This document shows, piece after piece, positions 1 to 43,333 of a stretch of 43,333 nucleotides of DNA. The first letter of the stretch is position 1. The number at the start of each line of letters is the position of its first letter. The notes under the pieces were generated by a model. That model searched no databases. It was not told the origin of the DNA and was given only the letters and a program-made list of their open reading frames with translations. The stretch lies in IMG/VR virus record IMGVR_UViG_3300020042_006880, positions 1-43,333 of that record. The stretch is one strand, 5' to 3'. Both the position numbers and the translations under genes were made by a program. The DNA comes from a virus. Its lineage: Duplodnaviria; Caudoviricetes.

Positions 1-262
1 TGCACAACAGCGGCGACGAATATAGCGAACGCGAAATTAACGACATGACATATGAGATCGTTGTCACCGCGATAGCAGGAACATTGTACGATAAAGGCCC
101 ACGCCTTGATGATCGTGGTGACAACTTGGATGGGAACTGAGTGGTGATAAACTTATTGCTCCTGACAGTTGGTTGCTCGTTAATCGGGATGGAAACTAGT
201 TTTCAAATAGGAATAGGGATATTTATCGTTGCCACTGCTATCGTTGCTGAATTGGATAAATA

Positions 263-763
263 ATGGTTGTCATCGACGATGTAGCAGAGATGACAAAAGA
301 AATGTGGGCATATCTTGATACAGTTGTGAAAGGGAAAGTGATGGATATCGTTGATGACTTGAGAAAAGACCCATACGAGGAAGAGCGGCAATACAAGAGA
401 GAAGCGCGTCTTGAGTTGGGTAACATGTTGGATAAAGCCGCCGACGAGATTGAGCAGTTGCGAAATGCGATAAAAGTGCAAGCCAATGCTGTGCGGGTAC
501 TTCATGAGGCTGAAACGTCTGAGTTAAATCTCTTACGGAAAAACGCGCAAGAAGCATATACCGCCAAAGCGACATTAGACAGCGAGCGTGAGGCCAATAA
601 GATACTGACCGACGAGATCGAGCGGTTGCGAGGAGTCTTGCAACAGATAACTGAACTCAGCCCATTCAAATCTAATACGGGTAACGCTTCTATTCAGTAC
701 ATCACTCAAATGTTGGTTAAAATGACAGCGTTGGCCCATGAGGCACTGAAGGAGAAAGAGTGA
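263..763 (+). CDS. hypothetical coiled-coil phage protein
   Basis: 166-aa ORF, heptad-like 'AADEIEQLR' and 'DEIERLR' segments, coupled to next ORF. Confidence 0.75.
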   Translation: MVVIDDVAEMTKEMWAYLDTVVKGKVMDIVDDLRKDPYEEERQYKREARLELGNMLDKAADEIEQLRNAIKVQANAVRVLHEAETSELNLLRKNAQEAYTAKATLDSEREANKILTDEIERLRGVLQQITELSPFKSNTGNASIQYITQMLVKMTALAHEALKEKE

Positions 764-1080
764 TGGATGCTACTGAAAAATTAGCTCAAATGATGATCCG
801 ATGTGGACTGGCAACGGGCCATGGTGACACCATCGACGATTTGATTTTTGAGTTGGAAAAGCAAATCAAGAATACATCGCACGCATTCAGCGATGCACAA
901 AAAGAGATCGATCGGTTATGGATATGGAATGATCGGGTGCAGAACAAGTGGATGTGGATTGAGAGTGCATTGCAATTCATTGCGATGGCAAAGCCGCTTA
1001 GAGGGCAAACGTGGGAAAAACACTCAAACCAAATAAAAGATTACGCTATCAAGGCACTTAAATTTAAGGAACCAGAGTAA
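760..1080 (+). CDS. hypothetical protein
   Basis: RBS AAGGAG, GTGA overlap with previous stop. Confidence 0.75.
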   Translation: MMDATEKLAQMMIRCGLATGHGDTIDDLIFELEKQIKNTSHAFSDAQKEIDRLWIWNDRVQNKWMWIESALQFIAMAKPLRGQTWEKHSNQIKDYAIKALKFKEPE

Positions 1081-1313
1081 TGGAAGATAAAGCATTATTA
1101 GCGGACGGCTTTGCAGAAGCCTTGATTGGTATGGGGCGGCAACATACCCAAGACCTAGCCGTGTACGATTATCTTAGGTGCGTTGAAATACTAATGGAAC
1201 GTGACGGTATGGACTACACCGAGGCCTGTGAGTACATGGAATACAATGTAATAGGGGCATGGGTCGGTAAAGGAACACCCGTGTTTATTGACGCATTTAA
1301 GGAGGAAGAGTAA
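1080..1313 (+). CDS. conserved small acidic phage protein
   Basis: TAATG coupling; 'LLADGF..ALIG...EA.EY.EYN..GAWVG..TPVF' pattern typical of environmental phages. Confidence 0.8.
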   Translation: MEDKALLADGFAEALIGMGRQHTQDLAVYDYLRCVEILMERDGMDYTEACEYMEYNVIGAWVGKGTPVFIDAFKEEE

Positions 1314-1322
1314 TTGAGGCAC

Positions 1323-1487
1323 ATGTTAAAGATGGCAGCAAAAGCCAACACACGGAAGTCCATTGTGAACAAGCACAGGGAGTTTGTTTTAGAGAAAAAA
1401 CTGCTTGCTCGTAAAACTGTCATAAGCCCCAATGGGGTAACATTACCGTACCTGAGGTGCTTGGACAATGAACACAGAACTACTTGA
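1323..1487 (+). CDS. small basic hypothetical protein (54 aa)
   Basis: GAGG RBS, ATG 1323 to TGA 1487, read manually. Confidence 0.5.
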   Translation: MLKMAAKANTRKSIVNKHREFVLEKKLLARKTVISPNGVTLPYLRCLDNEHRTT

Positions 1488-1555
1488 GCAAGGCGCGTGG
1501 TGCCTTATCCTTTTATTCGTTGGGTACATATTAGTAAGTGGAGTGGTGATTCAAC

Positions 1556-1741
1556 ATGATACACGGAAAAGAAATAAAGAAAAACGAAGGCTTAGAGGAA
1601 GAAGTTAAAGCGTACTTTATACCGAAGAGCGGCGGCTTGTACGCGATAACAGTAAAAGGCAGAAAGGTTTTGGTACATGAAAAACGGGCGCTCTATAAAC
1701 GCAGGAAAAAGAATACAGGCACTGTATCCGTGGCCCTGTGA
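1556..1741 (+). CDS. hypothetical protein
   Basis: 61-aa ORF in the early gene run. Confidence 0.5.
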   Translation: MIHGKEIKKNEGLEEEVKAYFIPKSGGLYAITVKGRKVLVHEKRALYKRRKKNTGTVSVAL

Positions 1742-1865
1742 CCACTGCGATAACCATACGATTTGCATTAGCACCGATACAGAAGGTGAAGCTGTTTGTG
1801 AACCTTGCCTACAAAAATTCCTTATCGTTGTTAAGGAAAAGATACGCGAGCAAGATAACAAATAG
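1677..1865 (+). CDS. small putative zinc-binding protein
   Basis: two CxxC pairs (CDHC, CEPC); start uncertain. Confidence 0.5.
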   Translation: MKNGRSINAGKRIQALYPWPCDHCDNHTICISTDTEGEAVCEPCLQKFLIVVKEKIREQDNK

Positions 1866-1866
1866 G

Positions 1867-1894
1867 TTGTCTTAGGGGCATCACCCCTTATTAT
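1867..1894 (+). promoter_or_regulatory. sigma70-like promoter, phage TTGTC(A/T)-N16 family
   Basis: TTGTCT-N16-TATTAT. Confidence 0.7.
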
Positions 1895-1933
1895 AAGTAT
1901 TGTTAAACACACTTTCGCAGAAAGGGAAGTACA

Positions 1934-2116
1934 ATGATAGTATTGACGCGTCAGCAGCGGGTGGCATTAAAACGCCTTTATGACCGTATCGACACGGGTA
2001 AACCTGTCACTTACAAAGAGTTCAGGCTTAGTGTTTCCAAGGGTTGGGACTGCGTCATGGTCTATTGGTGCGGTATGTGGGTAGGCATTGAAACCGACGG
2101 GTACACTCACACATGA
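1934..2116 (+). CDS. conserved small phage protein
   Basis: GAAAGGGA RBS; C-terminal 'WCGMWVGIETDGYTHT'. Confidence 0.8.
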   Translation: MIVLTRQQRVALKRLYDRIDTGKPVTYKEFRLSVSKGWDCVMVYWCGMWVGIETDGYTHT

Positions 2117-2171
2117 TGTTGGTTTATTTCACCATAGCTTTTATCTTAATGTTAACACTAATAAAGGACCG

Positions 2172-2540
2172 ATGACCATGGACGACCGTTTGAATTCCCT
2201 GCTTGATTTGGTGCGTACCTCGCAAGCAAAGCAGCGTGAAATAGGACTGCTGCAAACTGAAATCATGCTTGAAGTTGTAAGTGTGCTGCGCGAACTTGAA
2301 AAACCTATCAGCAGTTTGAACACTTATATAGATGATACCATTGATGACAAGATTTCTAGTAAAAACATGGATAACATTACTGACTACATCGACGACAAGG
2401 TTGAGCGTATGCTTTTGGACGCCAACCACTATGTAGATACATGTTTGGAAGGGTTGGAAATACCATCGCCCTATGACATTGAAAATAAATTCAATGAGTT
2501 GTTTGAAGAGTTGACATTTGAGGTCAATGTAGTCAGGTAA
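2172..2540 (+). CDS. acidic hypothetical protein
   Basis: AAAGGA RBS before ATG 2172/2178; Asp/Glu-rich C-half. Confidence 0.75.
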   Translation: MTMDDRLNSLLDLVRTSQAKQREIGLLQTEIMLEVVSVLRELEKPISSLNTYIDDTIDDKISSKNMDNITDYIDDKVERMLLDANHYVDTCLEGLEIPSPYDIENKFNELFEELTFEVNVVR

Positions 2541-2579
2541 TAAAAATCCCCCTGTAGAATGGAGTAACCACAGGGGGAT
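2541..2579 (-). terminator. intrinsic terminator (U-tract on minus strand, possibly bidirectional)
   Basis: ATCCCCCTGT/ACAGGGGGAT 10-bp stem with A5 on its left. Confidence 0.7.
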
Positions 2580-2598
2580 AGTTGTCCTTGGGAGGAAG
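2541..2598 (-). ncRNA. candidate ~55-nt small RNA
   Basis: minus-strand TTGTCA(2632-2627)-N17-TAAAGT(2609-2604) promoter followed directly by terminator. Confidence 0.45.
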
Positions 2599-2656
2599 TG
2601 ATGACTTTACCCTTGTTTGAAGTTTTTGACAACCCCGAGCAATTAACATGCCGCAT

Positions 2657-2684
2657 TTGTCATCTAGGCCTCACCCTTTATTAT
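2657..2684 (+). promoter_or_regulatory. sigma70-like promoter
   Basis: TTGTCA-N16-TATTAT; near-identical to 2924-2951. Confidence 0.75.
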
Positions 2685-2712
2685 ATAAAAAGTAATGGTT
2701 ATGGAGGGCAAT

Positions 2713-2934
2713 ATGGATACTCAATATACAGCAGCGTCAGAGCAATCAAAATTCCACGTTTCTGGGTTTAGAGCAAAGGTTGTAAATGGTGAGGGTAAGG
2801 TTTCTTATCTAAGCCAAGAATCGTGGCTAAACCCTGACGATGCAAAATCCCACGCGCAAGGCTACATTGAATTCTTAAAACAAGGCAAAGACCCTTTGCG
2901 GCACATTAGACCAAAAGGGTACATTGTCATCTAG
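2713..2934 (+). CDS. hypothetical protein
   Basis: GGAGG RBS before ATG 2713. Confidence 0.75.
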   Translation: MDTQYTAASEQSKFHVSGFRAKVVNGEGKVSYLSQESWLNPDDAKSHAQGYIEFLKQGKDPLRHIRPKGYIVI

Positions 2935-2951
2935 GCCTCAGCCTTTATTAT
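2924..2951 (+). promoter_or_regulatory. sigma70-like promoter
   Basis: TTGTCA-N16-TATTAT. Confidence 0.75.
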
Positions 2952-2985
2952 ATAAATATGGCACTTAACGAGAAAGGAGTTAGCC

Positions 2986-3231
2986 ATGACCGAACAAGAG
3001 TTTATTATTCATCTTAAAGTTTTACGCGCACATTGGCACGACATGACCGATTGGTTCCATGAAGCAGCGGGTGAGTGCATGGCTTCCTTTAAGGAAGATT
3101 ACATGGCGTACAAAGAGGGGGGTTCCCCGCCTGATTGGGCAAGTTACGCCGAAGAGTTTAATGAATACCTGCGTGAGGACGGTATGCCTAACCTTTTCCC
3201 AACTGTGGAGGAATGCAATGTACACTCGTGA
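2986..3231 (+). CDS. small acidic hypothetical protein
   Basis: AAAGGAG RBS; strongly acidic. Confidence 0.8.
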   Translation: MTEQEFIIHLKVLRAHWHDMTDWFHEAAGECMASFKEDYMAYKEGGSPPDWASYAEEFNEYLREDGMPNLFPTVEECNVHS

Positions 3232-3730
3232 GCAGATTAATGCAGCTTTGACAAAGGTCAAAGAACAATTAAACACAGAGGAAATTGTACATGGCAAGGC
3301 ACATGAATTCTTAGACCCCGAAGTCGAGGAATACATTTTTAACATGAACCAAATCCTTGTGTTCAATTCAAATGAATACAGTAGTAAAAAGAGCCATGCT
3401 TGCAGTACTACAGGATGTATCGGTGGATGGTTGTTTACCGAATTAAGAAACAACAGTAAGCAGTGGAATCTGACAACTTTTCACGATAAACTGGGTGTGG
3501 AAGATGAAGCACGGAAGTTTATCAGGTGGGCTAGTGATACAGACCCTGTGTTAAAAACTCTGTTTTACCCGCCTGAGGGCATCGATTACGACCATATTAG
3601 TAATGACGATGCTGTGCGCGCAATTGATAGTTACCTGAACACAGGAAGCGTTGATTGGTATGCGTTGTTGGGTCTTGTAGAAGGTGTTGATTATATCAAT
3701 GCAGAAACCGACGAGGACCACCCCTATTAA
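3218..3730 (+). CDS. hypothetical early protein (CxTxxCIxGW motif)
   Basis: GGAGG RBS before ATG 3218; 'CSTTGCIGGW' and 'LFYP'. Confidence 0.8.
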   Translation: MYTREQINAALTKVKEQLNTEEIVHGKAHEFLDPEVEEYIFNMNQILVFNSNEYSSKKSHACSTTGCIGGWLFTELRNNSKQWNLTTFHDKLGVEDEARKFIRWASDTDPVLKTLFYPPEGIDYDHISNDDAVRAIDSYLNTGSVDWYALLGLVEGVDYINAETDEDHPY

Positions 3731-3747
3731 ATTGCAATAGGGCAGGT

Positions 3748-3775
3748 TTGTCATCTAAGCATCCTGCCCTATACT
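3748..3775 (+). promoter_or_regulatory. sigma70-like promoter inside an inverted repeat
   Basis: TTGTCA-N16-TATACT, enclosed by ATAGGGCAGG/CCTGCCCTAT. Confidence 0.75.
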
Positions 3776-3809
3776 TTAACTATGGCACTTAGCAAGAAAG
3801 GAGTGCGCC

Positions 3810-4046
3810 ATGAAACAAACGTTTGAATCTACAACTGTGGTTATCCACAGCACACCATTTATCTACTCTCCAGGATTCTTCAAGTGGCTTGAGCAAGGCC
3901 GCAAAGACGGCACTTTGCCTGACCAAAAATTCAACAAGTTTTTGGATAGCTTAGGTGTTCCACGTGAATTTTGGAAACTTATCAAACAAGGCAAGTACGC
4001 CACCCGCACTGAGGGTGAAGAATTGCACCTTGAATTCAACAAGTAG
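3810..4046 (+). CDS. hypothetical protein
   Basis: AAAGGAG RBS. Confidence 0.8.
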   Translation: MKQTFESTTVVIHSTPFIYSPGFFKWLEQGRKDGTLPDQKFNKFLDSLGVPREFWKLIKQGKYATRTEGEELHLEFNK

Positions 4047-4055
4047 GAGGTAGCT

Positions 4056-4499
4056 ATGTTAGCACAAGAAATCTACGATACCGTAGTCAAACACTTATTT
4101 GAGCAGGGAAAACCCGCTTTTGGATATTATAGCGAAGAAAAAACCGTTGGTGAGTCAGGTTGCGCGTATCGCACTGGCGAACTCAAATGCGCGGTAGGAT
4201 GCCTTATCCCCGACGACGTTTATAAACGTGATATGGAAAATCAGAGTGTTAAAAGCCTCGTGGATTATTCGGAGTTCAAGGTGCCCTCCTACTTTGAGGA
4301 CCACATTCCGTTGCTCAACAAACTGCAAACGGTACACGACAGCCCTCGGAACTGGGAACACGATAATCCTGAAAAAGGATGGAACTACGCTGCATTGGCA
4401 GAGGGTCTCCTTGAGGTCGCTTATCAATTCAGCCTTATGCCCAATATTCTAACACGTGAACTCATTACGCAAATTCGTATACCCACAAAGGAGGCTTGA
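4056..4499 (+). CDS. early protein, paralog of 5350-5742
   Basis: AGGAGG RBS; CAYR...KCAVG.LIPDDVY...LQ.VHD motifs. Confidence 0.85.
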   Translation: MLAQEIYDTVVKHLFEQGKPAFGYYSEEKTVGESGCAYRTGELKCAVGCLIPDDVYKRDMENQSVKSLVDYSEFKVPSYFEDHIPLLNKLQTVHDSPRNWEHDNPEKGWNYAALAEGLLEVAYQFSLMPNILTRELITQIRIPTKEA

Positions 4500-4500
4500 T

Positions 4501-4905
4501 ATGGGTTTAGATATGTATGTGCATCGGGTGAAGGCTAAGTATTTGGAAGACCAACCCGATGTCGGTATGCACAAGGAGACCATCGGGCATTTGTTTGACG
4601 ATGGTAAAGTTAATGAACTCTGGTATTGGCGCAAGCACCATGATCTCCATGGTTGGATGCACCGACTGTACCTTGGCAAAGGCGGCGAGGGCGACTTCAA
4701 CTGTGCATATATGCGCTTGACAGCGGAGGACGTAGCGTTGCTGCGCGTAGCCGTGACAAACGGGACATTGCCACCTACCAAAGGATTCTTTTTTGGTGAC
4801 AATCCCCCAGACGATAGCACCAAGGTTGATGATTTGCGGTTCTGTGATGCCGCAAAGGAGGCTTTAGAAGCGGGGGACACTATACTTTATTTCGCGTGGT
4901 GGTAG
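4501..4905 (+). CDS. conserved phage protein (MGLDMY...YWRK family)
   Basis: AGGAGG RBS; MGLDMY, YWRK..LHGW, GFFFG, C-terminal Y.AWW. Confidence 0.85.
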   Translation: MGLDMYVHRVKAKYLEDQPDVGMHKETIGHLFDDGKVNELWYWRKHHDLHGWMHRLYLGKGGEGDFNCAYMRLTAEDVALLRVAVTNGTLPPTKGFFFGDNPPDDSTKVDDLRFCDAAKEALEAGDTILYFAWW

Positions 4906-4913
4906 GAGGTTAT

Positions 4914-5108
4914 ATGCTTGACAGAAATCCAAACGGAAGATTTTATATTCTAGGAAATGGTGACAAGGTGAATATTCTACTTGGAATGCACAAAGGGAAA
5001 TCTGGCATTGTGACACGGATAGCCAGTAGCCGGATAACAGTACGCCTAGATACCAAGCCGATTGTCACGGCGGCTTTCCCACCCGACTGGTTAGACAAAG
5101 CACGTTAG
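4914..5108 (+). CDS. small KOW/SH3-like protein
   Basis: AGGAGG RBS; 'GDKVNILLGMHKGKSGIV' KOW-like motif. Confidence 0.7.
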   Translation: MLDRNPNGRFYILGNGDKVNILLGMHKGKSGIVTRIASSRITVRLDTKPIVTAAFPPDWLDKAR

Positions 5109-5130
5109 ACTTGATTTTACACATAAGACC

Positions 5131-5164
5131 AAACGGGCACTAGCGATGGTGCCCGTTTTATTTT
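5131..5164 (+). terminator. intrinsic terminator
   Basis: AAACGGGCAC/GTGCCCGTTT stem followed by T-rich tail. Confidence 0.85.
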
Positions 5165-5284
5165 GACTGACGTTAACGGGGCGCAGGGGAGGCCCGTGGG
5201 ACGGGTTGAGGCGTGGGGTTGGTGCTAGGGTAGCTAACCACCAACAAGGGGATCGTACGGGCTCCTACACATCGGGGCAACACG

Positions 5285-5312
5285 TTGTCATCCACACGTC
5301 ACCCATTAATAT
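5285..5312 (+). promoter_or_regulatory. sigma70-like promoter
   Basis: TTGTCA-N16-TAATAT. Confidence 0.7.
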
Positions 5313-5349
5313 GTAATTGTGCGTAGGGCACAGAAACAAGGAGTTAGCC

Positions 5350-5742
5350 ATGGAACAGCAGGAAGTGTTCGACATTGTTGTTAAACATCTGTTTACACAA
5401 CGACGTCAAAGTATGACAGGCGGTTATTGTGCATATAGGGGCGCCGAGGGTACGAAATGTGCCGTTGGTGTTTTAATCCCCGACGATGTGTACGCTGAAG
5501 ATATGGAAGAAAAGTGCGTAGATGAGTTGCGGCACCAATACCATGCCGTCTTACCGCAGTTTATAACGGACCACAGCAGTTTGCTACTATCCTTACAAAA
5601 CGTCCATGACCATTACATGTTGACGTTAGACGAAGCCGAGGTATTTAGTCCGCATCGGTTATGGAAACAGCTTGCGTATGTAGCCTCCGCTAACGGGTTA
5701 GACACAGTCCTGTTGGGCACATACAAGCCGGAGGGCATGTGA
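5350..5742 (+). CDS. early protein, paralog of 4056-4499
   Basis: AAGGAG RBS; same Cys/His motifs. Confidence 0.85.
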   Translation: MEQQEVFDIVVKHLFTQRRQSMTGGYCAYRGAEGTKCAVGVLIPDDVYAEDMEEKCVDELRHQYHAVLPQFITDHSSLLLSLQNVHDHYMLTLDEAEVFSPHRLWKQLAYVASANGLDTVLLGTYKPEGM

Positions 5743-5924
5743 TGATTGAAATTAAAAACGAGGGCGACGGCACCTATACCATTCTACGGGGCGGCGCAGC
5801 CCTCGCATGGGTTTCGTATTCCACGCTACATAAAAAGTGGAGGCTCTACAAAGTGACAGGTCATGTACGCTTTTTTAGCAGTCTACAAACAGTAATGTCA
5901 GCCGCATACACAGGCGACATTTGA
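5739..5924 (+). CDS. hypothetical protein
   Basis: GGAGG RBS, overlaps previous stop. Confidence 0.7.
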   Translation: MMIEIKNEGDGTYTILRGGAALAWVSYSTLHKKWRLYKVTGHVRFFSSLQTVMSAAYTGDI

Positions 5925-6363
5925 GGGCTTGTATAGTTTGCTCTATAGGAAGTTAATGATATTGGATGTAATCCTTATGGATACTTGATATAGCGCGATA
6001 GGTTGGAAAATCGTCGTTTGAATTATTAAATTAATTCGGTTATATCCGATATCTGATATCTGACAATGAATTCAGTATGTTAGCCGATATCTTTTTTGAT
6101 ATCTGCAATGTTAGGGGTATTACACATAGATATTGTGTGGTTTAGGAGCATGGTCCAAAAAACATGGTTTCCATGGGTAAGATTATTGAGTACAGACCGT
6201 GAACAAATGAACTTATTTTCCCCTCGCGCACGCGTACTCTTGGAAAAAAATGTTGAGGTCGATTTGGAAAAGTCTTCCTATTAAGCAAAGTCCCCGACTG
6301 GAGGGTAGTCAAGCGACCTGAAAGTTGCTAACCTAAATATATACATCACTGGAGAAAGATGGG

Positions 6364-6993
6364 ATGCCAAGAGGACATTACGACAGAGACACCGCTGCCA
6401 AAAAGCGAAGAAAACCGTTTGACGAAATCACCGTCGGTAAGATGAGTGTGGTAGTCAACCCCATGCAGGAAAAGTCGCTGACGTCGCGGCAAGAAAAGTT
6501 TTGCAAACTCTACGCCACTGAAAACTACACACAGACGCAGTGTGTTTTGATGTCAGGATACTCCACGAATATCCGTGCGGCCTATCAACAGGCAAGCAAA
6601 CTGCTTGACGGAAAAAGCTATCCACACGTTGTAGAGCGCATCAGGGAGCTACGACAAGAGCTTGTAGGCCACTATGAGGTTACGTTTGACAACCATGTAC
6701 GACGCATGGCAGAAATCAGGGATGCCGCGTTAGCCTCTGGAAACTTTGCGTCTGCCGTTGCTGCTGAAAAAGCGAGGGGTCAGGCTGCTGGATTGTACAT
6801 TACTCGTCAAGAAATCTTGGTCGGCAAGATTGACCAGATGTCTAAGGACGAAGTCATGGCTGAAATTAATAGAATCATGAGTGAGTACCCTATTTTAATA
6901 GAGGCGACGGCACCTACAATAGACATGGAAGAGTTGAATGAACGAAGCTCAGTTGTGGAACAAGTTAAAGAAAAGCACAGAAAACAGGGTTGA
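6364..6993 (+). CDS. terS: terminase small subunit
   Basis: 'LTSRQEKFCKLY...SGYS...ASKLL...V..RI.EL' HTH, 'AVAAEKARG..AGLY'; upstream of terL. Confidence 0.85.
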   Translation: MPRGHYDRDTAAKKRRKPFDEITVGKMSVVVNPMQEKSLTSRQEKFCKLYATENYTQTQCVLMSGYSTNIRAAYQQASKLLDGKSYPHVVERIRELRQELVGHYEVTFDNHVRRMAEIRDAALASGNFASAVAAEKARGQAAGLYITRQEILVGKIDQMSKDEVMAEINRIMSEYPILIEATAPTIDMEELNERSSVVEQVKEKHRKQG

Positions 6994-7351
6994 TTGGACA
7001 CGTATTGAAGCTCGAGTTGGTGCTGGGATACCCGACGTTAATGGAGTTCTTTGCAATAATGCAAAGCTAGAGTTCTGGTTAGAGCTCAAAATATGCAAAA
7101 CTGCAAGCTATCGTCCACAGAAGTTGTGGAGACCGTCCCAAATCTCTTGGCAAACAAAGAGATCAAAAAAGATGCTCAACGTCTGGAACTTAGTAGGCCA
7201 CCCGTCCTGCTCAGCATATTATTTATATAATGCGGTCAAACTCCAGCGGTTAGTGGAGGAAGGTCCGTTGTCCGTGGAGCCTTGTTTGATGATGGAAAAA
7301 AGATTTGATGACGAGGCCTTGTTGGATTATATATCGTCAAACAGCCGTTGA
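6938..7351 (+). CDS. PD-(D/E)XK nuclease, Holliday junction resolvase/VRR-NUC-like
   Basis: 'E..LW', 'RIE...GAGIPD', 'FWLELK', 'RPSQISW'. Confidence 0.8.
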   Translation: MNEAQLWNKLKKSTENRVDWTRIEARVGAGIPDVNGVLCNNAKLEFWLELKICKTASYRPQKLWRPSQISWQTKRSKKMLNVWNLVGHPSCSAYYLYNAVKLQRLVEEGPLSVEPCLMMEKRFDDEALLDYISSNSR

Positions 7352-7383
7352 CCACTGATAATCTTCCTGTCGTCAAATCATCT

Positions 7384-7415
7384 TCTATTCGTCATCTATT
7401 CGTCATCTATTCGTC
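7384..7415. repeat. 11-bp tandem repeat TCTATTCGTCA x3
   Basis: read directly; another copy near 7899-7908. Confidence 0.9.
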
Positions 7416-7428
7416 GTGGCAGCTATGC

Positions 7429-7456
7429 TTGTCATCCATGGCTCATGTGCCATTAT
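7429..7456 (+). promoter_or_regulatory. sigma70-like promoter
   Basis: TTGTCA-N16-CATTAT. Confidence 0.65.
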
Positions 7457-7492
7457 GTATTTGTGCATAGGGCACACCACAAGGAGTCGACG

Positions 7493-7747
7493 ATGTTAAC
7501 AGCTATACCAACCAACCTCGGGCCGCAGGAAATCACCGCGTTGCTTGCTCAGTGCAAAGCACTTTATCCAGAAAGTTTTAATAGCCATGCACCAATCTCG
7601 GTGGTCAACTTCTCCCATTGGTACAATGGTTTTAAGTACACGGTCAGTGACGACGTTGCCGTGTACAATGTTGCCACCGACAACGGTGCCGCCGAGGTCT
7701 ACGTGTTTGCTTTAGGCGACGACCTAATTGCAGCGTTTGACATCTAA
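7493..7747 (+). CDS. small acidic hypothetical protein, monocistronic
   Basis: AAGGAG RBS, own promoter and hairpin. Confidence 0.8.
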   Translation: MLTAIPTNLGPQEITALLAQCKALYPESFNSHAPISVVNFSHWYNGFKYTVSDDVAVYNVATDNGAAEVYVFALGDDLIAAFDI

Positions 7748-7750
7748 CAA

Positions 7751-7795
7751 CTAACCAAGGCTCTAGGAGCGCAAACCTCTTGGAGCCTTGGTTAG
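7751..7795 (+). terminator. hairpin/terminator
   Basis: 13-bp stem CTAACCAAGGCTC/GAGCCTTGGTTAG; no U-tract. Confidence 0.6.
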
Positions 7796-7849
7796 AGAAT
7801 TAAAATTCCTTGGAGCCTTGGTTGAAGAATTCTAAATTCCTTGGAGCCT
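7779..7849. repeat. 30-31-bp direct repeat, core CTTGGAGCCT x3
   Basis: CTTGGAGCCTTGGTT..AGAATT..AAATTC units read directly. Confidence 0.85.
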
Positions 7850-7938
7850 GACCTCGACGAATTGAATATCTATATGTCCAGTCATCCTCTAATCATCATC
7901 TATTCGTCGCCAAGTCTATCCTCTTTTCCAAATCCACC

Positions 7939-8035
7939 TGCCGCAGGGGCAGTCTGTTGCCGCAGGGGCAGTTGACTGCCGTATACGTAAGGTTTGCAGT
8001 TTGCACAAATGCAAACGGACTTTGCACAAATGCAA
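7939..8035. repeat. two pairs of short direct repeats
   Basis: TGCCGCAGGGGCAGT x2 (7939, 7958) and TTTGCACAAATGCAA x2 (8000, 8021). Confidence 0.85.
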
Positions 8036-8122
8036 GCAAATAGGCGTTGTGCTTACGTTGGGTAAAGGTGGTAATGTTTGGGGGTAGGCAACAACGCCTA
8101 CCTTAAAACAAGGGTTACTAAA

Positions 8123-8635
8123 ATGGCTACTACCAACACAAGCACCAATACCAAAGGCGTAACACTAGCTAAAAGCGCCGCCTTGCCTGTTATTGCCAAG
8201 GCAACCCCAACGGCAACCCAAACGGCCCCAAGCGCCGCGCAAGCGTTTAGTTTTGCCAATGGCGCGCCTGTTACCTTTAACAGCCTACGTGCATGGTGCA
8301 ATGCCAACGCGGGTGGTATTGCCCCCGTTAACTTGGCAAGGGTTGCCGTTAACGTTTTGCCAAACGTTAACGCACAATGGCAAGCGCAAGGGTTGCGCGG
8401 GCCTGTACCATTTGGGTACCAAGGCAACCCACTAGGGCAACGTGCAACGTTGTTTAACATTGCACTAACAAGCGCAACGCTTGCTACGTACTTTGCCACT
8501 TGCGCTAAAAGCCCAACAACCAAGTGCGAAACAACAGGCAACCCCAACGTGTTAACAGCGTTGCTAAACGGCGGGTTTACACCTAGCGCTAAAACATGGG
8601 GCACCCCGTTTGTTACCCTTACCGTAATGGCCTAA
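8123..8635 (+). CDS. 170-aa Ala/Thr/Asn-rich protein with no Asp and one Glu
   Basis: RBS AAGGGT, ATG 8123, TAA 8635, terminator follows. Confidence 0.8.
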   Translation: MATTNTSTNTKGVTLAKSAALPVIAKATPTATQTAPSAAQAFSFANGAPVTFNSLRAWCNANAGGIAPVNLARVAVNVLPNVNAQWQAQGLRGPVPFGYQGNPLGQRATLFNIALTSATLATYFATCAKSPTTKCETTGNPNVLTALLNGGFTPSAKTWGTPFVTLTVMA

Positions 8636-8653
8636 CCACCCCGCAACCAAGGC

Positions 8654-8684
8654 AACCCCATTGTGCAATGCACAATGGGGTTTT
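8654..8684 (+). terminator. intrinsic terminator / perfect inverted repeat
   Basis: AACCCCATTGTGCA-A-TGCACAATGGGGTT then TT. Confidence 0.8.
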
Positions 8685-8710
8685 GTGCGTTGCACAATAA
8701 TGTTAGGCAA

Positions 8711-8852
8711 ACGCATGGCTACTAGGCAACCTATGCGCAACGCATGGCTACTAGGCAACCTATGCGCAACGCATGGCTACTAGGCAACCTATGCGCAACG
8801 CATGGCTACTAGGCAACCTATGCGCAACGCATGGCTACTAGGCAACCTATGC
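8711..8852. repeat. perfect 29-bp tandem repeat x4.9
   Basis: ACGCATGGCTACTAGGCAACCTATGCGCA at 8711, 8740, 8769, 8798, 8827. Confidence 0.97.
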
Positions 8853-9009
8853 AAGGTACCCTTGGGGTAGTTTGCTTACGCAACGGCATCCGCGGTTTTT
8901 GCGCCCCCCCTTTCTCACCGTGGTGCCAGCGATTCACCCTTTACCAAGTTTTTTACAGTTCGTCGACAGTTTTCAAAAATTATCGGCCCCTTTTCCCTAT
9001 TAGGCGGAT

Positions 9010-9113
9010 TAAGGTACCCTATCCACCCCCGTATTCGAATAAAATTGGTTAAGGTACCCTGTTCACCCCTGTATTCGAATAAATTCATGTAAGGTACCCC
9101 GTTGCCCCCTATA
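9010..9113. repeat. 40-bp imperfect tandem repeat x2.6 upstream of terL
   Basis: AAGGTACCC at 9011, 9051, 9091; GTATTCGAATAAA twice. Confidence 0.9.
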
Positions 9114-9148
9114 TGGATTTTTGTTATGTGTTGCATGGAGATTGCCTT

Positions 9149-10624
9149 ATGCACCAAGTAACGATGCCCCCGAATGCTATGCCCGACGAGGTCGCCAAGC
9201 GGTTGGCTAAGTTGTTAAAGCGTGGTGCAAGTTTAACGTTAACTGAAAAGGCTAAAGACAGTTTTTTAGATTTTGTTAAGTTTGTATGGCCCGGATTCAT
9301 CGCTGGTAGACACCATAAGATTGTAGCCCAGAAGTTTGAAGATATAGCCAATGGCAAAATAAAGCGGTTGATAATCAACATGCCGCCGCGCCATACGAAA
9401 TCTGAATTTGCAAGTTACTTGTTCCCTGCTTGGATGATAGGTAGACGCCCCGATTTAAAGATTATGCAAGCAACCCATACCGCTGACCTTAGTATTCGGT
9501 TTGGGCGTAAAGTTAAGAACCTTATGGAAACTGAAGAGTACCAGAAGGTGTTCGGGGTTAAGTTGCGTAGTGATAGTAAGGCTGCGTACAGATGGGAAAC
9601 TGATGGTGGCGGTGAGTATTACGCTGCGGGTGTTGGCGGTAATATCGCGGGCCGTGGTGCGGATTTGTTTATTATTGATGACCCCCACTCCGAGCAGGAT
9701 GCAATGAGCCCCGCTGCTTTGGAGGGTGCATGGGAATGGTACCAAGGTGGTCCGCGCCAACGGCTCCAGCCGGGAGGTGCGATTGTTTTGGTTATGACTC
9801 GTTGGTCCGAGTTGGACTTAACCGCAAAGTTACTTAAGCAGAGTGCTATGGATATCAAAGCTGATAAGTGGGAAATGATTGAGTTCCCCGCTATATTGGA
9901 AAGTGGCAAGCCCCTGTGGCCTGAGTATTGGAAATTGGAGGAGTTAGAAAGTGTAAAGGCCAGTATCCAACTGCAAAAGTGGCAAGCGCAATATATGCAG
10001 CAGCCGACCGCCGATATGAGCAGTATTATCAAGCGTAGTTGGTGGAATATATGGACTAAGGAAAAGATACCCAAGTTGCAGTATGTGATGCAAACATACG
10101 ATACTGCTTTTTTGAAAAGCCAGACCGCCGATTTTAGTGCGATACAAACGTGGGGTGTGTTTTACCCAGAAGAAGATAAATCGGCCAATGTGATATTACT
10201 GGATGCCAAAAAGGGCAGGTGGGAATTTCCTGAGCTAAAACGTATTGCCTTGGAAGAATATCAGTAATGGGAACCCGACACTGTCTTGGTTGAAAGTAAG
10301 GCGGCGGGTTTGCCTTTGACTCAAGAGTTACGGTCAATGGGCATACCTGTGGTGAACTTTAGCCCAAGTAGAGGTAATGATAAGATAAGTAGAGTGAATG
10401 CTGTAGCCCCGTTATTTGAGAGTGGTATGGTTTGGGCACCCGAATCCAGTTGGGCCGAGGAAGTAATTGAAGAGTGCGCGGCCTTTCCATTTGGCGAGCA
10501 TGATGATATGGTTGACGCCATGACGCAAGCATTGATGCGTTTTCGGCAGGGCGGGTTCATTACACATCCGGAAGACTACGTTGATGATAGCGTAGGACTA
10601 CCACAGAGTAGGGTATATTACTGA
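9149..10624 (+). CDS. terL: terminase large subunit, interrupted by in-frame TAA at 10265-10267
   Basis: 'INMPPRHTKS' Walker A region, 'FIIDDP' Walker B, 'VMTRW', nuclease 'YDTA...DFSA', 'FPFGEHDDMVDA'; both ORFs share one frame. Confidence 0.93.
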
Positions 10625-13074
10625 TGGCAACCAATCCTTATAACAATGTAGATGGCGCGTTGGTTCAGTTGCCCGAAGACCCTTACGCCAATATTGATGG
10701 TGCCCTGCCTGATAATATCGAAATCGTAGATGACCAAACTGCAGAGGCTGCAATGCCTGAAGATCCCTTCAGCATGGAAGATAGTTTTGTCGAAATGACA
10801 GATGACGGGGGTGCTGTTGTAACGTTGGGTCCGCAGTCAACAGACATCGATAGTATTGGGTTTGGTGATAACCTTGCTGTGGGTATGGATGAAAGCGACC
10901 TTGGTTTACTCAGCAGTGAACTTTGCCAGTTGATTGAGGATGATGATTCCAGCCGTGAAGAATGGCGTAGTGCGTACGAAAAAGGTTTGACCCTGCTTGG
11001 TTTAACTTATGAAGATCGTACCGAACCGTTTGCGGGTGCAACAGGTGTAACCCATCCAATCTTAAACGAGGCCGTAACGCAGTTTCAGGCACAAGCGTAC
11101 AAAGAACTCCTCCCTGCGGGTGGGCCAGTACGTACCCGTGTTGTTGGTATGGTGACCCCTGAAATTCAGGCTCAGGCCGACCGCGTTAAAGCCTTTATGA
11201 ATTACCAGATTACTGAGGTAATGGAAGAGTACGATCCTGAATACGATCAGATGCTCTATTACACTGGTTACGGCGGCAGCACGTTTAAGAAGGTTTATTA
11301 TGACTCCTATTTGGGTAGGGCAACTAGCGCGGTTATTTTCCCTAAGGATCTTATTGTACCGTACAGTGCAAAGGATCTTTTTACTGCAGAGCGCGTAACC
11401 CACGTACTTAGGTTAAGTAAGAACGAGTTGCGTAGGCAGCAGTTGAACGGTTTTTACCGTGATGTTGAAATCGGCGATCCAACTGATTACGAAGCCGATG
11501 ACATTACCCAAAAAGAAGATAAGATCAGGGGTGTTGAGCCTTCCGGAATAAGCGATGAGTACGTGTTGTACGAGTGCCATTGCAACTGGGAAGTTCCCGG
11601 ATTTGAAGTAATGGATGAAGATGGCGAGCCTTCCGGTTTGCTTTTGCCGTACATCATAACGGTTGAAAAAGGTTCTGGCGAAGTTTTGTCTATTCGTCGC
11701 AACTATAATGAACAAGACCCTAAGCAGCGTAAGAAGCAATACTTTGTGCATTACAAGATGCTTCCGGGACTTGGCTTCTACGGTTTTGGTTTGGTGCATT
11801 TGCTCGGTAATCTTAGCCGCAGTGCAACAAGCATCTTGCGACAACTTATCGACGCCGGAACCTTAGCTAACCTTCCAGCAGGGTTTAAGGCTAAAGGACT
11901 ACGTATTCAGGACAGTGCGCAGCCATTGCAACCCGGAGAGTGGCGAGATGTTGACGCTCCCGGAGGCGATTTGGCAGCTAACCTTATGCCATTGCCGTAT
12001 AAAGAGCCGTCAGCTACGCTTTATCAGCTTTTAGGGTTCTGTATTACAGCGGCTGAAAAGTTTATTGGCACAACTGACCTTGGTATGGGCGACACTAACC
12101 AAGAAATGCCTGTTGGTACTACTATTGCCGTGTTGGAACGTGGTGGTAGGGTCATGTCAGCGGTGCATAAGCGGTTGCACTATGCCCTAAAACAGGAATT
12201 GAAGCTACTTGCGCAGGTTTTTGCTGATTATTTGCCTCCTGAATACCCTTATGAGGTCATTGGTGGCGATAAAAGCATAAAGCAGAGCGATTTTGACGGT
12301 CGTATTGATATTATTCCGGTATCAGACCCGAATATTTTCAGTATGACACAGCGTATTACCTTGGCCCAAGAGCAACTGAAGCTCGCGCAGTCTGACCCTG
12401 CAAGCCATAATATGCGTGAGGCCTTGCGGCGTATGTATGCCGCGCTTGGTGTAGAGGATATTGATGCTATCCTTAAGCCAGAACAGCCCCCACAGCCTAT
12501 TGGTCCGGCAAATGAAAATGCCCAGTTGATCAATGTGCCAAATGGTGCGCCTGTGCCGCAGGTGTTTGAAGAGCAAAACCACATGGCGCACATCCAAATG
12601 CACATTCAGCTTGTAAAACTGCCCCTTATACAGAACACCCCTGCGGCTTTGGCAGCGGTTACGGCCCATGTTTTTGAGCATATTGGTTTTGCGGCGCGTC
12701 AGCAGGTGATGCAACAGCAACCACAGCAACCACAACAGCCGATGCAGCAAGGTCAACAGCCGCAGCAACCCCCGCAGCCTGACCCGCAGATGGAAGCCCA
12801 AATTGCTGAGCTCGAAGTCCAAATGGCGCAACAGGTTTTGGCTGCGTTTGGTGGTGGGCAGCAAACTGACCCATTGGTTGAGCTCAAAGGTCGTGAGTTG
12901 GATATTAAAGAGCAGGATAGCCAACAACGTGCCAATGAAGCTACCCAAAGAATCCAGCTAGATGTTCAAAAGGCGCGTGAAAAGCAACAAATGGATGCTG
13001 AGCGTATACAAAGCACCCAAGATATTGCTAAGATGCGTGTAGAAGCTCAACTTATGAAAAACGGGTTGCTTTGA
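10624..13074 (+). CDS. portal protein
   Basis: follows terL; 'EAVTQFQAQAYKELLPAGGPV', 'GFYGFGL', 'DAGTLANLPAGFK'; Q-rich C-terminal helical region. Confidence 0.9.
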   Translation: MATNPYNNVDGALVQLPEDPYANIDGALPDNIEIVDDQTAEAAMPEDPFSMEDSFVEMTDDGGAVVTLGPQSTDIDSIGFGDNLAVGMDESDLGLLSSELCQLIEDDDSSREEWRSAYEKGLTLLGLTYEDRTEPFAGATGVTHPILNEAVTQFQAQAYKELLPAGGPVRTRVVGMVTPEIQAQADRVKAFMNYQITEVMEEYDPEYDQMLYYTGYGGSTFKKVYYDSYLGRATSAVIFPKDLIVPYSAKDLFTAERVTHVLRLSKNELRRQQLNGFYRDVEIGDPTDYEADDITQKEDKIRGVEPSGISDEYVLYECHCNWEVPGFEVMDEDGEPSGLLLPYIITVEKGSGEVLSIRRNYNEQDPKQRKKQYFVHYKMLPGLGFYGFGLVHLLGNLSRSATSILRQLIDAGTLANLPAGFKAKGLRIQDSAQPLQPGEWRDVDAPGGDLAANLMPLPYKEPSATLYQLLGFCITAAEKFIGTTDLGMGDTNQEMPVGTTIAVLERGGRVMSAVHKRLHYALKQELKLLAQVFADYLPPEYPYEVIGGDKSIKQSDFDGRIDIIPVSDPNIFSMTQRITLAQEQLKLAQSDPASHNMREALRRMYAALGVEDIDAILKPEQPPQPIGPANENAQLINVPNGAPVPQVFEEQNHMAHIQMHIQLVKLPLIQNTPAALAAVTAHVFEHIGFAARQQVMQQQPQQPQQPMQQGQQPQQPPQPDPQMEAQIAELEVQMAQQVLAAFGGGQQTDPLVELKGRELDIKEQDSQQRANEATQRIQLDVQKAREKQQMDAERIQSTQDIAKMRVEAQLMKNGLL

Positions 13075-13075
13075 T

Positions 13076-14623
13076 ATGCCTCATGGTGGTGTAGAACATC
13101 TTTTAATGCAGCGTAGGCAATCGCGTGAAAACGCGGTGCGTAGTTATGCTGAAGGTGGCAGTGTACAGGCTACCGCGCAGAAGTTGCAAAGCATGGGGCG
13201 TAATGGCGACACCATATTAGCCCACATCAACCCAGAAGAAGCCGCGCTACTTAAGCGTATGGGCGGCAGTGGTAAAATTAACCCGAACACAGGGCTAATG
13301 AGCTTTGAACCCGGATATGGCGGTATGGGTGCAGGGGCGACTGGCAATTACGGGGGCGGGGCAGAAAAAGATAGGGACAGGCAAGGTCCAGGAAATGCCG
13401 GTACCTCTAACAATGTAGACAGAGATAGACAGGGTCCAGGAAATGCTGGCACCTCTGGTAACGTAGATAGGGACAGGCAAGGTCCAGGAAATGTCGGCAA
13501 AACCGACACAAGCGGTGGTCCAGGAAGTGCTCCCGGAGGTGACGGCTCTAAATCCGGCTCGCAAGGTCCGGGAGCGGGTACGGGTTCGATACCCTCTGGT
13601 GGTATTGCAGACCTCCCTGCTCCTACAGCGGTGGATGCAGCAAAAGAACGTGCAAAGTACATTGGGGCTACAAAAATTCCAGACAGTGTTAAATTAGCTT
13701 TTGATAGGGGAATGATTCCTATTGAAGGCGGGTTAGACGCTCAAGGCAACCCCTTAACTTCGCCAAAAAAGGCCCATGGAATTGCTCAGGTTAAGGATAC
13801 TACTGCTCCTGAAGCCGCAGCAGACGCAGGGTTAACGTGGGATAAAAATAAATATCTTACGGATACAGATTATAACTACAGTATTGGGCTAGCGTATTAT
13901 AACAAACTCGTAAACCAATTTGGAAACACATACGATGCCGCTGGTGCGTACAATGCTGGTCCAGGAACATACAAAGCCTATCAGGCTGGGAAAAGATCTT
14001 TGCCTACAGAAACAGTGAATTACCAAGCAAACTTTCAAAAAGCAATGGCTGACCCTAACGCGGGTTTTACTATTCCTGACCCACAAGCAGCAGGAGTTTC
14101 TCCTACTGATCCATTAAAACCACTTTCTGCTACCAATGTACCAACAACGCCTGAGCCAAAGCTCGGCATGGTAGATCAATTTACTCGTGATCTTCCTGGA
14201 TATATTGGGAGCGCGTTAATCAGTTCGGTAGTGCCTCCAGTAGGGCTGTATAATTTAATAGCAGGTGGAACAAACCTTGTCACGGGGGAAAAGACTTTAC
14301 GTTCGACTGCGGACATGATTAATGATGCTTATTATGGTACAGGAACCGCAGCCCCTACAGATAGTAGCGTTATTGGTGGGTATGGTCCAAGTGGTGGTAA
14401 AATTACCAACACTGACCCAATGCAGACGTATAAAGAAATGTACGGTGGCAGGGATAAACCTTTGTTAGGGATTGAATCCCTTGACAGAAGTCCATTATTA
14501 CCTGAAATCGACCCTAGCGTACCGACTGCACCCCTGTTTAACTATGACTATTCTAAGTTTGGTATAAAAGGAAAACCGTTTACTGAGTACGACTATTCTA
14601 AATTTGGCATAAAAGGAGAGTAA
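13076..14623 (+). CDS. virion protein with lytic transglycosylase (SLT-like) domain
   Basis: 'IEGG', 'AHGIAQV', 'AAGAYNAGPG', 'ETVNY' SLT motifs. Confidence 0.8.
   Translation: MPHGGVEHLLMQRRQSRENAVRSYAEGGSVQATAQKLQSMGRNGDTILAHINPEEAALLKRMGGSGKINPNTGLMSFEPGYGGMGAGATGNYGGGAEKDRDRQGPGNAGTSNNVDRDRQGPGNAGTSGNVDRDRQGPGNVGKTDTSGGPGSAPGGDGSKSGSQGPGAGTGSIPSGGIADLPAPTAVDAAKERAKYIGATKIPDSVKLAFDRGMIPIEGGLDAQGNPLTSPKKAHGIAQVKDTTAPEAAADAGLTWDKNKYLTDTDYNYSIGLAYYNKLVNQFGNTYDAAGAYNAGPGTYKAYQAGKRSLPTETVNYQANFQKAMADPNAGFTIPDPQAAGVSPTDPLKPLSATNVPTTPEPKLGMVDQFTRDLPGYIGSALISSVVPPVGLYNLIAGGTNLVTGEKTLRSTADMINDAYYGTGTAAPTDSSVIGGYGPSGGKITNTDPMQTYKEMYGGRDKPLLGIESLDRSPLLPEIDPSVPTAPLFNYDYSKFGIKGKPFTEYDYSKFGIKGE
13370..13498 (+). 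repeat. 48-bp coding repeat x2.7 (DRDRQGPGNAGTS)
   Basis: three copies in protein and DNA. Confidence 0.9.
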
Positions 14624-14624
14624 A

Positions 14625-14795
14625 ATGGCTAAGACAAAAGACCCTTCGGTTATCACTAACCAACAGATCGTTAATCAGGGCAGTGTTCCTGTAGCACAGC
14701 CACAGGGCACAAGTGTTCCTAGCGCACCCGTAGGTAGACAAACTGCCCGTGGATTTGGTGCTATGTTGCGTCCGCAAAAGTTTCTTGTGCGGTAA
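14625..14795 (+). CDS. small virion-associated protein (56 aa)
   Basis: AAGGAG RBS; MAKTKDPS...ARGFGAMLRPQKFLVR, below ORF-track cutoff. Confidence 0.75.
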   Translation: MAKTKDPSVITNQQIVNQGSVPVAQPQGTSVPSAPVGRQTARGFGAMLRPQKFLVR

Positions 14796-14797
14796 GC

Positions 14798-15268
14798 ATG
14801 GATCCTTTTACGCTCATTGCCGGAGCCACAGCACTGTATAACGGCATTAAAGGTGCCGTTGATTCAGGGCATGAGATGTTGGATGTTGCAGAAAAGGTAG
14901 GAAACCTTTTTGCAAGAGTCGCTCAGATCACGCAGCTTACATCGGGCAACCGCAAAAAACGGTTGTTCCAGTCGCAAGGTGAGTACGAAGCCGAGGCGAT
15001 TAAGCTGTACACGCTGAAACAAAAGGCGCAACAGCTTCAGTTAGATACTCGCAATTTGTTTGTTGGGGCGTATGGATTAGCAGCGTGGTCTTCTATCCAA
15101 AAAGAAGTCACAGAAATGCGTAAGGAAGCCTTGCGCCAAGCTGCAATCGCTCAAAAAGAAGCTGAAGAACGCCGTGCCGAACTTATCCTAGGCGCGTGGA
15201 TGTTCTTGGGCGTCATTGTTATGGCTCTGGGTCTTGCTCTTTTTGTTTATCTGACGGCGCATAAATGA
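14798..15268 (+). CDS. coiled-coil protein with C-terminal transmembrane helix
   Basis: hydrophobic C-terminus. Confidence 0.8.
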   Translation: MDPFTLIAGATALYNGIKGAVDSGHEMLDVAEKVGNLFARVAQITQLTSGNRKKRLFQSQGEYEAEAIKLYTLKQKAQQLQLDTRNLFVGAYGLAAWSSIQKEVTEMRKEALRQAAIAQKEAEERRAELILGAWMFLGVIVMALGLALFVYLTAHK

Positions 15269-15447
15269 AATACTGGATAGCGGTTGCGTTTTTAATCTTA
15301 TCGGGGTGCGAGGACCGCTACCGATACCCGTGTCAAGACCCTGCTAATTGGGACGCACCTGAATGCAATCCTCCTATTTGCACCGCTTCTGGAACCTGTT
15401 CCGCAGACACCCTAAAAAGAAATCCATGCGGAGCCGTCGCAAGATGA
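15265..15447 (+). CDS. Cys-rich lipoprotein (possible o-spanin-like)
   Basis: lipobox LSGC, six Cys, ATGA overlaps. Confidence 0.75.
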   Translation: MKYWIAVAFLILSGCEDRYRYPCQDPANWDAPECNPPICTASGTCSADTLKRNPCGAVAR

Positions 15448-15698
15448 GGATTAAAGAAGACGAACTTCACGCCCTGCTCCAATTTATAATTGGTGTCAGT
15501 TTGTGCCTAACGTTGACAGGCACCGTGTTTGCCGTGTTGTATAGTTTGATTTTTGTGGTGCAGCCGATTGACGGGCAAGCACCGAATGATCAGGAATTTT
15601 TCAAGTTAATCGCGCCAATCGCAACGTTCCTCACAGGTACTTTATCCGGTATCATGTTAGGTTCTAAATCCACCGGAGGAAAAGATGGATCTTCTTAA
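15444..15698 (+). CDS. two-TM membrane protein
   Basis: ATGA overlap; two hydrophobic segments. Confidence 0.75.
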   Translation: MRIKEDELHALLQFIIGVSLCLTLTGTVFAVLYSLIFVVQPIDGQAPNDQEFFKLIAPIATFLTGTLSGIMLGSKSTGGKDGSS

Positions 15699-16212
15699 AA
15701 CATTCGGACCGTTACTCGGGTCTGTAGCACCAAGCATCGCTACGGCTCTAGGGGGACCGTTGGCTGGCATGGCAACAAAAGCATTGTCACAAGCCTTGCT
15801 TGGAAATGAAGACGGCTCTGAAGACGATTTGCAGGACGCTCTACGCGCTGCCTCGCCTGAGCAACTGGCAGCAGTCAAAAAAATCGATGCGGATTTCAAA
15901 GTACAAATGAAAAGTCTCGACATTGATTTAGAGGCACTTGCCGTAGATGATCGTAAGTCTGCCCGTGATATGCAGAAGGAAGTCAAGGATTGGATTCCAC
16001 GGGCATTGGCGATAAGCGTAACACTAGGGTATTTTGGTATCATTGCGTATGTCTTAGCCGTCGGGTTGCCGCTTAACGGGTCGGAAGTGCTACTTATGCT
16101 GCTTGGCACTTTGTCGGCCGGATGGACAGGAGTCATGGCTTTCTATTTTGGAAGTTCTTCTGGTTCGCAGAAAAAAGATGCTATGATCTATAATTCTACC
16201 CCAAAAGAATAG
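15685..16212 (+). CDS. putative holin-like membrane protein
   Basis: 'AP.IATALGGPLAG', 'DRKSAR', two TMs, 'FYFGSS.GSQKKD'. Confidence 0.7.
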   Translation: MDLLKTFGPLLGSVAPSIATALGGPLAGMATKALSQALLGNEDGSEDDLQDALRAASPEQLAAVKKIDADFKVQMKSLDIDLEALAVDDRKSARDMQKEVKDWIPRALAISVTLGYFGIIAYVLAVGLPLNGSEVLLMLLGTLSAGWTGVMAFYFGSSSGSQKKDAMIYNSTPKE

Positions 16213-16220
16213 GTTTTTGC

Positions 16221-16421
16221 ATGGACGGACTTTACATTCTAGAAAATCTGCTTAAGACTGTGAAACAGCGGCGCGAAGTTGTGGTTGAAGCAATCACAGA
16301 GGGCTCAGTTCAAGACTTCGCTGCTTACCGACACCTCAGGGGAAAACTTGAGGGGTGGGATGAAATACAAACTGAACTGCGCTCTCTGCTAAAAAGGATG
16401 GATATAGATCAAGATGAGTAG
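16221..16421 (+). CDS. conserved small head-module protein
   Basis: 'G.VQDFAAYRHLRG' preceding GroES-like gene. Confidence 0.75.
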   Translation: MDGLYILENLLKTVKQRREVVVEAITEGSVQDFAAYRHLRGKLEGWDEIQTELRSLLKRMDIDQDE

Positions 16422-16881
16422 TTTGCTACTCCCTGAGCATTTGGCTCAGAAACTTGCAACCCCGTCAGAAGAATCAACGGTCTTGCAAAATGCCTACGTC
16501 AAGCCTGAAGAAGTAGTGCTTGATCCTTCCAAAATTGAAGCAAGTGTTTTGGAGCGGATGCCCAAGCCTACGGGATGGCGTGTTTTGATTTTGCCTTATA
16601 AGGGCACTGGAAAAACCAAAGGCGGTGTTCACCTAGCTGATGAAACAATTGAACGCAACTCTGTTGCGACAGTTGTCGGCTACGTGCTTGCCATTGGTCC
16701 GGATGCTTATAATGATAAGGCAAAGTTTCCAGCTGGACCTTGGTGTAAAAAAGGTGACTGGGTAATGATAGGCCGATACGCGGGTGCCCGTTTTAGAATT
16801 GAAGGCGGGGAAGTGCGTATTATCAACGATGATGAAGTCATCGCAACAATCATTGATCCATCAGACGTATTAAACGTTTGA
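16414..16881 (+). CDS. groES: GroES-like co-chaperonin
   Basis: 'PTGWRVLI', 'KTKGGV.L', 'VLAIGP', 'GDWV..GRYAG', 'IINDDEVIA'. Confidence 0.9.
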   Translation: MSSLLLPEHLAQKLATPSEESTVLQNAYVKPEEVVLDPSKIEASVLERMPKPTGWRVLILPYKGTGKTKGGVHLADETIERNSVATVVGYVLAIGPDAYNDKAKFPAGPWCKKGDWVMIGRYAGARFRIEGGEVRIINDDEVIATIIDPSDVLNV

Positions 16882-16904
16882 GGTCAGTGCAATAGGAGCT
16901 CAGC

Positions 16905-17783
16905 ATGGCTGAAGAGAAAAACATCGATATCGGTGGCGACGAACAAGAAATTGAAGTAGTCGTTCCTGAAGAAGAGTCTAGTAAGGGAAAACCTGCACCT
17001 AAAGAAACTGCTGTGGCAGCCGAAGGTTCAGATGAGGAACTCGCCGAGTATAGTGATGGCGTTAAAAAGCGTATTGATCGCCTTACTTTTAAGATGCGCG
17101 AATCTGAGCGGCGCGAACAGGCTGCGTTAGAACTTGCTAGAAGTTTTAAGGCTCAGGTTGACATGGCACAGCAACGTGCGCAAGTTCTTGATACAAGTCT
17201 TGTGAATGAGTATAACAGCAGGATCACTACTCAAGAGCAGATGGTCAATGATAAACTCAGACGTGCTATAGATCGTGGCGATATTGACGAGCAAATCTTA
17301 GCACAGCGGGCTATGGCTGAACTTGCTGTAGAAAAAGATAAAATTCGTACAGCAACGCGTTCTCGTGAGTCAGAAAACACATACGTAGCGCAACAGCCTA
17401 CGTATCAGGCTCCTCCTCAGAGGGCTACTCCCGACCCGAAAGCTGAAAACTGGGCAGAAAAAAATACGTGGTTTGGTGCAGACGAGCCAATGACTTTAAC
17501 TGCATTTAGTCACCATAAAGCCTTGGTTGAAAAGGAAGGGTTTGATCCTTCCGGTGACGATTATTATGAGGAACTGGATAAGCGTATGCGACGTGATTTT
17601 CCTCATAAGTTTCAAGGCAGGAACCCTCAGCAAACTGTTGCTTCTCCCCGTGGTAGTGTCCGTAGTGAAAACTCTAAAACGATTAAATTGACTTCTAGTC
17701 AGGTGGCTATTGCCAAACGTCTGGGAATCAGTATACAAGAGTACGCACGGCACGTTAAAATTCTTGGTGGTCAAAATGGTTGA
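16905..17783 (+). CDS. capsid scaffolding protein (putative)
   Basis: acidic N-terminus, coiled coil, C-terminal 'LTSSQVAIAKRLGIS..EYA'; position before capsid. Confidence 0.75.
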   Translation: MAEEKNIDIGGDEQEIEVVVPEEESSKGKPAPKETAVAAEGSDEELAEYSDGVKKRIDRLTFKMRESERREQAALELARSFKAQVDMAQQRAQVLDTSLVNEYNSRITTQEQMVNDKLRRAIDRGDIDEQILAQRAMAELAVEKDKIRTATRSRESENTYVAQQPTYQAPPQRATPDPKAENWAEKNTWFGADEPMTLTAFSHHKALVEKEGFDPSGDDYYEELDKRMRRDFPHKFQGRNPQQTVASPRGSVRSENSKTIKLTSSQVAIAKRLGISIQEYARHVKILGGQNG

Positions 17784-18234
17784 TAAAACCCCGCGTTCTT
17801 CAGAATCCCGTGCTGCCGCTTCCCGTGTGCAAACATGGAAGCCTCCATCCTCTTTGGATGCTCCTCCCGCTCCGGAGGGATATGTTCACCGCTGGCTTCG
17901 AGTAGAATCTGGTGGTCTTGATGATCGGAAAAATCTTTCCGCACGCCTTCGCGAGGGTTTCGAGCTTGTTCGCGCCGAGGAATATCCTGATTTTGAATCT
18001 CCAACCGTGCAAGACGGCAAACATGCCGGAGTTATCGGTGTAGGGGGTTTGGTTCTTGCTCGTATTCCTAAAGATTTGGTGGACCAACGTAACGCTTATT
18101 ATCGTAAGCAAACTAGCGATCAAATCGCTGCTGTAGATAATGATCTGTTACGTGAGCAACACCCTTCAATGCCGATCATCAAACCTGAACGGCAATCTCG
18201 AGTCACCTTCGGCGGCAATCGTGCAGCCGAATAA
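17776..18234 (+). CDS. conserved head-module protein
   Basis: 'WKPPSSLDAPPAPEGYVHRW', 'GGLVLARIP'. Confidence 0.8.
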   Translation: MVDKTPRSSESRAAASRVQTWKPPSSLDAPPAPEGYVHRWLRVESGGLDDRKNLSARLREGFELVRAEEYPDFESPTVQDGKHAGVIGVGGLVLARIPKDLVDQRNAYYRKQTSDQIAAVDNDLLREQHPSMPIIKPERQSRVTFGGNRAAE

Positions 18235-18250
18235 TCAAAGGATCTAAGCA

Positions 18251-18868
18251 ATGGCAAATATCGATGCCGCATTCGGGCTTCGCCCGTATCGTATGCTTGG
18301 AAGCGGTGCAAACACCAACGGCGATGTTGTTTACAACATTCAGACGGCGGCAACTGCTGGAACGTCCTCGGTAATTTATCAGGGTACACCTGTGATTCCA
18401 TTGGCGAACGGTATGATTGACATCGTCGGCTCGGCAGCGGGTGGTACGGTACCTCTTCTCGGTGCTCTTCTTGGCTGTAACTATATCGACCTGACAGGTA
18501 AACCTAAGTGGTCACCTTTCTGGCCGGGAACAGCCGCCGTAATGGCAAACTCGGTTGCTACGGCAACTGTTTCTGCGCATCCTGATCAGACATTCTTGAT
18601 CAACTGCAATGCAGCCGCAGCAGACAGTCTTGTGCATATCAATGCTAACTTTGCAACGGCAACCTCTGGTTCCACAACCTCTGGTTTGTCATCCGCTGAG
18701 TTGGCAGTTTCAACGGCAGACACAACCAACACCCTTAACCTCCGTATCCTCGGTTTTGAAGATTCTCCTTCAAACTCGGATGCCTCGGTTGCTGGGCGTT
18801 TGGCGATTGTTTTGCTTAACAACCACTTCTACCGTTACAATGCCAATGGCACTGGCGCGGGTATTTAA
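18251..18868 (+). CDS. minor capsid/decoration protein (putative)
   Basis: 'MANIDAAFGLRP'; directly upstream of the major capsid gene. Confidence 0.7.
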   Translation: MANIDAAFGLRPYRMLGSGANTNGDVVYNIQTAATAGTSSVIYQGTPVIPLANGMIDIVGSAAGGTVPLLGALLGCNYIDLTGKPKWSPFWPGTAAVMANSVATATVSAHPDQTFLINCNAAAADSLVHINANFATATSGSTTSGLSSAELAVSTADTTNTLNLRILGFEDSPSNSDASVAGRLAIVLLNNHFYRYNANGTGAGI

Positions 18869-18881
18869 GGAGTAATGAACC

Positions 18882-19790
18882 ATGGCTATTACTCGTTCAC
18901 AACTCCTGAAGGAACTGGAGCCGGGACTTAATGCCTTGTTTGGCATGGAGTATGATCGTTACGATAATGAGCATACTGAAATCTTCGACACGGAAAATTC
19001 TGACCGTGCCTTCGAAGAAGAAGTCATGCTCTCTGGTTTCGGTCAGGCTCCTGTAAAGGGCGAAGGCGCAGCAATCGTATACGATACGGCTGGTGAGGCT
19101 TTCACTGCTCGGTACACACACGAAACCATTGCACTCGCATTTGCTATCACGGAAGAAGCTGTAGAGGACAACCTCTACGACAAGCTGAGCTCCCGTTATA
19201 CTCGTGCGCTTGCTCGCAGCATGTCCAACACCAAACAGGTTAAGGCTGCATCTGTACTCAACAACGCATTTTCTTCGTCCTATAAGGGCGGCGATAACGT
19301 TTCGTTGGTGAACAGTGCGCATCCCACCACTGGTGGTGGTAACTGGTCGAATACGCTTGCAACTCAGGCAGACCTTAACGAGACTTCTCTCGAACAGGCT
19401 CTGATTGACATTGCAGCGTTTATTGATGAACGTGGTCTGAAGATTGCCCTCCGTGGCATGAAGCTGATCATTCCATCTGCGCTCCAGTTTACGGCCGAGC
19501 GTATTTTGAAGTCGGAACAGCGCGTTGGTACTGCTGATAACGACATCAATGCGATCAAGACCGGTGGTTACATGCCACAGGGCTTTACGGTCAACCACTT
19601 CCTGACGGATCCTGATGGTTGGTTCATCAAGACTGACGCACCAAACGGCCTGAAGCACTTTGTGCGTAGCCCAATCAAAACCGCCATGGAAGGCGATTTT
19701 GAAACAGGCAACGTGCGCTATAAGGCTCGTGAGCGTTATTCGTTCGGTTGGTCTGACCCCCGTGCGATCTACGGTTCGCAGGGCGCGTAA
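18882..19790 (+). CDS. major capsid protein
   Basis: 'MAITRSQLLKELEPGLNALFG', 'RYKARERYSFGWSDPR'; strong codon bias; terminator follows. Confidence 0.92.
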   Translation: MAITRSQLLKELEPGLNALFGMEYDRYDNEHTEIFDTENSDRAFEEEVMLSGFGQAPVKGEGAAIVYDTAGEAFTARYTHETIALAFAITEEAVEDNLYDKLSSRYTRALARSMSNTKQVKAASVLNNAFSSSYKGGDNVSLVNSAHPTTGGGNWSNTLATQADLNETSLEQALIDIAAFIDERGLKIALRGMKLIIPSALQFTAERILKSEQRVGTADNDINAIKTGGYMPQGFTVNHFLTDPDGWFIKTDAPNGLKHFVRSPIKTAMEGDFETGNVRYKARERYSFGWSDPRAIYGSQGA

Positions 19791-19813
19791 GGTTTTTGTA
19801 AAAAGCCTAATGG

Positions 19814-19844
19814 AAAGAGGTGGCCTTGCGCCGCCTCTTTTTTT
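19814..19844 (+). terminator. intrinsic terminator
   Basis: AAAGAGGTGG/CCGCCTCTTT stem plus T-run. Confidence 0.88.
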
Positions 19845-19906
19845 ATGTAATAAATAGTTATCCCTGACTGCCACTGTGGCAGACAACCCAACGACAGGAG
19901 ATCCTC

Positions 19907-20383
19907 ATGGGTACGACTACATTTTCGGGTCCAGTACGGGCTGGCCCAATCAAATCAACAACTGGCACAACCCTTGGCACAGATGTCAATAACGTTGGTG
20001 AAGTTGTTCTTTCGCAGTACGAAGCAATCACACAGGCTACCAACGGTTCTTCGGCTGGCGTTTATACGACCAATATCGTAATCCCAGCGGGCAGCACTAT
20101 CACAAGCATCCAGCTTTACGTTGGTGTTGTTTGGACGGGCGCAGCCTCTACCCTTGGTATTGGCACGACGGCCTCGGCAACAGCACTTACGGCGGCTGCG
20201 GCAGTTGCAGGTGGTACGCTCGGCATCATCGACGCAACCGCAGGTGCAGACGCAACCCGCGTTGGAACATGGTACAATGTCGGCACGACCGATATTCAAA
20301 TCATGGTTACATCGACAAACACGGGGTCCGGAACTGGTCGGTTGGTTGTAAGCTACATCCAGCACGGCACCTACGTTCCGTAA
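19907..20383 (+). CDS. virion structural protein (head fibre/cement-like)
   Basis: AGGAG RBS; 'MGTTTFSGPVR'; Thr/Gly-rich beta content. Confidence 0.75.
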   Translation: MGTTTFSGPVRAGPIKSTTGTTLGTDVNNVGEVVLSQYEAITQATNGSSAGVYTTNIVIPAGSTITSIQLYVGVVWTGAASTLGIGTTASATALTAAAAVAGGTLGIIDATAGADATRVGTWYNVGTTDIQIMVTSTNTGSGTGRLVVSYIQHGTYVP

Positions 20384-20391
20384 TGTGATTT

Positions 20392-20418
20392 GAGGGGTGT
20401 CAATATCTGGCACCCCTT
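20392..20418 (+). terminator. hairpin, possible weak terminator
   Basis: GAGGGGTGTCA/TGGCACCCCTT. Confidence 0.55.
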
Positions 20419-20442
20419 CCACTTATCTAAAGGATAGATCAC

Positions 20443-20844
20443 ATGGCTGATGCAGTAACTTCACAGGTAGTTTTTGATGGTACAAGAACAGCCGTCATGA
20501 AATTTACCAATATTTCCGATGGAACTGGAGAGACTGCCGTACTCAAGGTAGATGTTTCTGCTTTGTCTGGTTTCCAAGGGCAATCTTGCACCGGAGTTAA
20601 CATTGTTACACTGGATGCCATGACGGTTGGCATGGGTGTTGACATCCTCTGGGACGCAACAACTGACGTTATTTGTTACACTATTGGTGCGGACCAATTT
20701 GTCTCGTTCGAATTCTCAAGGTTTGGCGGGATAACCAATAATGCGGGTAGTGGTAAGACAGGAGACGTTATGTTTACCACTGTTGGAGCCACTGCCGGAG
20801 ACAGATATACGATTGTTCTTGAGATGACAAAGAACTTCGGGTGA
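20443..20844 (+). CDS. virion structural protein
   Basis: AAGGA RBS; 'MADAVTSQ...KFTNISDGTGE'. Confidence 0.8.
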   Translation: MADAVTSQVVFDGTRTAVMKFTNISDGTGETAVLKVDVSALSGFQGQSCTGVNIVTLDAMTVGMGVDILWDATTDVICYTIGADQFVSFEFSRFGGITNNAGSGKTGDVMFTTVGATAGDRYTIVLEMTKNFG

Positions 20845-20855
20845 GGATTTGATCC

Positions 20856-21644
20856 ATGACACGACCCCCGTCATCCATAACAAGAACCGGTTCTTTTGAA
20901 CCGTTTGAACTTCAGGTATCGAGGGGTCAAATCCCGTGGCACCAAAGTTACACTGTTTTTGGGTATAATGCCGACGTTGACACTGATATTGAAACAGTAT
21001 GGCCTCATGGCGGGATCTTGGGCTATCCATCCGCTGCTCTTCAACTTTCTGTAAGTTCCAGTAGTGCAGACGATACGTCCAACGGAACTGGTGCAAGAAC
21101 CGTTTATCTTGAGGGTTTGGATGCAAACCATAATGTAATTTCGGAAACCGTGACGTTGGCCGGACAAACTGCTGTCACAACTACAAATTCATATCTGCAT
21201 ATAAATAACTGCTATGTTGCTACTGCTGGATCTTTGGATTCTGCTGCCGGAACTATTTATTTTGGTACTGGCACTGTGACAGCGGGTGTTCCAGCAACCG
21301 TCTACGATGTCATCCAGTTTAACTATAATTCCCGCATCACGGGAAGTTTTACAGTTCCGGCGGGGTACACCGCCTACCTGTCTCAGGGGTTATTTTCGTC
21401 TGGTCAAGCCTCTGGAACGGGGCCTGTAACAGGTCGTTTAATGACTCGCGGAACAGATGATATCCGTCGCACTGCTGCCGTTACTACTGTTAATAACAGT
21501 GTAGCAGACTACGTTTTTGAGTTTCCTGTTGCTGTCCCGGAAAAGACTACATTAGAAGCACAGGCTACAGGAACTGGAAATAATAACGCTTGTTCAAGTA
21601 TGTTTATCTTTGTTCTAATTAAAAACGATGCGGGGACAGCCTGA
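20856..21644 (+). CDS. virion structural protein
   Basis: GAGGA RBS; 'FGYN.DVD', 'GTGARTV...GLD'. Confidence 0.8.
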   Translation: MTRPPSSITRTGSFEPFELQVSRGQIPWHQSYTVFGYNADVDTDIETVWPHGGILGYPSAALQLSVSSSSADDTSNGTGARTVYLEGLDANHNVISETVTLAGQTAVTTTNSYLHINNCYVATAGSLDSAAGTIYFGTGTVTAGVPATVYDVIQFNYNSRITGSFTVPAGYTAYLSQGLFSSGQASGTGPVTGRLMTRGTDDIRRTAAVTTVNNSVADYVFEFPVAVPEKTTLEAQATGTGNNNACSSMFIFVLIKNDAGTA

Positions 21645-21925
21645 TGGCAAAGGGCATGGGAATCAAGACATCTGTTAAGTCTGGTAATTTTCGCCCGACA
21701 AAGCAGGGTGCTGGCATGACGGAAAAAGGTGTTAAAGCCTACCGTCGTACTAATCCTGGATCAAAACTGAGCACTGCCGTTACTGAAGATAACCCTACTG
21801 GTAAACGGGCAAAACGTCGTAAATCTTACTGCGCAAGGTCAGCAGGACAAGCAAAAATGTTCCCTGAGGCAGCTAAAGACCCAAACAGCCGCCTTCGTCA
21901 GGCTCGCAAAAGATGGAAATGCTAA
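21644..21925 (+). CDS. small basic conserved phage protein
   Basis: 'RRKSYCARSAGQ...DPNSRLRQARKRWKC'. Confidence 0.85.
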   Translation: MAKGMGIKTSVKSGNFRPTKQGAGMTEKGVKAYRRTNPGSKLSTAVTEDNPTGKRAKRRKSYCARSAGQAKMFPEAAKDPNSRLRQARKRWKC

Positions 21926-21926
21926 C

Positions 21927-22169
21927 ATGATGGTTGGATTAGAGTTTGTTTGGAACATCCTTTTAACGATAATCATCATACCAACGGCGTGGGTTTTGGT
22001 GTATCTTAATGGCAGGGTAAATGAGTTATACCGCCATACTGCGAATACGCGGGAGGACATAGCCCGAAACTATGTTACCCGAGTAGATCTTCATAACGAT
22101 CTAGACCAACTCATCAAGAGATTTGATCGGATTGAAGAAAAAATAGATCGTTTAGTTGAAAACAGATAG
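21927..22169 (+). CDS. single-TM coiled-coil protein
   Basis: N-terminal hydrophobic helix; 'RFDRIEEKIDRL'. Confidence 0.8.
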   Translation: MMVGLEFVWNILLTIIIIPTAWVLVYLNGRVNELYRHTANTREDIARNYVTRVDLHNDLDQLIKRFDRIEEKIDRLVENR

Positions 22170-22178
22170 GAGACTACC

Positions 22179-22526
22179 ATGCGTATAGCTAATCCAAAGT
22201 TTAATATGCCTCTTGTAAAGAATCCCCCTCGCAACAGTAGCGGCCCTAAGCCTACTCGTCCTCTTGTTAAAAAAGGCGGGGTAATGCCAATGGCAATGGG
22301 CCTGAAAAAGGGTGGCATGGCTACCAAGAAAAAGGCTGGCAAGATCAGCGAATACGGTGGCAAGGAAATGTATTCCTCTAAAAAGGCCATGATGAAGCAC
22401 GAAGGCATGGAATCCATGAAGATGGAAAAGTCCGAGGGCAAAATGAAACAGGGTGGCATGGCTAAAAAAGGCCGTGGCATGGCGATCATGATTGCTATTG
22501 GTAAGCCAAAGGGCCGTGGTAAGTGA
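22179..22526 (+). CDS. Lys/Met-rich basic protein with repeated KxGG
   Basis: AGGAG RBS; composition. Confidence 0.8.
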   Translation: MRIANPKFNMPLVKNPPRNSSGPKPTRPLVKKGGVMPMAMGLKKGGMATKKKAGKISEYGGKEMYSSKKAMMKHEGMESMKMEKSEGKMKQGGMAKKGRGMAIMIAIGKPKGRGK

Positions 22527-22527
22527 T

Positions 22528-22686
22528 ATGAAAAAGCCAATTTGGGATAAGACGCGACCAAAGTCTTTGGGTAAACCAAAGAAGTTGTCTCGTTCAAAAA
22601 AGGCGTCGGCAAAGGCTTCTGCAAAAAAGGCAGGTCGCCCTTATCCCAATTTGATTGACAACATGAAAGCGGCGAGGACAAAATGA
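22528..22686 (+). CDS. small basic protein
   Basis: 'AKKAGRPYPNLIDNM'. Confidence 0.8.
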   Translation: MKKPIWDKTRPKSLGKPKKLSRSKKASAKASAKKAGRPYPNLIDNMKAARTK

Positions 22687-23177
22687 AGTCTCAGGAAAAG
22701 ATAAGCAAAGTGATGCGCGAGTTCAAGGCTGGGACTTTGAATACGGGTAGCAAGAAGGGTCCAATAGTTAAAAACCCTAAACAGGCTATAGCTATCGCTC
22801 TTTCACAGGCAGGTAAGTCAAAGTCGCGTAGGTACGCAGACGGTGGTGAAGTAGCTGCCCCGCCTATCGGCACCGCAGATTTATCTGGGGGTGCTTCGCA
22901 GCAGACTGCTGATAGTGTTGCCGCAGTAAAGCCACAGCAGGAAACATCGTCACCCTATTACTCACCTAATGAGTACGGTAAGTCGGCTACGGGGGCTAAT
23001 CCAGCGATGGGCGGTCTTAACGTGCAAAATCGTATGACGGGTGCCAACACTATGTCACAGGGGTATGCTAAAGGTGGCATGGTTAAGAAAAACTCCATGA
23101 TGATGAAAAAAGGTGGTGGTGTTCTTTGTCGCGGTGGTGGTATGGTAACTCGTTCACGCCCAACCAAGGTGTATTGA
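22683..23177 (+). CDS. basic virion protein
   Basis: 'KISKVMREFKAGTL...NPKQAIAIALSQAG'; YADGG, YAKGG. Confidence 0.82.
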   Translation: MKSQEKISKVMREFKAGTLNTGSKKGPIVKNPKQAIAIALSQAGKSKSRRYADGGEVAAPPIGTADLSGGASQQTADSVAAVKPQQETSSPYYSPNEYGKSATGANPAMGGLNVQNRMTGANTMSQGYAKGGMVKKNSMMMKKGGGVLCRGGGMVTRSRPTKVY

Positions 23178-23178
23178 A

Positions 23179-23712
23179 ATGCGTAGACTTCCTCCTCAGT
23201 TGATGTCACAGCAGCTTGGTCTAAATTTTCCCGTGCGGGGTGGCCCCACGCGTCTTCCTCCTAACATGATGGGTAGTCCTATTCGGGAACTTCCGCGCAC
23301 AGGTTTTCCATTAGGTATGCCTTCGCAACAGCAGTTGCAAGCGATGCAACAGCAAGCGATGCAGCAAGGAATTGCTTCCCTCGGGAACTTTGCTCAACAA
23401 CAACCGCAGTATGCTCAACAAATTCCGCAGGGGCAACCGTTTCAAGCTGGTGGTCGTCAGGTTTCCCTGCAAGAAATGCAGCAAGCGATGCAGCAAGCGA
23501 TGCAGCAGCCACAGCAGTTTTCCCAGCAAGCGATGCAGCAATATGCTGCCCAGATGCCGCAGGGTGCGAACAGCATGGCACAGTCGCAACCGATGCAGCA
23601 GCCTAAACCGTATAATATGCCAATGCAGCAGGGTCAACCGATGCAGCAGGGTCAGCAAAACACCGCGCAGCCGCAACCATTTTTTGGTTACGGTAGTTAC
23701 GGAATGAGGTAA
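23179..23712 (+). CDS. Gln/Met/Pro-rich low-complexity protein
   Basis: fills gap between flanking genes exactly; QQAMQQ repeats. Confidence 0.7.
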   Translation: MRRLPPQLMSQQLGLNFPVRGGPTRLPPNMMGSPIRELPRTGFPLGMPSQQQLQAMQQQAMQQGIASLGNFAQQQPQYAQQIPQGQPFQAGGRQVSLQEMQQAMQQAMQQPQQFSQQAMQQYAAQMPQGANSMAQSQPMQQPKPYNMPMQQGQPMQQGQQNTAQPQPFFGYGSYGMR

Positions 23713-23715
23713 TAC

Positions 23716-24402
23716 ATGACCGTAAGTGGCACAAAAACGTTTGAGTTAGACGTTGCAGAATACATCGAAGAAGCGTTTGAACGGTGCGGGTTAGAAATCC
23801 GCACTGGATACGATCAGCGAACTGCACGTCGTAGCTTGAACTTGCTACTTGCTGAATGGGCAAACCGTGGGTTAAATCAGTGGACTATTGAAACCCAAAG
23901 TATAACGTTGAGTGCGGGTGATGATTCGTATAATCTTAATGAATACGATATCGATATTCTTTCCGCTGTTATACGCTCGTCAACTGGGGTGGGTACTGCT
24001 TCTCAATCTGACATAACTATCGACCGTATTAGCAGGGATTACTATTTGAGTATTCCTAATAAGCTAACACAGGCTCGGCCTACGCAATATGTGGTTAATC
24101 GTAATATTACGCCAACAGTGCAAGTTTGGCCTACTCCTGATCAAACCTATTATTTGGTAGTTGAAAAACTTGTGCGGATAGACGATGTCACTTCTGGTGT
24201 GAACACCTTGCAGATACCGTTTAGGTTTTATCCTTGCCTAGCCGCAGGGTTGGCGTATTATATCGCTATGAAAAAAGCCCCTGACAGAGTAACTTTGCTT
24301 AAAGCTGTTTATGACCAAGAGTTTGAACGTGCTGCATCCGAAGATCGCGATAGGGCTTCGTTACAGCTTGTTTCAAGTCGTAACTATTACAACGTGGTGT
24401 AA
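23716..24402 (+). CDS. head-tail adaptor/tail tubular protein (putative)
   Basis: GAGG RBS; 'IEEAFERCG...ARRSLNLL..EWANRGLN.W', 'VWPTPD'. Confidence 0.75.
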   Translation: MTVSGTKTFELDVAEYIEEAFERCGLEIRTGYDQRTARRSLNLLLAEWANRGLNQWTIETQSITLSAGDDSYNLNEYDIDILSAVIRSSTGVGTASQSDITIDRISRDYYLSIPNKLTQARPTQYVVNRNITPTVQVWPTPDQTYYLVVEKLVRIDDVTSGVNTLQIPFRFYPCLAAGLAYYIAMKKAPDRVTLLKAVYDQEFERAASEDRDRASLQLVSSRNYYNVV

Positions 24403-24405
24403 CCA

Positions 24406-24711
24406 ATGGCAAGATTCGCCGTAGGAAAACAATCACAGGCAATTTGTGACCGCTGTGGTTTTCAATATGATTACCTACAGTTGAAAAAGGAATGGACAGG
24501 GTTCAAAACCTGTATTGAGTGTTGGGAAGAAAAGCACCCGCAGTTGGATCCTATTTATCCACCAACTGAGCCACAAGCACTTTTTGAACCGCGTCCTGAC
24601 GTAAAAGAAGTTATGGATGTACCTGTTGGTCCGTTTATTTTCCCATTCATACAAAATGATTTATTACAGGCTATAACACAAGTTGGTGTTCCTACGGTGG
24701 AGATAACCTGA
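24406..24711 (+). CDS. small Zn-finger virion protein
   Basis: CDRC...CIEC, 'KHPQL', 'PRPD'. Confidence 0.8.
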   Translation: MARFAVGKQSQAICDRCGFQYDYLQLKKEWTGFKTCIECWEEKHPQLDPIYPPTEPQALFEPRPDVKEVMDVPVGPFIFPFIQNDLLQAITQVGVPTVEIT

Positions 24712-25346
24712 TGGGTTGGACGTATACTACTTTAACACAGGCCATTAAGGATTGGACGGAGAACGACGAAACAACGTTCAACGATAATATCACTTACTTT
24801 GTGCAAAATGCAGAAGAACGAATTTTCTACTCCGTAGATTTGGAAACGTTTAGGAAAAATCAATCGGGTACTATGACGGCCTCAAACAAATACCTCGCTG
24901 TGCCTAGTGATTATCTTGCTCCTTTTGCGCTTAGTATTACTGTAAATGGATCTAAATCGTTCCTTTTGAACAAAGATGTAGAGTACTTGCAGGAATATAA
25001 TCCATCCGAGGCTACGGGTGTTCCTAAGTATTACGCTTTGTATGATCAAGATAACTTCTTGATTGCCCCTGTTCCGGCTAGTTCGTATGCTGTTGAACTC
25101 CACTACTTTTACCGCCCTGTAAGCATTACAACGGGCACAACCACTTGGTTGGGCGATTATGCAGAAGATGCGCTCCTTTATGGTAGTTTGGTAGAAGCCT
25201 ATACCTTTATGAAAGGTGAGGCTGATCTACTAAACCTATATAACCAACGTTTTATTGAGGCTTTAACCAGACTTAAGAACTACGGTGAAGGCCGTGAAAA
25301 TGTTGATGCTTATCGTGATGGTCTCATAAGGGTGAAGGCTAACTAA
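24711..25346 (+). CDS. head-tail connector/adaptor (putative)
   Basis: 'AEERI', 'G.PKYYA', 'APVP', 'LLYGSLVEA..FMK'. Confidence 0.75.
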   Translation: MGWTYTTLTQAIKDWTENDETTFNDNITYFVQNAEERIFYSVDLETFRKNQSGTMTASNKYLAVPSDYLAPFALSITVNGSKSFLLNKDVEYLQEYNPSEATGVPKYYALYDQDNFLIAPVPASSYAVELHYFYRPVSITTGTTTWLGDYAEDALLYGSLVEAYTFMKGEADLLNLYNQRFIEALTRLKNYGEGRENVDAYRDGLIRVKAN

Positions 25347-25636
25347 TGTTTACACAGGCAATGCAAACAGGTGCTTTTCAAGTTGATGTAGCGACTTCAA
25401 ATAACGGGGGGCATCCTCCTGAGTTTTGGGCAGAGCAAGCTGCGAAAAAAATTATATCGGTAGCAGACACCGCCCCCGATGTTATCAAAAGCCAAGCTAT
25501 TGCTTTCCAAAATCACGTAGAACAGGTAGTGCTGTATTACATGAAATGTGCTATTGATTGTGATAGATCTACGGTCAGCTATATGGTAACAGAGGCTGGT
25601 CAACCACAACTTGCTGAAATCATAAGGAGGCCGTGA
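25346..25636 (+). CDS. conserved phage protein
   Basis: 'NGGHPPEFWAE'; TAATG coupling. Confidence 0.8.
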   Translation: MFTQAMQTGAFQVDVATSNNGGHPPEFWAEQAAKKIISVADTAPDVIKSQAIAFQNHVEQVVLYYMKCAIDCDRSTVSYMVTEAGQPQLAEIIRRP

Positions 25637-26094
25637 TGGCATTTACTGGTAACTTCATGTGTACATCGTTCAAGCTGCAACTTATGAGCGGCGTACACGC
25701 AATTTCTGCTTCTGCTTCGTCTCCTGTGCGAGCAGCGGACACGTTTAAGATTGCTTTGTACACGTCGTCAGCAACGCTTGATGCTTCCACAACAGTGTAC
25801 TCGTCAACTAATGAAACGACGAATACTGCGGGCACAGCCTACGTAGCAGGGGGCAACACGCTTACTTCAGGCACAACGTCGTCTTCTGGAACGACAGCTT
25901 TTGCCGATTTTGCTGATTCATCTTGGACAACGGCATCATTTACTGCTCGCGGTGCGTTGATTTACAATTCAACACAGGCCGATAAATCGGTTGTTGTTCT
26001 GGATTTTGGTGCGGATAAAACTGCTTCGGCAGGGACATTCACTATCATTTTCCCAACAAATGATGCTTCTAGCGCGATCATACGCATAGCGTAA
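25633..26094 (+). CDS. virion structural (tail-associated) protein
   Basis: AGGAGG RBS; 'FKIALYTSSA', 'ARGALIYN', 'VLDFGADK'. Confidence 0.82.
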   Translation: MMAFTGNFMCTSFKLQLMSGVHAISASASSPVRAADTFKIALYTSSATLDASTTVYSSTNETTNTAGTAYVAGGNTLTSGTTSSSGTTAFADFADSSWTTASFTARGALIYNSTQADKSVVVLDFGADKTASAGTFTIIFPTNDASSAIIRIA

Positions 26095-26100
26095 TGAGCA

Positions 26101-27069
26101 ATGGTAGATGCAGTTGTAGCCTTTGAAGGATGGTCTAGATCCCAAGGTTGGGGTCTAGGACCGTTTGGCACAGGCGCAATTGATATCGGTGTCGCTACAG
26201 GCAGTGTTGGCACGGTAACTGTTGCCGCTAATGCTGACGTAAGCGTAACTGGTGTAAGCGCAACTGGCTCAGTTGGTACTGTAACTTTACTTATAGACAC
26301 TCCTGTAAGTGTTACTGGCGTAAGCGCAACGGGTTCAGTTGGCAACGTAACTGTTGCTTATGATTTTATTTTCACGGTCACTGGCGTAAGCGCAACAACA
26401 TCTGTCGGCGGTGTAAGTGTTACAGGTGCAGCTAATGTAACCCTTACGGGGGTCAGTGCTACTGGGGCAGTTGGTACTGTAACTTTAGAATACGATTTTA
26501 TTTTTGAAGTCACAGGGGTCAGTGCTACAGGTTCAGTTGGTACTGCTACAGTTACGGGCGCAGCAAATGTTGATGTCACAGGCGTTTCTGCAACTAGTTC
26601 TGTTGGTGATGTTTCTGTTACTGGCACAGCAGATGTAACCCTTACGGGCATTGCATCAACTGGTTCGGTTGGTTCTGTTTCTATAACAGGTGAGGCAAAT
26701 GTAGTCCTTACGGGGGTTGAAGCTACAGGTGCCGCTGGCACAGTAGAAATTATAACAATCAACCTTGTTGATGTAACGGGGGTACAGGCTGATACAAGCA
26801 CGGGCGATGTAACCGTAGTGCTTTCGCCAAACGCCTTTGTTGAAGGTGTATTTGCAACGGGTGGTGTGGGACAGGCTTTTGTTTGGGGGCAGATAGTTCC
26901 TGACCAAGACCCTAACTACGCACAGATTACTCCTACGCAAACTCCCGCGTATTCTTTAATTACTCCGGCGCAGTCTCCTACGTGGACAGATATTGCGCCA
27001 AGTCAAATTGCAGGGTATAGTGCCGTTACTCCAGCACAATCACCTAACTGGACACAGATAGCCGCTTAA
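26101..27069 (+). CDS. fibre-like protein with ~19-aa VTGVSATGSVG repeats
   Basis: more than ten repeat units; C-terminal ITPxQxPxW/Y repeats. Confidence 0.82.
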   Translation: MVDAVVAFEGWSRSQGWGLGPFGTGAIDIGVATGSVGTVTVAANADVSVTGVSATGSVGTVTLLIDTPVSVTGVSATGSVGNVTVAYDFIFTVTGVSATTSVGGVSVTGAANVTLTGVSATGAVGTVTLEYDFIFEVTGVSATGSVGTATVTGAANVDVTGVSATSSVGDVSVTGTADVTLTGIASTGSVGSVSITGEANVVLTGVEATGAAGTVEIITINLVDVTGVQADTSTGDVTVVLSPNAFVEGVFATGGVGQAFVWGQIVPDQDPNYAQITPTQTPAYSLITPAQSPTWTDIAPSQIAGYSAVTPAQSPNWTQIAA

Positions 27070-27078
27070 GGGGCACAC

Positions 27079-29358
27079 ATGACAAGTACGTATTCAACAG
27101 ACCTTAAACTTACCCTTTTAGGAACAGGCGATGCTTCTGGTACATGGGGTGATACAACCAATACGAATTTGGGCACTCTGTTAGAACAGGCCATTGCTGG
27201 TTATTCTACACAGGCATTAACAGGGGCTAGTGCTACTACTACCCTTACGATTCCTGACGGCAGCAGTTCAGTAGGTCGTAATTACGTTATCGAATTCACA
27301 GGGACACCAACAGTTACGCACACGGTTATCGTGCCCACTGTTGATAAACCTTATATTTTGTTTAATAATACTTCTATTTCAGTGCTTGTGAAAACAACGG
27401 CAGGGACTGGCGTTACGATTGCAGCGGGCAAAAAAGCTATTGTCTATGCAAATAGCACTGACGTTGTTGAGGTCGCCAATGCCCCTGTTACGGAGGCTGG
27501 AACTCAAACACTTACGAACAAGACGTTGACTTCACCAACGCTGACTACCCCTGCATTGGGTACTCCTGCAAGTGGTGTTTTGACAAATACGACAGGACTA
27601 CCTATCAGCACTGGTGTCAGTGGTCTTGGCACAGGTGTAGCAACATTCCTTGCAACGCCTAGTTCAACTAATCTAGCCTCTGCCGTAACAGGTGAAACTG
27701 GTACAGGTGCATTAGTTTTTGCGACTTCGCCTACACTTGTTACTCCAATTCTTGGGACACCCACAAGCGGAACTCTCACTAACGCTACGGGGTTACCTAT
27801 CAGCACTGGCGTAAGCGGGCTTGGGGCAGGTGTCGCTACGTTCCTTGCGACACCTAGTTCAGCTAATTTAGCTGCTGCCTTAACAGACGAAACGGGCACA
27901 GGTGCGAATGTTTTTGGTACGTCGCCAACCATTGCAACGCCAACTATCACCACCTCTGCGACTGTGCCCCTTGTTATTGGTGGCACGGCAGTTTCTTCAG
28001 CGTTGACTTTGCAATCAACATCCGGTGTCGGCACGTCTGACAGCATCGCGTTCAAGGTTGGCAATAACGGTGCGACCACGGCGATGACGATTAATACGTC
28101 GGGCAACGTAGGCATCGGCACGACGTCACTAACCCAGATAAATTTACGAGTATCAAAAGCTATCACTGGAGCCACTAATTCTTTTAATGTTTATGCGGAT
28201 GGGGCAATTCAATCAGATGTAACATCCGTAGGGTCTTATTATGCAACGTCTGCTAATATGCCGTCTGGTACGTTGAGTAATTTGTTTCACTTTTATGCAA
28301 ATCAAGGGGCAATTGCATCAACTGTTTCTGTACAAGCTGGGTTCAACTCTACTGGAACTTTAATCGGAGCCACCAATAATTACGGATACCTTGCAAGCAA
28401 CACCGCAGGAGTAACGGCTGGCAAAATTGCCTTCGGGTTCTACTCCGCAGTAAACATCGCCACAGGCGGCGGCACAACGTATGGCTTCTACGCTGCCGGG
28501 ACTGCGCCAAACTATTTTAATGGCAACGTCGGGATCGGGACAACCGCTAACTATAGATTAGCGGTTGTTGGTGGTGCGACCCAGTTATCAGGGTCAACTT
28601 CTGCGGCTGCTGGATTACGAGTGCAGACTGCTTCAACCGTTGCGACATTAACTGGCATTAATAGTGATAACAATGCATTTAATCCAATAGCATTTTATAC
28701 GAGTGCAACCGAGGCTATGCGTATCGACTCATCTGGCAATGTCGGGATCGGAACAACGTCGCCAAGCACTAAACTTCACGTCGCTGGGGAGCTCACTCTT
28801 GGTGCTGTGTCTACAGAGGGTGGACAGGTTACATTTCATAATCCAGACGCATCAACTGGGTTGGTTATTGATGTAAGCAGCGCGAATAATGGTCGTATTT
28901 TCAACACAAGCAATAATTTTAACTTACAAATTGGTCAAATTGTCGGCACTGGCGGGACTATTGACTTTTATACTGGTGCTACTTCACGGGCGGCGATTAA
29001 TTCAAGCGGAGATTTCTCCTTCAACTCCGGCTACGGCTCCGCAGCAACGGCATACGGCTGCCGTGCGTGGGTTAATCTTGATCTCGCGGCAACACCGACT
29101 ATTCGTGCTGATGGAAATGTTTCGAGCCTTACGGATAATGGTACTGGGATTGTTACGGTCAATTTTACAACTGCAATGCCAGACGCTAATTATGCTTGTA
29201 TTGCTAGTGGTTCTCAAACTGATGCTGCTAGTGCTAACGAGGTTTTTTCAATATTAGAAACTACTGCACCAACTACTTCAGCAGTCAGGCTTATTAGTCA
29301 AAGTTCAAATGGGAATAATGTTCTTGCATTATATTGTTCTGTTGCTATCTTCCGCTAA
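27079..29358 (+). CDS. tail fibre / receptor-binding protein
   Basis: N-terminal 'STYS..L.L...G..SGTWG..TN.N', three GNVGIGT repeats, C-terminal 'CRAWVN...[10 protein letters not shown]...NF..AMPDANY'. Confidence 0.88.
27529..27930 (+). repeat. 65-aa internal duplication in tail fibre
   Basis: [43 protein letters not shown] x2. Confidence 0.88.
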
Positions 29359-29370
29359 AAGGATCACACA

Positions 29371-29697
29371 ATGAAACGCATTATATACCAAAACGACGAT
29401 GGTGGCGTGTCCATCATTATTCCATCGCCATCTGCTCTTGCAACGATGACCATCGATGACATTGCTCTTAAAGATACCCCTGCTGGTAAGCCGTTCAAGA
29501 TTGTCGCCACCGAGGACATCCCATCCGACCGCACGTTCCGCAATGCGTGGGAGGCAGATATGTCATCACCTGACGGGACGGGTATGGGGCATGAGGCATG
29601 GTTTGCGGCTAAAGCAGCAGAAGATGCACTAATAAAAGCCGCAGAAGTTGCAGAAGCAGAAGCGGAAGATGTACAGAATATCGGAGACGCAGCATGA
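29371..29697 (+). CDS. tail fibre assembly/accessory protein (putative)
   Basis: follows fibre; 'IPSDRTFRNAW'. Confidence 0.75.
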   Translation: MKRIIYQNDDGGVSIIIPSPSALATMTIDDIALKDTPAGKPFKIVATEDIPSDRTFRNAWEADMSSPDGTGMGHEAWFAAKAAEDALIKAAEVAEAEAEDVQNIGDAA

Positions 29698-29915
29698 TTA
29701 CGATCAACATTGCCAAGGCTAAAGACATCACGAAGGACCGTCTACGGGCAGAGCGTGAGCCACTACTCGCCGCGCAGGACGTAGCATTCCAACGTGCGCT
29801 TGAGAGCAATACAGACACCGCAGCCATTGTTGCCGAGAAGCAACGGCTCCGCGACATCACCAAAGTAGTAGATACGTGCTCGACAGTGGAAGAGTTAAAG
29901 GGCGTGCAAATATGA
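29694..29915 (+). CDS. tail fibre assembly chaperone-like protein
   Basis: 'RLRAEREPLL...D..F.RALE...KQRLRDIT'. Confidence 0.75.
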   Translation: MITINIAKAKDITKDRLRAEREPLLAAQDVAFQRALESNTDTAAIVAEKQRLRDITKVVDTCSTVEELKGVQI

Positions 29916-30073
29916 GATTAGAACTTACTATTAACGATGTGAACATGATCCTTCAGGCTTTGGGGGCTGCCCCTTATGGGCAGGTATTTGAACTTGTGTC
30001 TAAAATCCAAATGCAAGCACAGCCTCAAATTCAAGCACCTGCGCCCGCACAAATTGAAGCTGACGACGAGTAA
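29912..30073 (+). CDS. small conserved phage protein
   Basis: ATGA overlap; 'ILQALG..PY.QV..L..KI..QA'. Confidence 0.75.
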   Translation: MRLELTINDVNMILQALGAAPYGQVFELVSKIQMQAQPQIQAPAPAQIEADDE

Positions 30074-30087
30074 AAGGTTTATGCCTG

Positions 30088-31938
30088 ATGCCTCTACAAA
30101 AACTTCAATTCAAGCCTGGAATTGTTAAAGACCTAACTGCCTACACGAATAAAGGTGGTTGGTACGATATTAATCTTGTTAGATTTAGGAACAGCTTCCC
30201 ACAGTCAATTGGCGGGTGGATAAAAAATTCAACAGCAAGTTTTTTAGGAACCTGCCGTGCTTTGTTCAGTTGGAATACGTTAACTGGAGCGTACTACACA
30301 GCCGTTGGTACGAGTGCGAAATACTACGTGCAGTATGGTGGTGCGTATTATGACATCACCCCACTACGGGAAACAGTAGTCCTCACTAATCCATTCACTA
30401 CAACAAATGGATTAACTACTGTTGTGGTTTCAGATGTAGCGCATGGCGCGTTGCAGGGCGACTATGTGACTTTTTCAGGCTCGTCCGCTGTTGGGGGCGT
30501 TCCTGATACAAACCTTAATAAAGAGTTTGAAATCACTTATTTAACTGTTGATACATATCAAATAACGGTTGCTACTGCTGCGACTTCAACAGCAACAGGT
30601 GGGGGTTCTGTAACAGCTAAGTATCAAATAAACACGGGTATTAATACTGAAGTTACGGGGGGCGGTTGGGGTGCCGGAACATGGAGCCGTGGCACATGGG
30701 GAAGTGCTGTTGAAGTAACAGTTAACCTTTCATTACGGTTATGGGCACAGGATAACTTTGGTGAGCAGCTTTTGTTCAATGTCCGTAATGGCGGCGTTTA
30801 CGTTTGGGATCCAGATTTATCTACTTTACCTGCAACAACGGTTCGTGCGGTAACAATGGCTTCATTGTCTACAGATAGCACAACCCCTACCTATGCTTTG
30901 CAGATTATAATTTCTGATAGAGATAGGCACGTTATTGCTTTTGGTGCCAACCAAGGTGGGTCAACCACTATTGACCCAATGCTTATCAGGTTCAGTAATC
31001 AAGAAGATTACGGAGTTTGGACTTCAACTGCTGAAAACACCGCAGGTGATTTGCGCGTTGGTACAGGTAGTCAAATTATTAAAGCGATAGAAACCAAACG
31101 TGAAATTCTTGTTTGGACAGATGTTGCCATTTATTCTATGCAGTTTGTTGGCCCTCCGTTTACATTTGGTATCCAACAAGTTTCTGGTGAAATAACCACA
31201 GCGGGGTTTAACTGTTTTGCCGCAGTTGAAGATACTGTTTACTGGATGGGCATGGGCAAGTTTTATGTGTACACGGGTGCGACACAAGAACTCCCATGTA
31301 CGATTAAAGAGCATATATTTAATGACATAAATATCGGGCAAATGGAAAAAGTTTTCTGCGGTATAAACACTGAATTTAATGAAATAACGTGGTTTTACCC
31401 TTCTGCCGATTCATCAGAAAACGATTTATATGCTACTTTCAACTATGCTGACCAAGCGTGGACATACGGTATTATGGCGCGTACAGCATGGATGGATAGG
31501 GGCGTAAATGACTACCCTATTGCAGCAGGGGTAGATGGTTACCTTTATGAGCATGAATATGGCTTCAATGATGGCAGCACAACTCCTGCAACGCCGCTTA
31601 ATGCCTATATTGAAAGTTCGCCTTTTGATATTGGCGAAGGTGATAATTTTGCGTTTGTAAGGAAAATCATACCAGACATCACGTTTTTCGATTCAACAAA
31701 TAGTCCTCGCGTTGACATGACGTTAAAGGTTCAAAATTTTCCCGGATCTGCTTATAGCACAACAACCGACTCAAGTGTGCAACGTACAGCTACGGTGCCA
31801 ATTGAACAGTTTACAAATCAAGCGTATGTAAGGCTTAGGGGTAGACAGGTTACTTTCCGTGTTGAAAGCAACAGGGAAGATACACGGTGGGGGCTTGGCT
31901 CGCCGCGTATTGAAATTAAACCTGATGGTCGGCGGTAA
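30088..31938 (+). CDS. tail nozzle/stabilization protein (beta-propeller, putative)
   Basis: 616 aa, beta-rich, 'LW..DNFGE.L', 'IRFS.QE', precedes ejection proteins. Confidence 0.75.
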   Translation: MPLQKLQFKPGIVKDLTAYTNKGGWYDINLVRFRNSFPQSIGGWIKNSTASFLGTCRALFSWNTLTGAYYTAVGTSAKYYVQYGGAYYDITPLRETVVLTNPFTTTNGLTTVVVSDVAHGALQGDYVTFSGSSAVGGVPDTNLNKEFEITYLTVDTYQITVATAATSTATGGGSVTAKYQINTGINTEVTGGGWGAGTWSRGTWGSAVEVTVNLSLRLWAQDNFGEQLLFNVRNGGVYVWDPDLSTLPATTVRAVTMASLSTDSTTPTYALQIIISDRDRHVIAFGANQGGSTTIDPMLIRFSNQEDYGVWTSTAENTAGDLRVGTGSQIIKAIETKREILVWTDVAIYSMQFVGPPFTFGIQQVSGEITTAGFNCFAAVEDTVYWMGMGKFYVYTGATQELPCTIKEHIFNDINIGQMEKVFCGINTEFNEITWFYPSADSSENDLYATFNYADQAWTYGIMARTAWMDRGVNDYPIAAGVDGYLYEHEYGFNDGSTTPATPLNAYIESSPFDIGEGDNFAFVRKIIPDITFFDSTNSPRVDMTLKVQNFPGSAYSTTTDSSVQRTATVPIEQFTNQAYVRLRGRQVTFRVESNREDTRWGLGSPRIEIKPDGRR

Positions 31939-32231
31939 TGGATCGTAGAGCCAGTTTTCCTAACTTTCAACGTGCGCCGAAAGATTACTCGGTAAGCTAC
32001 TTCAATGGCATGGTTAACATGCTGAATTTGCTTATCACGGTGCTGCGTAGTCCTGGAGAAGGAAGACAATCGACCATTGTTATTACCAATATGGTGACCT
32101 CGGACTTTGGACTAGAATCCGGCACATTGTTCCAAATCGATGGGCAAGTATATATTTCTACCTTAAACATCGCGCGACCAACTGCAATAACTGCTACAGG
32201 GGCAGTTGGTTCAGTTGTAGTTACTGTCTAA
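31938..32231 (+). CDS. small virion protein
   Basis: TAATG coupling to nozzle gene. Confidence 0.75.
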   Translation: MDRRASFPNFQRAPKDYSVSYFNGMVNMLNLLITVLRSPGEGRQSTIVITNMVTSDFGLESGTLFQIDGQVYISTLNIARPTAITATGAVGSVVVTV

Positions 32232-32329
32232 GACTTGTAATATTTTCAATAACGGGGTAGTTTGGCATAGCCGATTAATACTCAGGTGCGGCCCTGCCAA
32301 ATTATGTAACATTGGTATAAGGTGATGCC

Positions 32330-33949
32330 ATGCAGGGTATACGTTCTATTCCTTCGTATTATGCTAGTAAGCCAATGCAGTTTGCAGAGGGCGGGTTAGC
32401 TACTTTACCCGAGGCCCCTATGCCGCCACAGGCCGCTCCAGAAATGGATGCTGTGATGCAGCAGGTTTCTGCTAATTTGCCAGAAAACCTAGCCGAAGCG
32501 TTGAAGCAACTTGCACAACAGATTTCTACCCTTCCCCCTGAAGAAATCCAAGCGTTTCTTGAAGCATTAGATTACCTTGAACAAAACAAAGATCGGTACC
32601 AAGAAGCTGTTCAGGAAATGGTCGCCGCAGGTAAAATTCCACCTGATAGTGCGCCTCCTGAGTACAACCCTATGTTGTTTTCAGCCATACGGGAAATCGT
32701 TACGGCTTCGATGGCTGCACCGCAGCAACCCGTTGGGTTTGCGCGTGGCGGCATAGCGCAGGTTGCTAGTAATGGTCGCTTTGGTGACAACATGCTTGCC
32801 CGAATTAATCCTCAACAGGCTGCGATGCTTCGTGCGCGAGGGGGTTCTGGTACTATCAACCCGTATACAGGGCTACGTGAATACTTCAATTTGTGGAAAG
32901 CTATTGCTCCCGTTGTTGGTGCAATAGCTGGATCGTTCCTGCCATTTGGCTCAATGATTGGTCCTGCTATCGGTAGTTTTGCTGCTTCTAAGTTAGCAGG
33001 TAACAGCACTCAAGAATCACTTATGGCGGCTGCTCTTGCGGGGGCTTCAGGATTAGCGATCGGTAATTCTGCGGCAGCAAGTGCGGGCGGGTACGGGGGT
33101 TCAGCTTTTTCAGGTGGCGAGGGGCCAAGTTTAGGTTCGTCTATCCTTAGTGGCATGGATAAAGCAGGGGGTATCGGGTCACTGTTTACAGGGGCACCGA
33201 CTACAACGGCTCCGGCGGCACAAGTAGCAACTTCTGCTCCTTCCGTTGGGCCTTCTGTTGCTTCTTCTGGTGGTGCTTCAATGGGTAGTTTCCCCCCTGT
33301 TTCGTCTACTGCGACTATTCCTACGAGTGCTGTTTCGAGCGCTACTTCTGGGGCGTTCGACGCTACGAAATTACTGAACACCCCTGCTGCAGATTTAGCT
33401 AAAATGAACCTTACTTCTGCGCAAGTTACAGAACTTGCAGCACTTAAAAAAGCATACACCGAAGCAGGAATACCTTTTGGTGCCCCTAGCCAATTTGGGT
33501 TCTTAGGTGACCTTGGTAAAAAGGCTGTTGAAAACCCAATGATTACAGCCATGTTGTTATCTGGTGTTTCTGCTTTGGACCAAGAAAAAATGCCTTCTGG
33601 TATGGGTAGCGCATACGGTGGTGTTACGGCGGGAGACCTTATCTCCAAGTATCCAAGCAAGTATTTGTTGAATCCTGAAGCCTTTGGTATCAAAAATTCA
33701 GAAGCTATTCAAAAATACAAAGACGCCATCAGTAAGGAAAAATCTGGAGTAGCCCAAACAAAAACAGCGCGTGCAGGTGGGCCGATAAATGGTCCTGGAA
33801 CAGGTACAAGTGATAGTATTCCTGCGCGGTTAAGTGACGGTGAATTTGTAATGACAGCGGCTGCTGTACGTGGTGCGGGTGGTGGTGATCGCAAAGCTGG
33901 TGCTAAAAAAATGTACCAGATGATGCACGAATTTGAGAAGAGAGCATAA
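32330..33949 (+). CDS. internal virion/ejection protein (putative)
   Basis: Ala/Gly-rich, hydrophobic segment, 'GPGTGTSDSIPARLSDGEFV'. Confidence 0.75.
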   Translation: MQGIRSIPSYYASKPMQFAEGGLATLPEAPMPPQAAPEMDAVMQQVSANLPENLAEALKQLAQQISTLPPEEIQAFLEALDYLEQNKDRYQEAVQEMVAAGKIPPDSAPPEYNPMLFSAIREIVTASMAAPQQPVGFARGGIAQVASNGRFGDNMLARINPQQAAMLRARGGSGTINPYTGLREYFNLWKAIAPVVGAIAGSFLPFGSMIGPAIGSFAASKLAGNSTQESLMAAALAGASGLAIGNSAAASAGGYGGSAFSGGEGPSLGSSILSGMDKAGGIGSLFTGAPTTTAPAAQVATSAPSVGPSVASSGGASMGSFPPVSSTATIPTSAVSSATSGAFDATKLLNTPAADLAKMNLTSAQVTELAALKKAYTEAGIPFGAPSQFGFLGDLGKKAVENPMITAMLLSGVSALDQEKMPSGMGSAYGGVTAGDLISKYPSKYLLNPEAFGIKNSEAIQKYKDAISKEKSGVAQTKTARAGGPINGPGTGTSDSIPARLSDGEFVMTAAAVRGAGGGDRKAGAKKMYQMMHEFEKRA

Positions 33950-33951
33950 AC

Positions 33952-35553
33952 ATGGCAAGCAACCTTCAACAAAGTCAAGTTGTTCTCGACCCAGAAGTCC
34001 AAGCGTATAGGGAAGCCCTGCTCGCATTAGCACAAACAAAAGCTAATGAAGGTTTTACTATCCCTGAATACACGTTTGCAGATTTAGATCCTTTGCAACA
34101 AACTGCTTATAATACTGCTAAATCTGGCATCGGTAATTACGCTTCTGCCTTAAAAGAAGCAGGAAGCCTTTACGGTGATGCTGCTGATGTTTACGGCGGC
34201 ATGGGGCAAATAGGTTCGAGTGCTGCTGATGTTGCCGCTGCCCAAGAAGCCGCTGCGCGTAGTTCTGCTTTGGGGTTAACAGGTGAAGCAGGGACCACAT
34301 ATCGCGGCCTCGCAGGTATGGGCCAAGGTGCAGTAGGTACTACTGCTGACGCACGGACCACTGCCCAAGGTCTACTTGATACTTCACAAAACCTATATGG
34401 TGGCTTAACAGGTATTGGGGCAGATGCCTCAAACATATTGTCTTCGGGTGCAGGTACAGCAGGTGGCACGATTGGTTCATCTAAAGCTGGGTTTTCTGGC
34501 TTAACTGATTACGGTTCACAGGCACAAAACCTTGCTTCTGCGGGAGCGCAGTCATACGACCCTACTTCTGTTTCTTCTTTTATGGATCCATATCAGAAGG
34601 AGGTGATGCAAAATTCCTTGGCAGAAATGCGTAGGCAGTCTGACATCACTAAACAAAGCCTTGCTGCGCAAGCTGTAAAGGGTGGAGCATTTGGCGGTTC
34701 TAGGTTCGGTGTGCAAATGGCCGAGCAAGACCGTAACCTTGCACAGGCACAAGATCAAAAAATTGCTGAACTCATGTCTGCTGGATACACACAGGCACAA
34801 GCTGCATCTATGGCTGCGTTTTCAGACCAACAGAAACGCCAACAGCAAGCCGCACAAACTTCACTTGGTGCAGGTGATATTGCTGCTAAAAGTGCTGCTG
34901 GACTCGGTAGCCTTGCAGGGCAGGAAATGGCTAATGCTCAGGCTGTTGCGCAGGGCAAACTTGCAGAAGCTGAGTTAGCTAAGGGTGCAGCCTCTGGTAT
35001 TGCGGGGTTATCGGGGCAGGGATTTGCTATGGGCGAATCTGAAGCCAATAAGCAGTTGCAAGCAGCAGAGCTCGCAAAGGCAGGTGCAACGGGTATTGCA
35101 AGCATCGCAGGGCAAAACTACGCTATGGGGCAAGGTGCCGCTGATACCGCGCTACGTGGTGGGCAGCTTGAACTCGCGGGTGCGGGGGCCGAGGCTTCAG
35201 GAATAGCCTCATTGGGTGGGCAGCAATCGGCACTGGCAGGGCAAACGCAAGCCCTTAACCAGAACGAAGTCTCTTCGCTTGAAAATATGGGTGCGACTAG
35301 AACAGCGTTGGAACAGGCTGAGTTGGATGCCAAAAGACAAGAACTACTCCAGCAAGAGCAGTCTGATATGGGTCGGATTAATTTCCTTTCCGATATTTAC
35401 AACAGCACTCCTAGTGGGCAAACAACTATTGGGCAACAGTACGCTGCTGGACCAACAACCGCGAGCCAGTTGGTAGGTAACTCGATGGGTATCTACGGGG
35501 CATTGAGCCAAGCTAATAAGCCAACAACCAATATTTACACTGGATATAAATAA
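33952..35553 (+). CDS. internal virion/ejection protein (putative)
   Basis: Ala/Gln/Gly helical; 'FMDPYQ', 'GAFGGSR'. Confidence 0.78.
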   Translation: MASNLQQSQVVLDPEVQAYREALLALAQTKANEGFTIPEYTFADLDPLQQTAYNTAKSGIGNYASALKEAGSLYGDAADVYGGMGQIGSSAADVAAAQEAAARSSALGLTGEAGTTYRGLAGMGQGAVGTTADARTTAQGLLDTSQNLYGGLTGIGADASNILSSGAGTAGGTIGSSKAGFSGLTDYGSQAQNLASAGAQSYDPTSVSSFMDPYQKEVMQNSLAEMRRQSDITKQSLAAQAVKGGAFGGSRFGVQMAEQDRNLAQAQDQKIAELMSAGYTQAQAASMAAFSDQQKRQQQAAQTSLGAGDIAAKSAAGLGSLAGQEMANAQAVAQGKLAEAELAKGAASGIAGLSGQGFAMGESEANKQLQAAELAKAGATGIASIAGQNYAMGQGAADTALRGGQLELAGAGAEASGIASLGGQQSALAGQTQALNQNEVSSLENMGATRTALEQAELDAKRQELLQQEQSDMGRINFLSDIYNSTPSGQTTIGQQYAAGPTTASQLVGNSMGIYGALSQANKPTTNIYTGYK

Positions 35554-35554
35554 C

Positions 35555-37609
35555 ATGAGCAAAGTTTTATCCCGTAGAATGTTCAATGGTCCACGGCCCA
35601 CTGCTAAGGGCACAGGGATAACTGCTTATTTTGATAATGGGCAGATGGTTCCTGGATTTGCGGATGAAGGATTTGTAGATTTTAATAAGATTGCTGACCA
35701 GTTTCCAGGCTTGTTTAAAGAACGCCCTGTTCCTGATGCACCTCCATCGGACTACGATACGGTGTACAATAAGATCAGTGGTGTTCTTAGTAAAGGGTTG
35801 GCACCTGAGCGTTCTTTTGAGGAGTTGGTTGCGCAACGTCAAAAGATTTTTGGTGTAGAAGACCCTGAGTCAGCACGTAACTATGCCCTCATGCAGCTTG
35901 GTGGTAAGATAGCAAGCACTCCAGGAGGCCTCGGTGTGGCTCTCGGTGCGGGTTTACCTGAGTATGCTTCTGCTATGCAAAAGGCTGAAGCTGAACAACG
36001 CGCCACGCAACGTGCTATCGGCGGTAGTGCTTTGGATGCCCTTGAAAAGCAGCAAGCTGAACGCCGTGGTGCAATTTCAGAAGCCGCTAAGTATGCCTTC
36101 ACCGCTTCTGAAGCTGCTATAAAAGCTGAAAGAGAATCTATTTTAGAAGCTAATAAAGAAGCTAGGGCTGCTCAGAGCAAGCTGATTACAGAGGCCTATA
36201 AGACAACGGCAGAGCAGTTGGCGGCTAAAACTAAATTTGAAAGAGATAAAGAACTTGATATCATCAGAACGGGCAATGACCTTCAGAAGGATAAACAGAT
36301 TAAAGCTATTGAAGCTAAGGGAAAAGCGGATACTTATGCTTCGCCAAATGGTCAAAAGTTTTTAGGATACATTGATTCTGATACAGGGAAAATAATCAAT
36401 TCAGAAACAGGCAAACCTGCTGTTGAAGGGTCTATGAAATATGAAAAACCTTCTGGCGGTACTAGCGCGGATACCTACACAACGTTAGATGGTAAGCAGT
36501 TTACAGGCACAATGATTGACGGCAAGTTGGTCGATGTCGATACTGGGAAACCTGCTCCTGCCGGAAGTATAAAGTTTGATTCTGGAGCAAAGGTCAATTA
36601 TAGCCAACAGGACATTACCATTTTTGATAAAACACTGCCTAACGGCTTTACCGTGGTTTCTGGCGCGTTTGGCAGCGATGGTCTTTATTACGTTAATGGG
36701 AAAGTTTTAGATCCTCGTGAAACTGAGTTTGTCCCAGGAAGTGACGTTGCACAAGTAAAAATACTTGAAGATGGATCAGCTTATATTTACTACAATAAGG
36801 GGCCAAACGCAGGGTTGACGACTCCGATACAGTTGAGTTCAATTGATCCTAAAACTGGGGAAACAGAAAAAATAGAACTTAATACACCTAGTTGGGTGCC
36901 TTCAAACGATAATGCTTTTTCTATCCGTATGGAAAAACCTCCTGTTCCTTCGGCTAAACTTGGTTCAGCAGTAACAAGAGTTTTGCAAACAGATCTTCGA
37001 CAACTCAATACCGTTATTAATGGTATTGATCTTCTTATTCCCAAGGTGGCGGGTCTCACTGGTCCTTTAGCTAAGGCTAAGGGTTGGTCAACAACTGCTG
37101 CTGCGTTTATTCCTTTTGAAAATTTATCGCAGTTAGCGACTTATTTAGAGTCTGAAAAAGGTGCTAAAGAGTGGCAGCTTTTGGGAAGAGAATATGTTGC
37201 TGCTAGATTGTTGAGCGATAAATCAGCTACTTCAGAGCAAGCTGCTATTTATGAAAGAGAATGGATTGGGCTTCCGAAACAGTTCGCTAAAAACCCACAG
37301 GCCGCCCTTGCACAGTTGCAACAAATCAGGGTGACTCTTGCAAACAGAGGTTCTGAAATAGTGGGCACACTTACCGACTCGCCGTACAATATTATTGACA
37401 CTATTCCTATGGGTAACGAAGAGCAGCCGTTCAATATGGGTGATGAAAGAACATATAACTATGTTAGTGATTTGGAAGCCAAAGGCATTAAGGGGAGCTA
37501 TCAAGCCTTTTATCCTGAAAAAGGAGTTCCTGATAAGATCAAAGAAACAGTTAAACTTACCAATGGTGCCTATGGTCTAGGATATTATCCTACGATTACT
37601 TTTAAGTAA
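35555..37609 (+). CDS. internal virion/ejection protein (putative)
   Basis: 'VLSRRMF' N-terminus, coiled coil, position in operon. Confidence 0.72.
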   Translation: MSKVLSRRMFNGPRPTAKGTGITAYFDNGQMVPGFADEGFVDFNKIADQFPGLFKERPVPDAPPSDYDTVYNKISGVLSKGLAPERSFEELVAQRQKIFGVEDPESARNYALMQLGGKIASTPGGLGVALGAGLPEYASAMQKAEAEQRATQRAIGGSALDALEKQQAERRGAISEAAKYAFTASEAAIKAERESILEANKEARAAQSKLITEAYKTTAEQLAAKTKFERDKELDIIRTGNDLQKDKQIKAIEAKGKADTYASPNGQKFLGYIDSDTGKIINSETGKPAVEGSMKYEKPSGGTSADTYTTLDGKQFTGTMIDGKLVDVDTGKPAPAGSIKFDSGAKVNYSQQDITIFDKTLPNGFTVVSGAFGSDGLYYVNGKVLDPRETEFVPGSDVAQVKILEDGSAYIYYNKGPNAGLTTPIQLSSIDPKTGETEKIELNTPSWVPSNDNAFSIRMEKPPVPSAKLGSAVTRVLQTDLRQLNTVINGIDLLIPKVAGLTGPLAKAKGWSTTAAAFIPFENLSQLATYLESEKGAKEWQLLGREYVAARLLSDKSATSEQAAIYEREWIGLPKQFAKNPQAALAQLQQIRVTLANRGSEIVGTLTDSPYNIIDTIPMGNEEQPFNMGDERTYNYVSDLEAKGIKGSYQAFYPEKGVPDKIKETVKLTNGAYGLGYYPTITFK

Positions 37610-37620
37610 AAGGATTAAAC

Positions 37621-40600
37621 ATGTCTGACACATCAGGTTCTGTTGTACTTCGCCCTAAAACATTCACTACCACTAAAGAGCAAGCGCGTAATACGGTTGA
37701 CAATTCGCTTTTGGGTGCCGGAGTACTTGCTAAGGAACTTCCTGAAAAAGATAAATCTACTACGGTAGAAATCTCTGGTAAGTCAAACGTTACCCGTGCA
37801 GGTGGTGAGGCTGGTGCAGGGACAGGGTTTTTAGGCGGGGCGGCTAATGTTGCCACAGGTACAATGGGGGGTATCCTTGATGCTTTCTACGCCTTGCCAA
37901 ATGCTGTTGGAAACGCGATTGTTGGGGCAGCTTTTGTGTCAGGAGCTATTCCAAAAGAATATTGGAGTGAAGATTATAGAGACACAGTAAACAAAATAGC
38001 CAATGCTGGTGACTATGAAACTATGAAAGTTCTTATTCCAGGACTTTTAGCAATCGGCCAAGGTGAAAAAATTGGAATGCAAAGTCCTGAAGGCCGAGTT
38101 GGTGAAGCCATTGGTATGGGCATAGGTGCAGAGCTAACTATGGCTGGAATGATGAGTAATATCGCTAAACAGCTTCCTGTTAAAGCAGGGGGTGATTTAG
38201 CAAAAGATTTTATCGTAAGTGCTGGGAATAAAGCGTCTAGTTTACTGGGGGCAACTAAAACTGCTGGAGCAGAGGCTGTTCAATCTTTTGTAGATAATCC
38301 TGCAATGGGCACAGCTATCGGGGCAGGAATAAGCGGTTTAATTGGCGGGGCGTCACAGACTGCTCAAGAGATTGTTCCTGGATCTAAAGATTACGTAGCT
38401 TTGGCTCCTGCGGGTTTGATGCTTGCACCTGCTGCTATAAAAGGTATTGGGCGTATAGCGTTTGAAACGTACAAGTATATTTCCCCTTTCGAAATTGGTA
38501 AGAAGTTGCTCGGTAAGGTTGTGGGTACAGATGCTACACAAGAAGTAGTTGATCTTTTGCCTCAAAATCTTAGTGTTAAAGATTTCACAGCTATGGGGTA
38601 TAGCAAGCAACAGGCACGTATTTTAGCACAGGCATCTAACGATGCTGCTCAGGCTGAAGCTGCTCGGACTTCTGCAAACCAGACCCTTATTAGGGATTCG
38701 ATAGGAAAAGAAATTGAACTTTCTATTCCAGAAACTACTCTAGATCCTTCTTTGCTTGTTGAGCAACGTAATTTTGAACGTCAAACCACAGGTATGACAA
38801 CCGTTGAAAATCTTCAACGGAAAATTGCCAACCTTTTGAATCTTGATGCATTTAGGGCGCAGAAAATAACAGATGCAGAGGCTCATCCTTCAGTTATTTA
38901 TGACCCGTTAAAAAATCAGTTTAATCGGGTAATGGCAAGGATAAACGATAAAGATGCAGAAGTTTCTGATAACCTTGATGCGTTAACGGGAAAACTTCCT
39001 TCTATTGATCCTACGGATAAGGTAGGGTTTAGACGTTCGTTTGGTCAGGATATTCGTGCCGAACTGATTAAACGCGAAGAAATAGCTGATCAAGCAGTTA
39101 CTAAAGCAGCTAAACGTTTGAAAATTAATGAGCGTGACCCACTTGCTGATGCGCAGCCTATGAAGGACGCTATTAACGCGCAGCTTAAAATTGACCCTGA
39201 AAACACAGGTGTTTCTTACGGGGGCTTGCCTAAATCAGTACGTAGGTTCCTTGAATTTGATTTCAACGCAAAAGGTAAAGAAGGTAAAATTAATTTTCAA
39301 GATTGGAAAGAGTTCCGTAGTCAGGTGGCTTCTGAACTTAGAGAATCAACCAATGATTCTGAAATACGGCACCTTTCTATTTTAGCTTCGGCCTTGGACA
39401 ATTCTGTTAAATTTGTAGGAAATAATGCTGCTGGGAAAGCCCGTCAAGAGTTTGCAGAATTTTATTTGAATACTAAAATCTTACCTTTTTCAGATGCAGT
39501 TGTGAAAAAAATTATGAAAACTGCTCCTGGAGGCGGGAAAGAAGTTGAGTACCAACTTCCTGCTGAGCAGGTTGCTGCGGCTTTTACCAAAAGTTCTAGT
39601 GATGTTAGGAAATATAAAGAACTTTTTGGTGACGACCCTGTTAAAATGGATATGTTCAGAGATGCCGTGTTGGATGAAGTAGCAACTAAGGCTGTTACAG
39701 AGGGCAAGTTATCTAAAACTGCCTTGTCAAGATTTATAAACACAACAGGAAAAGAAAAGTATGGTGAGGTTGTCATAACGGATCCGACAACTAAAGAACC
39801 TGTTTTGCTATTAGATTACTTGTCTGATGTTGCCAAAACACAAGATGCTCTCCTTGCAAGGAGAGTGCAGCTAAAGGCGCGTAAAGATAAAGTGTCTGAG
39901 TTTGAAGTGACATCTTTGTTAGACGATGCTGGATATAGGTTCGATAAAGAAACAGGGATGATAAGTGCTGATGGTAAGCCACACCAAGCACAAGCCCTTG
40001 TAGATAATGCTGTTGGAGATTCTGCTAAAAATTTGAAAGATCCAGCAAATTTGAAACGCATGTGGAGCATTATTCAAAAAAGTGGGGATGATGATGCTAA
40101 AGAAACATTCAAAAATATGGTTTTTAGATCTGTTATGTCTAAAGATAGGTTGCAGTTAGATGATCCAGGAGTTGATGCCATTGCTAATAATGCGGTGCGC
40201 AGTGCTAATATGCTTGAAAGGTATAAAGACGATATCTTCCTTCCTATGATGGGAAAAGAGCATTTTGATAACGCTATGGCCTTTTTTGATCTTACTGGAA
40301 AAACCTTAACAACAGGAATGCCTGAAGGTAAGGGTATCGATACTATGGGGCTTATGGAAAGTATCCAAGGCAGGATTGGGTTGAGTCCAAGAGGTGTTAC
40401 GACACAAGTTTCTGCTGTGAATACTGGAAGGCAGTCTTCATTAACAGCGGCGGTATTTATTATACAAAACGCTGTTCGGCAAAATATGCTTGCTGGGAAG
40501 TATGAAGCCTTAAAGGACGCGATCTTGAATCCTAGCCTAGCTAGGGTTTTGAGTGAACCACTGCCCATTAATCAAGAAGGGGGCAGAGCAATTTTAGGCC

Positions 40601-40953
40601 AATCTCAAATAGATAGCATAAGCAGGGCACTGTACAAGAAGGGGTTTAGCCCAGATTTGCTTATAGGTGCCGGAGTAGCTATGGCTAAGGACGCACAACC
40701 CGCAGAAGAACGCAAAACAACCATAACCATGCCGATTTTGCGGTCGCCATCTAATCCTGCTGGAGCATCTTCGGTTACGCAACCTTCTAATCCTGAAAAA
40801 AAGTTACTTACTCCATTGATACCACCGATAGGCGAAGCACTAGAACCGCCTCCGGCTGCGGCGGTGCCAACAAAGCCGAAAACTTCATACGAACAATTGT
40901 TCCCTAATGACTCATTAGGTTCAATTATCGAAAAACGTGCAATAGGACAGTAA
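37621..40953 (+). CDS. large internal virion/ejection protein (putative)
   Basis: 1110 aa, helical, Gly/Ala hydrophobic N-region, C-terminal 'Y..LFPND.LG..I'. Confidence 0.72.
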   Translation: MSDTSGSVVLRPKTFTTTKEQARNTVDNSLLGAGVLAKELPEKDKSTTVEISGKSNVTRAGGEAGAGTGFLGGAANVATGTMGGILDAFYALPNAVGNAIVGAAFVSGAIPKEYWSEDYRDTVNKIANAGDYETMKVLIPGLLAIGQGEKIGMQSPEGRVGEAIGMGIGAELTMAGMMSNIAKQLPVKAGGDLAKDFIVSAGNKASSLLGATKTAGAEAVQSFVDNPAMGTAIGAGISGLIGGASQTAQEIVPGSKDYVALAPAGLMLAPAAIKGIGRIAFETYKYISPFEIGKKLLGKVVGTDATQEVVDLLPQNLSVKDFTAMGYSKQQARILAQASNDAAQAEAARTSANQTLIRDSIGKEIELSIPETTLDPSLLVEQRNFERQTTGMTTVENLQRKIANLLNLDAFRAQKITDAEAHPSVIYDPLKNQFNRVMARINDKDAEVSDNLDALTGKLPSIDPTDKVGFRRSFGQDIRAELIKREEIADQAVTKAAKRLKINERDPLADAQPMKDAINAQLKIDPENTGVSYGGLPKSVRRFLEFDFNAKGKEGKINFQDWKEFRSQVASELRESTNDSEIRHLSILASALDNSVKFVGNNAAGKARQEFAEFYLNTKILPFSDAVVKKIMKTAPGGGKEVEYQLPAEQVAAAFTKSSSDVRKYKELFGDDPVKMDMFRDAVLDEVATKAVTEGKLSKTALSRFINTTGKEKYGEVVITDPTTKEPVLLLDYLSDVAKTQDALLARRVQLKARKDKVSEFEVTSLLDDAGYRFDKETGMISADGKPHQAQALVDNAVGDSAKNLKDPANLKRMWSIIQKSGDDDAKETFKNMVFRSVMSKDRLQLDDPGVDAIANNAVRSANMLERYKDDIFLPMMGKEHFDNAMAFFDLTGKTLTTGMPEGKGIDTMGLMESIQGRIGLSPRGVTTQVSAVNTGRQSSLTAAVFIIQNAVRQNMLAGKYEALKDAILNPSLARVLSEPLPINQEGGRAILGQSQIDSISRALYKKGFSPDLLIGAGVAMAKDAQPAEERKTTITMPILRSPSNPAGASSVTQPSNPEKKLLTPLIPPIGEALEPPPAAAVPTKPKTSYEQLFPNDSLGSIIEKRAIGQ

Positions 40954-40954
40954 T

Positions 40955-41476
40955 ATGCGTGAAAATTTTGAAAAGTGTTTGGCTATGGTGTTGAAACACG
41001 AAGGCGGTTTTGTCAACCATCCTAAAGATCCAGGAGGCATGACAAATCTTGGTGTTACCCGTAAGGTGTGGGAAGAATGGGTAGGCCATTCAGTTGATGA
41101 ATTAACAATGAGATCGTTAGGGCCAGAAGATGTCGCGCCGCTTTACAGAAAAAACTACTGGGACAAGTGCCGCTGCGATGACCTCCCGTCTGGGGTGGAC
41201 TTTGCTGTTTTTGATCTTGCTGTTAATAGTGGTACTGGTCGTTCCAGCAAGTTTCTACAAAAGTCTCTCGGTGTGGCTGCTGATGGCTCTATCGGACCTG
41301 CTACACTAACCGCTGTTTCACAGGCAAATCCACAAGAACTAGCTTCTAAAATTTGCACCATACGGTTAGAGTTTTTGCAAGCGTTGCCTACATGGGGCAC
41401 GTTTGGAAAAGGTTGGGGACGGCGCGTAGCAGAAGTTGAAAAAACAGCTTTTGAAATGTGCTTGCATACTGCCTAA
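40955..41476 (+). CDS. endolysin, glycoside hydrolase family 108 with peptidoglycan-binding domain
   Basis: 'HEGGFVNHPKDPGG.TNLGVT', 'FD.AVNSG', 'DG.IGP.T', 'FGKGW.RR'. Confidence 0.93.
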   Translation: MRENFEKCLAMVLKHEGGFVNHPKDPGGMTNLGVTRKVWEEWVGHSVDELTMRSLGPEDVAPLYRKNYWDKCRCDDLPSGVDFAVFDLAVNSGTGRSSKFLQKSLGVAADGSIGPATLTAVSQANPQELASKICTIRLEFLQALPTWGTFGKGWGRRVAEVEKTAFEMCLHTA

Positions 41477-42912
41477 ATAATCCACTGTTTGTAATCTTCA
41501 TTTAACACCTGTGTGGCAAGATTAATCTTGCTGCGCAGGGCTTGAAGTATCTTTTCTTCAACAGTCTTTTCAGTTACCAAATCTATGTAGGTAACAGTGT
41601 TCCGTTGCCCAATGCGATGCGCACGATCTTCACTCTGCAACCTTATTTCAAGGTCGTAGTTGTTGCTGTAGTAGATGACGGTTTTGGCTGCGGTGAGGGT
41701 AAGGCCGTATCCACCTGTGCGGGGTTGCCCAACAAAAAATCGCAGGGGGTTGGTGGGGTCTTGGAAGTCTCTGACAGTTTGTTGTCGTTGTTCGACTTCA
41801 GTTTGACCATAGTATGTACGAACACTGTCTTCTCCGTATACAGACTTAAGTTCTTTTTCAATATTCAAAAGATCTTGAGTAAACGTAGCCCAAATAATCA
41901 CCTTACCATCAACTTCTTCTATTGCAGCAAGCAACTCAGACATCTTGTTGCTAGGGAAGTTGTTAATGGTGCCGTCGTCCATTTTCACAAAGCCAGAGCA
42001 TACCTGCTGTAGCCTAAGAATCTGAGTTAACACATTTGGTGCCGTGGTCAACGCACCTTCCAACTCAGCCAACGCGAGGTTTTTCATCTGTGTGTAAATA
42101 CGGCGTTGCTCATCAGTAAGCTCGACCAATCGTTTCGTGTATACCTTTTCAGGTAAGTCAAGGCAGTCTTCTTTACGCACACGGTAGCTAAACGTTTCCA
42201 GCCGCTCACTGAGCTCATCTAAATGTTGATAACCAACTATCTGGTTGAAACTGTGGCTACCTACAGAACGCCTGTGCATCTTGGCGTATCTGCTTTGAAA
42301 AGCCCAAAAGCTATTATATCCCAAGGCCCATGGATCAAGAAACTCGCACTGGCTGTACAAATCTAACGGGCTTTGTGTAACAGGTGACCCTGTGGCTATC
42401 CGCTTATACTGCGCTAGTTCACCTAGCTTAACGATGCTTTTGGTGCGCTTGGCTGTCCTATTCTTAATGGTGGTACTTTCATCTACTGCCATAAGCACAC
42501 TGCGGTATTTCAAAAACTTTTGAGCAAAAGTCACACCTTTTTCAGAACTGAACGCTTCCACATTCATGACCACAATCTTTAACGATTCGTCACGATGGAA
42601 GGCTTGGTCCAAGTGTTCTAAACGTTTGCGCGTTGTTTCAGGCGACCACATAATAATCTTGTGGTCAATATGGTCTGGCAAATGTGTAGGGAGTTCGCTT
42701 TGCTCCCAGTTTTTGTACACGCCCTTTGGAGCAATAATCAATGCTCCCTGGATTTCACCTGAGTCATATAACATCGCGATTGTATCAATAATGATTTTAC
42801 TTTTACCTGTGCCCATTTCTAAAAACAGGGCATACTCGTGCTTATTGGCACTGAGCTCTAAAGCAGTCATCTGATGAGCGTAAGGCTCAAGTTTGAACTT
42901 GTAGCGTATCAT
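41473..42912 (-). CDS. SNF2-family (SF2) helicase
   Basis: 'EMGTGKS', 'VDES', 'TGSP', 'GG.GLTLT.A', 'QSEDRAHRIGQ'; RBS GAAAGGG before ATG 42912. Confidence 0.93.
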   Translation of the reverse strand: MIRYKFKLEPYAHQMTALELSANKHEYALFLEMGTGKSKIIIDTIAMLYDSGEIQGALIIAPKGVYKNWEQSELPTHLPDHIDHKIIMWSPETTRKRLEHLDQAFHRDESLKIVVMNVEAFSSEKGVTFAQKFLKYRSVLMAVDESTTIKNRTAKRTKSIVKLGELAQYKRIATGSPVTQSPLDLYSQCEFLDPWALGYNSFWAFQSRYAKMHRRSVGSHSFNQIVGYQHLDELSERLETFSYRVRKEDCLDLPEKVYTKRLVELTDEQRRIYTQMKNLALAELEGALTTAPNVLTQILRLQQVCSGFVKMDDGTINNFPSNKMSELLAAIEEVDGKVIIWATFTQDLLNIEKELKSVYGEDSVRTYYGQTEVEQRQQTVRDFQDPTNPLRFFVGQPRTGGYGLTLTAAKTVIYYSNNYDLEIRLQSEDRAHRIGQRNTVTYIDLVTEKTVEEKILQALRSKINLATQVLNEDYKQWII

Positions 42913-42940
42913 TGCAATGCCCTTTCTTACGGCTATAACC

Positions 42941-42968
42941 AATATACACAGCCGAGTGCCTAAGACAA
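42941..42968 (-). promoter_or_regulatory. helicase promoter
   Basis: TTGTCT-N16-TATATT on minus strand. Confidence 0.7.
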
Positions 42969-43156
42969 CCACTTTGCTAAGTAGGGGGGTTTTAGCCTAG
43001 CGTATATTTTATTTTTCTTCAAAACCTGCTTCGCGTAGGGGGAAAAAGTACAGCAAAAACAACAAATATAGCGATATATTCAGATATTGTATACTAGCCC
43101 CAAAAATAAAATAAAAACATCGTTAGCCAAAACCCACCTATTAAGCAAAGTGCCCC

Positions 43157-43184
43157 TTGTCTAATTTACAACACGCGGTATTGT
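43157..43184 (+). promoter_or_regulatory. divergent promoter
   Basis: TTGTCT-N16-TATTGT. Confidence 0.7.
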
Positions 43185-43206
43185 AAGGTTTGCATGGGAG
43201 AAAGCC

Positions 43207-43333
43207 GTGACTGTTTATATTACACAAGAAGTTCGTGGCAGGGATTTATCCGATGCTTTGGCCTTTGGTGACTTAGATATACTGGTTCCTGCTAAGGACC
43301 AAATATCGTTGTCTTCTGGGCCTACTGTTAAGC
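43207..43333 (+). CDS. partial conserved phage protein (truncated by window end)
   Basis: GGGAG RBS, GTG start, VTVYITQEVRGRDLSDALAFGDL... Confidence 0.7.
   Translation, partial: MTVYITQEVRGRDLSDALAFGDLDILVPAKDQISLSSGPTVK

Follow-up and report, generated by a model that had tools for sequence, protein, structure and literature searches.

A phage gene unit free of TC and GA dinucleotides, associated with predicted glycosylation of hydroxymethyluracil

The 43.3-kb window (the whole stretch of phage DNA analysed here) contains an island, at 8020..8888, from which the dinucleotide TC and its complement GA have been purged almost completely; there is one such island per genome. Islands were seen only in phages with a gene cluster for predicted hydroxymethyluracil (hmU) synthesis and a glycosyltransferase, wherever the cluster region was covered. 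What the island avoids is likely to be the phage's own modification. On balance, we favour the reading that the phage glycosylates hmU at TC and that this unit is kept unmodified for the host RNA polymerase to read.

The TC/GA-free island in the window

Direct counting over 8020-8888 gave no TC and one GA (at 8528), the same figures that the earlier note on this DNA had obtained by manual scanning. Base counts predict 57 GA and 50 TC in this stretch, and the window's own rate predicts 87 GA/TC (P(<=1) ~1e-38). The earlier note had considered that similar gaps might occur elsewhere in the window by chance; the longest GA/TC-free gaps (510 and 361 bp) are the two halves of the island itself, and the third is only 66 bp. 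As had also been described, the purge covers leader, gene, terminator and tandem repeat alike, and the non-coding part (356 bases) contains no GA/TC where 36 are expected. When the island protein was re-drawn with the codon usage of the window, the resulting genes contained 36.7 ± 4.8 GA/TC, with a minimum of 18 in 20,000 draws; protein composition therefore does not explain the purge, which bears out the earlier claim. The left edge can be extended to 7975 if one extra GA is allowed, and the island is also somewhat low in AT (O/E 0.6) and CAG/CTG.

All features of the unit lie on the + strand. It opens with a leader (8020..8122) in which a promoter is presumed from position only, as no sigma-70 consensus site was called within it. 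At 8110-8114, the ribosome-binding-like sequence AAGGG is a GA-free form of the Shine-Dalgarno motif. The gene itself (8123..8635) is followed by a terminator-like hairpin (8643..8693; the segment 8636-8705 folds at -29.9 kcal/mol, z -3.5) and by about five copies of a 29-bp tandem repeat (8710..8854), also free of TC/GA. Just beyond the island lies a C-tract (8904..8910), which comparison with relatives shows to be the end point of many of their islands, and then, outside the island and before the terminase large subunit gene (terL), three AAGGTACC repeats at 40-bp spacing (9010..9114) that form a candidate terminase site. The terminase small subunit gene lies further upstream (6364..6993, +; phrog_51, E 7e-15). 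In this record, terL (9113..10624, +) is annotated as two ORFs (9113-10267 and 10286-10624), broken by a stop ending at 10267. Contigs from runs X1-X3 carry a different base at this stop, at full depth; a rare variant or an assembly error may explain the split.

The encoded protein (170 aa) is basic, with a disordered N-terminus of about 40 aa. It contains no Asp and a single Glu, whereas these two residues make up 10.4% of the other ORFs in the window, and all eight of its Ser codons are AGY. No match was found in Pfam, PHROGs, the ESM Atlas or Foldseek, nor was the gene found in any cultured phage. Its structure model (pLDDT 73) gave many matches to winged-helix or RRE domains, all weak (best Z 4.9, rmsd 3.4, 88 aligned residues), and would fit a winged-helix-like regulator only loosely.

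The window belongs to the HTVC023P type: its terL is 61-66% identical to those of HTVC027P and 023Pt_psg01, and gene families are shared. Public sequencing runs that match it come from fresh and drinking water. The record is a 74%-complete viral genome that does not include the modification-cluster region.

Homologs occur in a purged and a normal state

The earlier note had suggested the same scan between terS and terL in related phages; among homologous copies of the gene, the same dinucleotide proved to be purged in 69 of 158. Profile searches yielded 164 distinct copies of the gene on marine and freshwater contigs. We classed only the 158 copies of at least 360 nt, calling a copy TC/GA-free at an O/E of <=0.12; 69 were free, 7 intermediate and 82 normal (38, 5 and 33 after collapsing at 90% identity). 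The purged dinucleotide is always TC/GA, across gene GC contents of 33-62%. Usually a normal copy comes first and a purged one follows, adjoining terL, while the window has the purged copy alone. The 58 islands uncut by contig ends measure 570-913 bp; they begin upstream of the gene and stop shortly after the hairpin. Every readable stop codon of the purged genes is TAA or TAG (67/67).

In the protein tree, free copies sit on long branches, and well-supported branches require at least six changes of the free state, which has therefore been gained or lost repeatedly. The gene can also vary greatly between close relatives. Between G067 (L547:17250-18420) and G069, whose terL genes are near-identical, 136 aligned sites differ over 1.17 kb, almost all of them within the unit and few past the C-tract; the gene here forms a hypervariable cassette, and its island is half eroded. 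Another relative, G054, has a 972-bp island upstream of terL (C1:42919-43890) whose gene is too diverged for the family profile.

Selection keeps TC and GA out of the unit

Twin genes within one genome provide a built-in control. Three twin pairs, with nucleotide identities of 59-63%, retained TC at 1/28, 0/30 and 0/31 sites and GA at 0/9, 0/9 and 0/7; retention of other steps was roughly 15-70%. TC was replaced by TT, CC, GC, TA, TG, AG and others, and TCN serine codons became AGY or alanine codons. Three close homologs of the window gene have accumulated 71, 37 and 70 substitutions without creating a single TC/GA, against null means of 12.4, 6.1 and 11.0 (P <=0.0006). Ongoing selection thus keeps TC/GA out of the unit. 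The purge affects both strands, in coding and flanking DNA. Residual sites on the coding strand of islands are mostly GA (80, vs 17 TC), an excess that fits Asp/Glu codons, which cannot be recoded; they show no clean sub-motif, apart from some excess in GTC context.

Local hypermutation by a TC-specific cytosine deaminase would also erase TC, and both the raised TT and AA in the island (O/E 1.6 and 1.4) and some Asp to Asn changes, which fit G to A, point that way. However, lost TC became TT at only 6/27, 3/30 and 7/31 sites, many changes altered the T, and serine swapped codon family. The loss of TC by so many routes therefore indicates selection rather than deamination, and this replacement spectrum largely refutes the deaminase reading, to which we give hardly any weight.

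Islands occur with a predicted thymidine-modification cluster

All relatives with the island gene and a visible replication module encode, before polA, a cluster of a PF18723 gene, a glycosyltransferase, a thymidylate-synthase-like protein and one more conserved gene. The thymidylate-synthase-like protein shares 42% identity and synteny with PaMx11 gp51, and its closest relatives are dUMP hydroxymethylases. It has Asn where CMP hydroxymethylase has Asp, at what we take to be the position of uracil specificity. From this identity, synteny and Asn, the synthase of the relatives is predicted to make hmU. PF18723 (aGPT-Pplase1 / HMUDK_hel) scored over the cut-off in 16 of 38 records, and in 10 of the 11 IMG/VR records that are at least 90% complete; the exception lacks the island gene family. 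The glycosyltransferase, between PF18723 and the synthase, belongs to one of two GT-B types or is a TET-associated TAGT (PF20691, found in G001 and G067). We found neither GT-B type in cultured phages. The near-twin G036, with 86-91% identity to the window, carries the island and polA, and a partial hydroxymethylase match lies at its contig end.

Some further assignments were sought or discarded. The amino-acid:DNA transferase PF18724 was over the cut-off in 0/17 records, with two weak matches within the PF18723 gene, while the positive control PaMx11 gp46 scored 1.6e-27. The P-loop 5-hmdU DNA kinase PF18748 was likewise found in 0/17, although with an insensitive model that gives PaMx11 gp49 only an E of 0.002. 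The idea that PF18723 is a DNA kinase was dropped, as the PF18723 gene matches PaMx11 gp50 and not the P-loop protein gp49. An absence of glycosyltransferase from G001 was also wrong, as this genome carries TAGT. Homology between the island protein and the conserved gene before PF18723 found no support (hhalign probability <=1%).

Of 37 terL-bearing genomes, 19 have an island, 10 have the cluster but no island, and 8 have neither; one of the 19 islands is partial, and two of these genomes, the window among them, are fragments that do not include the cluster region. The eight (G031, G064, G065, G066, G068 and W01-W03, the last three scanned for islands over their first 50 kb) have no cluster, gene family or island. 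Two of them, G064 and G065, lie inside the window's own clade, with terL identities of 76-78% that place them as near as the island-bearing G003. Because these eight fall in few clades (two changes on the tree), they weigh less as a control than their number suggests. The counts leave out, as uninformative, G012, G051 and the fetched part of G056 (all three without the terL region), G045, and those 13 of the 19 helicase-picked records that lack terL.

The island state itself changes about seven times on the terL tree, and 10 of the 29 terL-bearing relatives in cluster-bearing clades are island-less; the cluster therefore seems to be needed but not sufficient. Glycosyltransferase type does not predict the island, as G002, G004 and G020 share the type of G003. 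In these exceptions, enzyme level, sequence context or host polymerase may differ, or a host factor may be decisive. In several island-less relatives, the terL-adjacent copy has regained TC on the sense strand while remaining GA-poor, which looks like relaxed selection, and no other avoided motif of 2-4 bases was found in the island-less relatives. Genome-wide, TC is lowered in many cluster-bearing phages (O/E 0.72-0.93 in 13 of 14, 1.09 in G001), but TC avoidance in polA codons did not differ between groups. The G002 record (75,636 bp) repeats about 19 kb of itself, giving a genome of about 57 kb. In the cluster-less L072 (DSL-LC04), 3 kb upstream of terL (14550-17560) contain 20 AGA/TCT where 91 are expected.

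Purged units in unrelated lineages

Selecting independent lineages by the glycosyltransferase alone gave four long records with the full cluster (G039-G042), none of which has a terL or portal match to the HTVC023P-type family or a copy of the island gene. G040 and G041 nevertheless contain purged units of 764 bp (4 GA/TC) and 866 bp (7 GA/TC), each with a hairpin and one small basic gene without Asp or Glu. The cargo differs from that of the window; a model of the G040 protein (pLDDT 58) gave weak MarR-like matches (best Z 5.4, rmsd 2.6, 62 aligned). Shorter purged segments also occur: four of 132-209 bp in G039, one weak segment of 86 bp in G042 and five additional ones of 145-249 bp in G040. 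The G040 segments (C1, 1410-1602, 11028-11240, 26144-26392, 36857-37001 and 44022-44240) have similar words rich in GGGGC/GCCCC, and several lie over gene starts, making them possible promoters or binding sites.

Three partial cluster loci gave one purged segment of 340 bp and two without any. Overall, G042, L309 and L313 have the cluster yet no clear island in the DNA covered. Where the glycosyltransferase occurs without the hydroxymethylase (three genomes and one locus), no purged unit was seen. No TC or TG island was seen in Ab20 and Pa-S, two hypermodified phages of the kinase type, and three cultured HTVC023P-like phages, covered over their first 50 kb, lacked any dinucleotide island. Homologs of the glycosyltransferase from giant-virus bins (L326-L363) are 32-37% identical and come without the hydroxymethylase; two of these loci, L339 and L340, contain stretches poor in GA, where other dinucleotides are depleted to the same extent.

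A proposed unit for reading by the host polymerase

The reading we favour would run as follows. The phage would replicate with hmU in place of T, and its glycosyltransferase would add a sugar to any hmU followed by C. A bulky sugar in the major groove would hinder the host RNA polymerase while plain hmU would not, so the island gene would be the first to be expressed. Its basic, winged-helix-like product may then bind DNA and help to start the programme on modified DNA, with the normal twin serving later, on fresh DNA not yet glycosylated. That the product acts as a boot factor, letting host machinery read or open glycosylated DNA, with the TC-free unit the sole host-readable part and the normal twin used later, is a more tentative proposal, which we put at somewhat under even chances.

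Several published observations are in line with parts of this scheme. The known marks derived from hmU occur at TG or TC (PMC6449724, PMC13458397), and a phage T-dioxygenase favours NTC (PMC13229309). Plain hmU raises transcription by E. coli RNA polymerase above that of normal DNA, while caged or phosphorylated hmU lowers it (PMC6457204). No RNA polymerase gene was seen in the annotations run. Counting against this reading, the neighbouring early genes are rich in TC, and therefore modified or newly made DNA must be read later. The island-less relatives in cluster-bearing clades (10/29) also speak against it, as do the polA codons, the leader with no sigma-70 call, the weak fold matches, and the lack of an island in Ab20 and Pa-S and of a clear one in G042, L309 and L313.

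The earlier note had mainly proposed that the island is a stealth segment against host defences directed at GA. This received no direct support, and all eight cluster-less relatives are without an island; the ten relatives that have the cluster and no island leave it some likelihood. Its alternative, that the island stays free of a mark placed by the phage elsewhere, fits the comparative data, except that such a mark would more likely fall on the T of TC than on GA. A broader version of the first idea, in which a host factor (a defence nuclease, toxin or reader) targets TC/GA in the DNA that enters or is expressed first and the purged gene is a counter-defence, seems unlikely to us. Such a factor might perhaps recognise modified TC, with the gene needed only in hosts that have it. 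This would suit an island that comes and goes while the cluster persists (10/29 without), free copies on long branches, and a gene that evolves as fast as arms-race genes, as the G067-G069 comparison illustrates. It sits poorly with the same dinucleotide being purged in marine, freshwater and unrelated phages, only where the cluster is present, and with the absence of islands from the cluster-less relatives (0/8). A specific form, escape from CmdT, which marks GA in single-stranded RNA (PMC11618068), does not fit: it would purge GA from the mRNA strand only, whereas both strands and the flanks are purged and residual sense GA exceeds TC, the reverse of the prediction.

The phage's own modification might also be avoided for packaging, DNA entry or replication rather than for transcription. 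We judge this slightly less likely still, even though the HTVC023P-type island is always found directly before terL, with its end at the conserved C-tract and the AAGGTACC repeats beyond it, and although the short purged segments of G039 and G040 are not whole genes. The assembled Logan contigs gave no signal of a genome end. The purge ends before those repeats, covers the leader, the entire coding sequence and the hairpin, and costs the protein nearly all its Asp and Glu; moreover, G040 and G041 show the same gene-unit anatomy. Improbable, in our view, is a mark on another base, either the C of TC or the G of GA (7-deazaguanine-like). The TC/GA step is symmetric, and the sequence alone therefore cannot name the modified base. 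T4-type glucosyltransferases, which act on hydroxymethylcytosine, are among the ESM Atlas look-alikes of the glycosyltransferase. A DpdA with a strict GA motif is also known (PMC10484667). Against this stand the uracil-type Asn of the synthase and its similarity to dUMP hydroxymethylases above all; moreover, QueC was found in none of five records (two of them complete), and the longest GA/TC-free gap in the deazaguanine phage CAjan is 81 bp. We rejected 7-deazaguanine itself on the lack of QueC in those five records and of an island in CAjan.

Relation to known systems

What appears to be new is the dinucleotide-free gene unit; the modification genes have been described before, and the avoidance of motifs targeted by host enzymes offers a looser known parallel. 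Restriction-site avoidance, including that in the first-step-transfer DNA of T5, concerns host sites of 4-6 bp. As in T5, motifs are lost here by selection in a defined and, for this phage, presumably early region; unlike in T5, a whole dinucleotide is removed, at an amino-acid cost, and the loss tracks the phage's own enzymes. Ordinary restriction-site avoidance is also visible in the window, from which the 6-mers AAGCTT, GTGCAC, GCATGC and GCAGGC are missing. In vertebrate CpG islands, as proposed here, an unmodified stretch lies over a transcription start in a modified genome. However, CpG islands are target-rich and protected, while the phage island would stay unmarked through the absence of targets.

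Base J, a glucosyl-hmU of kinetoplastids tied to RNA polymerase II termination (PMC7055916), is the same kind of base as predicted here. In kinetoplastids, base J is put at chosen sites, whereas in these phages the unmarked site would be set by the sequence itself, and most relatives use a GT-B enzyme, with TAGT only in G001 and G067. Phages M6, ViI, phiW-14, PaMx11 and SH-Ab 15599 encode a dUMP hydroxymethylase and PF18723 homologs, like the relatives here, and the thymidine marks of the M6/ViI type are placed after replication, at TG/TC (PMC8989533, PMC6449724, PMC13458397). In the phages studied here, by contrast, no amino-acid:DNA transferase passed the cut-off and the insensitive kinase model detected no P-loop kinase; a glycosyltransferase takes their place. 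A cluster of TS, aG/PT-PPlase1, 5'-deoxynucleotidase and glucosyltransferase has been described in uncultivated HTVC023P-type pelagiphages (PMC9599517). That is the same phage group and the same cluster beside polA; protection from restriction is predicted there, and the chemistry is a prediction there too. The main text of PMC9599517 does not contain the word 'dinucleotide', and we found no purged unit or twin genes described there. More widely, a search of full-text articles, largely the main texts of open-access papers, turned up no account of a phage gene unit purged of a dinucleotide.

The islands suggest a simple answer to how a decorated phage without its own RNA polymerase gets its first gene read. 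According to PMC9599517, the HTVC023P-type group ranks with the most abundant phages of the ocean; as the pattern also recurs in unrelated lineages, it could be used to predict modification context and the first-expressed gene from assemblies. If the reading is correct, islands would reveal both for uncultured phages from sequence alone, and phages that sugar-coat TC would write their own epigenetic landscape into their sequence.

The left flank of the island (7353..7935, +) holds TC-dense repeats, at 7353-7420 and 7870-7935. Such repeats also adjoin the island position in L016 (8950-9100), where a 16-bp unit occurs about 10 times, and in L005 (2790-3180). GAGCTC, which has TC on both strands, is over-represented in the window. 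If TC is marked, the TC-dense repeats would be heavily modified patches beside an unmodified one.
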